A stretch of 64,000 bases of DNA from an uncultured Alphaproteobacteria bacterium (GCA_963713785.1 CAVQNB010000001.1:108191-172190); one strand, 5' to 3'; shown: positions 1 to 64,000, numbered from the stretch's first letter. Translations and numbers: made by a program. The notes: generated from the letters alone by a model not told the origin.

Positions 1-255
1 CCGAATCTCTACGGCATCGTCGGCGACAAGAAGGGCGAGGGCCGCGGCTTCAACTTCTCGGCTGCGATGAAGGCCAAGGGCGGCAACTGGACCTATGACG
101 ACCTCAACAAGTTCATCGCCAATCCCAAGGGCTTTGTTCCGGGCACCGCGATGGGCTTTGCCGGTATCCCGAAGGACAGCGAGCGCGCCGACGTGATCGA
201 CTATCTGCACACGCTGTCGGATAGTCCGGTTCCGCTGCCGACCGCGGCGAAGTAG
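1..255 (+). CDS. cycM: Class I cytochrome c (CycM/c2-like), 5'-partial
   Basis: Frame 1 open from base 1: PNLYGIVG...NWTYDDLNKFIANPKGFVPGTAMGFAGI (c2-type C-terminal half with axial Met); CxxCH lies outside the window. Confidence 0.8.
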   Translation, partial: PNLYGIVGDKKGEGRGFNFSAAMKAKGGNWTYDDLNKFIANPKGFVPGTAMGFAGIPKDSERADVIDYLHTLSDSPVPLPTAAK

Positions 256-493
256 CCTGGCAAATTGCCTCGGCGCCGGACGATTTTCGTTCCAGACGGC
301 CAGGCATTGCCTGGCCGTTTTCGTATCGGTTGCTTTTTGAGCAGCCTCGCGGCCTTGTTATCGGGACCTTTCGCCGCACCGGCGGCCCGCGCGTGCTAGT
401 ATCATGAGGAAAAAGCAACATAATCGGTCGAACCGTTGCCTTATATTGCGTCCTCAATAACCATAGCCCCGTCAGCAACAGGAATTCTTCATT

Positions 494-2392
494 TTGGCAA
501 TTACCCGACGACACCTTCTGCAAGAGCGGCGCCTTTGCCGCGATCGCTCCCGGCGCTGGGGGCCCTCACAGCCGTCCCCGCGATCACGCCCGCCGCATGC
601 GCCAGGCCGAGCCGGCCTGGCGGCACGCGCTGTCGCTGTTCGGCGACATCAAATATCCCGCCGACTTCAAGCGCTTCGACTACGTCAATCCGGATGCGCC
701 CAAGGGCGGCGTCGCGCGCATGATCTCGATCGGCACGTTCGACAATTTCAACATCGCGGTGGCCGGCGTCAAGGGCTCGATCGCGCCGGCCGCGACGCAT
801 GATCTACGAGACGCTGATGACGCGGTCGCAGGACGAGATCGCGACCGAATACGGCCTGCTGGCAGAAGCGGCCTCTCATCCGGACGATTTCTCCTGGGTC
901 ATCTATCGGCTGCGCCAGGAAGCGCGCTGGCACGACGGCAAGCCGGTGACGCCGGAAGACGTGATCTTCTCGATCGAGGTGTTGAAGAAGTACAGCCCGA
1001 TGTACGCCTCGTATTACCGCCACGTCGTCAAGGCCGAGAAAGATCGGCGAGCGCGACATCAAGTTCACCTTCGATGGCCCGGGCAATCGCGAACTGCCGA
1101 CCATCGTCGGCGAATTGCCGGTATTGCCGAAGCACTAGTGGGAAGGCACCGACAGCGAAGGCAAAAAGCGCGACATCTCGGCGACCACGCTGGAGAAGCC
1201 GCTCGGCTCCGGTCCCTATCGGATCAAGGAATTCGTCGCCGGCCGATCGGTCGTGCTGGAGCGGGTCAAGGATTATTGGGGCGCCAACCGTGCCGGCGCA
1301 GGTCGGACACAACAATTTCGACGAGATGCGCTTCGAATTCTTCCGCGACAATCTGGTCGCGCTGGAAGCGTTCAAGGCCGATCAGGCCGACTGGATCACC
1401 GAGAACTCGGCCAAGCAATGGGCGACGGCCTATGACTTTCCGGCGGTCGCGGAAAAGCGCGTCTTCAAGGAAGAATTCCCGATCAACAATTCTGGCCGGA
1501 TGCAGGCCTTCGTCGTTCAATCTGCGCCGCGACCAGTTCAAGGACGCGCGGCTGCGCCGAGCCTTCAACTACGCCTTCGATTTCGAGGAGATGAACAAGC
1601 AGCTGTTCTACGGCGCAGTACAAGCGCATCAACAGCTACTTCGAAGGCACCGAGCTTGCGTCGTCCGGGATTGCCGCAAGGGCAGGAACTGCAGATCCTC
1701 GAGAGCCGTGCGCGACAAGGTGCCGGCCGAAGTCTTCACCACGCCCTATCAGAATCCGGTCGGCGGCAATCCCGAAGCCGTGCGCGCCAATCTGCGCGAG
1801 AGCGCGCGGCTGTTGAAGGAAGCAGGCTACGAGGTGCGCGACCGCAAGCTCGTCGATGCCGCCGGCAAGCCGGTCACCGTCGAGATTCTGGTTCAGGATC
1901 CATCCGCCGAGCGCATCGCGCTGTTCTACAAGCCGTCGCTGGAGCGCATCGGCGTCACCGCCTCGATCCGCGTCGTCGACGATGCGCAGTATCAGAACCG
2001 GCTGCGCAGTTTCGATTTCGACATCATTATCGATCAATGGGGACAGTCGCTGTCGCCCGGCAACGAGCAGCGCGAATTCTGGGGCTCGCAGACCGCCGAT
2101 CAGCCGGGCTCGAGAAACACCATCGGCATCAAGAATCCCGCGGTCGACGCGCTGATCGACCAGGTCATCTTCGCCAAGGATCGCGCCGGCCTGGTGGCCG
2201 CGACCCACGCGCTCGATCGCGTGCTGCTTGTGGAATTTCTACGTGGTGCCGCAATTCACCTACGGCTTTTCGCGCTACGCGCGCTGGGACCGCTTCAGCC
2301 ATGCCGAGCTGCCGAAATACGCGCGCTCCGGTCTGCCCTCGTTGTGGTGGTACGACGCCGAGAAGGCGGCCAGGATCGGCAAGCGCTCTTGA
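494..2392 (+). CDS. yejA: YejA-like peptide ABC substrate-binding protein, copy 1 (several indels and an in-frame TAG at 1136-1138, probably sequencing errors)
   Basis: TTG start, Tat motif ITRRHLL; HALSLFGDIKYPADFKRFDYVNPDAPKGG, ARWHDGKPVTPEDV and FKDARLRRAFNYAFDFE spread over three frames; upstream of yejBEF. Confidence 0.8.
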
Positions 2393-2406
2393 GGGATATT
2401 TCGCGC

Positions 2407-4295
2407 ATGGCGCTGCTCTCCCGCCGGCATGTGCTCGGTCTCGGTATCGGTGCGCTGAGCGCTATGCGATTTCGCTCCGCGCGCGCGGTAGACGCGGCCG
2501 GCGCCGAAGCGCCGGCATGGAATCGCACGGCATGTCGGTGTTCGGCGACCTGAAATATCCGGCCGACTTTCATCATTTCGACTACGTCAATCTCGACAGC
2601 GCCAAAAGGCGGCGTGTTTTCGTTCATCCCTCGGTCGCGCCTATAACCAGTCGTTTCAGACCTTCAACTCGCTCAACGCCTACATCCTCAAGGGCGAGGG
2701 CGCGCAGGGCATGGATATGACATTCGCGCCGCTGATGGCACGCGCCGCTGATGAGCCGGACGCGATGTATGGCCTCGCCGCGAAGTCGGTGCAGATCTCG
2801 GCGGACAAGCTGACCTATCGCTTCACCATGCGGCCGGAAGCGAGATTTCACGACGGCTCGAAGCTGACGGCGCATGACGCCGCCTTCTCGCTGACCGTCC
2901 TGAAGGAAAAAGGCCATCCGATCATCGTGGTGCAGTTGCGCGACATGGTGAAGGCCGAAGCGCTCGACGACGCCACACTGATCGTCACCTTCGCGCCGAA
3001 AAGCGCGCGCGCGACGTGCCGCTCTATGTCGCGAGCCTGCCGATCTTCTCCAGGGCCTATTACTCGGCGCATCCGTTCGACGAATCGAACCTGGATATCC
3101 CGCTGGGCTCGGGGCCCTACAAGGTCGGCAATTTCGAGGTCAACCGCTACGTCGAATTCGAGCGGGTCAAGGATTGGTGGGGCGGCCGACCTGCCGGTCA
3201 ACCGCGGCAGCTACAATTTCGACGTGGTGCGCTACGAGTTCTATCGCGACCGCGATGTCGCCTTCGAAGGCTTCACCGGCAAGAACTATCTGTTCCGCGA
3301 GGAGTTCACGGCGCGGGTCTGGAACGACGCGTTATGACTTTCCCGCCATCAAGGACGGCCGCGTCAAGCGCGAAACGCTGCCGGACGATACGCCGTCCGG
3401 CGCGCAGGGCTGGTTCATCAACACACGCCGTGACAAGTTCAGGGATCCGCGGGTGCGCGAGGCGCTGATCCACGCGTTCGATTTCGAATGGACCAACAAG
3501 ACCATCATGTATGGCGCCTATGCGCGCACCCATTCGCCGTTCCAGAATTCGGACATGATGGTGACCGGACCGCCATCGCCGGAAGAGCTGAAACTCTTGG
3601 AGCCGTTCCGCGGCCAGGTGCCGGACGAGGTATTCGGCGAGCCGTTCGTGCCGCCGGTCTCGGATGGTTCCGGGCAGGACCGCGCGCTGCTCCGCAAATC
3701 CGCGCAATTGCTGCAGGACGCGGGGCTCGTGATCAAGGACGGCAAGCGGCTGTTGCCGAATGGCGAGGTTTTCAGAATAGAATTTCTGGTCGATGAACCT
3801 TCGATCCAGCCGCATCACGCGCCCTACATCAAGAACCTCGGCGTGCTCGGGATCGAGGCTTCGTTGCGGGTCGTCGATCCCGTGCAATACCGCGCCCGGC
3901 TCGACGAATTCGATTTCGACATGACGATCGAGCGCTTTTCGATGTCGCCGACGCCGGGCGACAGCATGCGGCCGTTCTTCACCTCGCAGGCCGCCACGAC
4001 CAAGGGGTCGCATAATCTTGCCGGCATCGCCAATCCAGCGATCGACGCGCTGGTCGAAAAAATCATCGGCGCCGACAATCGTGCCGACCTGACGTTTGCC
4101 TGCCGCGCCTTCGACCGGGTGTTCCGCGCCGGGCGCTACTGGGTGCCGCAATGGTATGCGCACACGCACCGGCTGGCCTATTGGGACGTGTTCAGCCATC
4201 CGGAAAAGCCGCCGCGTTATGCCCAAGGCGTCGGCGCGCCGGAGAACTGGTGGTATGACGCCGCCAAGGCGGCCAAGCTCGAGCAGGCGAAATAG
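2407..4295 (+). CDS. yejA: YejA-like peptide ABC substrate-binding protein, copy 2 (frameshifted in 5' half)
   Basis: Tat signal MALLSRRHVLGLG; HGMSVFGDLKYPADFHHFDYVN, ARFHDGSKLTAHD, FRDPRVREALIHAFDFEW. Confidence 0.8.
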
Positions 4296-4298
4296 CCC

Positions 4299-5408
4299 AT
4301 GAGCGCTTACATCGCCCGCCGCATCTTGCTGATGTTCCCGACCTTGCTGGGCATCCTGTTCGTGTCCTTTGTCGTGGTGCAGTTTGCGCCGGGCGGGCCG
4401 GTGGAACGCGTGATCGCGCAGCTCAACGGCGCCGACACCGGCGCGAGCTCGCGGATATCAGGCGGCTCCGGCAGCGATTTCGGCAATCGCGGCCAGGTCG
4501 GGGCATCAGCGGACGCCGTCAGTTCGAAGTATCGCGGCGCGCAGGGCCTCGATCCCGATTTCATCAAGAGCCTGGAGAAGCAGTTCGGCTTCGACAAGCC
4601 GGCGCCGGAACGCTTCGCCCTGATGGTGTGGAATTTCGCGCGCTTCGATTTCGGCAAGAGTTATTTCCGCGACGTCAGCGTGCTGCAACTGATCAAGGAG
4701 AAGCTGCCGGTCTCGATGTCGCTCGGCATCTGGATGACGCTTTTGACCTATCTGATCTCGATCCCGCTCGGCATCCGCAAGGCCGTGCAGGACGGCTCGA
4801 GGTTCGACACCTGGACTTCGGCGGTGATCATCATCGGATTTGCGATCCCGGGATTCCTGTTCGCCATCCTTTTGATCATCCTGTTTGCCGGAGGATCGTT
4901 CTTCAACATCTTCCCGCTGCGCGGGCTGACCTCGGACGGCTGGTCGCAATTTCCCTGGTACCTGAAGATCCTCGATTATTTCTGGCATCTGACATTGCCG
5001 CTGATTTCGATGGGGCTGGGCGCGTTCGCCACCATGACGCTGCTCACGAAAAACTCGTTCCTCGACGAGATCCGCAAGCAATATGTGATGACGGCGCGCG
5101 CCAAGGGCTGCAGCGAGCTCCAGGTGCTGTATAATCACATCTTCCGCAACGCGATGCTGATCGTGATTGCCGGCTTCCCCGGCGCGTTCATCCACGCCTT
5201 CTTCTCCGGCTCGCTTTTGATCGAAACCATCTTTTCGCTCGACGGGCTCGGCCTGCTGTCTTTCGAGAGCGTGCTCAATCGCGACTATCCGGTGGTGTTC
5301 GGTACGCTGTACATCTTTTCGCTGCTCGGCCTCGTGGTCAACCTGATCTCCGACCTCGCTTACATGTGGATCGATCCAAGAATCGATTTCGAGGCACGGG
5401 AGGTCTGA
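4299..5408 (+). CDS. yejB: Peptide ABC transporter permease YejB
   Basis: MSAYIARRILLMFPTLLGI...VQFAPGGPVE; EAA-like loop YVMTARAKG; IDPRIDFE terminus. Confidence 0.93.
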   Translation: MSAYIARRILLMFPTLLGILFVSFVVVQFAPGGPVERVIAQLNGADTGASSRISGGSGSDFGNRGQVGASADAVSSKYRGAQGLDPDFIKSLEKQFGFDKPAPERFALMVWNFARFDFGKSYFRDVSVLQLIKEKLPVSMSLGIWMTLLTYLISIPLGIRKAVQDGSRFDTWTSAVIIIGFAIPGFLFAILLIILFAGGSFFNIFPLRGLTSDGWSQFPWYLKILDYFWHLTLPLISMGLGAFATMTLLTKNSFLDEIRKQYVMTARAKGCSELQVLYNHIFRNAMLIVIAGFPGAFIHAFFSGSLLIETIFSLDGLGLLSFESVLNRDYPVVFGTLYIFSLLGLVVNLISDLAYMWIDPRIDFEAREV

Positions 5409-6583
5409 TGACAATCACCGCGCCGCCGATCGAAACCAAGACGCAGTCGCCGCTCGGCGAAGTCGTGCCGATCACGCGTCATGCGTTCGAGCCCTCGCCG
5501 CTGAACCGCCGGCGCTGGCAAAACTTCAAGTCGAACCGCAGGGGTTACTGGTCACTGTGGATCTTTACGATCCTGTTCGTGGTCTCGTTGTTTGCCGAAC
5601 TGATCGCCAACGACCGGCCGTTCCTGATCAAGTTCGACGGCCATCTCTACTGGCCGGCCTTCGTCACCTATTCCGAGACTACCTTCGGCGGCGATTTCGA
5701 GACCGCGGCCGATTATCGCGATCCCTATTTGCAAAAGCTGATCGCGGACAAGGGCGGCACCATCGTCTGGCCCTTGATCCGCTATTCCTACGATACCCAT
5801 AACCTCGATCTGCCGACGCCGGCGCCGTCGAAGCCGACCTGGATGCTGACGGAAGCCGAGTGCAAGGAAGTGGTGGTCAAGAAGCACCTCAATAGCTGCC
5901 GCGACCTCGAATATAACTGGCTCGGCACCGACGATCAGGGCCGCGACGTGGTCGCGCGGCTGATCTACGGCTTCCGCATCTCGGTGCTGTTCGGCCTCAG
6001 CCTGACCATCATCTCCTCGATCATCGGGGTCGCCGCCGGCGGCGTGCAGGGCTATTTCGGCGGCTGGGTCGATTTGGGCTTTCAGCGCTTCATCGAGATC
6101 TGGACCGCGATCCCCTCGCTCTATCTGCTGTTGATCCTCTCGTCCGTGCTGGTGCCCGGCTTCTTCGTTCTGCTCGGCATTCTCCTGCTGTTCTCTTGGG
6201 TCTCGCTGGTCGGCCTGGTGCGCGCGGAATTCTTGCGCGGCCGCAATTTCGAATACATCCAGGCGGCGCGCGCGCTCGGGGTTTCCAACGCCGTGATCAT
6301 GTTCCGCCATCTGTTGCCGAACGCGATGGTGGCGACCATGACCTTCCTGCCCTTCATCGTATCGTCATCGGTGATGACGCTGACGGCGCTCGACTTCCTG
6401 GGCTTCGGCCTGCCGCCGGGATCGCCCTCGCTCGGCGAGTTGCTGTCGCAGGGCAAATCCAACGTGCAGGCGCCCTGGCTCGGCTTCACCGGCTTCTTCT
6501 CGGTCGCGATCATGCTGTCGCTGTTGATCTTCATCGGCGAAGCGGTGCGCGACGCCTTCGATCCGCGCAAGACCTTCAGATAG
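5408..6583 (+). CDS. yejE: Peptide ABC transporter permease YejE
   Basis: PLNRRRWQNFKSNRRGYWSL, WLGTDDQGRDVVARLIYGFRIS, EYIQAARALG, DAFDPRK; TGATG overlap with yejB. Confidence 0.93.
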   Translation: MTITAPPIETKTQSPLGEVVPITRHAFEPSPLNRRRWQNFKSNRRGYWSLWIFTILFVVSLFAELIANDRPFLIKFDGHLYWPAFVTYSETTFGGDFETAADYRDPYLQKLIADKGGTIVWPLIRYSYDTHNLDLPTPAPSKPTWMLTEAECKEVVVKKHLNSCRDLEYNWLGTDDQGRDVVARLIYGFRISVLFGLSLTIISSIIGVAAGGVQGYFGGWVDLGFQRFIEIWTAIPSLYLLLILSSVLVPGFFVLLGILLLFSWVSLVGLVRAEFLRGRNFEYIQAARALGVSNAVIMFRHLLPNAMVATMTFLPFIVSSSVMTLTALDFLGFGLPPGSPSLGELLSQGKSNVQAPWLGFTGFFSVAIMLSLLIFIGEAVRDAFDPRKTFR

Positions 6584-6591
6584 AAGCGCAC

Positions 6592-8229
<1,638 letters not shown>

Positions 8230-8248
8230 GCCTTGATCTTGACGCGTT

Positions 8249-9095
8249 CTAAGTCAGCCCCTTGATCGCGGTCACCTCGAGGCCTCCGGCCTTGATGCGC
8301 GCGATGGCATCGGAAGTTGGCTCGATCACGGTCGCCATCTGATAGGCGTTGGCGTGGACGATGGTCAGCGCGTCGCGCGCGATCGCGACATGGCCTTTCC
8401 AGAAGATCAGGTCGCCGCGCTGCAGGTTCTTTGATTCCGCGGCATCGAGCGGCCGACCAAGGCCATCTTGCTGCATGTCGCTATCGCGCGGGCAACTGAT
8501 ACCGGTGGCATTCAGCGCGATCTGCACGAGGCCCGAGCAATCGATGCCGAAGCTGGTTTTGCCGCCCCACAGATAGGGCGTGCCGACGAAGCGTTCGGCA
8601 ACCGTGACGAAATCCGGCTCGCGCTGGTCGAGGCCGGCAAGGTGCGGCTTCGGCAGATACCAGCCTTCGCGGGTGACGGCGAAGGTGTCGTCTTCGCGCA
8701 ACACCGTCACCATCGCGCCCATCGGAAGCGTCTCGGCGGGCGGCAGTTTGATCGACGGGCCTGGAAAGGCGAACGTCCTGATGGCGGTGACCTTGTGGGT
8801 CGGAGGGGCGGCCGGCTTTGCCAGTGCGGAATCCGGTAGCCACCCGACATAGCGATCGCTGTCCAGTTGGCCCCACGCAAAACCTTCGCCGTTGCGGTCA
8901 TAGACCGTGACGCGTTCGCCTTTCAGGGCCTGTGTCAGCAGCGCGGCATCGGTCGACGGCGCGTCGCGCAACGGCGCGATGGCCGCTACCACTTCGAACG
9001 GTCTGGCCTTCGACAAAGCGGTCGGCTTTCACCTTGCCTTCGAGATATTTGGCGGCGATGTCGCCGCGCGCCGGCGTCAGGCGTGGATCATCCAT
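8249..9095 (-). CDS. NlpC/P60 (C40) peptidase with N-terminal SH3-like region; one indel near 9010
   Basis: GTPYLWGG...GIDCSGLVQ...GDLIFWKGHV catalytic motifs; N-terminus MDDPRLTPARGDIAA in the adjacent frame, overlapping the pepA stop. Confidence 0.88.
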
Positions 9096-10470
9096 AGCGC
9101 TCACCCAGAAGTTTGAAGATCGCTCGCGCAGCCTGGCATTCGCCGCCTTCGGGCCGCGCCGGCTTGGCCTGCGGCGTCCAGCCATAGATATCGACATGCA
9201 GCCAGCTCTTGGCGTGCTCGACGAAGCGCTGCAGGAACAGCGCGCAGGTGATCGACCCCGCGAATGTCCCCGACGGCGCGTTATTGATGGTGGCGACCTT
9301 GGAGTCGAGCCAGCTATCGTAAGGCGGCCACAACGGCATTCGCCACAACGGATCGTTCTCCCCTTTCGCGCATCGCGCGACGTCAAGCGCCAGCGTCTCA
9401 TCATTGGTGTAAAAGGGCGGTAAATCCGGCCCCAACGCCACCCGTGCGGCGCCGGTCAGCGTCCCCATATCGACCAGCAGCTCCGGCTTTTCCTCGTCGG
9501 CGAGCGCCAGCGCATCGGCCAGAACCAGCCGGCCCTCCGCATCGGTATTGCCGATTTCGACGGTCAAGCCCTTGCGCGATGCGAAGATATCGAGCGGGCG
9601 GAACGCATTGCCGGCGACCGCATTCTCGACCGCCGGGATCAGGACCCGCAAGCGCAGCTTGAGCTTGGCGTCCATCACCATCTGCGCCAGCGCCAGCACA
9701 TTGGCCGCACCACCCATGTCCTTCTTCATGATCAGCATGCCGGCCGACGGTTTTAAGTCGAGCCCGCCGGTGTCGAAGCAGACGCCCTTGCCGACCAGCG
9801 TCACCTTCGGGTGCGCGCCATCGCCCCAGACCAACTCGATCAGGCGCGGCGCGCGGGTCGACGCCATGCCGACGGCGTGAATCAGCGGGAAATTCTGCTT
9901 CTTGAGATCCTCGCCTACGATGCAGTTGAAGCTCGCGCCAAACCGCGTCGCGAGCCGCTCGGCCGCCCGCGCCAGTTCCTCCGGCCCCATGTCGTTGGAC
10001 GGCGTATTGATGAGATCGCGGGCAAGCCAAGCCGCATCAGCCATCCGCGTGATTTCCGCGGCGTCGATCCCTTCCGGCGGCACCAGCCTGACGTCAGGCG
10101 TATCCGCCTTGCGGTAGCGGTCGAAGCGATAGCTGCCGAGCGCAAAAGCTAGCGCGGCAAGGCGGATGTCGTGCGGCGCATTGGCAAAACGATAGATGCC
10201 CGGCGGCAGCAGGCCGGGCAGTGCGCCCGGCCTGAACAGGTCGCAGGATTTGCCATTCGCATCCTCGAGGCCAAACAGCACTTGCGCGATTTTTCCGTCG
10301 GGGGCCGGCAGCGTCAAGCGCGCGCCGGGCTTGGCGGTAAAGCCGTTACTGGACGCGAATTGCCGCCCCTCGGTCGGCAATTCTGCGCTGATCGCATCCC
10401 ATGTCGATTTGGTCGCAAAGGTTATGGGAATGGCCGATGTGGCAGGCGCAGTCTCAAACACCGAAGGCAT
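9088..10470 (-). CDS. Leucyl aminopeptidase, M17 family
   Basis: VGKGVCFDTGGLDLK, MKKDMGGAA, NTDAEGRLVLADAL, WLHVDI. Confidence 0.95.
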   Translation of the reverse strand: MPSVFETAPATSAIPITFATKSTWDAISAELPTEGRQFASSNGFTAKPGARLTLPAPDGKIAQVLFGLEDANGKSCDLFRPGALPGLLPPGIYRFANAPHDIRLAALAFALGSYRFDRYRKADTPDVRLVPPEGIDAAEITRMADAAWLARDLINTPSNDMGPEELARAAERLATRFGASFNCIVGEDLKKQNFPLIHAVGMASTRAPRLIELVWGDGAHPKVTLVGKGVCFDTGGLDLKPSAGMLIMKKDMGGAANVLALAQMVMDAKLKLRLRVLIPAVENAVAGNAFRPLDIFASRKGLTVEIGNTDAEGRLVLADALALADEEKPELLVDMGTLTGAARVALGPDLPPFYTNDETLALDVARCAKGENDPLWRMPLWPPYDSWLDSKVATINNAPSGTFAGSITCALFLQRFVEHAKSWLHVDIYGWTPQAKPARPEGGECQAARAIFKLLGERYG

Positions 10471-10604
10471 GTTGCTCGTCTTCTTCGTTACGTGGATAGG
10501 GCGGACAACCAGACTTCGCAAAGTTTTTGCGCGGCCGCAATCGCCTCGAACGCGTCGCGACGCCCCGCCCCTACACGGCGCCACAGGATCATGCTAGGTT
10601 GGAA

Positions 10605-10664
10605 GATATCAGACTTGATGTCAGATTTGCGATCGGACTTGATATCAGACTTGATATCAGACTT
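10605..10664. repeat. Five tandem 12-bp units, consensus GATATCAGACTT
   Basis: gatatcagactt/gatgtcagattt/gcgatcggactt/gatatcagactt/gatatcagactt read directly. Confidence 0.9.
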
Positions 10665-10675
10665 GGGAGGGTCAG

Positions 10676-10900
10676 ATGGCCAGGAAAACGAATAAGAAAG
10701 CGAAGAGTTTGGACGGCCGGCATCGCGATACGACCGGCCGCATCGACAAGAAGCATGGCAACACCCGCGTCGGCGCGTTGCGCAAGACCTATGGCGAGCA
10801 TTTTGCCAGCGGCCGCCGCAAGGACATGATGCTCAGGACCTTGCTCGCCGAGACCGGCACGGAATCGCTCCACGCTTACTTGCGCAAGCATCACAAATGA
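10676..10900 (+). CDS. Small basic hypothetical protein (74 aa)
   Basis: GGGAGG RBS upstream; GC3-rich codons; Lys/Arg/His-rich. Confidence 0.75.
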   Translation: MARKTNKKAKSLDGRHRDTTGRIDKKHGNTRVGALRKTYGEHFASGRRKDMMLRTLLAETGTESLHAYLRKHHK

Positions 10901-10972
10901 GCGAGCGCGGGACTATCCCGCCGACGCCGGTCCTCTAGAAATCAAAAGTCATTGTCTCCAGCGGGGGATGCG

Positions 10973-11176
10973 ATGGACGCTGTGTTGGGTATTTTTGTTT
11001 TCATCGGTCACGCGATCGAGGCGGTGCTGGTCTATATCGAGACGCACCACTGGATTTTCGGATTTCTTGCCGGCGGCTATATTTTCTATCTTCACGACCG
11101 TGGCCTGCACGCGCGTTTTGATGCGGTCGACAAGCGGCTCGACGAAATCCGCAAGCGGCTGGCGATCGAATATTGA
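10973..11176 (+). CDS. Small membrane protein (67 aa)
   Basis: GGGGG purine tract before ATG; two hydrophobic segments then a coiled-coil-like tail RFDAVDKRLDEIRKRL. Confidence 0.55.
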   Translation: MDAVLGIFVFIGHAIEAVLVYIETHHWIFGFLAGGYIFYLHDRGLHARFDAVDKRLDEIRKRLAIEY

Positions 11177-11253
11177 TGCGAGGATGGGCCGTCGCATTCG
11201 CGGGGCTGATCGGCGCGGCGGCCGGGACCGTGGGGCGCTGCCCAAGTGGCAAA

Positions 11254-11275
11254 TTAACCGGGCGTTAGGGTTAAC
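11254..11275 (+). promoter_or_regulatory. CtrA-like box upstream of tadD
   Basis: TTAA-CCGGGCG-TTAG followed by GGTTAAC; consensus TTAA-N7-TTAA. Confidence 0.5.
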
Positions 11276-11326
11276 AGTCTATTGCTGGCGCGTTCGGCTC
11301 GATCATCCGCCCGTGAGTCCCCTGCC

Positions 11327-12148
11327 ATGCGTCTTCAGTCCGGTCTTGTCAGGACAGGTCTTGCCCGGTTCCTTGCATCCGCGGCCGTGACGGCGATTTT
11401 GGCCGCCGGCCTTGGCGGCTGCCAGACCATGTCCGACATCACCGGATCAATCACGGCCAAGCCCGAGACATCGGCCAACGCCGATCCGCAGCGCTCGACC
11501 GAAATCATCGGCGATCGCTACCGCGAAAATCCCAAGGATGCCGACGCTGCGCTCGCCTACGGCCAGGCGCTGCGTGCCAATGGGCAGCGCGCGCAGGCCG
11601 CAGCCGTGCTCGAGCAGGCGACCATCGCCCATCCCGGCAACAAGGCGCTGCTCGCGGCGTGGGGCCGGGCGCTGGCCGACAACGGCAATTTCCAGCAGGC
11701 ATTCGACGTCTTGAGCCGCGCCCACTCGCCCGACAATCCGGATTGGCGGATTCTCTCGGTGCAGGGCACCGCGCTCGATCAGCTCGGCCGCCATGAGGAG
11801 GCGCGGGGCTATTACGCCAGCGCGCTGAAGATCGTTCCGGGCGAGCCGTCGGTGCTTTCCAATCTCGGACTGTCCTATATGCTGACGCGCGACCTGCCGA
11901 AGGCGGAGCAGACACTGCGCCAGGCCTATGCCAGCCCGCGGGCCGACGCGCGGGTGCGGCAGAATCTCGGCCTCGTGGTCGGCCTGCAGGGCCGCTTTGC
12001 CGAGGCCGAAACCATCGTCAAGGCCGACCTGCCGCCGGAAGAAGCCGCCGCCAACGTCACCTATCTGAAAGACATGTTGAACCGGAAGGACAGTCCGCGC
12101 GCCGGCCGCGGCACGATCCCGGTAGCAGCCCTCAACCAGAAAGACTGA
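11327..12148 (+). CDS. tadD: TPR lipoprotein, TadD/CpaO-like pilotin
   Basis: Lipobox LGGC; TPR-like repeats; VLSNLGLSY, RVRQNLGLVVGLQGRF; convergent with tadC. Confidence 0.8.
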   Translation: MRLQSGLVRTGLARFLASAAVTAILAAGLGGCQTMSDITGSITAKPETSANADPQRSTEIIGDRYRENPKDADAALAYGQALRANGQRAQAAAVLEQATIAHPGNKALLAAWGRALADNGNFQQAFDVLSRAHSPDNPDWRILSVQGTALDQLGRHEEARGYYASALKIVPGEPSVLSNLGLSYMLTRDLPKAEQTLRQAYASPRADARVRQNLGLVVGLQGRFAEAETIVKADLPPEEAAANVTYLKDMLNRKDSPRAGRGTIPVAALNQKD

Positions 12149-12217
12149 TCGGTTCAGTCAAGGTCCCATAGGATGGGTCGAGGCGGGCGATGACGACCTT
12201 CAATCGCGCCGTTCGCC

Positions 12218-13192
12218 TCACTGCATCGCCGTGATCTTGATGTAGGTCGGCCCGAGGATGACGACGAACAGCACCGGCAGGAAGAACAGGATCATCGGCA
12301 CCGTCAGCTTCGGCGGCAGCGCCGCGGCCTTCTTCTCGGCCTCGTTCATGCGCATGTCGCGATTTTCCTGCGCCATCACGCGCAAGCTCTGGCCGAGCGG
12401 CGTGCCGTAGCGTTCCGACTGCATCAGCGCGAGACAAACCGATTTGACGCCTTCGAGACCGGTGCGCTTGGCGAGATTCTCGTAAGCGACCTTGCGGTCC
12501 TGCAGATAAGACAGCTCGGCCGTGGTCAGCGTAAATTCCTCCGACAGCGCGACCGACTGGCTGACGATCTCGGTGGAGACCTTGCGGAACGCAACCTCGA
12601 TCGACATGCCGAACTCGATGCAGATCAACAGCAGGTCGAGCGCGTCGGGAAAAGCCCGTTTGATCGAAAGCTGCCGCTTGCTGATGGCGTTCTTGAGAAA
12701 CAGCATCGGCGCCTGCAGGCCGAGATAGGCGATGGCGACGCAGATGCCGATCTTGATCGGCCAGGATTTCTCCAAGTGCGAGATCACGAACACGTAGATC
12801 ACCGCGCCGAGAAACAGCACGATCGGCGTCACCATGCGGGCAAACAGGAACGTGACGTAGGGTGCCTGGCCGCGATAGCCGGCCATGGTGAGTTTTTCGC
12901 GGGCAGCCTCCTGGGCCAGCCATTTGGTGAGGTTGAAGTCTTCCACCACCTTGGAGACGAGCTGCTTGGGTGTCTGCCGCAGCGAGACCTTTTCGGTCTT
13001 GGCAAGACGATCGCGCTCGCGCGCCCGGATGCGCTCGCGTTCGTCCGCCACCGCCCTCATGCGCTTGTCGAGGCTTTCGCCGGCAAAAAACGGAATGATC
13101 AGTGTGTAGGCGGTCGCGCTCGCCGCGATCGCGGCCAGCAGCATGGTCATGAAATGGGGGTCGTGGAGCTTAGTGACCAGGAAATCAATCAT
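12218..13192 (-). CDS. tadC: Tad pilus inner-membrane platform TadC (T2SSF family)
   Basis: AFPDALDLLLIC, QSERYGTPLGQSLRV, AEKKAAALPPKLTVPMILFFLP. Confidence 0.92.
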   Translation of the reverse strand: MIDFLVTKLHDPHFMTMLLAAIAASATAYTLIIPFFAGESLDKRMRAVADERERIRARERDRLAKTEKVSLRQTPKQLVSKVVEDFNLTKWLAQEAAREKLTMAGYRGQAPYVTFLFARMVTPIVLFLGAVIYVFVISHLEKSWPIKIGICVAIAYLGLQAPMLFLKNAISKRQLSIKRAFPDALDLLLICIEFGMSIEVAFRKVSTEIVSQSVALSEEFTLTTAELSYLQDRKVAYENLAKRTGLEGVKSVCLALMQSERYGTPLGQSLRVMAQENRDMRMNEAEKKAAALPPKLTVPMILFFLPVLFVVILGPTYIKITAMQ

Positions 13193-13201
13193 GCTGCACC
13201 G

Positions 13202-14179
13202 TCAGAAGTCGAAGTTGATCATTTTCTTCATCACCATGATGCCGATGGACATCCAGGTCACGCAGCCGACCAGCATCAATTGACCGGTCGGATCGGTCCA
13301 CAGCAGCGAGATGTAGGCCGGCGTCGTCAAGTAGACGAGAATCATCACGATCGGCGGCAACGCGCCGATGATGCCCGCCGACGCCTTGGCTTCCATCGAC
13401 ATCGCCTGGATCTTCTCCGCCATCTTCTTGCGGTCGCGCAGCACTTTGGACAGATTGCCGAGCGCTTCGGACAGGTTGCCGCCGGACTTTTGCTGGATCG
13501 CCACCACGATGCCGAAGAAGTTCGCCTCCGGCACCGGCATCCGTTCGTACAGCCGCGCACAGGCATCGCCGAGCGGCATGCCGATCGCCTGGGTTTCGAT
13601 GATCGCCAGGAACTCGCTCCGGAGCGGCTCCGGCGCATCGACGGCGACCACCTTGATCGATTCGAACAGCGGCAAGCCGGCCTTGATGCCGCGGACGATC
13701 ACGTCGACGGCGTCCGGCAGCGACTTGAGGAAGGCCGCCTCGCGGCGCTTCTTGAGAAAGCTCAAGCCCCAGCGCGGCAGGCCGAAGCCGGCGGCAAATG
13801 CAAGACCGGCAGCTCCCAATATTCCGCCGCCCACGAACATGGCGGCTGCGAAAAACACCGCGGCGAGCACGCCGGAGACCATCATGAATTTCTGGGTCGA
13901 CCAGTTGAGGCCGGCCTGCGTGAGACGAACACTGAGCGGGATTCTCTTCTCCTTGAGCCGCCGCGCCTCGAGATCCCGCAGTGTCACCTCGACCTGTTCG
14001 CGGCGCGAGCGTTGGTTCTTGTCGTTTGTACGGGCAGCGGCCGGTTCGGGTTTTGCGACGGTGGCGCGGCGAAGCTCGGCCTTCTTCTCTCCCGACAGCA
14101 GCGGATAGAGGAAGACCCAGGCGATGCCGCCGATCCCGGCGGCGGCGAGGAAAGCCATTGCAAGCGCTTGTATCTTCAT
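13202..14179 (-). CDS. tadB: Tad pilus inner-membrane platform TadB
   Basis: LPDAVDVIVRGIKAGLPL, IQQKSGGNLSEALGNL, MEAKASA. Confidence 0.92.
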   Translation of the reverse strand: MKIQALAMAFLAAAGIGGIAWVFLYPLLSGEKKAELRRATVAKPEPAAARTNDKNQRSRREQVEVTLRDLEARRLKEKRIPLSVRLTQAGLNWSTQKFMMVSGVLAAVFFAAAMFVGGGILGAAGLAFAAGFGLPRWGLSFLKKRREAAFLKSLPDAVDVIVRGIKAGLPLFESIKVVAVDAPEPLRSEFLAIIETQAIGMPLGDACARLYERMPVPEANFFGIVVAIQQKSGGNLSEALGNLSKVLRDRKKMAEKIQAMSMEAKASAGIIGALPPIVMILVYLTTPAYISLLWTDPTGQLMLVGCVTWMSIGIMVMKKMINFDF

Positions 14180-14190
14180 GGGGCGCCCCT

Positions 14191-15654
14191 TTACTTCTTG
14201 TCGGCTATTTCGGCGGCGTCGAGTGCCGCCGCAAGCCGCTTCTCTTCGCCGTAATATCGCGCGCGCTCCCAGAACCGCGGCCGGCCGATCCCGGTCGAGT
14301 GGTGCCGGCCGACGATCTTGCCGTTCGCGTCCTCGCCCATGAGGTCGTACAGGAACAGGTCCTGGGTGATGATGGTGTCGCCTTCCATGCCCATCACCTC
14401 GGTGATGTGGGTGATGCGCCGCGAGCCGTCGCGCAGACGGGCGGCCTGGATGATGACGTCGATCGAGGCGCAGATCATTTCGCGAATGGTGCGCGAGGGC
14501 AGCGAAAAGCCGCCCATCGTGATCATCGATTCGCAGCGCGACAGCGCCTCGCGCGGATTGTTGGCGTGCAGCGTTCCCATCGATCCGTCGTGGCCGGTGT
14601 TCATCGCCTGTAACAGGTCGAACGCTTCCGGTCCGCGGACTTCGCCGACGATGATGCGCTCGGGGCGCATACGCAGGCAGTTTCGCACCAGTTCGCGCAT
14701 TGTGACCTGGCCTTCGCCTTCGATGTTGGGCGGGCGGGTTTCCAGGCGCACCACGTGCGGCTGTTGCAGTTGAAGCTCGGCGGCGTCCTCGCAGGTGATG
14801 ACGCGCTCGTCGTGTTCGATATAGTTGGTCAGGCAATTCAGCAGCGTCGTCTTGCCGGAGCCGGTACCGCCGGAAATCAGCACGTTGCAGCGCACGCGTC
14901 CGATGATTTGCAGGATTTCCGCGCCTTCCGGCGAGATCGCGCCGAATTTGACCAGCTGGTCGAGCGTCAGCTTGTCCTTCTTGAATTTGCGGATCGTGAG
15001 CGCGGGGCCGTCGATCGCCAATGGCGGGACGATGGCGTTGACGCGCGAGCCGTCGGCAAGGCGCGCGTCGCAGATCGGCGAGGATTCGTCGACGCGGCGG
15101 CCGACCTGGCTGACGATGCGCTGGCAGATGTTCAGGAGCTGCTGGTTGTCGCGGAAGCGGATGCCGGTGCGCTGGATCTTGCCGCCGACTTCGATGAACA
15201 CCGTGCCGGCGCCATTGACCATGATGTCGGCGATGTCGTCGCGCGACAGCAACGGTTCGAGCGGGCCGTAGCCGAGCACGTCGTTGCAGATGTCGTCGAG
15301 CAGCTCTTCCTGCTCGGCGATCGACATCACGATGTTCTTGATCGCGATGATCTCGTTGACGATGTCGCGGATTTCCTCGCGCGCCGACTCGCTGTCGAGC
15401 TTGGCGAGCTGGGCAAGGTCGATCGCCTCGATCAGCGCGCCGAAAATCGTCGCCTTGACCTGATAATAGCTGTCGGAGCGCCGCGTTTCGGGCATCGGCG
15501 GCGGTGGCGGCGGCGGCTTGACCGGCGCCAGTGGCGGCGCGGAGATCGTGGGCGACGGCGGGGCGCGCGAAACCACAGGCGCCGGAGCAGGCTCCGGCGC
15601 GGCGGCGGGATTCATCACCCGCGTTTCGTTCTCTCCGCTACGCTTACCAAACAC
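14191..15654 (-). CDS. cpaF: Tad secretion ATPase CpaF/TadA
   Basis: Walker A GGTGSGKTT, LRMRPERIIVGEVRG, AMNTGHDGSMGTLHAN. Confidence 0.96.
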   Translation of the reverse strand: MFGKRSGENETRVMNPAAAPEPAPAPVVSRAPPSPTISAPPLAPVKPPPPPPPMPETRRSDSYYQVKATIFGALIEAIDLAQLAKLDSESAREEIRDIVNEIIAIKNIVMSIAEQEELLDDICNDVLGYGPLEPLLSRDDIADIMVNGAGTVFIEVGGKIQRTGIRFRDNQQLLNICQRIVSQVGRRVDESSPICDARLADGSRVNAIVPPLAIDGPALTIRKFKKDKLTLDQLVKFGAISPEGAEILQIIGRVRCNVLISGGTGSGKTTLLNCLTNYIEHDERVITCEDAAELQLQQPHVVRLETRPPNIEGEGQVTMRELVRNCLRMRPERIIVGEVRGPEAFDLLQAMNTGHDGSMGTLHANNPREALSRCESMITMGGFSLPSRTIREMICASIDVIIQAARLRDGSRRITHITEVMGMEGDTIITQDLFLYDLMGEDANGKIVGRHHSTGIGRPRFWERARYYGEEKRLAAALDAAEIADKK

Positions 15655-15676
15655 GATACTACTCCAGGCGGGCGCG

Positions 15677-16945
15677 CTATTTTGCCCGCAGCTTCCCGAT
15701 CAGGGGTCCAAGAAATCTCCCCTTCGGCTTCTTGGTCTCGCTGCGGCCGGTCAGCCGCTGCGCGATCTGCAGAAAAATCTCCGTGGTGCGATGATTGGCG
15801 GAGATTTCCGCAATCATCTGGCCGTTATTGGCCGCCGAGCCGAACATTTGCGGCTCGAACGGGACCGACGCGATCGGCTGGCTCTCGATCGCCTTGGCGA
15901 ATTCGCTGGCGTTGATCTCGGGCCGCTTCGGCACGCCGACCTGGTTGAGGCAATAGAGCGGCATCCGGTCGTTGGGCCGCGCCGCCTTCAACAGGTCGAA
16001 CAAATTCTTGGTATTGCGCAGATTGGCGAGGTCGGGCGCCGCCACGATCAGGATATCGTCGGCGCCGATCAGGGCGCGCTTGGTCCATCCCGACCATTGA
16101 TGCGGCACGTCGAGTACGATGCAGGGCATCGTGGTGCGCAGCGTGTCGAAGATCGCGTCGAAGGCGTCGTCGCCGAAGTCGTAGACCCGCTCCAGCGTCG
16201 CCGGCGCCGCCAGCAGGCTCAGATGATCGGTGCATTTCGACAGCAGGCGGTCGATGAACGCAGTATCGACCCGGTCCGGCGAAAACACCGCGTCGGCGAT
16301 GCCTTGCGGGGGATCCTGATTATAGTCGAGGCCGGCGGTGCCAAAGGCGAGGTCGAGATCGGCCACCACCGAATCCATCGCCAGATCGCGCGCGATCGCC
16401 CAGGCAACATTGTGGGCGATGGTGGAGGCGCCGACGCCACCCTTGGCGCCGACCACGGCGATGATGCGGCCGACGGATTTTGCCTCCGGCGCCGAGAACA
16501 GGTTGCAGATCGAGCGCACCACGTCGAGCGCGGTGACCGGTGCGATGACATAATCACTGACGCCGCGGCGAACCAGCTCGCGATACAGCGTGACGTCGTT
16601 GATGCGGCCGATCACGACCACGCGGGTGCCGGGATCGCACACCGTTGCGAGCTGGTCGAGGCCGGCCACGATATCGCCGCGGCCGTCGGCCTCCAGCACG
16701 ATCACGTTGGGCGTCGGTGCGGCGCGATAGGCCTCGATCGCGGCCGCCATGCCGCCCATCTGGATCTTGAGGTGGGCCTTGCCGAGGCGGCGGTCTTCGC
16801 CCGCCGACTGCACGGCGGCTGCGGTTTCCACCGTCTCGCAAAACGCCTGCACGGACACGCGCGGCGCCGGTGCAATGTGGTCGTCCGCCGGCGGTGGCGT
16901 GACCGCAGGCTGCCCTTCGGAATTCTGGCGAGCGTAGCTGATCAT
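15677..16945 (-). CDS. cpaE: CpaE/TadZ pilus localisation ATPase
   Basis: Pseudo-receiver N-terminus and deviant Walker GAKGGVGASTIAHN, DLDLAFG. Confidence 0.92.
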   Translation of the reverse strand: MISYARQNSEGQPAVTPPPADDHIAPAPRVSVQAFCETVETAAAVQSAGEDRRLGKAHLKIQMGGMAAAIEAYRAAPTPNVIVLEADGRGDIVAGLDQLATVCDPGTRVVVIGRINDVTLYRELVRRGVSDYVIAPVTALDVVRSICNLFSAPEAKSVGRIIAVVGAKGGVGASTIAHNVAWAIARDLAMDSVVADLDLAFGTAGLDYNQDPPQGIADAVFSPDRVDTAFIDRLLSKCTDHLSLLAAPATLERVYDFGDDAFDAIFDTLRTTMPCIVLDVPHQWSGWTKRALIGADDILIVAAPDLANLRNTKNLFDLLKAARPNDRMPLYCLNQVGVPKRPEINASEFAKAIESQPIASVPFEPQMFGSAANNGQMIAEISANHRTTEIFLQIAQRLTGRSETKKPKGRFLGPLIGKLRAK

Positions 16946-17685
16946 TTGCCTGCGTCGCTAAGTTTAGCCTTATCGGCTTCGGGATAAGTGGTCGTGGTCG
17001 ACACGCCCTTGCGATATTTCTCGAATGCTTCGCTGCGCCGCATCGTATAGGAAGGCGTTTCGGCTCGCGCCTGCACGAGATCGGATGGATTGTCGATCAT
17101 CGCCGCCATGTTGCGCTGGTAGGCGCAGCCGAAATTGTAATACTGCTTGTTCTCGAGATAGCCCTTGTTCTTGACCGAGGGCCCGATGTCTTCCGGCCAC
17201 AGGCCGCAGGGCCCGGCCTCGGCCGAGATCTTCGGATAGCTCAGCCGGATCGCCGCCATGTGGTGCGGATTCTCCGGGTGATATTGACGCACCACAATGC
17301 CGCGCGGCGGCACGCCGGCAGCTGCCAGCAGCGCGTGGATTTCCCGCATCGAATCCGCAGCCATCCGTGCGTTGGGCGTGCCGACCGGCACGTCCGCGTC
17401 GATCGCGCCGGTGGCTTCGTGCAGCCAGGCCTGTGCCAGGCCGATCACGTCGGCGCGCTGTTCGGCGGAAAGTCCGCCACGCCCCTGGCCGACAAAAACC
17501 ACTATCGATTTGTTGGCTTCCTCGATGGCGATGGGATGACGCAGGCGATAGTCCTCGGGAATGCTGGCCGTCGTCGCTGCTTCTTCGGCGGTATGCATGC
17601 AGCCCGAGAGCGCGACGGCAAGACCGATCAGCGCCCCCGCCGTGCGGAGGAAGTGACTGCGATCGAAAGATGTTCTGACTGTCAT
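16942..17685 (-). CDS. cpaD: CpaD pilus assembly lipoprotein
   Basis: Lipobox LSGC, DYRLRHPI, CGLWP, NFGCAYQRNMAAMIDNPSDL. Confidence 0.9.
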   Translation of the reverse strand: MTVRTSFDRSHFLRTAGALIGLAVALSGCMHTAEEAATTASIPEDYRLRHPIAIEEANKSIVVFVGQGRGGLSAEQRADVIGLAQAWLHEATGAIDADVPVGTPNARMAADSMREIHALLAAAGVPPRGIVVRQYHPENPHHMAAIRLSYPKISAEAGPCGLWPEDIGPSVKNKGYLENKQYYNFGCAYQRNMAAMIDNPSDLVQARAETPSYTMRRSEAFEKYRKGVSTTTTYPEADKAKLSDAGK

Positions 17686-17706
17686 GGTCTTCGTCCTCGT
17701 CCCGCC

Positions 17707-19175
17707 TCAGTCAGTGATGAAGCCGTAAGCGCCGCGGTAATTGCGGGCCGGCGGCTCGTTGCGCCCAGGCACGCCGTAGATGCGATTGACGGTGCCGAGC
17801 AGATCGGACTGCGGGTCCGACGCCGACGCGAATCCGTCATCCGGCCGCGACAGGTCCTTCTGCGCCACCGCGCGAACGATAAAGGGCGTCACCAGCACCA
17901 TCAGTTCGGTCTGGCTGTTGATGTAGTCGCGGCTGCGGAACAGCGATCCCAGGATCGGGAGCTGCATTATTCCGGGCATTCCGTTGATCGCCTGCTTGGT
18001 CTGATCCTGGATCAGGCCTGCCATCGCCATCGCGCCGCCCGACGGGATTTCCAGCGTGGTTTCCGCGCGGCGCGTCTTGATCGAGGGGATCGTGGTTCCG
18101 CCGGCACCGCCCTGCAGGGAGTTTTCGTTCGAGATTTCCGACACTTCGGTCATCACCCGAAGGCTGATCCGTCCCTCGGTCATGACCACCGGGGTGAAGT
18201 TGAGCGAGATGCCGAATTTCTTGAAGGTGACTGTCTGGATGCACTGTCCGATAGCGCCCGTCGCCGTCGTTTGGCAGGTTACGCCGGTCGGAATCGGAAA
18301 TTCGCCGCCTGAGATGAATGTCGCGGACTCACCTGAGATCGCTGTCAGGTTAGGTTCGGCGAGCGTCCGCACGATACCGGCGCTTTCCATCGCGCGCAGC
18401 GTCGCCTGGACCGACGGCACCGATCCGACCGACGAGGTAACGACGTTGTTGGGAACGAGCGGCCCATTGTTCGCGGTGAACGGGTTGGCATTGTTAGTCT
18501 CACAACCGCCGTGCCGTAATTCAGATTGGCGCTGAGATCGATGCCCATTTGCTTGATGATCGAGCGCTGGACCTCGGCGAGCGTGACCTTCAGCATCACC
18601 TGGTCGCGGCCGCGGACGACGACCGAATTCACGACCTTGTCGGCGCCGCCGGCGAGCCGGGCTGCGAGGTCGCCGGCCTGCTGCGCCTCGATCTGGCTTG
18701 CTGCTGTCCCGCTCAGGATCACGCCGTCACCGAGGCCATCGATCTGGATGTCGGAATTGGGCAGCGTCTGCCTCAAGGCGGCGCGCGCGCCGTTGAGATC
18801 GCGTTTGACCGCGATGTCGTAGGCGGCAATCTGCTCGCCTGAGGCATCGAAGAACACGATATTGGTCTGGCCGACCGCGGCGCCGATGATATAGGCGCGC
18901 TGCGAGGAACGGACCACGGCGTTGGCGATCTTCGGATCGGCCACCAGCACATCCTTGATCTCGCGCGGCAAGTCGATCACGATCGATTTGCCGATGCCGA
19001 GCGAAAGGAAACGGGCGTTCATATCGCCGTCGGCGGCGAGCGGCGCCGCCAGGCGATAGTCGCTCGCCACCACGGGCGTCAAAGCCGGATTGAGCGTCAG
19101 CGCAGTGACTGCCGAAAACGACAGGGCACGGACCAAAAAAGCCCGCAGCTTGGTCTGATTTGGCTGTAATTTCAT
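17707..19175 (-). CDS. cpaC: Secretin CpaC/RcpA; one indel near 18490
   Basis: pil_N region LGIGKSIVIDLP...VADPKIA, QVMLKV; secretin motifs LAEPNLTAISGESATF, PILGSLFRS, TELMVLVTP. Confidence 0.92.
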
Positions 19176-19369
19176 GCCCTTGTCCTCTCGGGCTTGACCC
19201 CCTGGCCGGACCCGAGGTCGGACGTCGCGACGAGCATGGCCGCGGTCTCTAATCGTGCAACCGGCTCGGTCGGGGCAGGCGTGTTGTCGGACCCACTCAC
19301 GGGACATGCGGCGGCAATACCGCCGGCACCGAGTGCGATGGTCAGCACGATAATGCGTGCGGTGTTCAT
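19172..19369 (-). pseudogene. cpaB: 5' remnant of cpaB (~65 codons) at the canonical position between cpaA and cpaC
   Basis: MNTARIIVLTIALGAGGIAA...EPVARLETAAMLVATSDLGSGQGVKPE aligns by eye with the N-terminus of the 21829 protein, then stops. Confidence 0.8.
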
Positions 19370-19434
19370 ACGCTTCACTTTCCACATTACGCCGCGACGC
19401 TTCCGCCGCCGTGATGGGAGTTGACCAGCTATTC

Positions 19435-19450
19435 GTCAAAGCATGGTTAA
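19435..19450 (-). promoter_or_regulatory. CtrA-like box upstream of the cpaB remnant and cpaC operon
   Basis: Minus strand TTAA-CCATGCT-TTGAC. Confidence 0.55.
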
Positions 19451-19496
19451 TGGAGCGTGAGTAAATTGCCTTAACGGAGAGTTACTTGGTGCTGAT

Positions 19497-20021
19497 CTAA
19501 GGAATCGCGAAGTGGGCAAGGTCGATCGCCTTCACCCATTCCGTTTCCGGATAGATCATCAGCGCGCCAAGCGCGAGCGCGATGCCATAGGGGATGCCGC
19601 TCTCCTTGGCGTGAAGGCGGAGCAGCCAGGCCTGGCCGGCCAGAGCGTAAGGGAGCGGCCATTGCCGGAACTGGAGCAGCAGCAGCGTCAGCGCCCCGCC
19701 GAACAGCGAGGCATAGACCAGGTAGTTCAACAGATGGGCAAACCCGAACCAAAGCGCGGCGCCGGCTGCCACCTTGGCGTCGCCGCCGCCGACCCAGCCC
19801 ATGGCAAAGCAGACAAAGGCCACCGCCAGTACGGCAGCGCCGGCGCCGGCATGCAACAGGATGTCCGATGGCCCCATGCCGCTGGCGAGCGCGAGAAGGA
19901 GGAAGCCCGCGACCAGCGCCAGCGAGACCCGGTTCGAAATCGTCATGGTCAGGAGGTCGCTGGCGGCCGCGAACGCCATCAGGGCCGGGAACAGCGAAAG
20001 GCGCACAATGTCAAGGAACAT
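19497..20021 (-). CDS. cpaA: Prepilin peptidase CpaA/TadV (A24)
   Basis: AASDLLTMTISN, GWVGGGDAK, GIPYGIAL. Confidence 0.93.
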   Translation of the reverse strand: MFLDIVRLSLFPALMAFAAASDLLTMTISNRVSLALVAGFLLLALASGMGPSDILLHAGAGAAVLAVAFVCFAMGWVGGGDAKVAAGAALWFGFAHLLNYLVYASLFGGALTLLLLQFRQWPLPYALAGQAWLLRLHAKESGIPYGIALALGALMIYPETEWVKAIDLAHFAIP

Positions 20022-20110
20022 GGGATTACAAACGCCGTACTGCCCGCGCGGGATCGGGGCATCACCGAAGAGTAGCCGCCAGAGCTAAACAATCGGAAAA
20101 CGTCCGATGC

Positions 20111-20257
20111 TCACCAGATGCTGACGATGCGGCAGCCCAGCATCAGGACCGCGAGGATGAGCGCCAGGCAAACCAGTCGCACCGGTGCTCCGTCTTCCCT
20201 GAGAGGGGCCGGCGATGGCTTTGTCGCCGCGATGGCGACGGGATAAGTTTTACGCAT
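20111..20257 (-). CDS. Small membrane protein (48 aa), not in the ORF track
   Basis: MRKTYPVAIAATKPSPAPLREDGAPVRLVCLALILAVLMLGCRIVSIW*; single C-terminal TM helix; co-oriented between pilA and cpaA. Confidence 0.5.
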   Translation of the reverse strand: MRKTYPVAIAATKPSPAPLREDGAPVRLVCLALILAVLMLGCRIVSIW

Positions 20258-20284
20258 ACGCAACACACCAGTTGAGGTCCGGCA

Positions 20285-20316
20285 GAAACAACAAAGGCCC
20301 CGGAATGGCCGGGGCC
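20285..20316 (-). terminator. Intrinsic terminator after pilA
   Basis: Stem GGCCCCGG/CCGGGGCC, 5-nt loop, followed on the minus strand by TTTGTTGTTTCT. Confidence 0.75.
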
Positions 20317-20341
20317 CCTGATGCTCGACTGTGGCCGTCGC

Positions 20342-20506
20342 TTATTTCAGCGAGGTGTTGATCGAAGTGAACTTGGTGTTCAGGTTGCTGCCGAGGCCGT
20401 TGACCACAGCGATGATCGCAAGCGAGATGCCGGCTGCAATCAGGCCGTATTCGATGGCGGTGGCGCCCGACTCATCCTTCACGAAACGAGCAATAAGGTT
20501 CTTCAT
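20342..20506 (-). CDS. pilA: Flp family type IVc pilin (54 aa), not in the ORF track
   Basis: MKNLIARFVKDESG/ATAIEYGLIAAGISLAIIAVVNGLGSNLNTKFTSINTSLK*; GGAG RBS. Confidence 0.97.
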   Translation of the reverse strand: MKNLIARFVKDESGATAIEYGLIAAGISLAIIAVVNGLGSNLNTKFTSINTSLK

Positions 20507-20816
20507 CAGATAGACTCCATGTGTACACGTGGCTGGTCGAACTAGGGTCTGGTCTAACCGGCGTTCTCAGCACCGTGACCATGCCGTCACCCTAAGGTCG
20601 GACGATTGCGGTGCAGTTAATTCGATCGCGGAAACCCTGCGGGAACCGGCTCTTCGCTGGCAGAGTAAATTTGGCATTAAGCGCTTCGTTACAATGCGAT
20701 GTCGGTTTCGAACCGGTATATTACGGAGACGGCGCCGGCCTCGGCTGCTCGCCGTTCACGGCTCCTTAAGTGTCGAAGCGGTACCTCTCTAACGGAGCTG
20801 ATCCGGTGAGGCGCCC

Positions 20817-21644
20817 ATGTCAAATCTGCCCCTTGAAGTCGTCGAGATGCTCGGCCAGACGATCGCCAAGGTGGTGCCGATCACGATCGTGCTGGCGATC
20901 GTGTTCTCGGTCCTCACCCATTTCTGGGCGTGCAATCCCGGCACGCCGTGGTGGCGCAAGCGCGAGCTCGTCACCGACATCTGCTACTGGTTCTTTGTCC
21001 CGCTGTTCGCGCGCGTCCTGCGCATCGGACTGCTGGTGCTCGGCGCAGGCGTAGTCTTCAACATCCACGACGCCGACGAACTGATCGCCTTTTACGACAA
21101 CGGCCACGGGCCGCTCGCCGTGCTGCCATTGTGGCTGCAAGCCCTGCTGTTCCTGGTGATGTCGGACTTCATGCTGTATTGGCTGCACCGCATGTTTCAC
21201 GGCGGCGGCTTCTGGAAATATCACGCGATCCATCATTCGTCCGAGGAGCTCGACTGGATTTCGGCGGCGCGCTTTCATCCCGTCAATCTGTTCCTCGGCA
21301 CCATCTCGGTCGACGTCATCCTGTTGATGGCGGGCATCTCGCCGAACGTCATGCTCTGGGTCGGGCCCTTCACCACCTTCCATTCCGCGTTCGTGCACGC
21401 CAACCTGAACTGGACGCTCGGGCCGCTCAGATATGTGCTGGCGACGCCAGTGTTCCATCGCTGGCATCACACCGCGCTGGAAGCGGGCGGCAACACCAAT
21501 TTCGCCGGTACTTTCCCGGTCTGGGACATGCTGTTCGGCACCTTCCGGATGCCGGAAAACGAGCTTCCCGATCACTACGGCAAGGACGAAGCGGCGATCC
21601 CGGCCGAGATCGTCGGGCAATTGGCCTATCCGTTCCGGCAATAG
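20817..21644 (+). CDS. Sterol desaturase / fatty acid hydroxylase family protein
   Basis: His boxes YWLHRMFH, YHAIHHS, HAN, FHRWHH; WDMLFGT. Confidence 0.9.
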   Translation: MSNLPLEVVEMLGQTIAKVVPITIVLAIVFSVLTHFWACNPGTPWWRKRELVTDICYWFFVPLFARVLRIGLLVLGAGVVFNIHDADELIAFYDNGHGPLAVLPLWLQALLFLVMSDFMLYWLHRMFHGGGFWKYHAIHHSSEELDWISAARFHPVNLFLGTISVDVILLMAGISPNVMLWVGPFTTFHSAFVHANLNWTLGPLRYVLATPVFHRWHHTALEAGGNTNFAGTFPVWDMLFGTFRMPENELPDHYGKDEAAIPAEIVGQLAYPFRQ

Positions 21645-21715
21645 GGCATGATCGGGGCCCGGCGATCGCGGGATCGATCGTCTTGTCGGCTCTCCCTTTG
21701 CGGTTCGTTCATCTA

Positions 21716-21731
21716 TTAAAGGCAGATTGAC
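21716..21731 (+). promoter_or_regulatory. CtrA-like box upstream of intact cpaB
   Basis: TTAA-AGGCAGA-TTGAC. Confidence 0.55.
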
Positions 21732-21828
21732 CAAGTAGATCGTCAGGATCTTCAGATCCGGTTTGCCGTGTGTTTTTGGCCGCGATCTGCCGAGTAGCGT
21801 AAACAGCGTAGCGTAAAGAGTAGGGCGT

Positions 21829-22632
21829 ATGAAAACCGCGCGTATTGTGGTTCTGGGCATCGCACTGTCCGCGGGCGGCGTTGCCGCCTATCTCGCAAGC
21901 GGCTCCGACGCCCCCAAGCAGGCTGCGGTCGAGCCGGTGGCACAATTGCCGACCGTCGATGTCCTGGTCGCGAAGTCGGATATTGCGCTCGGCCAATCGG
22001 TCGGCCCGGATGACGTGCAATGGCAGACATGGCCGTCTGCGACCGCGAGCAACAATTTCATCCGCCGCAGCGATCGCCCTGACTTTGCCTCCCAGCTCAC
22101 CGGCTCGATCGCGCGCTCGCCCTTCATCGCCGGCGAACCGATCCGCGAACCGAAGCTGGTCAAGACCAATGGCTCCGGATTCATGGCGGCGGTATTGCCA
22201 ACCGGCATGCGCGCGGTTTCGACCGAAATCTCCCCCGAAACGGGCGCCGGCGGCTTCATCCTGCCCAACGACCGGGTCGACGTGATCCTGTCGAAGCGAC
22301 AGAAAAATTTGGCGACCGGCAAGGAGTTCATCGTCTCCGAAATCATCCTGTCCAATATCCGCGTTCTGGCCATCGACCAGGCCCCGCGCGAAAAGGACGG
22401 CCAGAATTCGGTGGTCGGCAAGACCGCCACGCTTGAGCTCAAGCCTGCACAGGCCGCGACTCTGGCCAAGTCGCGCCAAACCGGGACGCTCTCGCTCGCC
22501 TTGCGCAGCATGGTCGATGCCCACGCATCGGAGGCTCCCCGCACGGCTGAAACCGGCGATGGGACCGTCACGGTATTTCGGGGCGACGACCGCGAAGTGC
22601 TTTCCTGCACGCCGCTATGCACCGGCGGCTGA
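21829..22632 (+). CDS. cpaB: Flp pilus assembly protein CpaB/RcpC (full length)
   Basis: SAF domain VLVAKSDIALG, LPTGMRAVS, GAGGFILPNDRVDVIL, NIRVLAIDQ, TLSLALRS. Confidence 0.92.
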   Translation: MKTARIVVLGIALSAGGVAAYLASGSDAPKQAAVEPVAQLPTVDVLVAKSDIALGQSVGPDDVQWQTWPSATASNNFIRRSDRPDFASQLTGSIARSPFIAGEPIREPKLVKTNGSGFMAAVLPTGMRAVSTEISPETGAGGFILPNDRVDVILSKRQKNLATGKEFIVSEIILSNIRVLAIDQAPREKDGQNSVVGKTATLELKPAQAATLAKSRQTGTLSLALRSMVDAHASEAPRTAETGDGTVTVFRGDDREVLSCTPLCTGG

Positions 22633-22656
22633 ACTGGTCCTGACCGTTGCCGCAAC

Positions 22657-22672
22657 TTAACGATCGGTTAAC
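22657..22672 (+). promoter_or_regulatory. Perfect CtrA box upstream of the tadE genes
   Basis: TTAA-CGATCGG-TTAAC. Confidence 0.75.
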
Positions 22673-22768
22673 GCGAACCGGCAGCCTGTTCGGACCGGCC
22701 ACAAGCTTTCGACAATGAATCTCACCTACACTCGGCGGCGACGTTGCTCCTGTTTCGGGGATTTCCTG

Positions 22769-23324
22769 ATGCCGTCCGCTGACTTCAACGGCCTCCGTCA
22801 GAGGCACATGGCGCCGCTTCCGCCGCAACCGCCGCGGCTCGGCCGCGGTTGAGTTCGCGCTGGTCGCTCCGGCTTTCTTTGCCCTGCTGTTTGCGATCAT
22901 CGAGACCGGGATCATGTTCCTGGCCGGCCAGGTGCTGGAGTCCGTCAACCAGAATTCCGCGCGCATGATCTTGACCGGGCAGGCGCAGACCCAGTCCTTT
23001 ACGCAAACGCAGTTCGCGAACTATGTGTGCAGCCAGGTTCCGGCGTTGTTCACCTGCGGCAACATCTACGTTGACGTCCAGAGCTATCCCGCGTTCTCGA
23101 ACATCACGATCAGCAGCCAGATCGACAACGCCGGCAATTTCATCAACAACATGCATTACAGCCCTGGCAACGCCTGCGACATCGTCGTCGTGAGGCTGTT
23201 CTACCAATGGCCGATGTTCGTCACCGGCCTTGGCTACAACATCTCGAATTTGACGGGCAACAAGCGGCTTTTGGCCGCGACCGCCGCATTCAAAAACGAA
23301 CCCTACAACGGACAATGCCCATGA
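22769..23324 (+). CDS. tadE: TadE-like pseudopilin 1; indel near 22781
   Basis: RRFRRNRRG/SAAVEFALVAPAFFALLFAIIETG in frame with ORF 22914..23324; FKNEPY terminus. Confidence 0.85.
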
Positions 23325-24007
23325 AAGCGGTATCGAAAATGTGGCTTCGCGCCCGACGTTCCGCACACGACATGCTCGACGATTGCAGCGCCATCGCTGC
23401 GACCGAGTTCGCGGTGATCGTGCCGCTTATGCTGGTGATGTTGTTCGGCACCGTCGAGTTTTCATCCGGGGTGGCGGTCGACCGCAAAGTAACGCTGATC
23501 GCGAGGACGCTGTCCGATTTGATGTCTCAAGCGGGACCGTCGAGTCAGAATTCACCGTATGCGGGTGTGGACGACAACGCTTTGCAAAATGCGTTCACCG
23601 CCAGCATAGCGATTATACAACCGTATGCGCAAACTCCCCTGAACCTCCAGCTTTCCGAAATTTATGTCGATTCAAACCTGGCCGCGAAGATTCAGTGGAG
23701 CAAGGCTGCGATCGTTGGGGGGGGTGCCACTCAGGCAACGCTGACGGGGTCGTCCCGCTCTCCGGGCGATGTCGTTACCAGCATGGTTCCATCAGCGCTT
23801 CTGATCAAGCAAACCTATCTGATCCTGAGCGAGGTGAAGTATCTCTACACCCCCCTGGGGATCGGCTACGTGATGAAGTCCAACATCACGTTGAGCGACG
23901 TCGCCTACAGCCGCCCGCGTCAGGTCTTTTGCGTGGTTTATACGACGCCTAATCCCCACCAACCCCCTCCCGATCCCAATACCGGCCAACCGTGCCCGGC
24001 GACTTGA
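23321..24007 (+). CDS. TadE/TadF-like pseudopilin 2
   Basis: AIAATEFAVIVPLMLVMLFGTVEF...DRKVT; YSRPR; ATGA overlap with the upstream gene. Confidence 0.85.
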   Translation: MKAVSKMWLRARRSAHDMLDDCSAIAATEFAVIVPLMLVMLFGTVEFSSGVAVDRKVTLIARTLSDLMSQAGPSSQNSPYAGVDDNALQNAFTASIAIIQPYAQTPLNLQLSEIYVDSNLAAKIQWSKAAIVGGGATQATLTGSSRSPGDVVTSMVPSALLIKQTYLILSEVKYLYTPLGIGYVMKSNITLSDVAYSRPRQVFCVVYTTPNPHQPPPDPNTGQPCPAT

Positions 24008-24035
24008 CGCCGATTGCGCGCCGTTTCGAAAAATA

Positions 24036-24066
24036 AAAAGGCCGCGCGAGGAGCACGGCCTTTCTT
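24036..24066. terminator. Bidirectional terminator between tadE2 and cspA
   Basis: AAAAGGCCG...CGGCCTTTC hairpin with A/T tails on both sides. Confidence 0.7.
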
Positions 24067-24122
24067 GTTTGTTGGAATTCCTCGGCCTGTGCTCTCGCAG
24101 GCCGGACCGAACGGAAAATCGT

Positions 24123-24335
24123 CTAGCCGGCGGCGCGCAGATTGTCGGCCGAAGACTTGCCAGAGCGGCGATCCGCCACGATCTCGTAGGAGATCTTCTG
24201 GCCTTCACGCAGCGTTCCAAGTCCGGCGCGTTCGACGGCGCTGATATGCACGAACACATCGTTGCCGCCGTCATCCGGCTGGATGAAGCCGTAGCCCTTG
24301 GTTGCGTTAAACCACTTCACGGTTCCCATGCTCAC
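24123..24335 (-). CDS. cspA: Cold-shock protein
   Basis: [26 protein letters not shown] (RNP1/RNP2). Confidence 0.96.
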
Positions 24336-24478
24336 GGGATAGTCCCTTCTCAGATATCAAATGTCGAAACCCACTTTTGGCGGGCTGGTGAGATCGAATT
24401 TTTGGAAGGGTCGTCAGCGCCTGAACCGGCTGTACCGGTGGATAGCTAATGTCGTCCGGCCGAAAATCGATTGTGCCT

Positions 24479-24507
24479 ATAATATTGGAAGCAAGCCTCC
24501 AAAACAA
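24479..24507 (-). promoter_or_regulatory. Putative sigma70 promoter of cspA giving a ~135-nt 5' UTR
   Basis: Minus strand TTGTTT-N17-TATTAT; long UTRs are typical of csp genes. Confidence 0.4.
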
Positions 24508-24637
24508 TCCTGAGGTGCACGATTTTTTGAACCGCGCAAGGGCGCCGCAAGGCTGCCCGCGCGGCGACATGATCCTGTCACGCACGGTTTCCTGCGCGAT
24601 TGCGGTTGCGCGGTTTCGAGGCAGGCCGGAGCCGCGC

Positions 24638-24925
24638 CTAGCGCCGGCGGAATTGGCCGCCGCGGGGCGGTGCGCCGCGCGGTGCACCGGTGGCACTCGC
24701 CCGCTCGTCCTTGTGGCGGAAGATCAGCCGCCCCTTCTCGAGATCATAGGGCGACATCTCGATCGTCACCCGATCGCCCGCCAGCGTCTTGATCCGGTTC
24801 TTCTTCATCTTGCCCGCGGTATAGGCGACGATCTCGTGCCCGGCGTCGAGTTGCACGCGGTAACGGGCGTCGGGAAGGATTTCGGTGACCAGTCCCTCGA
24901 ACTGGATCAGCTCTTCTTTAGCCAT
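24638..24925 (-). CDS. infA: Translation initiation factor IF-1
   Basis: [18 protein letters not shown]...GKMKKNRI...[21 protein letters not shown]. Confidence 0.96.
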
Positions 24926-24949
24926 GTGGTTCTCCAGATCGATCGACGG

Positions 24950-26374
<1,425 letters not shown>

Positions 26375-26620
26375 GTCAAAAAGCAGGCGCCCGGCGATGA
26401 GCCAGGAGCGCGCGAGGGTGTCAGAGACACCCGCGTGTTTGGGGCGTCGGTTGGGTTAGCTGAAAGGGCAAGCCAGAAGCCCGTTCGACAGGCCTAGAAC
26501 ACGCAGCTCGCAATGACCTGATTCGATTATCCATCAAGGTCTTGGCCTCCATATGGAACATGAACGCGGCGCTTTCAAGGTGAAATCCGATTTTGCACGT
26601 TGCGATGCAAAATGAATCCA

Positions 26621-26710
26621 TGCCGGAAATTTAGACAAACGGCCAATTTTGCCGTCAAATTATACATTTTGCCGATAAAGCATACATTTTTTCTGTCTAG
26701 AAAATAGGCG
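26621..26710. promoter_or_regulatory. Array of four 17-bp NtrC-like enhancer sites
   Basis: TGCCGGAAATTTAGACA (26621), TGCCGTCAAATTATACA (26650), TGCCGATAAAGCATACA (26670), TGTCTAGAAAATAGGCG (26694). Confidence 0.5.
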
Positions 26711-26784
26711 AAAGCGCCGCGCCGGGTAGCCGCGCGGAGCACGATTCTTCAACGAAGCCATCCGCTTATGGCATTCGACGACCG

Positions 26785-26800
26785 TGGCATGGTTCTTGCG
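26785..26800 (+). promoter_or_regulatory. Sigma54 (-24/-12) promoter of urtA
   Basis: TGGCATG-GTTC-TTGCG versus consensus TGGCACG-N4-TTGCW. Confidence 0.75.
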
Positions 26801-26873
26801 ATTCCGTTAACGCAGGCGGCCGTGGGGGCCGTCGCAGCGTTTTTTCACGTCTGCGTCAGGGAGATGACAGCTC

Positions 26874-28193
26874 ATGCCTATTCAATTCACTCACGATAAA
26901 GCGACGCCTCTGAGCCGTCGCTGGCTGGCGGCGACTGCCGGGCTGATTCTCGGCTTCGCCAGTTTCACCAGCGCCAAAGCGGCCGATGACACCATCAAGG
27001 TCGGCGTCCTTCACTCGCTCTCCGGCACCATGGCGATCAGCGAAACCACGCTGAAAGACACCATCCTCTTCCTGATCGATGAGCAGAACAAGAAGGGCGG
27101 CGTGCTCGGCAAGAAGCTCGAGGCCGTGGTCGTCGATCCCGCCTCGAACTGGCCGCTGTTTGCCGAAAAGGCGCGTGAGCTGATCACCAAGGACAAGGTC
27201 GCTGTGGTGTTCGGCTGCTGGACCTCGGTGTCGCGCAAATCCGTGCTGCCGGTGTTCAAGGAGCTGAACAACATCCTGTTCTATCCGGTGCAGTATGAGG
27301 GCGAGGAGAGCGAGCGCAACGTGTTCTACACCGGGGCGGCGCCGAACCAGCAGGCGATCCCCGCCGTCGACTACCTGATGAAGGACGAAAAGGTGAAGCG
27401 CTGGGTGCTGGCGGGCACCGACTACGTCTATCCGCGCACCACCAACAAGATCCTGGAAGCCTATCTGAAGTCGAAAGGCGTCGCCCAGGACGACATCATG
27501 ATCAACTACACGCCGTTCGGTCATTCTGACTGGCAGACCATCGTCGCCGACATCAAGAAGTTCGGCTCGGCCGGCAAGAAGACCGCCGTGGTCTCGACCA
27601 TCAACGGCGACGCCAACGTTCCCTTCTACAAGGAGCTCGGCAACCAGGGCATCAAGGCGACCGAGATCCCGGTGGTCGCGTTCTCGGTCGGCGAAGAAGA
27701 ACTCGCCGGCATCGACACCAAACCGCTGCTCGGCCATCTCGCCGCCTGGAACTACTTCGAATCGATCAAGACGCCGGCGAACGAGAAGTTCATCAAGGAA
27801 TGGCAGGCCTACACCAAGAATCCGAAGCGCACCACCAATGACCCGATGGAAGCCCACGTGATCGGCTTCAACATGTGGGTCAAGGCGGTGGAAAAGGTGA
27901 AGTCGACCGATCCTGACAAGGTGATCGACGCGCTGCCCGGCACCGAAACGCCGAACCTGACGGGCGGCATTTCGAAGATGCTGCCGAACCACCACATCAC
28001 CAAGCCGGTGTTCATCGGCGAAATCAAGGCCAACGGCCAGTTCGACGTGGTCTGGAAGACGCCGGGCCTTGTTGCCGGCGATGCCTGGTCAAAGGAACTG
28101 GAAGGCTCCAAGGACCTGATCGGCGACTGGGTCGGGAAGAAGTGTGGTAACTATAACGTCAAGACCAACAAGTGCCTCGGCTCGGGCACCTGA
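26874..28193 (+). CDS. urtA: Urea ABC transporter substrate-binding protein
   Basis: IKVGVLHSLSGTMAISE, VFGCWTSVSRKSVLP, FYPVQYEG. Confidence 0.96.
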   Translation: MPIQFTHDKATPLSRRWLAATAGLILGFASFTSAKAADDTIKVGVLHSLSGTMAISETTLKDTILFLIDEQNKKGGVLGKKLEAVVVDPASNWPLFAEKARELITKDKVAVVFGCWTSVSRKSVLPVFKELNNILFYPVQYEGEESERNVFYTGAAPNQQAIPAVDYLMKDEKVKRWVLAGTDYVYPRTTNKILEAYLKSKGVAQDDIMINYTPFGHSDWQTIVADIKKFGSAGKKTAVVSTINGDANVPFYKELGNQGIKATEIPVVAFSVGEEELAGIDTKPLLGHLAAWNYFESIKTPANEKFIKEWQAYTKNPKRTTNDPMEAHVIGFNMWVKAVEKVKSTDPDKVIDALPGTETPNLTGGISKMLPNHHITKPVFIGEIKANGQFDVVWKTPGLVAGDAWSKELEGSKDLIGDWVGKKCGNYNVKTNKCLGSGT

Positions 28194-28236
28194 TCTGGGG
28201 CTCGTGACCACCGCACTGTCTTGAGAACGAAAGAAC

Positions 28237-28266
28237 GAAGAAGGCGGCGTGTCGCCGCCTTCTTTT
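28237..28266 (+). terminator. Terminator/stabiliser hairpin after urtA
   Basis: GAAGAAGGCGGCG-TGT-CGCCGCCTTC-TTTT. Confidence 0.75.
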
Positions 28267-28287
28267 ACCTTCTGCTGGGGTAATCCA

Positions 28288-29898
28288 GTGCTTGGCAATG
28301 TCCTCTACCGTCTGCGCAGCTTCGCGCTCGCCGTTTTCCTGATCGCCTTTGCGCTGCCGGCCTTCGCCGGTCCGTTCGAGGACGCCGTCGGCAAGTTCGC
28401 CAATGACGATTTTTCCGATACCGAAGAAGCGATAGGCGTGGTGGCGTCGTCGGGCAATCCGCTCGCTTTTCCCATCATCAGCGCGCTCCAGGATGAGCGG
28501 TTGATGGCCGATCCCGATACCAAGAAGGTCTATGTCAAACAGACCGACGGCAAGATCATCGATGCCGCGACGGGTGCGCCGGTCGACAGCATTCCTGATA
28601 GCGCCAGCGCAGTGCGCCTTAACAACCGCCTGCGCCGCACGGTTGAGGCCGCGTTCGGCGGCCTGACCCTGCTGTCGCCGGATCTTTCCACGCGGATCTC
28701 GGCCGCGCAGTCGGTGTTCAAGTCCCACGAAGAGGCGGCGCTGCCGACCGTCGACAGTGCGCTTGCGAAGGAAACCAACAAGGCGGCGAAGCAGGCCCTG
28801 ACCGAGGCGCGCGCGGCAATTCTCCTGTTCAAGCCCGATGCCACCGAGGTCGAAAAGCTCGAAGCCATCGCCACCCTGAAGGCCCGCGGCGATCAGGATT
28901 CGATGGCGCTTTTGACCAGTGTTGGCGACGACCAGCCGCCCGCGGTCGTCAAGGCCGCGGCAAGCGGGATCGCCGCGATCCAGAGCAAGCTTGCGCTTTG
29001 GTCGACCGTGCAAAATGCCTGGTATGGCCTGTCGCTCGGCTCGGTGCTGTTGCTCGCGGCGATCGGGCTTGCCATCACCTTCGGCGTGATGGGCGTCATC
29101 AATATGGCCCATGGCGAGATGGTGATGATCGGGGCCTATACCACCTTCGTGGTGCAGGAGGTGATCCGCACCAGCTATCCGGCTTTGTTCGACTATTCGC
29201 TGTTGATCGCGGTGCCGCTGGCCTTCCTGGTCGCCGGCGCCATCGGCGTCCTGATCGAGCGCAGCATTATCCGCTTTCTCTACGGCCGTCCGCTGGAGAC
29301 GTTGCTTGCGACCTGGGGCCTGTCGCTGGTGCTGCAGCAGGCGGTGCGCTCCGCGTTCGGGCCGACCAACCGCGAGGTCGGCAATCCTTCCTGGATGAGC
29401 GGCGCGTTCGAGCTCGGCCAGATCACTATCACCTATAACCGGCTCTGGATCCTCTGCTTCACGCTCGCGGTGTTTGCAATCCTGCTCGCGATGCTGCGCT
29501 TTACCGCGCTCGGGCTCGAGATGCGGGCGGTGACGCAGAACCGCCGCATGGCGGCCTCGATGGGGATCGCGACCTCCAGGGTCGATGCACTGACCTTCGG
29601 CCTCGGCTCGGGCATTGCCGGCATCGCTGGCGTAGCACTGTCGCAGATCGACAATGTCAGTCCCAATCTCGGCCAGAGCTACATCATCGACTTTTTCATG
29701 GTGGTGGTGTTCGGCGGCGTCGGCAATTTGTGGGGCACGCTGGTCGGCGCCTTCACGCTGGGCATCGCCAACAAGTTCCTCGAGCCGGTTGCCGGCGCGG
29801 TACTCGGCAAGATCGCGATCCTGGTGCTGATCATCCTGTTCATTCAGAAACGCCCGCGCGGCCTGTTCGCGCTGAAGGGACGGGCGGTGGAAGCATGA
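28288..29898 (+). CDS. urtB: Urea ABC permease UrtB
   Basis: GLAITFGVMGVINMAHGE, LYGRPLETLLATWG, QKRPRGLF. Confidence 0.95.
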   Translation: MLGNVLYRLRSFALAVFLIAFALPAFAGPFEDAVGKFANDDFSDTEEAIGVVASSGNPLAFPIISALQDERLMADPDTKKVYVKQTDGKIIDAATGAPVDSIPDSASAVRLNNRLRRTVEAAFGGLTLLSPDLSTRISAAQSVFKSHEEAALPTVDSALAKETNKAAKQALTEARAAILLFKPDATEVEKLEAIATLKARGDQDSMALLTSVGDDQPPAVVKAAASGIAAIQSKLALWSTVQNAWYGLSLGSVLLLAAIGLAITFGVMGVINMAHGEMVMIGAYTTFVVQEVIRTSYPALFDYSLLIAVPLAFLVAGAIGVLIERSIIRFLYGRPLETLLATWGLSLVLQQAVRSAFGPTNREVGNPSWMSGAFELGQITITYNRLWILCFTLAVFAILLAMLRFTALGLEMRAVTQNRRMAASMGIATSRVDALTFGLGSGIAGIAGVALSQIDNVSPNLGQSYIIDFFMVVVFGGVGNLWGTLVGAFTLGIANKFLEPVAGAVLGKIAILVLIILFIQKRPRGLFALKGRAVEA

Positions 29899-31064
29899 TG
29901 CCGCATCTGCTCACCCGCTCACTCGATCGCGCCGCGACGCTCTTCATCCTTTTGGTCGCGGCTTGTGGGATTCTGATCCCGCTGTCGAACCTGCTGTTGC
30001 CGGCCGGCTCGTTCTTTCAGGTGCCGACCTATCTGGTGGCGTTGTGGGGCAAATATGTCTGCTACGCCATTCTGGCGCTCGCGATCGACCTGATCTGGGG
30101 CTATTGCGGCATTCTCTCGCTCGGCCACGGCGCGTTCTTCGCGCTCGGCGGCTACGCGATGGGCATGTATCTGATGCGCCAGATCGGCGGTCGCGGCGTC
30201 TACGGCAATCCGGACTTGCCCGACTTCATGGTGTTCCTGAACTACCCGAAACTGCCCTGGTACTGGAACGGCTTTGACATGTTCTGGTTCGCGGCGCTGA
30301 TGGTGATCGTCGTTCCCGGCCTGCTCGCCTTCTGCTTCGGCTGGTTCGCTTTCCGCTCCCGCGTCACCGGCGTCTATCTCTCGATCATCACGCAGGCGAT
30401 GACCTACGCGTTGCTGCTCGGATTCTTCCGCAACGATTTCGGCTTCGGCGGCAACAACGGCCTCACCGACTTCAAGGACATCCTCGGCTTCAACGTGCAG
30501 GCCGAGGGCACCCGCTGCGCGCTGTTCGCGTTGACTTGCCTTGCGCTGATCTTAGGTTTTTTGATCTGCCGGGCGGTCGTGACCTCGAAGCTCGGCAAGG
30601 TGCTGATCGCGATCCGCGACGCCGAGTCGCGCACCCGCTTCATCGGCTACCGCGTCGAATCCTACAAGCTGTTCGTCTTTACGCTTTCGGCCTGCATGGC
30701 CGGCGTCGCCGGGGCGCTTTATGTGCCGCAGGTCGGCATCATCAACCCGTCGGAATTCGCGCCGGGCAACTCGATCGAAGCCGTGATCTGGGTCGCGGTC
30801 GGCGGCCGCGGCACGCTGACCGGCGCGGCGCTCGGCGCCGTCGTCGTCAACTACGCGAAAACATATTTCACCTCGGGCCCATTGGCGCCGTACTGGCTGT
30901 TCATGCTGGGCGCGATGTTCATCCTGGTGACCCTATTGCTGCCGAAGGGCATCGTCGGCACCTTCAACAGCTGGTGGGAGCCGTTCAGGGCGCGGCGTCT
31001 TGCGCCGGCTGCTGCAAGTGCTGCGCGCGAAGACGGCGTCAGCGAACCGAATATGGCGGAATGA
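29895..31064 (+). CDS. urtC: Urea ABC permease UrtC
   Basis: DLIWGYCGILSLGHG, LPDFMVFL, VGGRGTL. Confidence 0.95.
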   Translation: MMPHLLTRSLDRAATLFILLVAACGILIPLSNLLLPAGSFFQVPTYLVALWGKYVCYAILALAIDLIWGYCGILSLGHGAFFALGGYAMGMYLMRQIGGRGVYGNPDLPDFMVFLNYPKLPWYWNGFDMFWFAALMVIVVPGLLAFCFGWFAFRSRVTGVYLSIITQAMTYALLLGFFRNDFGFGGNNGLTDFKDILGFNVQAEGTRCALFALTCLALILGFLICRAVVTSKLGKVLIAIRDAESRTRFIGYRVESYKLFVFTLSACMAGVAGALYVPQVGIINPSEFAPGNSIEAVIWVAVGGRGTLTGAALGAVVVNYAKTYFTSGPLAPYWLFMLGAMFILVTLLLPKGIVGTFNSWWEPFRARRLAPAAASAAREDGVSEPNMAE

Positions 31065-31068
31065 ACGC

Positions 31069-31830
31069 ATGAACGTCATGGACACCCGCGCCACCTCCGC
31101 GCTGCTCTATCTGGACGGCGTGCACGTCTCCTTTGACGGCTTCCATGCCATCAACAATCTGTCGCTGACGCTCGCGCCCGGCGAGATGCGCGCCATCATC
31201 GGACCGAACGGCGCCGGCAAGACCACCATGATGGACATCATCACCGGCAAGACCAAGCCGGATGAGGGCACGGTGCTGTTCGACGGCGCGGTCGATCTGA
31301 CCCGGCTCGACGAGACCCGCATTGCCGAGCTCGGCATCGGCCGTAAATTCCAGAAGCCGACGGTGTTCGAAAGCCAGACGGTGGAGGACAATCTCCTGCT
31401 TGCGCTCAATGTCGATCACAGCGTCAAAGCCACGCTGTTCTGGCGCGAAACCAAGCCGGAGAGCGAGCGTATCGAGTACGTGCTGGAAACCATCCGCCTG
31501 ACCGACGCGCGCAACCGCCTGGCCGGCAGCCTGTCGCACGGCCAGAAGCAATGGCTCGAGATCGGCATGCTGCTGGCGCAGGACCCGAAACTGTTGCTGG
31601 TCGACGAGCCCGTCGCCGGCATGACCGACGTCGAAACCCATCAGACCGCGGAGCTGCTCAAGCAGATCAACAAGGACCACACCATCATGGTGGTTGAGCA
31701 TGACATGACCTTCGTGCGCGAGCTCGGCGTCAAGGTGACCTGCCTGCATGAAGGCACCGTGCTTGCGGAAGGCACCATCGACCAGGTCTCGTCGAACGAG
31801 CGGGTGATCGAAGTGTATTTGGGTAGGTGA
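31069..31830 (+). CDS. urtD: Urea ABC ATPase UrtD
   Basis: GPNGAGKTT, GRKFQKP, LSHGQKQWLEIGM. Confidence 0.95.
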   Translation: MNVMDTRATSALLYLDGVHVSFDGFHAINNLSLTLAPGEMRAIIGPNGAGKTTMMDIITGKTKPDEGTVLFDGAVDLTRLDETRIAELGIGRKFQKPTVFESQTVEDNLLLALNVDHSVKATLFWRETKPESERIEYVLETIRLTDARNRLAGSLSHGQKQWLEIGMLLAQDPKLLLVDEPVAGMTDVETHQTAELLKQINKDHTIMVVEHDMTFVRELGVKVTCLHEGTVLAEGTIDQVSSNERVIEVYLGR

Positions 31831-31923
31831 GGGGAATAGGGAGTAGCGAATAGAGAATAGGGAAGGAAACACGGGACGAGACGCTGATTTTTCTACTCGC
31901 TATTCGCTACTCACTATTCGCCC
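31831..31923. repeat. Inverted pair of heptamer arrays (4 x GA(A/G)TAGN ... 4 x NCTA(C/T)TC)
   Basis: gaatagg/gagtagc/gaataga/gaatagg (31834-31861), 30-bp spacer, tctactc/gctattc/gctactc/actattc (31892-31919). Confidence 0.85.
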
Positions 31924-31941
31924 TGTTAAGGAACGCACCAC

Positions 31942-32637
31942 ATGCTCGACGTCAAGGATATCAATCTTTACTACGGCGCGGCGCAGGCGCTGCGCGGCGT
32001 CTCGCTGCAGGCCGAGCCCGGCAAGGTGATGTGTGTCTTGGGCCGCAACGGCGTCGGCAAGACCTCGCTGTTGCGCGCCATGGTCGGCCAATATCCGATT
32101 GCCTCGGGCTCGATCACCTTCGACGGCGCCGACATCACGGGTTTAAGGCCCTATGAGCGGGCGCGCAAAGGCATCGGCTTCGTGCCGCAGGGCCGCGAGA
32201 TTTTTCCGCTGCTGACGGTGGAGGAAAATCTCAAGACCGGGTTTGGACCGTTGAAGCGCGACGACCGCTATATCCCCGACGACGTGTTTTCGCTGTTTCC
32301 GGTGCTGCAATCGATGCTGGGGCGCCGCGGCGGCGACCTGTCCGGCGGCCAGCAACAGCAGCTTGCGATCGGCCGCGCGCTGGTGATGCGGCCAAAACTG
32401 TTGTTGCTCGACGAGCCGACCGAGGGCATTCAGCCCTCGATCATCAAGGACATCGGCCGCGCCATCTCTTATCTGCGCAATCTCGGCAACATCGCAATCG
32501 TGCTGGTCGAACAATATCTCGATTTTGCCTGCGAGCTCGGCGACAGCTTTGCGGTGATGGATCGAGGCGCGGTGAAATATGCCTGCGATCGGTCGAATCT
32601 TGATCCCGCCGAGATCAGCCGCCAGATGGCGCTATAA
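31942..32637 (+). CDS. urtE: Urea ABC ATPase UrtE
   Basis: GRNGVGKT, VPQGREIFP, LSGGQQQQLAI, DEPTEGIQP. Confidence 0.95.
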   Translation: MLDVKDINLYYGAAQALRGVSLQAEPGKVMCVLGRNGVGKTSLLRAMVGQYPIASGSITFDGADITGLRPYERARKGIGFVPQGREIFPLLTVEENLKTGFGPLKRDDRYIPDDVFSLFPVLQSMLGRRGGDLSGGQQQQLAIGRALVMRPKLLLLDEPTEGIQPSIIKDIGRAISYLRNLGNIAIVLVEQYLDFACELGDSFAVMDRGAVKYACDRSNLDPAEISRQMAL

Positions 32638-32678
32638 TATCTGGCGCGGCCGCGAGGTCGCGCGCTCCGGGGGGATGG

Positions 32679-33515
32679 ATGCGGAACGAGCCTTCAAACG
32701 CATCTTCGGCCGTGTTCGCCGCCAACCGCGCGCGGGGCGCGGTCACGTTCGACGTGCAGCTTCAGGACGGCGTCACGCGCCGCCGCCATCTGCACGAGTC
32801 CGGCTCGCTGCGCGTGCGCTTTCCGTCTCCTGAAGGAGAGGGCCTCTCGGCGGTATTCGTCAATACTGCCGGCGGCATCGCTGGCGGCGACCGTTTCGAC
32901 ATCGCGATCGAAGCCCATCAGGGCGCGCGGCTGACATTGACGACCGCGGCCGCGGAAAAGGTCTATCGTGCAGCCGGCGCCGCCGCCGAGCTCAACATCG
33001 CGTTGAAGGCGGCTTCCGGCGCGCATCTTTCCTGGCTGCCGCAGGAAACCATCCTGTTCGACCAGGCGCGGATATCGCGGCGCATCGATGTCGATCTCGC
33101 CGAAGGCGCCTCGCTCCTGCTCTGTGAAATCGTGGTGTTCGGCCGCGCCGCCATGGGCGAGCGCATGCGAAGCGGCCAATTCGTCGATCGCTGGCGCTTG
33201 CGTCGCGGCGGCAGGCTGCTGTTCGCCGAAACCGTGCGGCTCGACGGCGATATCGGCGAAAAGCTCGAGCGACCTGCGATCGCGAAGGCGGGTGCGGCAA
33301 TCGGCACCGCCCTGATCGTGCCGGGCGATGAGGTCGTGGTCGATCGGATCCGCGAGGCCACGGGCTATTTTGCCGGCGAGGTCGGCATCTCCGCCTGGAA
33401 TGGATTTGCAATGGTGCGCTTCTGTGCCCAAGATGCGGTGCGGCTGCGCGCCGACATGATGAGGGTGCTCGGCCGGGCGTCGGCTTCGGCGCTGCCGCGG
33501 CTCTGGCTCAACTGA
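32679..33515 (+). CDS. ureD: Urease accessory protein UreD
   Basis: VNTAGGIAGGD, TTAAAEKVY, WLPQETILF, LPRLW. Confidence 0.92.
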   Translation: MRNEPSNASSAVFAANRARGAVTFDVQLQDGVTRRRHLHESGSLRVRFPSPEGEGLSAVFVNTAGGIAGGDRFDIAIEAHQGARLTLTTAAAEKVYRAAGAAAELNIALKAASGAHLSWLPQETILFDQARISRRIDVDLAEGASLLLCEIVVFGRAAMGERMRSGQFVDRWRLRRGGRLLFAETVRLDGDIGEKLERPAIAKAGAAIGTALIVPGDEVVVDRIREATGYFAGEVGISAWNGFAMVRFCAQDAVRLRADMMRVLGRASASALPRLWLN

Positions 33516-33546
33516 ATTGGACCGGTCAAATCATTAGAGTGCTCGG

Positions 33547-33849
33547 ATGAATCTGTCTCCCCGCGAAAAGGACAAGCTCTTGATCTCGATGGCCGCCATG
33601 GTGGCGCAGCGCAGGCTGGAGCGCGGTGTCAAGCTCAACCATCCAGAGGCTATCGCCATCATCTCCGACTTCATCGTCGAGGGTGCGCGCGACGGCCGCA
33701 CCGTCGCCGATCTGATGCAGGCCGGCGCGCAGGTTTTGACGCGCGCGCAAGTCATGCCCGGCATTGCCGAGATGATCCACGACATCCAGGTCGAAGCGAC
33801 CTTTCCCGACGGCACCAAGCTCGTCACCGTGCACGAGCCGATCCGGTAG
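33547..33849 (+). CDS. ureA: Urease gamma subunit
   Basis: [34 protein letters not shown]. Confidence 0.97.
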
Positions 33850-33858
33850 GAGACCAAC

Positions 33859-34164
33859 ATGATCCCCGGCGAACTCTTCATCAAGGACGGCGAGATCGAG
33901 CTCAATGCCGGCCGCAAGACCGTGACGCTTTCAGTCGCCAATTCCGGCGACCGCCCGATCCAGGTCGGCTCGCATTATCATTTCTTTGAAACCAACCCGG
34001 CGCTGAAATTCGACCGAAAGAAAGCCCGCGGCATGAGGCTCGATATCGCGGCGGGCACCGCGGTGCGCTTCGAACCAGGGCAAACCCGCGACGTGCAGCT
34101 TGTCGCGCTCGCCGGCAAACGCACCATCTACGGCTTTCGCGGCGACGTAATGGGCAAGCTGTGA
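33859..34164 (+). CDS. ureB: Urease beta subunit
   Basis: [31 protein letters not shown]. Confidence 0.97.
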
Positions 34165-34192
34165 TCTTTGGCGATGTGAGCACGGTGGTCGG

Positions 34193-34634
34193 GCTCCCTC
34201 CCCCCTTGCGGCGGTGGGTTTGGGAGAGGGGTATGCCGCACACTCCAGTGGATGAGATACAGCGAGCCCGTGCCAAACAGCTACGGCGCACGATGACGCG
34301 CGCCGAAACCTTGTTATGGCGCCACTTGAAGGCAAATCGACTCGCAGGTCTCGGATTTCGTCGGCAAAGTCCGATGGGCAATTACATCGCGGATTTCGTC
34401 GCTCACTCCTGCAAGCTCGTCGTTCGATGTCGATGGTGAAAGTCATGATTTCGAGGAGCGTATTCGCCACGATGATCGCCGCGATCGATGGTTCGCGTCT
34501 CGTGGGTACCGCGTGCTGCGTTTCACCAATGACGATGTGATGAAGAATTTGGAAGGCGTTGTCATGGCGATTGGTCAGGCAGCGGAGCAAGCGGCACCCC
34601 CCTCCCTAACCCTCCCCGCAAGGGGGGAGGGAAC
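34193..34634. mobile_element. ~440-bp cassette: DUF559 gene between ~39-bp inverted hairpin repeats
   Basis: Left 34193-34232 GCTCCCTCCCCCCTTGCGGCGGTGGGTTTGGGAGAGGGGT; reverse complement of right 34596-34634 GTTCCCTCCCCCCTTGCGGGGAGGGTTAGGGAGGGGGGT; mobility is inferred. Confidence 0.7.
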
Positions 34635-34654
34635 TCTTCCGCCGATGGAGCGCG

Positions 34655-34668
<14 letters not shown>
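34233..34668 (+). CDS. DUF559 / Vsr-like endonuclease domain protein; one indel near 34424
   Basis: [21 protein letters not shown]...[14 protein letters not shown]...KLVV|DVDGESH...DDRRDRW...[12 protein letters not shown]. Confidence 0.85.
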
Positions 34669-36370
<1,702 letters not shown>

Positions 36371-36418
36371 GCTCGTTCCCGGCAGTCTTAGCCAGAACAA
36401 GAGCCGGGAGGATTTTCC

Positions 36419-36718
36419 GTGATTTACGTCGTTGCCACACTGACCGTGAAGCCCGAAACGCGCGCCGAATTCATTGCGGCGGCGACCGCCTGCATCAAGG
36501 AGACCCGCAAGGAAGCCGGCAATATCGCCTATGATTTGCATGAAAGCGTCACCGACCCCACCAAGATGGTGTTCGTCGAGCAATGGGAAAATGCCGAGGC
36601 GCTGGTGCCGCACCGCGCCGCCGAACACATGAAGACCTTCGGCCGGGTTGCCGTGAAATGCATGACCGCACCGCCGAAGATCGAGGTGATCACGCCGGAA
36701 AAGGTCGACGTCCGCTAA
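36419..36718 (+). CDS. ABM-family (putative quinol monooxygenase) protein 1
   Basis: ETRKEAGNIAYDLHES...VFVEQW...HRAAEHM. Confidence 0.85.
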   Translation: MIYVVATLTVKPETRAEFIAAATACIKETRKEAGNIAYDLHESVTDPTKMVFVEQWENAEALVPHRAAEHMKTFGRVAVKCMTAPPKIEVITPEKVDVR

Positions 36719-36744
36719 TCAAGAAAACAAACGGGAGACAATCC

Positions 36745-37045
36745 ATGATCTATGTCGTTGCCACCACGCAGGTGAAACCGGGCCAGCGCGACGCCTTCAT
36801 CAAAGGCGCCAAGGAATGCATCGCCGCCACCCGGCAAGGAGAAAGGCTGTCTGTCCTATGAGAGCCACACCAGCATCAACGATCCCAATCTGTTCGTGGT
36901 GGTCGAGCGCTGGGAGAGCCGCGAGGATCTCAACGCGCATGGCCGGGCGCCGCACATGAAGGTCTGGCGCGAATATTCCGCGCCGCTAAAGGTGTCGCCG
37001 ACCGTGATCGAGATCATCAGCGACGGCAAGGTGGAGAAGTTGTAA
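36745..37045 (+). CDS. ABM-family protein 2; indel near 36835
   Basis: MIYVVATTQVKPGQRDAF...ATR|KEKGCLSYESH...FVVVERW...HGRAPHM; GGGAG RBS. Confidence 0.8.
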
Positions 37046-37054
37046 AGCGTCAGC

Positions 37055-37681
37055 ATGATCCGCGCAGACGCAGGTCCATGACGCGCACCAGTGCATCGCT
37101 GGACGGAAGCCGCGGCCGATACCGTCGTGCTCGATTTCGACGACCGTCACCGGCGGCGGATGGCGATGACGGGCACGCGCGGACTCGAGTTCCTGCTCGA
37201 TCTCGAAAACGCCGTCGCGTTGCGCGGCGGCGACGCGCTGGTGCTCGAGGACGGCCGCCTGATCGAGGTGGTGGCGGCGCCGGAGCCGCTGATCGAGATC
37301 CGCGGCGCCGATCCGCAGCATCTGGTCAGGGTCGCCTGGCATCTCGGCAACCGTCATCTGCCGACGCAGATCATGCCCAAGGGCCTGCGCATCCGGCGCG
37401 ACCATGTCATCGAGGCGATGGTGAAGGGGCTGGGCGCTCGCGTGATCGAGATCGAGGCGCCGTTCGATCCCGAAGGCGGCGCCTATGCCGGCGGCGGCCA
37501 TGCGCACGCGCCGAAGGCGACGCGCACCACACCGGGCATGATCATGCGTCGCACCATGCGCGCATGATCACCATCACCATGATCACCATGACGATCATCG
37601 CCACGATGACCACATCACCACGACGAGCATTGCGACCACGAGCACCATCACGGCCATTCCCATGCTCATGACCACAAGTGA
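37055..37681 (+). CDS. ureE: Urease accessory nickel chaperone UreE with His-rich tail (indels)
   Basis: [37 protein letters not shown]; HDHHH repeats at 37540-37680. Confidence 0.9.
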
Positions 37682-38464
37682 GCGCGAGCCCGCGTCGACG
37701 ATCGCGAGCGGGATGAGCGGAAAGCGAGGCGGCGGCGCTGTACCGGCTGATGACCTGGCTGTCGCCGGCCTTTCCGGTCGGCGCGTTCTCCTATTCCAGC
37801 GGCATCGAATGGGCGGTGGAGGCCGGCGATATCGTCGATGCCGCCTCGTTGCGGGATTGGCTCGCCTCGATGCTCGCGGACGGCTCCGGATTTTGCGACG
37901 GCGTGTTCCTGGCGCAGGCGCACCGCGCCGCGTCGTTCGGCGACGACGGCGCCTTGCGCGAGATCGCCGAGCTTGCGGCCGCCTTCGTGCCGTCGCGCGA
38001 GCGGCAGCTCGAGACCTCGGCGCAGGGCCGCGCCTTCATCGAGATCGCGCGCGCGGCGTGGAATTGCGACGGCCTCGAGGCGATGATCGCGCATTGCGAG
38101 GGCACTGATCGTCTATCCCGTCGCGGTCGGTCTCGTCAGCGCCGCGCATGCGATCCCGCTCGCCCCCACGATGCACGCCTTCCTTCACGCGCTGACGTCG
38201 AACTGGATTTCGGCCGGCAGCCGGCTCATTCCGCTCGGGCAGACCGACAGCCAGCGCGTGCTGGCCGCGCTCGAGCCGGTCGTCGCCGCGACCGCAAGGC
38301 GCGCGCTCGCGGCGTCGCTCGACGATCTCGGCAGCGCCACCTTTCGCGCCGATCTCGCGAGCCTCCGGCACGAGACGCAATATACGAGGCTGTTCCGGTC
38401 AGATGCATGCATCGCTGATCTCGGCGGTGCTGGAACGATCGACGGGACGATCAATCGAGACTGA
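37662..38464 (+). CDS. ureF: Urease accessory protein UreF (indels; true stop probably near 38404)
   Basis: [41 protein letters not shown]. Confidence 0.9.
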
Positions 38465-38465
38465 C

Positions 38466-39091
38466 ATGGCACATTCTCACGGCCCGCTTCGCGATCGGCA
38501 TCGGCGGTCCCGTCGGATCGGGAAAGACCGCGCTGATGGACCTGCTGTGCAAGTCGATGCGGCGAGCGCTACGACATCGCCGCGATCACCAACGACATCT
38601 ACACCAAATGGGATGCGGAATTCCTGGTGCGCTCGGGCTCGCTGACGCCGGATCGCATCGCCGGCGTCGAGACCGGCGGTTGCCCGCATACCGCGATCCG
38701 CGAGGACGCCTCGATGAATCTCGCGGCGGTCGCCGACATGCGCGCGAAATTTCCCGATCTCGATCTGGTGCTGATCGAATCCGGCGGCGACAATCTCGCC
38801 GCCACCTTCTCGCCGGAACTCGCCGATCTCACGATCTACGTCATCGACGTCGCGGCCGGCGACAAGATCCCCTCCAAGGGCGGCCCCGGCATCACCCGGT
38901 CGGATCTTCTGGTGATCAACAAGATCGATCTCGCGCCGCATGTCGGTGCGTCGCTGGAAAAGATGGATAGCGATGCGAGACGGATGCGTGGCGAGCGGCC
39001 GTTCGTCATGACCAATCTGAAGAAGAGCGAAGGATTGGACCGCATCATCCGCTTCATCGAGACCAAGGGCGGCCTCAAGCCTTTAGCCTAA
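38466..39091 (+). CDS. ureG: Urease accessory GTPase UreG (indels in 5' part)
   Basis: [38 protein letters not shown]. Confidence 0.93.
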
Positions 39092-39400
39092 ACAAGCTTG
39101 GTTAAGCGAAAGCGTTAACGCACCCCTTGCCGGCGAGGCTGCCGCTTCGCGCAATAAATTATCGCTCGATCAACCGGAACTATATCGCTTGCCCGCGATT
39201 ATCACTCTCTGGCCTTCCGCCGGAATGGTGCTCGTGGTGGGCCCATTAAGCTTCGCTGGTGAGTTTGGTTGCGTGCTGCTAATGGCTCCTCCATTATGTG
39301 AATCGGTTGGCCTTCATGCTGCTTTGGCTCGTTTCCGCGCGAGCGAATCCCGGATGCTTCCCCTGTTGTCTCGCCAACCCTTCATGTTCTGAGTAAGCGA

Positions 39401-41059
39401 GTGGTTCGGCTGGGTTTCATCATCGGCTTTATCGCGCTGATCGGAGTTCTGCTCTCCGGGCTCGCGGCGTATCGCGTGCACGATCAGGAATTGACCATCG
39501 ACGGCATCGCGCTGGCGCGGGCGATCGACGTCCACGCCAGCCTGGTCCAGGACCGCCTGACCGAGCGCGAGCTGCTGGCCCGCGTCGCCTCCGGCCTGTT
39601 CCGCACGCCTTCGGTGGTCAAGGCCAGCATGCTGGAGCCGCTGCGCTCCTCGATCTACGCGTTCAAGACCGACTTCGTCGTCGCCAGCTGGGTCGCGCGG
39701 CTGAAGCCAAGCGAGCTCGATATCGTGCGCGGCGAACTCTTGAGCGCCGGATTTTCCAACCCGACAATCCGCAATTACGATGACAAGCCGCTCGATCCGC
39801 TCTCGCTCAACAAGCCGATCGACGTATTGATGGACGTCGAACCGCGCAATGCCGAGACCAGGACTTTTCCGGGGCGGGCGTTCGACCAGCATCCGGTGAT
39901 TGGGCCGATGCTGACCCAGGCGATGGCCGCGGGAAAGCCGGTCGCATCCGACCCGACCCCGCTGCTCCGTCCGAACGGGCCGATCGGTCTCATTCTGGCG
40001 GCGCCCGTGACGCCGCCGCTCACTACGGCGCCGGCGGGCTTCGTGACGTTTTCCTACGAGCTCGCCTCGTTGATGCTGACCAACGACGATCTGTCGCTGT
40101 TCTCGGTCGCGCTGAAAGACCCCCGCGGCAACGATGGCGAACTGGTCGCCAGTGACCAGGGCGTCGTCTCGTCGCGCAAAGTTGCGCCGGACAGTCCGCC
40201 GCCCTCGGCGACGCGTACGGTGACCTTCGGAAACCGCGACTGGTCGCTCGGCTATTACGCCAAGACCAACACGATCAAGCGCGCGGAGCAGACCGCGGCG
40301 ATCGTGGCGGCGATCGGCCTGTCGCTGACCGGTATCGTCTGCGGGCTGTTCGGCTATGTCGCCTACAACAATTTGCGGCTTTCCCGCGAGATCCAGGTAC
40401 GGATCGGCTTTGAGCGCCGGCTGACGGCCGTGATCGACGAGCTCAACCACCGGGTCAAGAACATCCTTGCGGTGATCCAGTCGATCGTGACGCGAACCTT
40501 GCGCCACGGGTCCGACATCGACGTCGCGCGCGAACTGTTGATCGGCCGCATCCACGCCATGTCCAACGTGGTGTCGCTGCTCAGCGAAAGCCAGTGGCAG
40601 GGCGTGAAGCTGAAAGGCCTGTTCGAATCCCGCGCGATACCACACGCCGACCGTATTGCGGTGAGCGGTCCCGATGTCGCGGTCAGCGCGCGGGCGGCCC
40701 AGAGCCTCTCGCTGTTGTTCTTCGAGCTGGCGTCGCATTCCGACGAGGGCCTGTCGCTGGTCGGCAAGCATCCGCACATCACGGTGAAATGGGAAGTGAC
40801 GGGCGAGGAGCCCGACACGATTTTCTATTTTCGCTGGGAAGAGTTCAACACGTCCGAGGCGACACGCCGGCCGGACAGCGATTTCGGCGTCATCCTGCTC
40901 GATCGCGTCGCCCCGGAAGCGCTCGGCGGCACCTCGAAGCGCTATTTCACCGAGGTGAGCTACGTCTACGAGCTGATCGCGCCGATGGAGACCGTTGTCG
41001 ACATGAACGAACGCGACCGCACCGAGCAATTCTCGGCGCCGGTGCGGCCGGTTCGGTAG
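39401..41059 (+). CDS. Membrane HWE-type sensor histidine kinase with CHASE-like periplasmic domain
   Basis: Two TM segments; H-box ELNHRVKN; FELASH, KWE/RWEE; adjacent to ecfG-nepR-phyR. Confidence 0.88.
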   Translation: MVRLGFIIGFIALIGVLLSGLAAYRVHDQELTIDGIALARAIDVHASLVQDRLTERELLARVASGLFRTPSVVKASMLEPLRSSIYAFKTDFVVASWVARLKPSELDIVRGELLSAGFSNPTIRNYDDKPLDPLSLNKPIDVLMDVEPRNAETRTFPGRAFDQHPVIGPMLTQAMAAGKPVASDPTPLLRPNGPIGLILAAPVTPPLTTAPAGFVTFSYELASLMLTNDDLSLFSVALKDPRGNDGELVASDQGVVSSRKVAPDSPPPSATRTVTFGNRDWSLGYYAKTNTIKRAEQTAAIVAAIGLSLTGIVCGLFGYVAYNNLRLSREIQVRIGFERRLTAVIDELNHRVKNILAVIQSIVTRTLRHGSDIDVARELLIGRIHAMSNVVSLLSESQWQGVKLKGLFESRAIPHADRIAVSGPDVAVSARAAQSLSLLFFELASHSDEGLSLVGKHPHITVKWEVTGEEPDTIFYFRWEEFNTSEATRRPDSDFGVILLDRVAPEALGGTSKRYFTEVSYVYELIAPMETVVDMNERDRTEQFSAPVRPVR

Positions 41060-41065
41060 ATGACG

Positions 41066-41611
41066 TCAGCCGTTGCCGCCGATCACGGCGCGCACGGTCT
41101 CGTCGGGGCCGAAATCCTCGGCGCCGTCGACATAAAGCAGCGCTGCGAGTTTCGAGCGCGCGCGGTTGACGCGGCTCTTGATGGTGCCGACCGCGCAGCC
41201 GCAGATTGCGGCTGCATCCTCGTAGGAAAAGCCGGAGGCGCCCACCAATATCAGCGCTTCACGCTGGTCCTGGGGCAACTTGTCGAGCGCGACGCGGAAT
41301 TCCTCGAATTCCAGATGCGCGTTTTGCGCCGGCTGGGTCTTCAGCGTCTTGGCATAGTTGCCTTCGGCGTCCTCGACCTCCCGTCGCCGCTTGCGATAGT
41401 CCGAGCGGAACAGGTTGCGCAGGATCGTGAAGAGCCAGGCCGGCAGGTTCGAGCCGGGCTGGAACGAGTCGATATTCGCGAGCGCCCGCAGCAGGGTTTC
41501 CTGCACCAGATCGTCGGCCCGATCGCCGTTGCCGCTGAGCGAGATGGCAAAGGCGCGCAGGCTGGGTACCGACGCTAGGATGTCGTCGCGAAGAGATTCC
41601 GTGAGAGGCAT
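41066..41611 (-). CDS. ecfG: ECF15 sigma factor EcfG
   Basis: LRAFAISL, ADDLVQETL, AWLFTILRN, GTIKSRVNRAR; downstream of nepR. Confidence 0.93.
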   Translation of the reverse strand: MPLTESLRDDILASVPSLRAFAISLSGNGDRADDLVQETLLRALANIDSFQPGSNLPAWLFTILRNLFRSDYRKRRREVEDAEGNYAKTLKTQPAQNAHLEFEEFRVALDKLPQDQREALILVGASGFSYEDAAAICGCAVGTIKSRVNRARSKLAALLYVDGAEDFGPDETVRAVIGGNG

Positions 41612-41842
41612 TTACTCCCTCCCGTTCTGTTCGTTTGATCCCCCGTTATCGCCCACTTGGGATGCGTCCTCCGGTACATCAAGCTTGCGGATCAGTTCCG
41701 CGAACCGCTCCGGAACCCCTTGACGCACGACGTCGTCATACATGGCCCGCAGCTGGTGGCCGATCCTGGACTGGATTTCGGCATTGAGGCCGCCCTTCCC
41801 GGGGGTCGTGTTCTTGCTTGCTGGAGACTTTACATCTTTCAT
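41612..41842 (-). CDS. nepR: Anti-sigma factor NepR
   Basis: IGHQLRAMYDDVVRQGVPERFAELIRKL. Confidence 0.92.
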   Translation of the reverse strand: MKDVKSPASKNTTPGKGGLNAEIQSRIGHQLRAMYDDVVRQGVPERFAELIRKLDVPEDASQVGDNGGSNEQNGRE

Positions 41843-41915
41843 GACCTGTTCCACGTTTCCCCGAGTGTTAAGTCCCTGTGGCTTCACGTGTTATTCTCGG
41901 TTGCGATGCGTTGCC

Positions 41916-41985
41916 GCGGGGGGCTAATTCGAACTTCGCGAAAAAGTTCCGGCTAAGTTGGGAACTTTTCGCAGCCTTGGGCGTA
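41916..41985. promoter_or_regulatory. Divergent EcfG-type promoters for nepR-ecfG and phyR
   Basis: Plus GGAAC(41961)-N16-CGTA; minus GGAAC(41950)-N16-AATT. Confidence 0.65.
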
Positions 41986-42056
41986 AACAGCCGATCAGGG
42001 GGAACCCGGGCCACCCCCGCGATGAACTATGGCCCTGGGATATGGATGGAGTGGGA

Positions 42057-42857
42057 ATGTCCCGATCACAGCTTGTTGCTGAACATTTACCGCTGCTGAG
42101 GCGCTATGCCCGCGCCCTGACGGGAAGCCAGGTTTCTGGCGACGCCTATGTCGGAGCCATGCTGGAAGCGATGCTGCAGGACCCATCCGTGCTCGACGAG
42201 CGCCATGGACCCCGCGCCGGCCTGTTCCGGCTGTTCACCCAGATCTGGAATTCGGTCTCGCTTAATGACGATAGCAGTGTGACCACGCTGCCGATGCCGC
42301 CCGAACGGCGGTTATCCAATATCACGCCGCTTCCGCGCCAGGCTTTCCTCCTGTTGTCGCTGGAAGGCTTTTCCGAGGAGGAAGTGGCCTTCATTCTCGG
42401 CACCGACATCGCCGAGGCAAGGCGGTTGGCCGATACGGCGGGCCGCGAGATGGCGGCCGAAATCGCGACCGACGTCCTGATCATCGAGGACGAGACGTTT
42501 ATCGCCATGGACCTCGAAAGCCTGGTGAAAAACCTCGGTCACAACGTGATCGGCGTCGCCCGCACCCATTCCGACGCGGTGGCGCTGGCCAAGAACAGGA
42601 AGCCGGGCCTGATTCTCGCGGACATCCAGCTCGCCGACGGCTCGTCCGGGCTTGATGCGGTCAACGAGCTGCTCAGGACCTTCGAGGTCCCGGTGGTGTT
42701 CATCACCGCCTATCCCGAGCGTTTCCTCACCGGCGAGCGTCCGGAGCCGGCGTTCCTGATCTCAAAACCGTTCCAGCCGGCGATGGTGTCGGCGGTGGCA
42801 AGCCAGGCATTGTTCTTCCAGCGCAACTCGCGCAACCGGAAAGCGCCGGCGGCGTAA
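42057..42857 (+). CDS. phyR: Anti-anti-sigma response regulator PhyR
   Basis: Sigma-like N-terminus HLPLLRRYARALTG plus receiver VLIIEDE, ADIQLADGSSG, FITAYPE. Confidence 0.95.
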   Translation: MSRSQLVAEHLPLLRRYARALTGSQVSGDAYVGAMLEAMLQDPSVLDERHGPRAGLFRLFTQIWNSVSLNDDSSVTTLPMPPERRLSNITPLPRQAFLLLSLEGFSEEEVAFILGTDIAEARRLADTAGREMAAEIATDVLIIEDETFIAMDLESLVKNLGHNVIGVARTHSDAVALAKNRKPGLILADIQLADGSSGLDAVNELLRTFEVPVVFITAYPERFLTGERPEPAFLISKPFQPAMVSAVASQALFFQRNSRNRKAPAA

Positions 42858-42926
42858 TCTGAAGCTGGTTGGTCGAACTGATCCGGCGCGCTTTCTCGGC
42901 GCGCCGGCTTTTTGTGCGGCGTGGAT

Positions 42927-43562
42927 TTAGGCAAGCGCCCGGCAGAAGGATTCGGTGTCGGTGAAAATCGCGTCGCCTGAAAACTTCAGGGCCTCGATCG
43001 AACGCGCCGCCGCGTCGGCGTGACCAGACCCGCAAGCGTCGGACACGATCACAGGAATGATCCCAAGGTCCGCGGCGTGCCGCGCCGTCGGCTCGATTCC
43101 AATTTCCATGGCGACGCCAACGAGGGCAACTGACGTGATTCCGCAGTCGCGTATGGCGATCGAAAGCGGCGTGCCTTCAAATGCCGACATGGTGATCTTG
43201 TCAAAGATTGCTTCGCTTGGCCGCGGGGCCAACTCAGGGGTAATGCCAAATCCAGGCGCGTCGCGGAGAAACCAGGGATTGACCGCGCCAGGGTCGTCGA
43301 CGCGTTGCCAGGCCATCGCCATGCGATACTGAAATGCGCCCATCAGTTCTTTCGGCAACGACATGTGGCGCATAAAGAAGATACGAACGCCGGCGGTCCG
43401 GGCTGCAGCGAGAACCTTTGAAACCCGGGTGGTGATCTCCTGCCCATTCTTTAGCTGCTTCAGAATTCCGATCTGCATGTCGTAGACCACCAAAGCCAGC
43501 CGATGGGGATCGCAGATTTCCTTTAGCGTCTCGGGAATGTCGATATTGGCAGCGTGTTTCAC
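42927..43562 (-). CDS. Isochorismatase-like cysteine hydrolase family protein
   Basis: ALVVYDMQ, FDKITMSAFEGT, TARHAADLG, VSDACG. Confidence 0.82.
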   Translation of the reverse strand: MKHAANIDIPETLKEICDPHRLALVVYDMQIGILKQLKNGQEITTRVSKVLAAARTAGVRIFFMRHMSLPKELMGAFQYRMAMAWQRVDDPGAVNPWFLRDAPGFGITPELAPRPSEAIFDKITMSAFEGTPLSIAIRDCGITSVALVGVAMEIGIEPTARHAADLGIIPVIVSDACGSGHADAAARSIEALKFSGDAIFTDTESFCRALA

Positions 43563-43934
43563 AAATTAGTCTCCCATGCCTAAGCGGCCCCGCGCGGTGC
43601 TTTATAGAGGGACAGCGCCGCGCGTTAAATGCGCGCATCGATGGGTTCGTGACGTACCCAGCGCCAGCACGCGCCGGGCTTAGCCTCATCCATGTAGGGC
43701 TGAAATTGCATAAAAAAGCGGGGCGCGACTGGCATCACCACAGCCGCGCCCCACGTCGCCGGTCAATGGGGCAGGGGGGAATAACCGGCTGCCGGGATGA
43801 CTCCCGGCGCCGGAAGACGTTCCCGGACCCGGCAAATATTTTTGCACACGGTTAAGTGATCGCCCGTCCGGGGACCCGGTTCCCGCGACATAACGTTATG
43901 TCGCTGATCGCCATGGGGCGAGGGACCGACGGCC

Positions 43935-44363
43935 ATGTCACAGACAGTCAAGGGAATTCTCGGCGCGATCGCCATGTCGTTGACGCTTGGCGCCGTGCAA
44001 TTCGCATCCGGTCACGATTTGACCAGCGGTCTGGTGACGACTGGCCTTGCAGCGACCGGTCTTTCGACCACCCGAGCTGGCTTTCAAGACAGCGCCGGCG
44101 TCGACCGCGCCGCCAAGGCCGATCGCGTGGCGGCGGCGACGGCGGCGGCCATGCCGACGCGGACGATCTCGATCAGGCTCGATCGCCTGGCCGACACCTC
44201 GGTCCTGATCCGCATCCCGGCGGTCAAGGAAACGCGCAACCTCCCGCCGGCTCTTCATTTAAACAAGCCGGGCGATCGCAAGCTCAAGGTCGCCTGCGAG
44301 CCGGTGGTCTCAACCCTGACCGAGGTCGCGAAGCTGCTGCAGCCCGGCCGCTGCGTCACCTGA
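43935..44363 (+). CDS. Exported hypothetical protein
   Basis: Signal-like N-terminus; VDRAAKADR; C-terminal ACEPVVS...PGRCVT Cys pair. Confidence 0.7.
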   Translation: MSQTVKGILGAIAMSLTLGAVQFASGHDLTSGLVTTGLAATGLSTTRAGFQDSAGVDRAAKADRVAAATAAAMPTRTISIRLDRLADTSVLIRIPAVKETRNLPPALHLNKPGDRKLKVACEPVVSTLTEVAKLLQPGRCVT

Positions 44364-44385
44364 TTTTCGAAAAGACGAGCGAGTT

Positions 44386-44820
44386 CTATTCCGCCGGCGC
44401 CTGGTCGGCGGCATGGCTGCGGTTCGCCATCAAGCCTAGCGCCAATCCGCCGACCGCAAGCAGCGGGATCAGCTTCTTGATGCCGATGGTGCGGATCAGC
44501 TGCAGACCGGCCGCCACCACCATCGGATCCGCCAGCATGGTTTGCGCGGCCGACTTGGCGGCGGCCTGCGCGCGTTGCTTGATCTGGCGCTTGCGCAGCA
44601 TGTAGCTGCCGGCCGCGATCAGCGTGACCGCAAAGAAGATCGCGGCCCCGGTGAAGCAGGCTTCGACCGGGCCGTATTTCTCGAGCACAAGAATGAAGGC
44701 GGCGGCGCACACGAAGGCGGTGGTAATGAACAAGGCGATTGCCGCGGCGGCCGCCAGCGACGTCAGCCGCAGCGCTGTGCCGGTCGACTCCTTGAAATCA
44801 TCGACGATGCGCTGAAACAT
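44386..44820 (-). CDS. Membrane protein, YqjE/holin-like partner of DUF883
   Basis: Two TM helices; GAGGG RBS; directly downstream of the DUF883 gene. Confidence 0.65.
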   Translation of the reverse strand: MFQRIVDDFKESTGTALRLTSLAAAAAIALFITTAFVCAAAFILVLEKYGPVEACFTGAAIFFAVTLIAAGSYMLRKRQIKQRAQAAAKSAAQTMLADPMVVAAGLQLIRTIGIKKLIPLLAVGGLALGLMANRSHAADQAPAE

Positions 44821-44929
44821 CCCTATCCCTCGATTTGTAGAGAGCATCGACGAAGGCGACGGCGATCCACCAGCGGTGCCATTCGTCCAAGAGATGGGTT
44901 GCTCCGGAGACCATCGCTGTATTCCGCCG

Positions 44930-45301
44930 TTAGCGGCGCCAGGTCGCGCCGATCAGAAAGCCCAGGCCCAGCGCCAGCCCGACGGTCGCCAGTGGACGCT
45001 GCGTGACCACGTCTTCCAGCGTTTCCTCGATCGAATGGGCGGCATCCTGCGCCGCTTCCATCATCGCACCGCCGCGTTCCGACACGTCGTCCATGGTGGA
45101 ATCGACCTGGGCGCGGGCTTGCTTGTAGCCGCGCTTCGCCTGCTTCTTGGCGGTGCCGGCGAAGGTGTTGATGGCGTCGGTGATCTGGTCGGTGAGCGCT
45201 GCGATATCGTTTTTCACGGCGGTTACATCCTTTTCCAGGCTGTCATAGGTCGCCTTGTCCGTCCTATCTCGCATTCCGGTTTCGCCATTCGTCGTCGACA
45301 T
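44930..45301 (-). CDS. DUF883/ElaB-YqjD family tail-anchored protein
   Basis: Coiled N-terminus and C-terminal RPLATVGLALGLGFLIGATWRR. Confidence 0.85.
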   Translation of the reverse strand: MSTTNGETGMRDRTDKATYDSLEKDVTAVKNDIAALTDQITDAINTFAGTAKKQAKRGYKQARAQVDSTMDDVSERGGAMMEAAQDAAHSIEETLEDVVTQRPLATVGLALGLGFLIGATWRR

Positions 45302-45338
45302 CGAAATCTCCCAAACACTGAATTTACTACTGCGGGCC

Positions 45339-45363
45339 AACGCCGCGCGGTGATGGAAGTTCC
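45339..45363 (-). promoter_or_regulatory. EcfG promoter of the DUF883 gene
   Basis: Perfect GGAAC-N16-CGTT. Confidence 0.8.
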
Positions 45364-45368
45364 GTCGA

Positions 45369-46481
45369 TCAGCCCGGCGGAAGCTGCGGCGAATTAACCG
45401 GCCACAAATGCTCCTTGAGAATCAGCGCCACGATCAAAAGCGGCGACGACAGGAAGCCGCCCATCGGCCCCCACAGCCAGGTCCAGAACGCAAGCGCAAG
45501 GAATACCGCGAGCGCGTTGAGCGCAAGCCGCCTTCCGATGATCGTCGGCGTGACGAAATGACCTTCCAGGAACGCGATCCCGGCAAAGGCCAGCGCTGCC
45601 ATCAGGCCGCCGCCGATCGTCGGAAACGCAATCACGCCGACAACGGCCAGGATCACGAACATCGCGACCGGTCCGATGATCGGAATGTAATTCAAGGTCG
45701 CGGCGAGCGCGCCGAGGCCCGCCGGGTTCGGCATGTGCGTGATCGCGCAGATGATGCCGGTCGCGATACCGACGCCGATATTGATCATCGTGACCGTGAG
45801 CAAGTAATGGCCGAGCTGCACCTCGATTTCGTTGAGGATCCGCAACGTCCGCAGCCGCGCATCGTGATCGCCAAAATTCATGATCAGCGCGCGGCGCAGG
45901 TCTTTCCAGCTTGCAATGAACAGCAGCAGCGTTGCGAAGAACAGCAGGAATTCCGTAAACGTCGGCGACAGGAATTCGAGCGTCGGCTGCACCCATTCGA
46001 ATTTGGGCATCCGAAGCGACGTCGTTGCATCGGGCGTGCCGACCATGCCCTGCAGTTCCTGCCACAGCGCGAGCGGGCGATCGAATATATGCAGCTTCTC
46101 CTTCAGCTGCGAGGCGAGCTCCGGCAGCCGCGTGCTCCATTCCATCAGCGGCGACGAGATCAGGCCGACCATGAAAGCCGCGCCGGCGCCGGCTGCCGCG
46201 ACGATCAGCACCGCCGCCACGGAGCGGGGAATCTTGTAACGCCCAAGAAAGCTCGCGGCCGGTGACAGCATGGTGCCGACCACGAACGCCATCACGACGG
46301 GAAGGAAGAACGCCTTGGCGAGGTAAAGCACCGCAACGACGCAGATGATCAAGAGGCCGACCAGCGCGAAGGCAACGACCTCATCCCGGCGGATGACCGA
46401 CGGTTGTTCGCTTTTGCTGTCGGTGAAAGGTGCGCCTTCGGGCGCGGTGGAAAGCAGACGTTCACTGGGAAGCACGCGCAC
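45369..46481 (-). CDS. AI-2E family transporter
   Basis: Polytopic; LNYIPIIGP, LEGHFVTPTIIGRR, FWTWLWGPMG. Confidence 0.88.
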   Translation of the reverse strand: MRVLPSERLLSTAPEGAPFTDSKSEQPSVIRRDEVVAFALVGLLIICVVAVLYLAKAFFLPVVMAFVVGTMLSPAASFLGRYKIPRSVAAVLIVAAAGAGAAFMVGLISSPLMEWSTRLPELASQLKEKLHIFDRPLALWQELQGMVGTPDATTSLRMPKFEWVQPTLEFLSPTFTEFLLFFATLLLFIASWKDLRRALIMNFGDHDARLRTLRILNEIEVQLGHYLLTVTMINIGVGIATGIICAITHMPNPAGLGALAATLNYIPIIGPVAMFVILAVVGVIAFPTIGGGLMAALAFAGIAFLEGHFVTPTIIGRRLALNALAVFLALAFWTWLWGPMGGFLSSPLLIVALILKEHLWPVNSPQLPPG

Positions 46482-46556
46482 AACGGTTGTCCCCGCGGCA
46501 GAGCGAATGCAGCCTGTGCAGCGAAGTTGCTCCGCGAGCCGAACTCTCAAGGCGAC

Positions 46557-46666
46557 AACTTGGGCGCCCCAGGATGGTTCCATCGCAGAGACGTGAGACA
46601 GCTTGTGCTGGACGATTGCCTCTCTGACTCGAGCCGAGATGGAACCTCGAAGGCGCGATCCGCGTT
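46557..46666. promoter_or_regulatory. Divergent EcfG promoters (AI-2E gene; L,D-transpeptidase)
   Basis: Minus GGAAC-N16-AGTT (46581-46557); plus GGAAC-N17-CGTT (46641-46666). Confidence 0.7.
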
Positions 46667-46713
46667 GTTGTCGAGAGAGCATCATCGCGATGCACAGCCA
46701 AACGGGGCAGCAC

Positions 46714-47515
46714 ATGACACAACCTTACGCAGCTAATCGCCGGTCGTTGCCGCGCGTGATGAGCGCGCTGGTTTTCGCGGGCGCCGTGCTAGCGGCGCCT
46801 GTCTTTTCCAGTGCCGCAAGCGCGCAGGCGCTCGGCTATGCGCCGGCGCAAGCAGGCGCATTTCCGCAGGACTATGTGACAAGCGCGCCGGCGCCGGAGA
46901 GCGAGGAAAGCGTTCTGCCGGAGCGGCTGCGCCGCGCGACCGTCAATTTCGAGACCAGGGAAGCGCCCGGCACTGTTATCATCGACACCGGCAACACCGT
47001 GCTCTACTACGTGCTCGGCGGCGGCCGCGCGATCCGTTACGGCGTCGGCGTCGGCCGCCAGGGTTTTACCTGGGCCGGCGTGCAGACCATCAGCCGCAAG
47101 GCGGAATGGCCGGACTGGTATCCGCCGGCGGAGATGGTCGCGCGCCAGCCCTATCTGCCGCGCTTCGTGGCCGGCGGGCCTGGCAATCCGCTCGGCGCGC
47201 GCGCCATGTATCTCGGCGCCAGCGAATACCGCATCCACGGCACCAACGATCCCACCACCATCGGCAAGTTCGTGTCGTCGGGCTGCATCCGCATGACCAA
47301 CGAAGATGTCAGCGATCTCTTCAGTCGCGTCGATATCGGCACCAAGGTCGTGGTGCTGCCGAAGAATGCGCGCCGCCCTTGAGGCCAAGGCGACGGGAGG
47401 AGCGGCAACAGGAATGATCACCATGCGACCGACACCGGCGCAAGCACGCCCAGTGGTGATGACGACGCCTTCGGGCGGCCGGGCGATGACCATTTCGACC
47501 TCAGCGATCTATTGA
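46714..47515 (+). CDS. L,D-transpeptidase (YkuD); stop at 47382 as read, probably 47515 after one indel
   Basis: RYGVGVGR, NPLGARAMYL, YRIHGTN...SSGCIRM. Confidence 0.9.
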
Positions 47516-47529
47516 GGCAGGAGCCGAAC

Positions 47530-48171
47530 ATGGTCACGAAATCGGTCAGGCTGGCGGCATGGGGCGTGACGGCGGTGCTGTGCGTATCGAGCCTGGTGGC
47601 GACCGCGCAGGCCCAAGACTTCTTCTCTGCGCTGTTCGGCGCGTTAGGAGGCCGTCGCCTCGCCCCGCCGCAGATCGTTCTGCCCTTCACCAATGAAGGG
47701 GCTCCGCAAGAAGGCGACGCCCGACCGCGCTACTATGGCGGCGGCCAGGCCTATTGCGTGCGCAGCTGCGACGGCCGCTACTTCCCGATCTCGGGGCCCG
47801 ACAACCAGAGCAAGGCGGCCTCCTGCAACAATTTCTGCCCGGCGAGCGAAACGCGGCTGGTCTATGGCAGCTCGATCGACAATGCCGCGACCGAGACCGG
47901 AAAGCCCTATTCCGAATTGCCGAACGCGTTCCGTTTCCGCAACGAGATCGTTGCTGGCTGCACCTGCAACGGCAGGGACCAGATCGGGCTTGCGCCGGTC
48001 TCCATCGACAAGGATCCGACCTTGCGCAAGGGTGACCTCGTCGCCGGCCGCAATGGGCTGGTGGTTGCCAATGGTGGCGCCGATAAGCGCGGCGCCCAGC
48101 TCAACTTCTCGCCGGCCTCGCAGCAGCTGCGTGCCCGCTATCAGAGCGTGCCGGTAGTTGCGTCGGAATAA
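47530..48171 (+). CDS. DUF2865 domain exported protein
   Basis: Signal peptide; YCVRSCDGRYFP, CNNFCP, YSELPNAFRFR, CTC. Confidence 0.82.
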   Translation: MVTKSVRLAAWGVTAVLCVSSLVATAQAQDFFSALFGALGGRRLAPPQIVLPFTNEGAPQEGDARPRYYGGGQAYCVRSCDGRYFPISGPDNQSKAASCNNFCPASETRLVYGSSIDNAATETGKPYSELPNAFRFRNEIVAGCTCNGRDQIGLAPVSIDKDPTLRKGDLVAGRNGLVVANGGADKRGAQLNFSPASQQLRARYQSVPVVASE

Positions 48172-48203
48172 AAAAACGGCCGGCGATCAGCCGGCCGCTT
48201 TTT
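48171..48203. terminator. Bidirectional terminator
   Basis: AAAAAA-CGGCCGGC-GATCA-GCCGGCCG-CTTTTT. Confidence 0.8.
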
Positions 48204-48218
48204 AGAGGGACGAGCCGA

Positions 48219-50316
48219 TCAGGCCGCGCGGATCTTGCCGAGGAATTCGGTCACCTGGCCGCCGAGCTGCTGGCTCTGGTTTTCCAGAATCTCGGAGGCC
48301 TGCTTGACGTTGTCAGCGGCGGCTGCGGCCGCATCGGCGTCCGCCTTGACGCCGGTGATGTTGTCGGAGACGTTCTTGGTGCCCCGGGAGGCATATTGCG
48401 TGCTGCGGGTGATTTCCTGCGTCGCCGCACCCTGCTCTTGAACTGCGGCTGCGATCGCGGTGGCGACCTCGTTGACCTCGCCGATGATGCTGCCGATGCC
48501 CTTGATGGCGTCGATGGCTTCGCCCGCCACCTTCTGGATGTCGGCGATCTGCTCGGAAATTTCCTCGGTGGCTTTCGCGGTCTGGCTGGCCAGCGATTTG
48601 ACTTCGGAGGCGACCACGGCAAAGCCTCGGCCGGCCTCGCCGGCGCGCGCGGCCTCGATGGTGGCGTTCAGCGCCAAGAGGTTGGTCTGGGCGGCAATGT
48701 TGTTGATCAGGCCGACCACTTCGCCGATCCGGCCGGCTGATTTGGCCAGTCCCTGCACCGTGCCGTCGGTCTCGCTGCGCCTGGCTGACCGCGCGGCTTG
48801 CGATCCCCGCAGCATGCGCGGCCTGCTGGCTGATGTCGTTGATCGAGGCGCTCAATTCCTCCGACGCCGAGGCGACGCTTTCGACGCTCATCGAAGCCTC
48901 GTTGGACGCCTTTTCCGCGACCATGACGCGCTCGTTGGTCTGACGGGAGACTTTGGACAGACCCGATGAAGTGGTGCGCATCTGGCCGGAAGCGTCGCCC
49001 AGTTGCTGCAGCGTCTGGCGTACCAGGCTCTCGAACTCGCCGACATAGGTCTCGATCGCGCGCTGGCGCGCCGTGGCACCGGCGTTGCGCTCACGTTCCT
49101 GCGCCTCGATCCTGAGCTTGTCGTTGGCCTGCTGCTTGAAGGTCTCGAGCGCGCCGGCCAGCGCGCCGATCTCGTCGCTGCGCTCGGCATAGCCGGTATC
49201 GACGGAAAGATCGCCGCCGGCGACCTTCAGCATGGCGTCGCGCATATTGTGGAGCGGCGTGATGACGCGTCGGGTCACCGCCATCATGGCGCCCACGGTC
49301 AACGCGATCGCAATCGCCAGCAGTCCGAGCTGCATGGCAAGCGAGCGCTGCGCCGCGGCGCGCTGTACCGCGGTATGTTCCTTGGCGGCGTCAAGGGCGG
49401 CTTCGGCGACGCCGACGGCGGTGGCGAGGCGTCCGACCGTGATCGGGGTCCACTGGTTCGCGGTCAGCTCCGGTTTCTCGCCGCTGGCCACGGCGTTGAG
49501 CAGGCCATCGCGCAGGTTCTGATACTGCGGCTCGAAATACGCGGCCTTGGTCGCGGTCATGGCGGCGGCAAGCGCCGGCGGCAACTGCATTCCCCCGGTC
49601 GTCAATTCCAGGGCTTTCCATGCGATATCGATGCCGCCGAGCAGCCTGGTATAGGTTTGGCGGGTTTCCGGCGTCACCTTGCCGGAGGCGAGCCCGGTCG
49701 AAACCAACAGCGATGCCTCGCCCGCGGTATTGCGCAAGAGCCAGGCGATCTGCTTGATCGTCAGCAATTGGTCGATCGTCGCATCCTGATGGTTGACCGA
49801 GGCGGCCAGGATTCCGGACAGCTTGTCGAGCGTGTCGAGCAGGCCCTGGGTCGTTTCCATGTATTCCTTCGGCAGCGCCTGCCGGCGCGAAGCCTTCGGC
49901 TTGCTCACTTCCTCCCAGAATTCCTTCTGCTCGGCGGAGAGCTTCTTGAACAGGCCGTCGAAATCTCCGGCACCAGCGTCTGCTGTTGCGGGAATTCCAT
50001 CATCGGCAGCAGCTCGAGCGCGCGGCCCATGGCCGGCATTTCCGCGTCGCGAATGCCGCGCAGATACTTGTCGATGCTCGCTGTCGACCGGCGGTTCCGA
50101 GTTCAGGATCCGGTTGGTGCTGGACCGATCCGTGCGCAGATTGTGCATCGCCTTGAACAGATTCGCCGAGGCATCGGCGATCAGCGAGATGCGGCTCGCC
50201 ATCTGCAGCCGACCCCAGGATTCCCAGGCGTTGAGCGAAAATCCGATCACCACGCAAAACGACGTGGTCAGGATCACGGATTTCAAAAGTGCGGATACGG
50301 TCAAACGGTTCAGCAT
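48219..50316 (-). CDS. Methyl-accepting chemotaxis protein (HAMP + MA); indels near 48780-48810 and 49960-50080
   Basis: [34 protein letters not shown]; [14 protein letters not shown]; two TM segments. Confidence 0.92.
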
Positions 50317-50446
50317 GGATGCCCCCAAAAACCCCGGAGGTCATTTCGCCGAAGAATGGTTAATATTCAGGGAGGCTTTAGGCCGTAAAACTACGAGGCG
50401 TGTTGAATCCGCTCGATTTTTTGAATGGCTGGAGGGTTCCGCGGCG

Positions 50447-50472
50447 GGAACCTAGTCGCGCCTCGAGACGTT
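50447..50472 (+). promoter_or_regulatory. EcfG promoter of the 51-aa membrane protein
   Basis: GGAAC-N17-CGTT; overlaps a CtrA-like TTAA-N7-CTAAC at 50471-50486. Confidence 0.7.
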
Positions 50473-50523
50473 AACAGAACACTAACGGGGTTTTTTCACT
50501 GGTAGCCTTCAGGGGGACCTTCG

Positions 50524-50679
50524 ATGCTGGTCAGCGTACTCATCACCTTTCTCGTCGTTATCCTGGTCCTCTACCTCATCAATATGTTGCCGCTCGACGG
50601 CCGCGCCAAGCAGATCTGCCGCATCATCGTCATCGTGCTCGGCGTGATCTCGCTGTTGAAATACATCGCGGTGTTTTAG
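50524..50679 (+). CDS. Small two-TM membrane protein (51 aa, Thivi_2564-like), not in the ORF track
   Basis: MLVSVLITFLVVILVLYLINMLPLDGRAKQICRIIVIVLGVISLLKYIAVF*; AGGGGG RBS. Confidence 0.8.
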   Translation: MLVSVLITFLVVILVLYLINMLPLDGRAKQICRIIVIVLGVISLLKYIAVF

Positions 50680-50702
50680 GGCGCTGACTGAACGTCATTT
50701 CT

Positions 50703-50818
50703 CGTCATTGCGAGGAGCGAAGCGACGAAGCAGATCCAGTCGTTCTTGCGGCTCTGGATTGCTTTGCGGAGCCTGTCATCGGGCGCGCGTTCGCGCGACC
50801 CGTCGGCTCGCAATGACG
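50703..50818. repeat. CGTC-tagged palindromic REP-like element with a nested second hairpin
   Basis: Ends CGTCATTGCGAG...CTCGCAATGACG; inner GAAGCAGATCCAG/CTGGATTGCTTT; nested CGGGCGCGCG-TT-CGCGCGACCCG. Confidence 0.8.
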
Positions 50819-50841
50819 GGGTTGGATTCGGCCATCCCAAC

Positions 50842-50871
50842 AAAAAAGCCCCGGCGAATGCCGGGGCTCTT
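50842..50871. terminator. Terminator after csbD
   Basis: AAAAAAGCCCCGGC-GAAT-GCCGGGGCTCTT. Confidence 0.8.
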
Positions 50872-50885
50872 GCAGTTGGAAGCGC

Positions 50886-51086
50886 TTACTTCAGCGTCCT
50901 GAACCAGTCGTCCACGTCCTTGTGGATCTGATCCTTGGCGAAACCGTAGCGCTGCTGCAGCTTGCCTTCGAGCTGATCGCGGCGGCCTTCGATCACGTTG
51001 AGATCGTCGTCGGTGAGCTTGCCCCACTTCTCCCTGGCCTTGCCCTTGAACTGCTTCCAATTGCCTTCGACCCGGTTCCAATCCAT
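50886..51086 (-). CDS. csbD: CsbD/YjbJ family stress protein
   Basis: MDWNRVEGNWKQFKGKAREKWGKLTDDDL...GKLQQRYG. Confidence 0.93.
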   Translation of the reverse strand: MDWNRVEGNWKQFKGKAREKWGKLTDDDLNVIEGRRDQLEGKLQQRYGFAKDQIHKDVDDWFRTLK

Positions 51087-51118
51087 TGCCATCTCCTTCT
51101 GCGTTGGGATGGTTGTTC

Positions 51119-51143
51119 AACGAATGGGCGCGTCAGGCGTTCC
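51119..51143 (-). promoter_or_regulatory. EcfG promoter of csbD
   Basis: Perfect GGAAC-N16-CGTT. Confidence 0.82.
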
Positions 51144-51203
51144 GAGAGGAACCATGCGCATCGTGACGTGACGTTATCGGACGTGACGTTGCCGATAGAG
51201 TGA

Positions 51204-53366
51204 TCACCCCGCCGCCTTGGCTTCGCGGCGGCGCGCGGTGAGGATGTATTCCGTATAGCCGTTCGGCTGCTCGCGTCCCTTGAAAATCAAATCGCAGGCG
51301 GCCTTGAAGGCGACCCCGTCGAAGGCGGGCGCCATCGGCCGGTACAAGGGATCGCCGGCGTTCTGCTTGTCGACCACAACCGCCATGCGCTTCAAGGATT
51401 CCATCACCTGCTCTTTGGTGATGACGCCCTGGTGCAGCCAGTTCGCCAGATGCTGGCTCGAGATGCGTAACGTGGCGCGATCCTCCATCAGGCCGACGTC
51501 ATGGATGTCGGGCACTTTCGAGCAGCCGACGCCCTGATCGATCCAGCGCACGACATAGCCCAGAATGCCCTGGCAGTTATTGTCGATCTCCTGCCTCACA
51601 TCGTCAGGCGCCCAGTTCGATTGCGATACCGGAATCGTCAGGATGTCGGAGAGTTTCGCGCGTGGACCGCCCTTGGCGAGTTCCTGCTGGCGCGCGATCA
51701 CATTGACCTGGTGATAGTGCAGCGCGTGCAGCGTCGCCGCCGTCGGCGAGGGCACCCACGCGGTGGTGGCGCCGGCCTGCGGATGGGCGATTTTCTGCGC
51801 CAGCATGTCCGCCATCTTGTCGGGCGCCGCCCACATGCCCTTGCCGATCTGGGCATGGCCGGGCAGGCCGTCGATCAGGCCGATGTCGACGTTCCAGTCC
51901 TCATAGGCCTTGATCCAGGGCTGCGATTTCATGTCGTTCTTGCGGATCATGGGGCCGGCTTCCATCGAGGTGTGAATCTCGTCGCCGGTGCGGTCGAGGA
52001 AGCCGGTGTTGATGAACATGATGCGCTTCGACGCATTCTGGATGCAGGCCTTGAGGTTGACTGTGGTGCGGCGTTCCTCGTCCATGATGCCGACCTTGAT
52101 AGTGTTTTCAGGCAGCGACAGCAGCTTCTCGACCTTGGCGAACAATTCGCAGGTCAGCGCCACCTCGTCCGGGCCGTGCATCTTCGGCTTGACGATATAG
52201 ACCGAGCCGGTGCGGCTGTTTTTGGTCTTCGAATGGCCCTTGAGATCGTGGATCGCGAGTAGCCCAGCCACCGCGGCATCCAGAATGCCCTCGGGGATCT
52301 CCTCGCCCTTGTCGTCGAGCACGGCGTCGGTGAACATGTGATGGCCGACATTGCGCATCAACAAGAGGCTGCGGCCGTGCAGCTTCAATTCCTTGCCGTC
52401 AGGCGTCTTGTAAACGCGGTCGGGATTGAGCGCGCGCTTGAGCGTCTTGCCGCCCTTTTCGAAATCAGCGGACAGCGTGCCGTTCATCAGCCCAAGCGTG
52501 TTGCGATAGATCAGCACCTTGTCCTCGGCATCGACGGCTGCGACGCTGTCCTCCATGTCGAGGATGGTCGACACCGCCGATTCCAGGATCATGTCGGCGA
52601 CCCCCGCCGGATCGTGCTTGCCGATGACATGATTGCGATCGATCCTGACCTCGATATGCATGCCGTTGTTGACGAGCAGGATCGCCGACGGCGCCGCGGC
52701 ATCGCCCTGGAAGCCTGCGAACTGTGCGTTGGATTTCAGCGCGGTGGCATTGCCGCTCTTCAATTTGACCGCGAGTTGCCCGGCGATGACGCTATAGGAG
52801 GTAACATCGGTGTGGCTTGCGGTCGCAAGCGGCACCGCGGCGTCGAGAAACGCTTTCGCCTTGGCGATCACCTTGTCGCCACGCGCCTTGTTAAAGCCCT
52901 TGCCCGTTTCGCTCGGATCCTGCGGGATCGCATCGGTGCCGTAGAAGGCGTCATAGAGACTGCCCCAGCGCGCATTCGCCGCGTTCAGCGCATAACGCGC
53001 ATTGGTCAGGGGGACGACGAGCTGCGGCCCGCAGATCTTGCCGATCTCTTCGTCGACATTGGCGGTCTCGACCTTGTGGGTCGCAGGCTCCGGCAGCAGA
53101 TAACCGATCTCCTTGAGGAACGCAGTATAGGCGTTCATGTCGAACGGCTTGCCCTTGTTGGCGCGGTGCCAGCCGTCGATCTTGGCCTGCAAGCTGTCGC
53201 GGAACGCGAGCAGCTCACGGTTCTTCGGACCGAGGTCACGGAGAATGGCGGCAAGCCCGGCCCAGAACGCGTCGGGCGAAATCCCAGTGTTGGGCGTCGC
53301 TTCCTTGGCGATAAAATCGAACAAAACCGGGCTGATTTTCAATCCGTGGGCATCGATACGCTTCAT
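51204..53366 (-). CDS. glcB: Malate synthase G
   Basis: [52 protein letters not shown]. Confidence 0.97.
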
Positions 53367-53513
53367 GATGGGCTTTTCTCGCGAGGCAAACGGCGGTTAG
53401 AGGTATTTTCGAGGTGGGAATAGCAAAAAGCGCGCCAAAGGAAGCCGCTTTCGGCGGCCTTGTAGCGCTAAAGCCGGGTCGATGAGAAGGGCCTAAAACC
53501 GCCTCAGTAAGTC

Positions 53514-55442
53514 TCAGATATTGGCAGCGAGATCGACGAGTTCGTCGAACAGAATGCCGGATTTCGCCAGCATCCGCTCGATCTCGTCGGCCGCGTCCGA
53601 AACCGAACGGGCCGAAGTGTCGATGGTGAGTTCGCTCGCGGTCGGCGGCTGGTAATCATTGCCGATGCCGGTGAAGGCTTGCAGCGTGCCGGCGCGCGCC
53701 TTGGCGTAATGGCCCTTGGGATCGCGGCTCTCGCATACTTCCGCCGGTGTTGCGACATAGACCTCGCGGAAGGCGAAATCCGCGATCCGGCGCGCCGCGG
53801 CGCGGTCCTCGCGCGACGGCGACACCGCGGCGACGATCGCGATGTGGCCGTTGCGCGCCAAATGCGTCGCGACTTCGGCGAGGCGGCGAATATTCTCGCT
53901 GCGGTCGGCGGCCGAGAAGCCGAGATCGCCGTTCAGCCCGGCGCGCAAGGTATCGCCGTCGAGCAGGATCGGCGAGCCGCCGTTTGAAAACAGCCGCCGC
54001 TCCAGGGCGCGGGCCAATGTCGATTTGCCCGAGCCGGGCAATCCCGTGAGCCAGACCACGGCGCCGTTGTGATGGTAGCGCGCCGAGCGCTCGTCGGGAC
54101 GCAGCGCCGATTCCACCGGCACGATATCGATCGGAACCGCGCGCTGCCCGGCATCGACCGACAGCACGAGCCCGCCGCCGGCGATGCGGCCGGCAACCTC
54201 GATCACCAGCCGCCCGGTGCGCGGATTGTCGGAATAGGGATCGGCGGCGATCGGCTGCGCCAGCGAGATGTCGATCTCGCCGACATGGTTCTTCGCGATC
54301 GATGTGTTCTCGGTCGACGACAATTGCCCGGGATCGACCGCCTTCTCGATCGCGACCACAGTGGCGCGGGCCTCGCGCGTGCCGAGCCTGACCAGGATCT
54401 GCTCGCCTTTGGAGAGCGGCTTGTCGTGCAGCCAGAAGATGCGGGCGCGCAAGCGGCGGGTGTCGCGCGGACTTGCGCCGACATGGGCAATCACGTCGCC
54501 GCGTTCGACGAACAGTTCGCGGTCGAGGGTGATGCCGACCGAGCGTCCCGCGCCTTGCCTGCCTTTGACCGGAGTCAGCGGCCAGCTCTCGACCGTCTTG
54601 ATTTTTGCGATCTTGCCGGCGGGCATGATGACGATCTCGTCGCCAGCGCTAAGGTGGCCGGATTCGATGCGACCCGCGACGATGCGGCGGTCGTCGAATT
54701 TGTAGATCGCCTGCACCGGCAATCGCAGCGCCAATTGTTCCAGCGGCCGCGCCGGCTCGAGCGCATCCAGCGCCTCGACCACGGTCGGGCCGTCATACCA
54801 GGAAATTTTTGGCGTGCGTTCGGCAACGCCATCGCCGTCCCGCGCGGAGATCGGGATCACAGCCGTCGGCGTCACACCGAGGCCTGTGAGATGTGCCGAA
54901 ATCTCGTCGCTGATAGCGTTGAAGCGCGCGGCGGAAAAATCGACCCGGTCCATCTTGTTGACGACAACCGCGACCTGTTTGACGCCGAGCAGGTGCAGCA
55001 GGTAGCCATGGCGCCTTGTCTGGTCGCGCACGCCTTCCAGCGCGTCGATGATCAGAACCGCGCCGTCGGCTTGCGAGGCGCCGGTGATCATGTTGCGCAA
55101 AAATTCGGCGTGGCCGGGCGCGTCGATCAGCACGATGTCGCGCGATCCGGTGCGGAAGCGGATCTGCGTGGTGTCGATGGTGATGCCCTGGTCGCGCTCG
55201 GTCTGCAACGCATCCAAAAGAAACGACCATTCGAACGGCATGCCGCGCCGGGCGCTGACCGCCTTGAGCATCTCGAGCTTGCCCTCGGGCAGGCTGCCGG
55301 TCTCATGCAACAGACGCCCGACCAGGGTGGATTTGCCGTGATCGACATGGCCGACGATGACGATGCGGACCTGCGGCCGCGTGGTGCCGTTCGGCGTTGC
55401 CGATATCGAGGCGGGAAGGATCATGTTCATGGCAGCGCTCAT
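53514..55442 (-). CDS. cysNC: Bifunctional sulfate adenylyltransferase large subunit / APS kinase (CysNC, NodQ-like)
   Basis: [27 protein letters not shown]; kinase [23 protein letters not shown]. Confidence 0.93.
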
Positions 55443-55470
55443 GACGATTGTCGATTGGCGATGTTGATTT

Positions 55471-56376
55471 TCAGAGGTAGCCCGCGACCCGCAGCCGCTC
55501 GAAAGCGTCTTCGGTTTCGTGATCGAGCGCGCGCCCCGCACGCTCCGGCACTTTGGTGGCTTCCAGCTCGGCGAGGATTTCCTCGATGTTCGAGGCGTCG
55601 GATGCGACGGGATTGGTGATGTCCTGATCGCCGAGCGAGCGATAGCGCTTGCCGTCTTTCGACAGATAAAGCGGAATGATCGGGATGTTTTCGCGCTGAG
55701 TGTAGGCCCAGATGTCGGCCTCGGTCCAATGCAGGATCGGGTGAATGCGTAAGTGCGCGCCCGGCGGCGGCGAGGCGTTGAACTGGTCCCAAAATTCCGG
55801 CGGCTGATCGCGCACGTCCCATCCGCCCTCGGTGCCGCGCGGCGAGAACACACGTTCTTTCGCGCGCGTCGCCTCCTCGTCGCGGCGGATGCCGGCGATC
55901 AAGCCATCGAAGCCGAATTTGGCGAGCGCGAGTTTTAGTCCCTCGGTCTTGCGCGCAGCCGAACGCGCCGCCGGCGGCAGGGTCGGATCGACCGCGTCGA
56001 TCGGCGGGCAAGGCTCGACGCGGAGATCAAGGTCCCATTCCTTGCCGTAGCGATCGCGGAACGCATACATCTCGGCGAATTTCTTGCCGGTGTCGACATG
56101 CAGCGCCGGGAACGGCACGCGGCCGAAGAAGGCCTTTCGCGCCAGCCAGATCATGACGTTGGAATCTTTGCCGAGCGACCACAGCAGCGCCAACTTCTTC
56201 AGCCGCGCGAACGCTTCGCGCAAAATGTAGATGCTCTGCGCCTCCAGCGCGTCGAGGTGATCCATCGACGGCGCGTCAGCGCGCTCGTGAACCGAAATCT
56301 GCGGGACGGCGTTGCCATTCGCTGGCGCTGCCCAACGCAGCCGGTCCTTGGCGGATTCGTTGTTGAGAACATGCAT
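55471..56376 (-). CDS. cysD: Sulfate adenylyltransferase small subunit (start may be 56265)
   Basis: [49 protein letters not shown]. Confidence 0.93.
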
Positions 56377-56520
56377 CTCGTGGCCCTTGGCGTTCGGAGG
56401 CGAAAATTCTATAGTTGCACTGCAATAGAGAAGAAATAATTTTCTCTTTGCGAGGCTGGATCGAGACATATATAGAAATAAATTCTAGTCAACCCCGGAT
56501 GTCGGGGAAGCGAGTATCGC

Positions 56521-57957
56521 ATGCGCTACCTGCCGATATTCCTCGATCTGCAAACCGGCCCGGTGCTTCTGCTCGGCGCCGGCGAACTGGTGCGGGCGAA
56601 ACTGCGCCTGCTCACCGCAGCTGGGGCGCGCATCCGCTGGTACGCAACCGACGGCGATCATGATGTCAGCGGACTTGATGCTGCCGATGCGGCGCGAATT
56701 CAGTTCGCGCAAGGCGATCCGTTGAAGGCTGATCTCACCGGTGTGATTGCGATCCTCTGCGCGGGCGCCGGCGATATCGGCGTGGCGATGTCGCTACGCG
56801 CCAAGTCGGTCGGCTTGCCCGTCAATGTGATGGACGACCTGGTACATTCGACCTTCATCTTTCCGGCGATCGTCGATCGCGGCGATGTGGTGGTCGCGGT
56901 CGGCACCGGCGGATCGTCGCCGGTCGTCGCGCGCCGCGTGCGCGAGCGCATTGAGGCGCTGCTGCCGGCGCGCATCGGCGATCTCGCGACCTTCATCGCC
57001 CGCTTCCGCAAATCGATCCACGGCCGCATCGGCGAAATGGCGCTGCGGCGCCGGTTCTGGGAGCGTGTGATCGATGGTCCGATCGGCGCGCTGGTGCTCG
57101 AAGGCCGCAACGACGAGGCTGAAACCGCGCTCAACGACATTGCCGATCCTTCCGCCTTCGCCGGCGCGCAAGGTTCGGGGGAGACCTTAGGCCATGTGAC
57201 GCTGGTCGGCGCCGGCCCGGGCGATCCTGATCTGCTCACGATCAAGGCGCTGCGCGCGTTGCAGGATGCCGACGTCGTGTTCTACGACGAACTGGTATCA
57301 CCGGAAATTCTCGACCGCATTCGCCGCGATGCGGCGCGCGTGCCGGTTGGCCGCCGCGTCGGCAAGCCCGGCATCGGACAAAGCGCGATCAATGCCCTGA
57401 TGATTGAAGCCGCCAAATCAGGCCAGCGCGCGGTGCGGCTCAAGGGCGGCGATCCCTTCGTATTCGGCCGCGGCGGCGAGGAAATCGCGGCGCTGCGCAA
57501 GGCGAAAGTCGCCTATTCGGTGGTGCCAGGCATAACGGCAGGCCTCGGCGGCGCCGCGCAATTCGAGGTGCCGCTGACCTATCGCCACGAAGCGCTGCGC
57601 ATCACGTTCTTGACCGCGCACAAGGCCAAGGATGCCGAGGCGGTCGATTGGTCGGTTCTGACCGACACCAAGATGACGGTCGTGGTCTATATGGGCATGA
57701 CCGCCGCGCCCTCGGTGCGCGCTGGCTTGCTCGCCGCCGGGCGCTCGCCGCAGACCCCGGTCGGCGTGTTCGCGCGGGTGACGCGGGCGGATGCGCAGGC
57801 CGCGGTCGGCCGGCTTGAAAACCTGCCGGCACTGGTCGAGAAAATCGACGGCGGTCCGGCCATTCTCATCATCGGCGACGTGGTCGCGCATTCCGCGCCC
57901 TGGCGCCAGCAAAACCTCAATCAAGTCATCTCCAAAATCCTGGAAGCTGCCGCATGA
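56521..57957 (+). CDS. cysG: Siroheme synthase
   Basis: MRYLPIFLDL, FIFPAIVDR, LVGAGPGDPDLLT, RLKGGDPFVFGRGGEE. Confidence 0.95.
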   Translation: MRYLPIFLDLQTGPVLLLGAGELVRAKLRLLTAAGARIRWYATDGDHDVSGLDAADAARIQFAQGDPLKADLTGVIAILCAGAGDIGVAMSLRAKSVGLPVNVMDDLVHSTFIFPAIVDRGDVVVAVGTGGSSPVVARRVRERIEALLPARIGDLATFIARFRKSIHGRIGEMALRRRFWERVIDGPIGALVLEGRNDEAETALNDIADPSAFAGAQGSGETLGHVTLVGAGPGDPDLLTIKALRALQDADVVFYDELVSPEILDRIRRDAARVPVGRRVGKPGIGQSAINALMIEAAKSGQRAVRLKGGDPFVFGRGGEEIAALRKAKVAYSVVPGITAGLGGAAQFEVPLTYRHEALRITFLTAHKAKDAEAVDWSVLTDTKMTVVVYMGMTAAPSVRAGLLAAGRSPQTPVGVFARVTRADAQAAVGRLENLPALVEKIDGGPAILIIGDVVAHSAPWRQQNLNQVISKILEAAA

Positions 57958-58271
57958 CCTCTCCGCTCGAACAAAAGAAAATCAAGATCACCGGCCCCTC
58001 CGTGGTGACGGCCAACCGCACCTGGGACGGCATCGTGGTCTATCGCACCGCTGCGCAGGGCTGGTCTGCGCAGCTTGCGGACGCTGCGATCGTCCGTAAC
58101 TCAGACGACGCCCGCGCGCTGCTTGCCGAATCCGTCGCCGACGACGTCGGCGCGGTCGGCGCCTACATCGCGCCGGTCGAAGTCAGGGAAGGCGGCACCA
58201 TCAGGCCGGGCAATCTGCGCGAACAGATCCGCGCGGCCGGCGTCACCATCGGCCTTCCGGTACAGGTTTAA
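57954..58271 (+). CDS. DUF2849 protein
   Basis: VVTANRTWDGIVVY, LREQIRAAG; typical position before cysI. Confidence 0.82.
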   Translation: MTSPLEQKKIKITGPSVVTANRTWDGIVVYRTAAQGWSAQLADAAIVRNSDDARALLAESVADDVGAVGAYIAPVEVREGGTIRPGNLREQIRAAGVTIGLPVQV

Positions 58272-58282
58272 GGGCATCGCTC

Positions 58283-59938
58283 ATGTACGCGTATGACGAA
58301 CTCGATCGCACCCTGATCAACGAGCGCGTCTCGGAATTTCGCGATCAGGTGAAGCGCCGTCTCTCGGGCGAGCTCACCGAGGACGAATTCAAGATGCTTC
58401 GCTTGCAGAACGGCGTCTATCTGCAACTGCACGCCTATATGTTCCGCGTCGCGATCCCCTACGGCACGCTGTCGTCGAAGCAATTGCGGCGCCTTGCGCA
58501 TGTCGCGCGGCGCTATGACCGCGGCTACGGCCACTTCACCACAAGGCAGAACATCCAGTTCAACTGGATCAAGCTCGCCGAATTGCCGGACGCGCTGGCC
58601 GACCTTGCCGAAGTCGGCATTCACGCCATGCAGACTTCAGGCAACAACACCCGCAATGTCACCTCGGACCAATGGGCCGGCGTCGCGCCGGGCGAGATCG
58701 AGGACCCGCGCATCTGGTCGGAGATTTTGCGGCAATACACCACGCTGCATCCGGAATTCTCGTTCCTGCCGCGCAAGTTCAAATTCGCAATCACCGCGTC
58801 CGCGCACGATCGTGCCGCGATCAAGATCCACGACATTGGGCTGCGCCTGCACAAGAACGAGCAAGGCGAGACCGGGTTCGAGGTGCTGGTCGGCGGCGGG
58901 CTCGGCCGCACCCCGTTCATCGGCAAGACCATCCGCCCCTTTGTCCATGGCCGCGATCTCCTCAGCTATGTCGAAGCGATCATGCGCGTCTATAACCAGT
59001 ACGGCCGCCGCGACAATATCTACAAGGCCCGCATCAAGATTTTGGTGCACGAGCTCGGCATCGAGCGCTTCGCGCAGGAAGTCGAGGAAGAGTGGCATCA
59101 GATCCGCGACGGCGCGCTGAAGCTCGATACCTCCGTGGTCGAGGAGATCCGCTCGCGCTTCACCTATCCGGACTACGAAAAGCTGCCGCATATGCCGGAC
59201 GAACTGCGCAAAGCCGCGCATGATCCGCATTTCGAGGCCTGGCGCCGCAACTCGGTGTTCCCGCACAAGGTCGCGGGCTATGCGATCGTGGCGCTGTCGC
59301 TAAAGCCGGTCGGCGGACCGCCGGGCGATGCCACCGCCGATCAGATGGATGCGCTCGCCGATCTCGCCGACAAATATTCCTTCGGCGAAATCCGCGTCGG
59401 CCACGAGCAGAACCTGGCGCTGCCGCATGTCGCACGGCGCGACCTGCCGTTGCTGTGGAAGGCGCTGGACAAGATCGGTCTTGCCACCCCGAACGTCAAT
59501 CTCGTGTCCGACATCATCGCCTGCCCGGGGCTCGACTATTGCTCGCTTGCGAATGCGCGCTCGATCCCGATCGCGCAGGAGTTGACGCGGCGCTTTTCCA
59601 ATCACGACACCGCCAATCTGATCGGGCGGCTGCACATCAACATCTCCGGCTGCATCAATGCCTGCGGCCATCACCACGTCGGCCATATCGGCATTCTGGG
59701 CGTCGAGAAGAACGGCGAGGAATTTTACCAGATCACGATCGGCGGCCGCGCCGACGAGAATGCCGAGGTCGGTACCTTGATCGGCCCTGCGGTGCCCTAT
59801 GCCGAAGTGGCCGATGTGATCGAGGATATTGTCGAAGCTTATCTCGCGCTGCGCGCCAATCCGGACGAGCTGTTCGTCGACACGGTAAAGCGGCTCGGCG
59901 TCGAACCATTCAGGGAGCGGGTTTATGCCACTCGTTAA
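58283..59938 (+). CDS. cysI: Sulfite/nitrite reductase hemoprotein
   Basis: RLQNGVYLQ, HFTTRQNIQ, LPRKFK, ACPGLDYC, SGCINACGHH. Confidence 0.94.
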   Translation: MYAYDELDRTLINERVSEFRDQVKRRLSGELTEDEFKMLRLQNGVYLQLHAYMFRVAIPYGTLSSKQLRRLAHVARRYDRGYGHFTTRQNIQFNWIKLAELPDALADLAEVGIHAMQTSGNNTRNVTSDQWAGVAPGEIEDPRIWSEILRQYTTLHPEFSFLPRKFKFAITASAHDRAAIKIHDIGLRLHKNEQGETGFEVLVGGGLGRTPFIGKTIRPFVHGRDLLSYVEAIMRVYNQYGRRDNIYKARIKILVHELGIERFAQEVEEEWHQIRDGALKLDTSVVEEIRSRFTYPDYEKLPHMPDELRKAAHDPHFEAWRRNSVFPHKVAGYAIVALSLKPVGGPPGDATADQMDALADLADKYSFGEIRVGHEQNLALPHVARRDLPLLWKALDKIGLATPNVNLVSDIIACPGLDYCSLANARSIPIAQELTRRFSNHDTANLIGRLHINISGCINACGHHHVGHIGILGVEKNGEEFYQITIGGRADENAEVGTLIGPAVPYAEVADVIEDIVEAYLALRANPDELFVDTVKRLGVEPFRERVYATR

Positions 59939-60440
59939 GAACGCAAAAATATCAGACGACGCCTTCGTCCATATCGCCGACGATGCGCCGCTGCCCAGTG
60001 ACGGCGCGATCCTGATTTCGGCCGCGCGGTTCCTCGAGGACCCCGATTTGATCTCGCGGCGGCTGGGCAAGACCGGTGTGGTCTGGCCGAACAACCGCAA
60101 CCTCGACGATCTCGTGCCCTATCTCGACCGCCTCGTGGTGGTGGCGCTGGTGTTTCCGACCTTCCGCGACGGCCGCGCCTATAGCCAGGCGCGCCTGTTG
60201 CGCGAACGCTTTCTCTATCGCGGCGAATTGCGCGCCACGGGCCAGGTGCTGCGCGACCAGTTCGTGTTCATGCTGCGCGCCGGCTTCGATGCGTTCGAGG
60301 TCAAGAAAGCGGCCGACGCCGAAGCCTTTGCCCAGACCGCCAAGCGTTACTCGGTGTTCTACCAGCCGACCGGCGATGGCCGCGTCACCGCGCTCAATCG
60401 TCGCATGCAGCTTCGCCATTCCGAAAGTGCCCGCCTATGA
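59925..60440 (+). CDS. DUF934 protein
   Basis: FPTFRDGRAYSQARLLR, GELRATG, RAGFDAF. Confidence 0.88.
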   Translation: MPLVKNAKISDDAFVHIADDAPLPSDGAILISAARFLEDPDLISRRLGKTGVVWPNNRNLDDLVPYLDRLVVVALVFPTFRDGRAYSQARLLRERFLYRGELRATGQVLRDQFVFMLRAGFDAFEVKKAADAEAFAQTAKRYSVFYQPTGDGRVTALNRRMQLRHSESARL

Positions 60441-61171
60441 ACGCGCTCGCGCAAGAGATTGCTCCGAAGACCGTGGCGGGTGGCCTGCCCGCGGCGGCGG
60501 AGCTCGATCGCGCGCTGCGCAATGCCTCGCCTAACGAAGTGATCACAACCGCGCTAAAAATCGTCGGCCGCGACAAGCTTGCTCTGGTGTCGTCCTTCGG
60601 CACCGAATTGGCGGCGCTGCTCAAGGTGATGGCGGATGTTGATCCCGCGATCCCTGTGGTTTTCCTCGATACCGGCTGGCTGTTCGAGGAGACGCTCGCC
60701 TATCGCGACACGCTGATCGCGGCACTTGGGCTTTCCGACGTGCGCTCGATCAAGCCGCTGGAAGAAACGCTGTCGCGCGAGGATCCGGACCGTGAATTGT
60801 GGTTTTCCGATCCCGACGCCTGCTGCCGCATCCGCAAAGTGGAGCCGCTGGCGCGGGCGCTAGAACCATTTTCCGCCTGGATCAACGGGCGCAAGCGGTT
60901 CCAGGGCGGGCTGCGTGCGGAAATTCCGGTCGTCGAGCAAGATGGCATCAGATTGAAATTCAATCCGTTCGCCAATGTCTCGCGCGAGGAGATCGAGGCG
61001 ATCTACAAGGCTGCCAAACTGCCGCAGCATCCATTGGTCGCATCGGGCTATCTCTCGGTCGGGTGTATGCCTTGCACCAGCCGGACCTCGCTAGACGAGG
61101 ACGCGCGCGCGGGCCGTTGGCGCGGCCGAGCGAAGACGGAATGCGGCATCCATACGGTGAAGACTTCGTAG
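60437..61171 (+). CDS. cysH: APS/PAPS reductase
   Basis: SSFG, FLDTG, CCRIRKVEPL, SVGCMPCT, RAGRW, TECGIH. Confidence 0.94.
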   Translation: MNALAQEIAPKTVAGGLPAAAELDRALRNASPNEVITTALKIVGRDKLALVSSFGTELAALLKVMADVDPAIPVVFLDTGWLFEETLAYRDTLIAALGLSDVRSIKPLEETLSREDPDRELWFSDPDACCRIRKVEPLARALEPFSAWINGRKRFQGGLRAEIPVVEQDGIRLKFNPFANVSREEIEAIYKAAKLPQHPLVASGYLSVGCMPCTSRTSLDEDARAGRWRGRAKTECGIHTVKTS

Positions 61172-61291
61172 CACAATGACGTTGCTGCGCGCGAAACAAC
61201 GAAATCCGGTTTCGTTGACTTAACGGCGTTTCATCCCGAGTTATGTCCGCACGCCTCGACGCCGATGTCGTCAAGGCAAATGGAGATAGAG

Positions 61292-61807
61292 ATGATCCGT
61301 CGTCTTCTGCCGCTCGTTGCAGGATTGTTGTGGGCAGGTTCGGCCTTCGCGGCCGACGTGACATTGCTTAATGTTTCATACGATCCGACGCGCGAACTCT
61401 ATGTCGACTTCAACAAGGCGTTCGCGAGCGCCTATCAAAAGGAAACCGGCAAGAGCGTCGAGATCAAGCAGTCGCATGGTGGTTCCGGCTCGCAGGCCCG
61501 CGCCGTGATTGACGGCCTGCAGGCCGATGTGGTCACGCTCGCGCTCGCCTACGACATCGACGCCATCGCGTCGAAAGGCCTGATCGCCGCCGACTGGCAG
61601 AAGCGGCTGCCGCTGAATGCCTCGCCCTACACCTCGACGATCGTGTTCCTGGTGCGCAAGGGAAATCCGAAAGCCGTCAAGGATTGGGACGATCTGATCA
61701 AGCCCGGCGTTAGCGTGATCACGCCCAACCCGAAGACTTCCGGCGGCGCGCGCTGGAATTATCTCGCCGCGTGGGGCTATGCCGAGAAGAAGTTCGGTTC
61801 TTCTGAG
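61292..61807 (+). pseudogene. sbp: Sulfate ABC binding protein, 5' half, interrupted by IS
   Basis: [59 protein letters not shown]; homology ends at the IS terminus. Confidence 0.9.
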
Positions 61808-61834
61808 CTTGACTTTGGCCAATTTTTACCGGGC

Positions 61835-62121
61835 TCATCGGCTGCGCGGGATGCGGAACATCGGATCATTTTCGACGATCTCATGAGCGCTCTCAAGCAT
61901 GAGTTTCATGCGGCCGAGGTTTCCGAAGGTTCGTCCACCGCCCCTTGACGTTTGACCAATAGAAGAGCTCGAAGCGATCGGTGTCCGGAATGGGACGCAG
62001 TCGTGCAACGGGGTTCGAGGTGCGACGGTCGAGAATCATAGTAACCGCCGCCACTCCTTTCCACGTCGTGCCGTGTGAACTGAGCAGCGATCTGGGCAAG
62101 CGTCGGGTCGGGTTTGGCCAT
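61835..62121 (-). CDS. IS passenger protein (~94 aa after two indels), DUF3024-like
   Basis: [25 protein letters not shown]|[36 protein letters not shown]|[31 protein letters not shown]. Confidence 0.6.
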
Positions 62122-62238
62122 GCGGTTCAATGTGCCGATTGCGCGCGCGCACGGGCGAGGCTTGATGAGCTGGCCGATTCGATTTGTCGCAGCCGCGACG
62201 AGATTGCCGCGATTCAGCGCGCTGATTCTACCGATGGG

Positions 62239-63623
62239 ATGCAACATTCCCATCTTCTCCCCAGCTCGTCCGGGTCTCCGCTGCCCGAGCGCTTCCTGTC
62301 TCGGCTCGCGGGGTTCGCCGATCTGTTCACGCGTCCGACCTGGTCGAACGTTCTGGTGCTGCTCGCCGGCGTCATCCTGGCGCCGGGCCGGCGCACCGTC
62401 ACGGCGGCGCTGCGCATCCTGGGGCGCGAACGCGATCCCGACTTCTGTACCTTCCACCGCATCCTCAACCGTGCAGCATGGTCGTCCCGGGCCGTGGCGC
62501 GCCAGCTGCTGATCCTGCTGGTCAAGGCCTTCGTGCCGTCCGGCGCGCCGGTGGTGATCGGGCTCGACGACACCATCGAACGGCGCTGGGGACGCCAAGA
62601 TCAGCGCCCGCGGCATCTATCGCGATCCGGTCCGCTCGTCCAAGGGACACTTCGTCAAAGCCAGCGGCCTGCGCTGGCTTTCCGCCATGCTGCTGGTGCA
62701 GGTGCCGTGGGCCGATCGCATCATGGCGCTGCCCTTTCTCACCCTGCTCGCTCCCTCCAAACGCTTCTATGCCGACAAGTCGCGCGCACCCAAGACGCTG
62801 CTCGATTGGGCCCGCCAGGCCGCCTTGCAAATCCATCGCTGGCTTCCCGATCGCTATATCGTCCTGGTCGCCGACAGTGCATTTGCGGCCATCGAATTCC
62901 TCGCCGCGGTGCGCAACCATGTCTGCGTCGTCACCCGCTTGCGGCTCGATGCCAACCTGTTCGACTTCCCGCCGCAAAAGCGCAAAGGCCGCGGCCGACC
63001 GCCGATCAAAGGCAAGCCCCTGAAAAAGCTCTCCGCCGTCCTCAAGGATCGCAAAGTCTCCTGGCAGCGCTACCGCGTCAGTCTCTGGTACGGCCGAACC
63101 AATCGCCTCGTCGAAATCGCCAGCGGCACCGCCATCTGGTATCGCGGCGGCGTGCCGCCGGTGCCGATCCGCTGGCTTCTCGTCCGCGATCCCAAAGGCG
63201 AGCTCGAACCGCAGGCTTTCCTCGCCACCGATCTCAACGCTCGTCCCTGCGACATCCTCGCCTGGTTCGTCAGTCGCTGGCAGGTCGAAGTCACATTCGA
63301 GGAAGTTCGCGCCCATCTCGGCGTCGAGACCCAGCGTCAGTGGTCCGACAAAGCAATTCTTCGCACCACGCCGGTCCTGCTTGGCATTGTTCTCCATCGT
63401 CACGCTCTGGGCACACGACCTCGCCAAATCACGAAAGCTCAAGCCGAGAACCGCCGCATGGTATCCAAAAGCCGTCCTGACCTTCAGCGACGCCATCGCA
63501 GCGGTTCGCCGCGAAATATGGCGCCATCAGATTTCTTTCATGTCCCGGCCGAGCCGAGACAGTATCGAAATTCCGCGCCATATCTGGCACCGCATGGAGA
63601 ATGCACTCGCCTACGCCGCCTAA
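62239..63623 (+). CDS. DDE transposase, IS701-like (indels near 62590 and 63380)
   Basis: VIGLDDTIERRWG, GIYRDPVRS, VLVADSAF, RLRLDANL, RWQVEVTFEEVRAHLG, WYPK..TFSD. Confidence 0.9.
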
Positions 63624-63885
63624 ATCGGCCAAAGTCAAGCTGAGAAGGTCAAAAACTTTACGATCTCAAGGGCACCAAAATATATAAGCTTTCTGGGGAG
63701 CTGGTCGGGCATCTCGCTAACGCGAGCGCGGCCGAAAGGCATCTGGACCGAGCAACGGACAGGCTTTTTCCAGCCTCCTGATTTGCCTAAAATCCATCCC
63801 CTTTCGGGCCGGCTTTCGCGCGTTCGCCCTTGCCGTCGACCGCAGGTTGCGCTTGGATGCTGACTGGTCTGGGGGGATCAGTGAC

Positions 63886-64000
63886 ATGCGTATTCTGGGA
63901 ATTGTGGCGCTAGCTAGGCGCCGCGCTGGGCGGCTGTGCGTCGAGTTCGGCAGACATTGCGCCGGCCTATGTCTCACCCGTCGCCTATCAAAGCTACACC
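63886..64000 (+). CDS. Hypothetical lipoprotein, 3'-partial (one indel near 63915)
   Basis: GGGGGG RBS-like tract; MRILGIVAL|GAALGGC-ASSSADIAPAYVSPVAYQSYT with lipobox LGGC. Confidence 0.55.
   Translation, partial: MRILGIVALARRRAGRLCVEFGRHCAGLCLTRRLSKLH

Follow-up and report, generated by a model that had tools for sequence, protein, structure and literature searches.

The segment from about position 34173 to about 34650 of the window, the 64,000-nt stretch of DNA analysed here, is on balance probably one copy of a selfish cassette of ~480 bp, in which a DUF559 nuclease gene framed by inverted TM-type repeats (here called arms) occupies the ureB-ureC joint in the same direction as its neighbours and spreads in a homing-like manner. 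Arms and gene are precisely present or absent as one unit, different nuclease lineages can take the very same nucleotide of a host operon, and gene-less pairs of arms are scattered and polymorphic. In the sequences compared, each nuclease lineage also keeps to a single operon junction, apart from at least one change of locus in which the arms were retained. It is very probable that arms and nuclease gene move, or have moved, together as one unit. That its own nuclease drives this movement is possible, but somewhat less likely than not.

The insert between ureB and ureC

The ureB-ureC spacer of the window is 490 nt long and contains a DUF559 open reading frame (ORF) starting at ATG 34233 in the ORF listing. 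The family profile PF04480 matched this ORF in two frames, at 34233-34439 (66.9 bits) and 34426-34668 (43.3 bits), both above the cut-off of 20.6 bits, and the two matches meet at profile positions 58/59. A nuclease minigene between these urease genes had been proposed in the first-pass annotation, and the profile matches, flanked by inverted arms, bear this out. The features of the region are as follows, where G-numbers denote sampled genomes (G000 being the window genome) and L-numbers denote loci extracted from them.

33547-33849, + strand: ureA, urease gene upstream of ureB
33859-34164, + strand: ureB, urease beta subunit (Pfam Urease_beta, 161.7 bits), the upstream host gene
34161-34163, + strand: GTG that shares bases with the ureB stop (GTGA) and is in the reading frame of the DUF559 ORF across the left arm (ORF 34161-34439)
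34173-34232, + strand: left arm, with an outer box (GATGTGAGCAC...) and a TM-type core at 34196-34231, ending directly 5' of the ATG; aligned with the arms of G015, G007, G024 and G041
34233-34424, + strand: N-terminal part of the DUF559 gene, frame 0 (PF04480 positions 3-58, E 1.7e-18; 77% identity to the G015 orthologue)
34425, + strand: extra base (C, +1 frameshift) within the invariant VVEVDG catalytic motif, from alignment to intact orthologues
34426-34668, + strand: C-terminal part of the DUF559 gene and a tail encoded by the right arm, frame +1 (PF04480 positions 59-106, E 3.6e-11; 84% identity to G015)
34591-34647, - strand: right arm, an inverted copy of the left arm, with a TM-type core at 34597-34631 and a relaxed TM match at 34598-34631
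34655-36370, + strand: ureC, urease alpha subunit (Pfam Urease_alpha and Amidohydro_1), the downstream host gene

The GTG at 34161 is a possible coupled start for the nuclease gene, because its reading frame continues across the left arm into the DUF559 ORF. The second frame of the gene extends over the right arm to a stop codon at 34666-34668, which lies 14 nt within ureC. The first-pass annotation had a single ORF running to 34668 and overlapping ureC; its stop position stands, and its clean reading frame gives way to one split by an extra base. No promoter- or terminator-like site was found when the element was scanned, and no target duplication was seen at the ure locus, in agreement with the first reading.

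A single extra base had already been suspected, as a T at 34424, and alignment with orthologues retains it while changing its position and identity to a C at 34425. It coincides with residue E65, where the restored frame gives D rather than E, in an assembly that is error-prone. This assembly (6.95 Mb in 38 contigs, completeness score 73%) has pheS in three frames and pheT in five pieces (G000:C6:90117-93086), livF split in two (G000:C7:76105-76807) and, within the window, ureF (37750-38464) and ureG (38403-39091) also split by frameshifts. The pattern points to pervasive indel errors and not to real pseudogenes. Because pheS, pheT, ureF and ureG are likewise broken, the frameshift at 34425 may be an assembly error and the gene is not called dead; the window copy was either broken recently or, with about equal likelihood, is whole in the organism and disrupted only in the assembly. 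Two of the frameshift-split genes of this assembly are essential genes.

DUF559 is a very large family of 'unknown function'. The intact G015 orthologue was modelled with AlphaFold2 (pLDDT 87.5), and the model matched the DUF559 structure 3hrl (TM-score 0.68/0.85) and the I-Bth0305I structure 3r3p (0.64/0.76), with a weaker match to 1vsr; in a comparison of the nuclease profile with structures, E was 5e-35 for 3hrl and 5e-4 for 3r3p. The cassette protein is thus predicted to have a Vsr-like PD-(D/E)XK (EDxHD) alpha/beta nuclease fold, and E65, D67, H71 and D80 are invariant in 38 relatives. Of the two earlier statements about the family, the Vsr-like fold is upheld by the model, and the lack of an established role no longer fully holds in view of VsrA and the I-Bth0305I fold, both considered below. 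The nuclease is under purifying selection in relatives (dN/dS 0.05-0.19). Its third codon positions are less GC-rich than those of adjoining genes (GC3 0.67-0.69 vs 0.86-0.91), and in 65 of the 66 genome pairs compared at three loci its dS exceeds that of the flanks by a factor of 3-5, a difference that may come partly from this weaker codon bias and not from turnover.

The arms and their distribution

BoxC/PIT/TM repeats were already described in the 1990s, but to our knowledge neither a function nor a partner protein has been assigned to them. The arms of the window were found by an inverted-repeat search that paired 34183-34230 with 34597-34644 (48 nt, 71% complementary), and the sequences of relatives extend them to about 34173-34232 and 34591-34647, or ~60 nt each, so the inverted repeats of the first-pass annotation are real and longer than the ~39 bp given there. 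Each arm consists of a C-rich block followed, after a loop, by a G-rich block with which it pairs and, beyond a 3-nt turn, by another G-rich block. In the left-arm core the order is C-rich block, loop, degenerate G-rich block and then GGGAGAGGGG, and the repeat ends in GGGAGAGGGGT directly 5' of the ATG, as had been noted. The right-arm hairpin has a perfect 8-bp stem (-9.3 kcal/mol) and the left-arm hairpin is degenerate (-5.8 kcal/mol, not better than shuffles), folding energies that match the earlier description of a perfect right and a degenerate left copy.

Between genomes in which the silent sites of the cassette coding region have reached saturation, the arms are still 87-95% identical, so they are constrained or homogenised. 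In the arms of the type-B cassettes, described below, the stem CCCTCTCCC/GGGGGAGGG contains a T-G mismatch that is conserved and reads C-A on the opposite strand (L037, L040, L048, L057, L072 and L076). A T-G mismatch is the substrate of Vsr, and by this analogy the mismatch may hint at a feature recognised by the nuclease.

The consensus of the BoxC/PIT/TM repeats (CCCTCNCCC, 3-6 nt, GGGNGAGGG, 3 nt, GGGNGAGGG; Holder et al. 2015, PMC4666352) fits the arms of the G015 and G007 orthologues exactly. The window right arm fits a relaxed TM pattern with GGGAGGGGG as its third block, and the left arm is degenerate. By their block pattern, the window arms belong to this published intrastrand-triplex repeat family, within which the E. 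coli motif alone has been shown to form a triplex in vitro (PMC4666352). The published repeats resemble the arms in their three blocks, their intergenic position, their frequent arrangement as inverted tandem pairs and their occurrence at hypervariable loci (TMECO; PMC4666352), and differ in having no associated gene or mobility function, where here the repeats frame a nuclease gene. Holder et al. 2015 (PMC4666352) state that neither a transposase nor an integrase had ever been detected close to TM motifs.

The same arms occur at about nine other places in the window genome and nowhere in the reversed-sequence control, so the repeat is not unique, as the dispersed repeat family of the first-pass annotation implied. 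Eight of these places are gene-less head-to-head pairs of arms with a loop of 24-90 nt, folding into one long hairpin (-41 kcal/mol, z = -3.9). The only close DUF559 gene in the assembly is the window copy. A second DUF559-like domain (L090, G000:C7:14540-14824, 35% identity) forms the C-terminal part of a protein of ~400 aa and belongs to a different, older type, the long type found in most genus genomes; as a candidate second cassette it was rejected for its lack of arms, its C-terminal position and its distant type.

Three gene-less sites were compared with five relatives and every one was polymorphic, one relative being empty (11 or 19 nt), others carrying the same element and others again holding quite different palindromic repeat families. 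Coding remnants in the short gene-less loops were considered and rejected, the edges of the loops being only an inward extension of the inverted repeat (AGCCGC...GCGGCT); the exception is a 130-nt loop in G006, which has ~16 nt in common with the 3' end of the DUF559 gene. Three or more other, unrelated palindromic families (GTCATCCTGAGG..., CGTCATTCCGG... and GTCCCTGCGAAAGCAGGGAC...) occupy the same intergenic sites in different species, as seen in the ureB-ureC spacers L005, L008, L021 and L023 and at L091, L094, L099 and L102-L104. The short operon spacers of the genus are therefore landing sites common to several repeat families.

In the genus, the association of arms with DUF559 genes was scored as the best inverted repeat between 200 nt before and 300 nt after the DUF559 domain, with windows displaced by 900 nt as controls. 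PF04480 is present in 60 of the 61 sampled genus genomes, in 1-7 copies each and often in 3-7. Across 50 genus loci the median arm score was 51, against 20 in the controls (control maximum 30), and inverted arms beat every control at 47 loci. Among 28 loci from 28 other alphaproteobacterial families, the score exceeded 30 at 19, against none of 54 controls, and no arms were found in any of the 110 displaced controls of genus and class combined. The repeat enrichment around DUF559 genes anticipated in the first-pass annotation is therefore present at both scales, and chance inverted repeats are ruled out by the displaced-window and reversed-sequence controls. The left and right arms of one gene mirror each other yet vary between nuclease subfamilies, and their inner hairpins carry compensatory changes across the genus and class loci.

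The tests of whether the repeat goes with the gene, in the genus and in the class, were fixed beforehand. Type-A arms are present in all 18 genus genomes with a type-A gene (median at least 13 matches), and of the 43 without this gene 21 have no arms, the median being 1 among the matches listed. Five genomes without a cognate type-A gene (G024, G050, G061, G002 and G076) nevertheless have at least 16-23 arm matches, and one of them, G002, is arm-rich with no small DUF559 gene at all; the association in the genus is positive and the dependency is not strict. The class sample comprised 121 genomes of 121 families. Of the 30 genomes with DUF559, 20 contain the TM pattern, against 11 of the 91 without DUF559 (p = 2e-8; 10 of 90 when G116 is left out), and among genomes of at least 3 Mb the pattern is present in 16 of 21 and 3 of 23, respectively (p = 4e-5). 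A clear exception in the class is G127, with 18 TM motifs and no DUF559. The earlier proposal that a nuclease replaces RAYT and propagates the repeats would agree with the co-occurrence in the class and sits less well with the arm-rich genus genomes that lack a cognate gene.

It could be argued that TM/BoxC pairs are mobile or recombinogenic through an unknown host factor or their own DNA structure, and that DUF559 is cargo, or a parasite homing into pre-existing pairs, that does not act on the repeats. This is rather unlikely, but it would accommodate G127 and the five genus genomes in which arms are numerous without a cognate gene, the far greater number of gene-less than gene-bearing pairs, and the higher variability around TM sites in the absence of any mobility gene reported by Holder et al. 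2015 (PMC4666352). It is harder to reconcile with DUF559 being the sole cargo in the pairs examined, with nuclease lineages that are ~40% identical to one another and each have their own arm variant, and with how strongly repeat and gene occur together across the class. Nor would inert cargo be expected to have catalytic residues under purifying selection.

Occupied and empty operon junctions

Pfam and tblastn searches placed cassettes at ureB-ureC, pheS-pheT, glyQ-glyS and dnaN-recF, between two adjacent ABC ATPase genes (livG/livF-like), and at two further sites, cysS/HMGL and AMP-binding/DUF1499. Wherever the flanks were identified (ure, pheS-pheT, dnaN-recF, glyQ-glyS and livG-livF) the cassette is co-directional with its neighbours. 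At pheS-pheT, in both cassette types, and at livG-livF the nuclease ORF crosses the right arm to end in a stop that overlaps the next ATG (ATGA), at glyQ-glyS its stop abuts the next ATG, and at the ure loci it overlaps ureC by 10-14 nt; the dnaN-recF type alone stops before the right arm. With the nuclease stop on or near the next start, the cassette rebuilds the stop/start coupling that it interrupts, and the expression of the operon would thus be preserved. The non-polar insertion suggested in the first-pass annotation is supported by these stop/start overlaps, which involve at least five operons, the ORF ending at the next start in four.

The pheS-pheT junction is empty in G002 and G076, where the two genes meet in a bare GTGA stop/start overlap. 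At exactly this nucleotide, G041 carries a type-A2 cassette of 540 nt, and G007, G024 and G050 carry a type-B cassette of 612-621 nt, the protein of which is 43-46% identical to the query, the G015 ureB-ureC (type-A) copy. The pheS-pheT flanks are 89-95% identical among the genomes compared. A repeated TTCAY of 3-5 nt is a possible target duplication at this junction, and nothing comparable is present at ure. In the window genome, the GTGA junction of pheS-pheT holds at the same nucleotide an armless, frameshifted ORF with an ASCH domain (L141:840-1100, G000:C6).

The ureB-ureC junction also has an uninterrupted allele, an ATGA overlap in G001 and G004, and across the genus the spacer ranges from this 4-nt overlap to 1377 nt. 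Its forms include spacers of 0-58 nt, spacers of ~170 nt with another palindrome, spacers of ~580 nt with an HD-domain ORF, cassette plus HD ORF, and the cassette alone, as in the window. A comparison of this junction among relatives had been proposed at the outset, and the gene proves not to be fixed there. The HD_4-domain ORF, of ~180 aa, lies between ureB and ureC at L002:2367-2906 in G015 and is also found in G005, G008, G009, G023, G024, G002, G007 and G011; a solo left arm often precedes it, and it is missing from the window.

No near-identical cassette copies were found at different loci of one genome, and the copies within a genome are old. The dnaN-recF cassette region of G041 is doubled with 100% identity over at least 2.3 kb (L063/L064; G041:C16:433189-435506 and 1024693-1027010), and one of the copies lies near a contig end, either as a segmental duplication or as an assembly artefact. 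This pair was rejected as a case of recent transposition, since the identity spans the whole 2.3-kb duplication and is uninformative.

A maximum-likelihood tree was built from 48 nuclease sequences, omitting L002 (the same gene as L047), L064 (the duplicate of L063) and partial or interrupted copies. Locus labels change 7 times on this tree, the minimum possible, against a mean of 30 when labels are shuffled. The exception is pheS-pheT, where the type-A2 pair groups with the ure clade as its sister (support 100/98); one nuclease lineage has thus switched locus and retained its arms. Old vertical inheritance with losses would also yield locus-specific clades.

In a second and less likely alternative, the nuclease would be a domesticated host gene, a vertically inherited repair or defence enzyme similar to VsrA at fixed operon positions, and the arms would be cis-regulatory RNA stems or couplers that limit a toxic nuclease. 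The low dN/dS (0.05-0.19), the occurrence of each clade at one locus in many species, the start codon at the end of the left arm and the cellular phenotype of a Caulobacter DUF559 protein (PMC12907096) would all be expected under it. The precise empty sites would not, nor would two 45%-identical lineages at the same nucleotide between flanks that are ~90% identical, nor a lineage that switched locus and kept its arms. The GC3 of the gene is far lower than that of host genes, and the same arms are scattered without any gene. The distribution of C5 cytosine methyltransferase, present in 23 of 61 genus genomes against 60 of 61 with DUF559, often in 3-7 copies, further argues against this account. 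Programmed inversion of the DUF559 gene between its inverted repeats is highly improbable: long inverted repeats do flank the gene and a table row of PMC9881135 gives DUF559 an odds ratio of 14.3 among predicted inversion targets, but the gene is co-directional at all loci with identified flanks, no inverted copy was seen, no recombinase lies nearby and the stop/start coupling is functional in one orientation only.

Relation to known systems

The Y1/RAYT transposase (PF01797) had no match in the window genome and was found in 15 of the 61 genus genomes, none of them among the arm-rich ones. RAYT was therefore rejected as a mobiliser of the cassette, being absent from the window genome and every arm-rich relative, and the absence of a transposase stated in the first-pass annotation holds as far as Y1/RAYT is concerned. 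The cassette nevertheless resembles the REP/REPIN-RAYT system (Nunvar 2010; Bertels & Rainey 2011, PMC3116915, PMC3337134) in having a small gene between inverted structured repeats, the same repeat scattered as singlets and inverted doublets, a low gene copy number with largely vertical inheritance and a repeat variant for each enzyme lineage. To this extent the REPtron-like architecture first proposed is present, with a gene between inverted repeats that are also dispersed as singlets and inverted doublets. The differences lie in the enzyme, here a predicted PD-(D/E)XK Vsr-like nuclease and there an HUH Y1 (IS200-like) transposase, in the repeats, here three-block triplex-type motifs and there GTAG/CGTC REPs, and in the position of the cassettes within operons at stop/start overlaps. 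Gene and arms also appear to move together here, whereas RAYTs are thought not to copy themselves.

Free-standing homing endonuclease genes are known from phages, among them seg, mob and Hef. The cassette resembles these genes and I-Bth0305I (3r3p) in its catalytic fold, as modelled, in its position between conserved genes, in its precise presence or absence and in its lineage-specific sites (pheS-pheT, ureB-ureC and the nuclease tree). It differs in its host, a bacterial chromosome and not a phage or intron, and in having long structured terminal inverted repeats together with gene-less repeat pairs genome-wide. In comparison with IS/MITE-type transposons, the cassette has inverted repeats and no known transposase family, and its only candidate duplication is the TTCAY of 3-5 nt at pheS-pheT.

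The Caulobacter crescentus protein VsrA (CCNA_02930; PMC12907096) and E. coli Vsr share the domain family, and have a nuclease phenotype in vivo. VsrA has been functionally tied to a cytosine methyltransferase and read as a T:G mismatch repair enzyme (PMC12907096), in contrast to most genomes of the genus studied here, which have DUF559 genes without a C5 methyltransferase. Because this methyltransferase is present in only 23 of the 61 genus genomes, a classical Vsr role is unlikely for most DUF559 copies, and its sparse distribution weakens a Dcm/Vsr pairing for these genes. No published description of the pairing of DUF559 with BoxC/PIT/TM repeats was found; the nearest in print are Holder 2015, with repeats and no gene, the PMC9881135 table row, which reports DUF559 as enriched among predicted inversion targets, and the REP/RAYT literature.

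Under the preferred reading of a selfish, homing-like cassette, the nuclease would recognise its own arms or the uninterrupted junction and make a nick or break there, and repair of the break would then copy the cassette in. The gene-less pairs of arms would be non-autonomous or relic derivatives, related to the cassette as REPINs are to RAYT. More tentatively, DUF559 nucleases could be the missing partner enzymes of the BoxC/PIT/TM repeats, making the cassette the representative of a new class of prokaryotic elements in which a Vsr-like nuclease, and no transposase or recombinase, would move both the cassette and its gene-less derivatives. Such elements would be aimed at stop/start overlaps of co-translated genes in a way that spares the expression of the operon. 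The pheS-pheT and ureB-ureC junctions provide concrete substrates, which makes the proposed role of the nuclease directly testable.

If this account is true, bacterial transposition and homing would gain a new enzyme class in the form of a Vsr-like nuclease that drives a mobile cassette, and the cassette would offer an insertion module that is non-polar by nature and re-establishes translational coupling. It would also explain hypervariable operon spacers such as that between ureB and ureC, and the frequent appearance of DUF559 among 'predicted inversions'. The precise presence or absence of such cassettes at joints between paired housekeeping genes across the genus suggests a mobile element of a kind not yet described, whose nuclease could be the partner enzyme of the long-orphan BoxC/PIT repeats.
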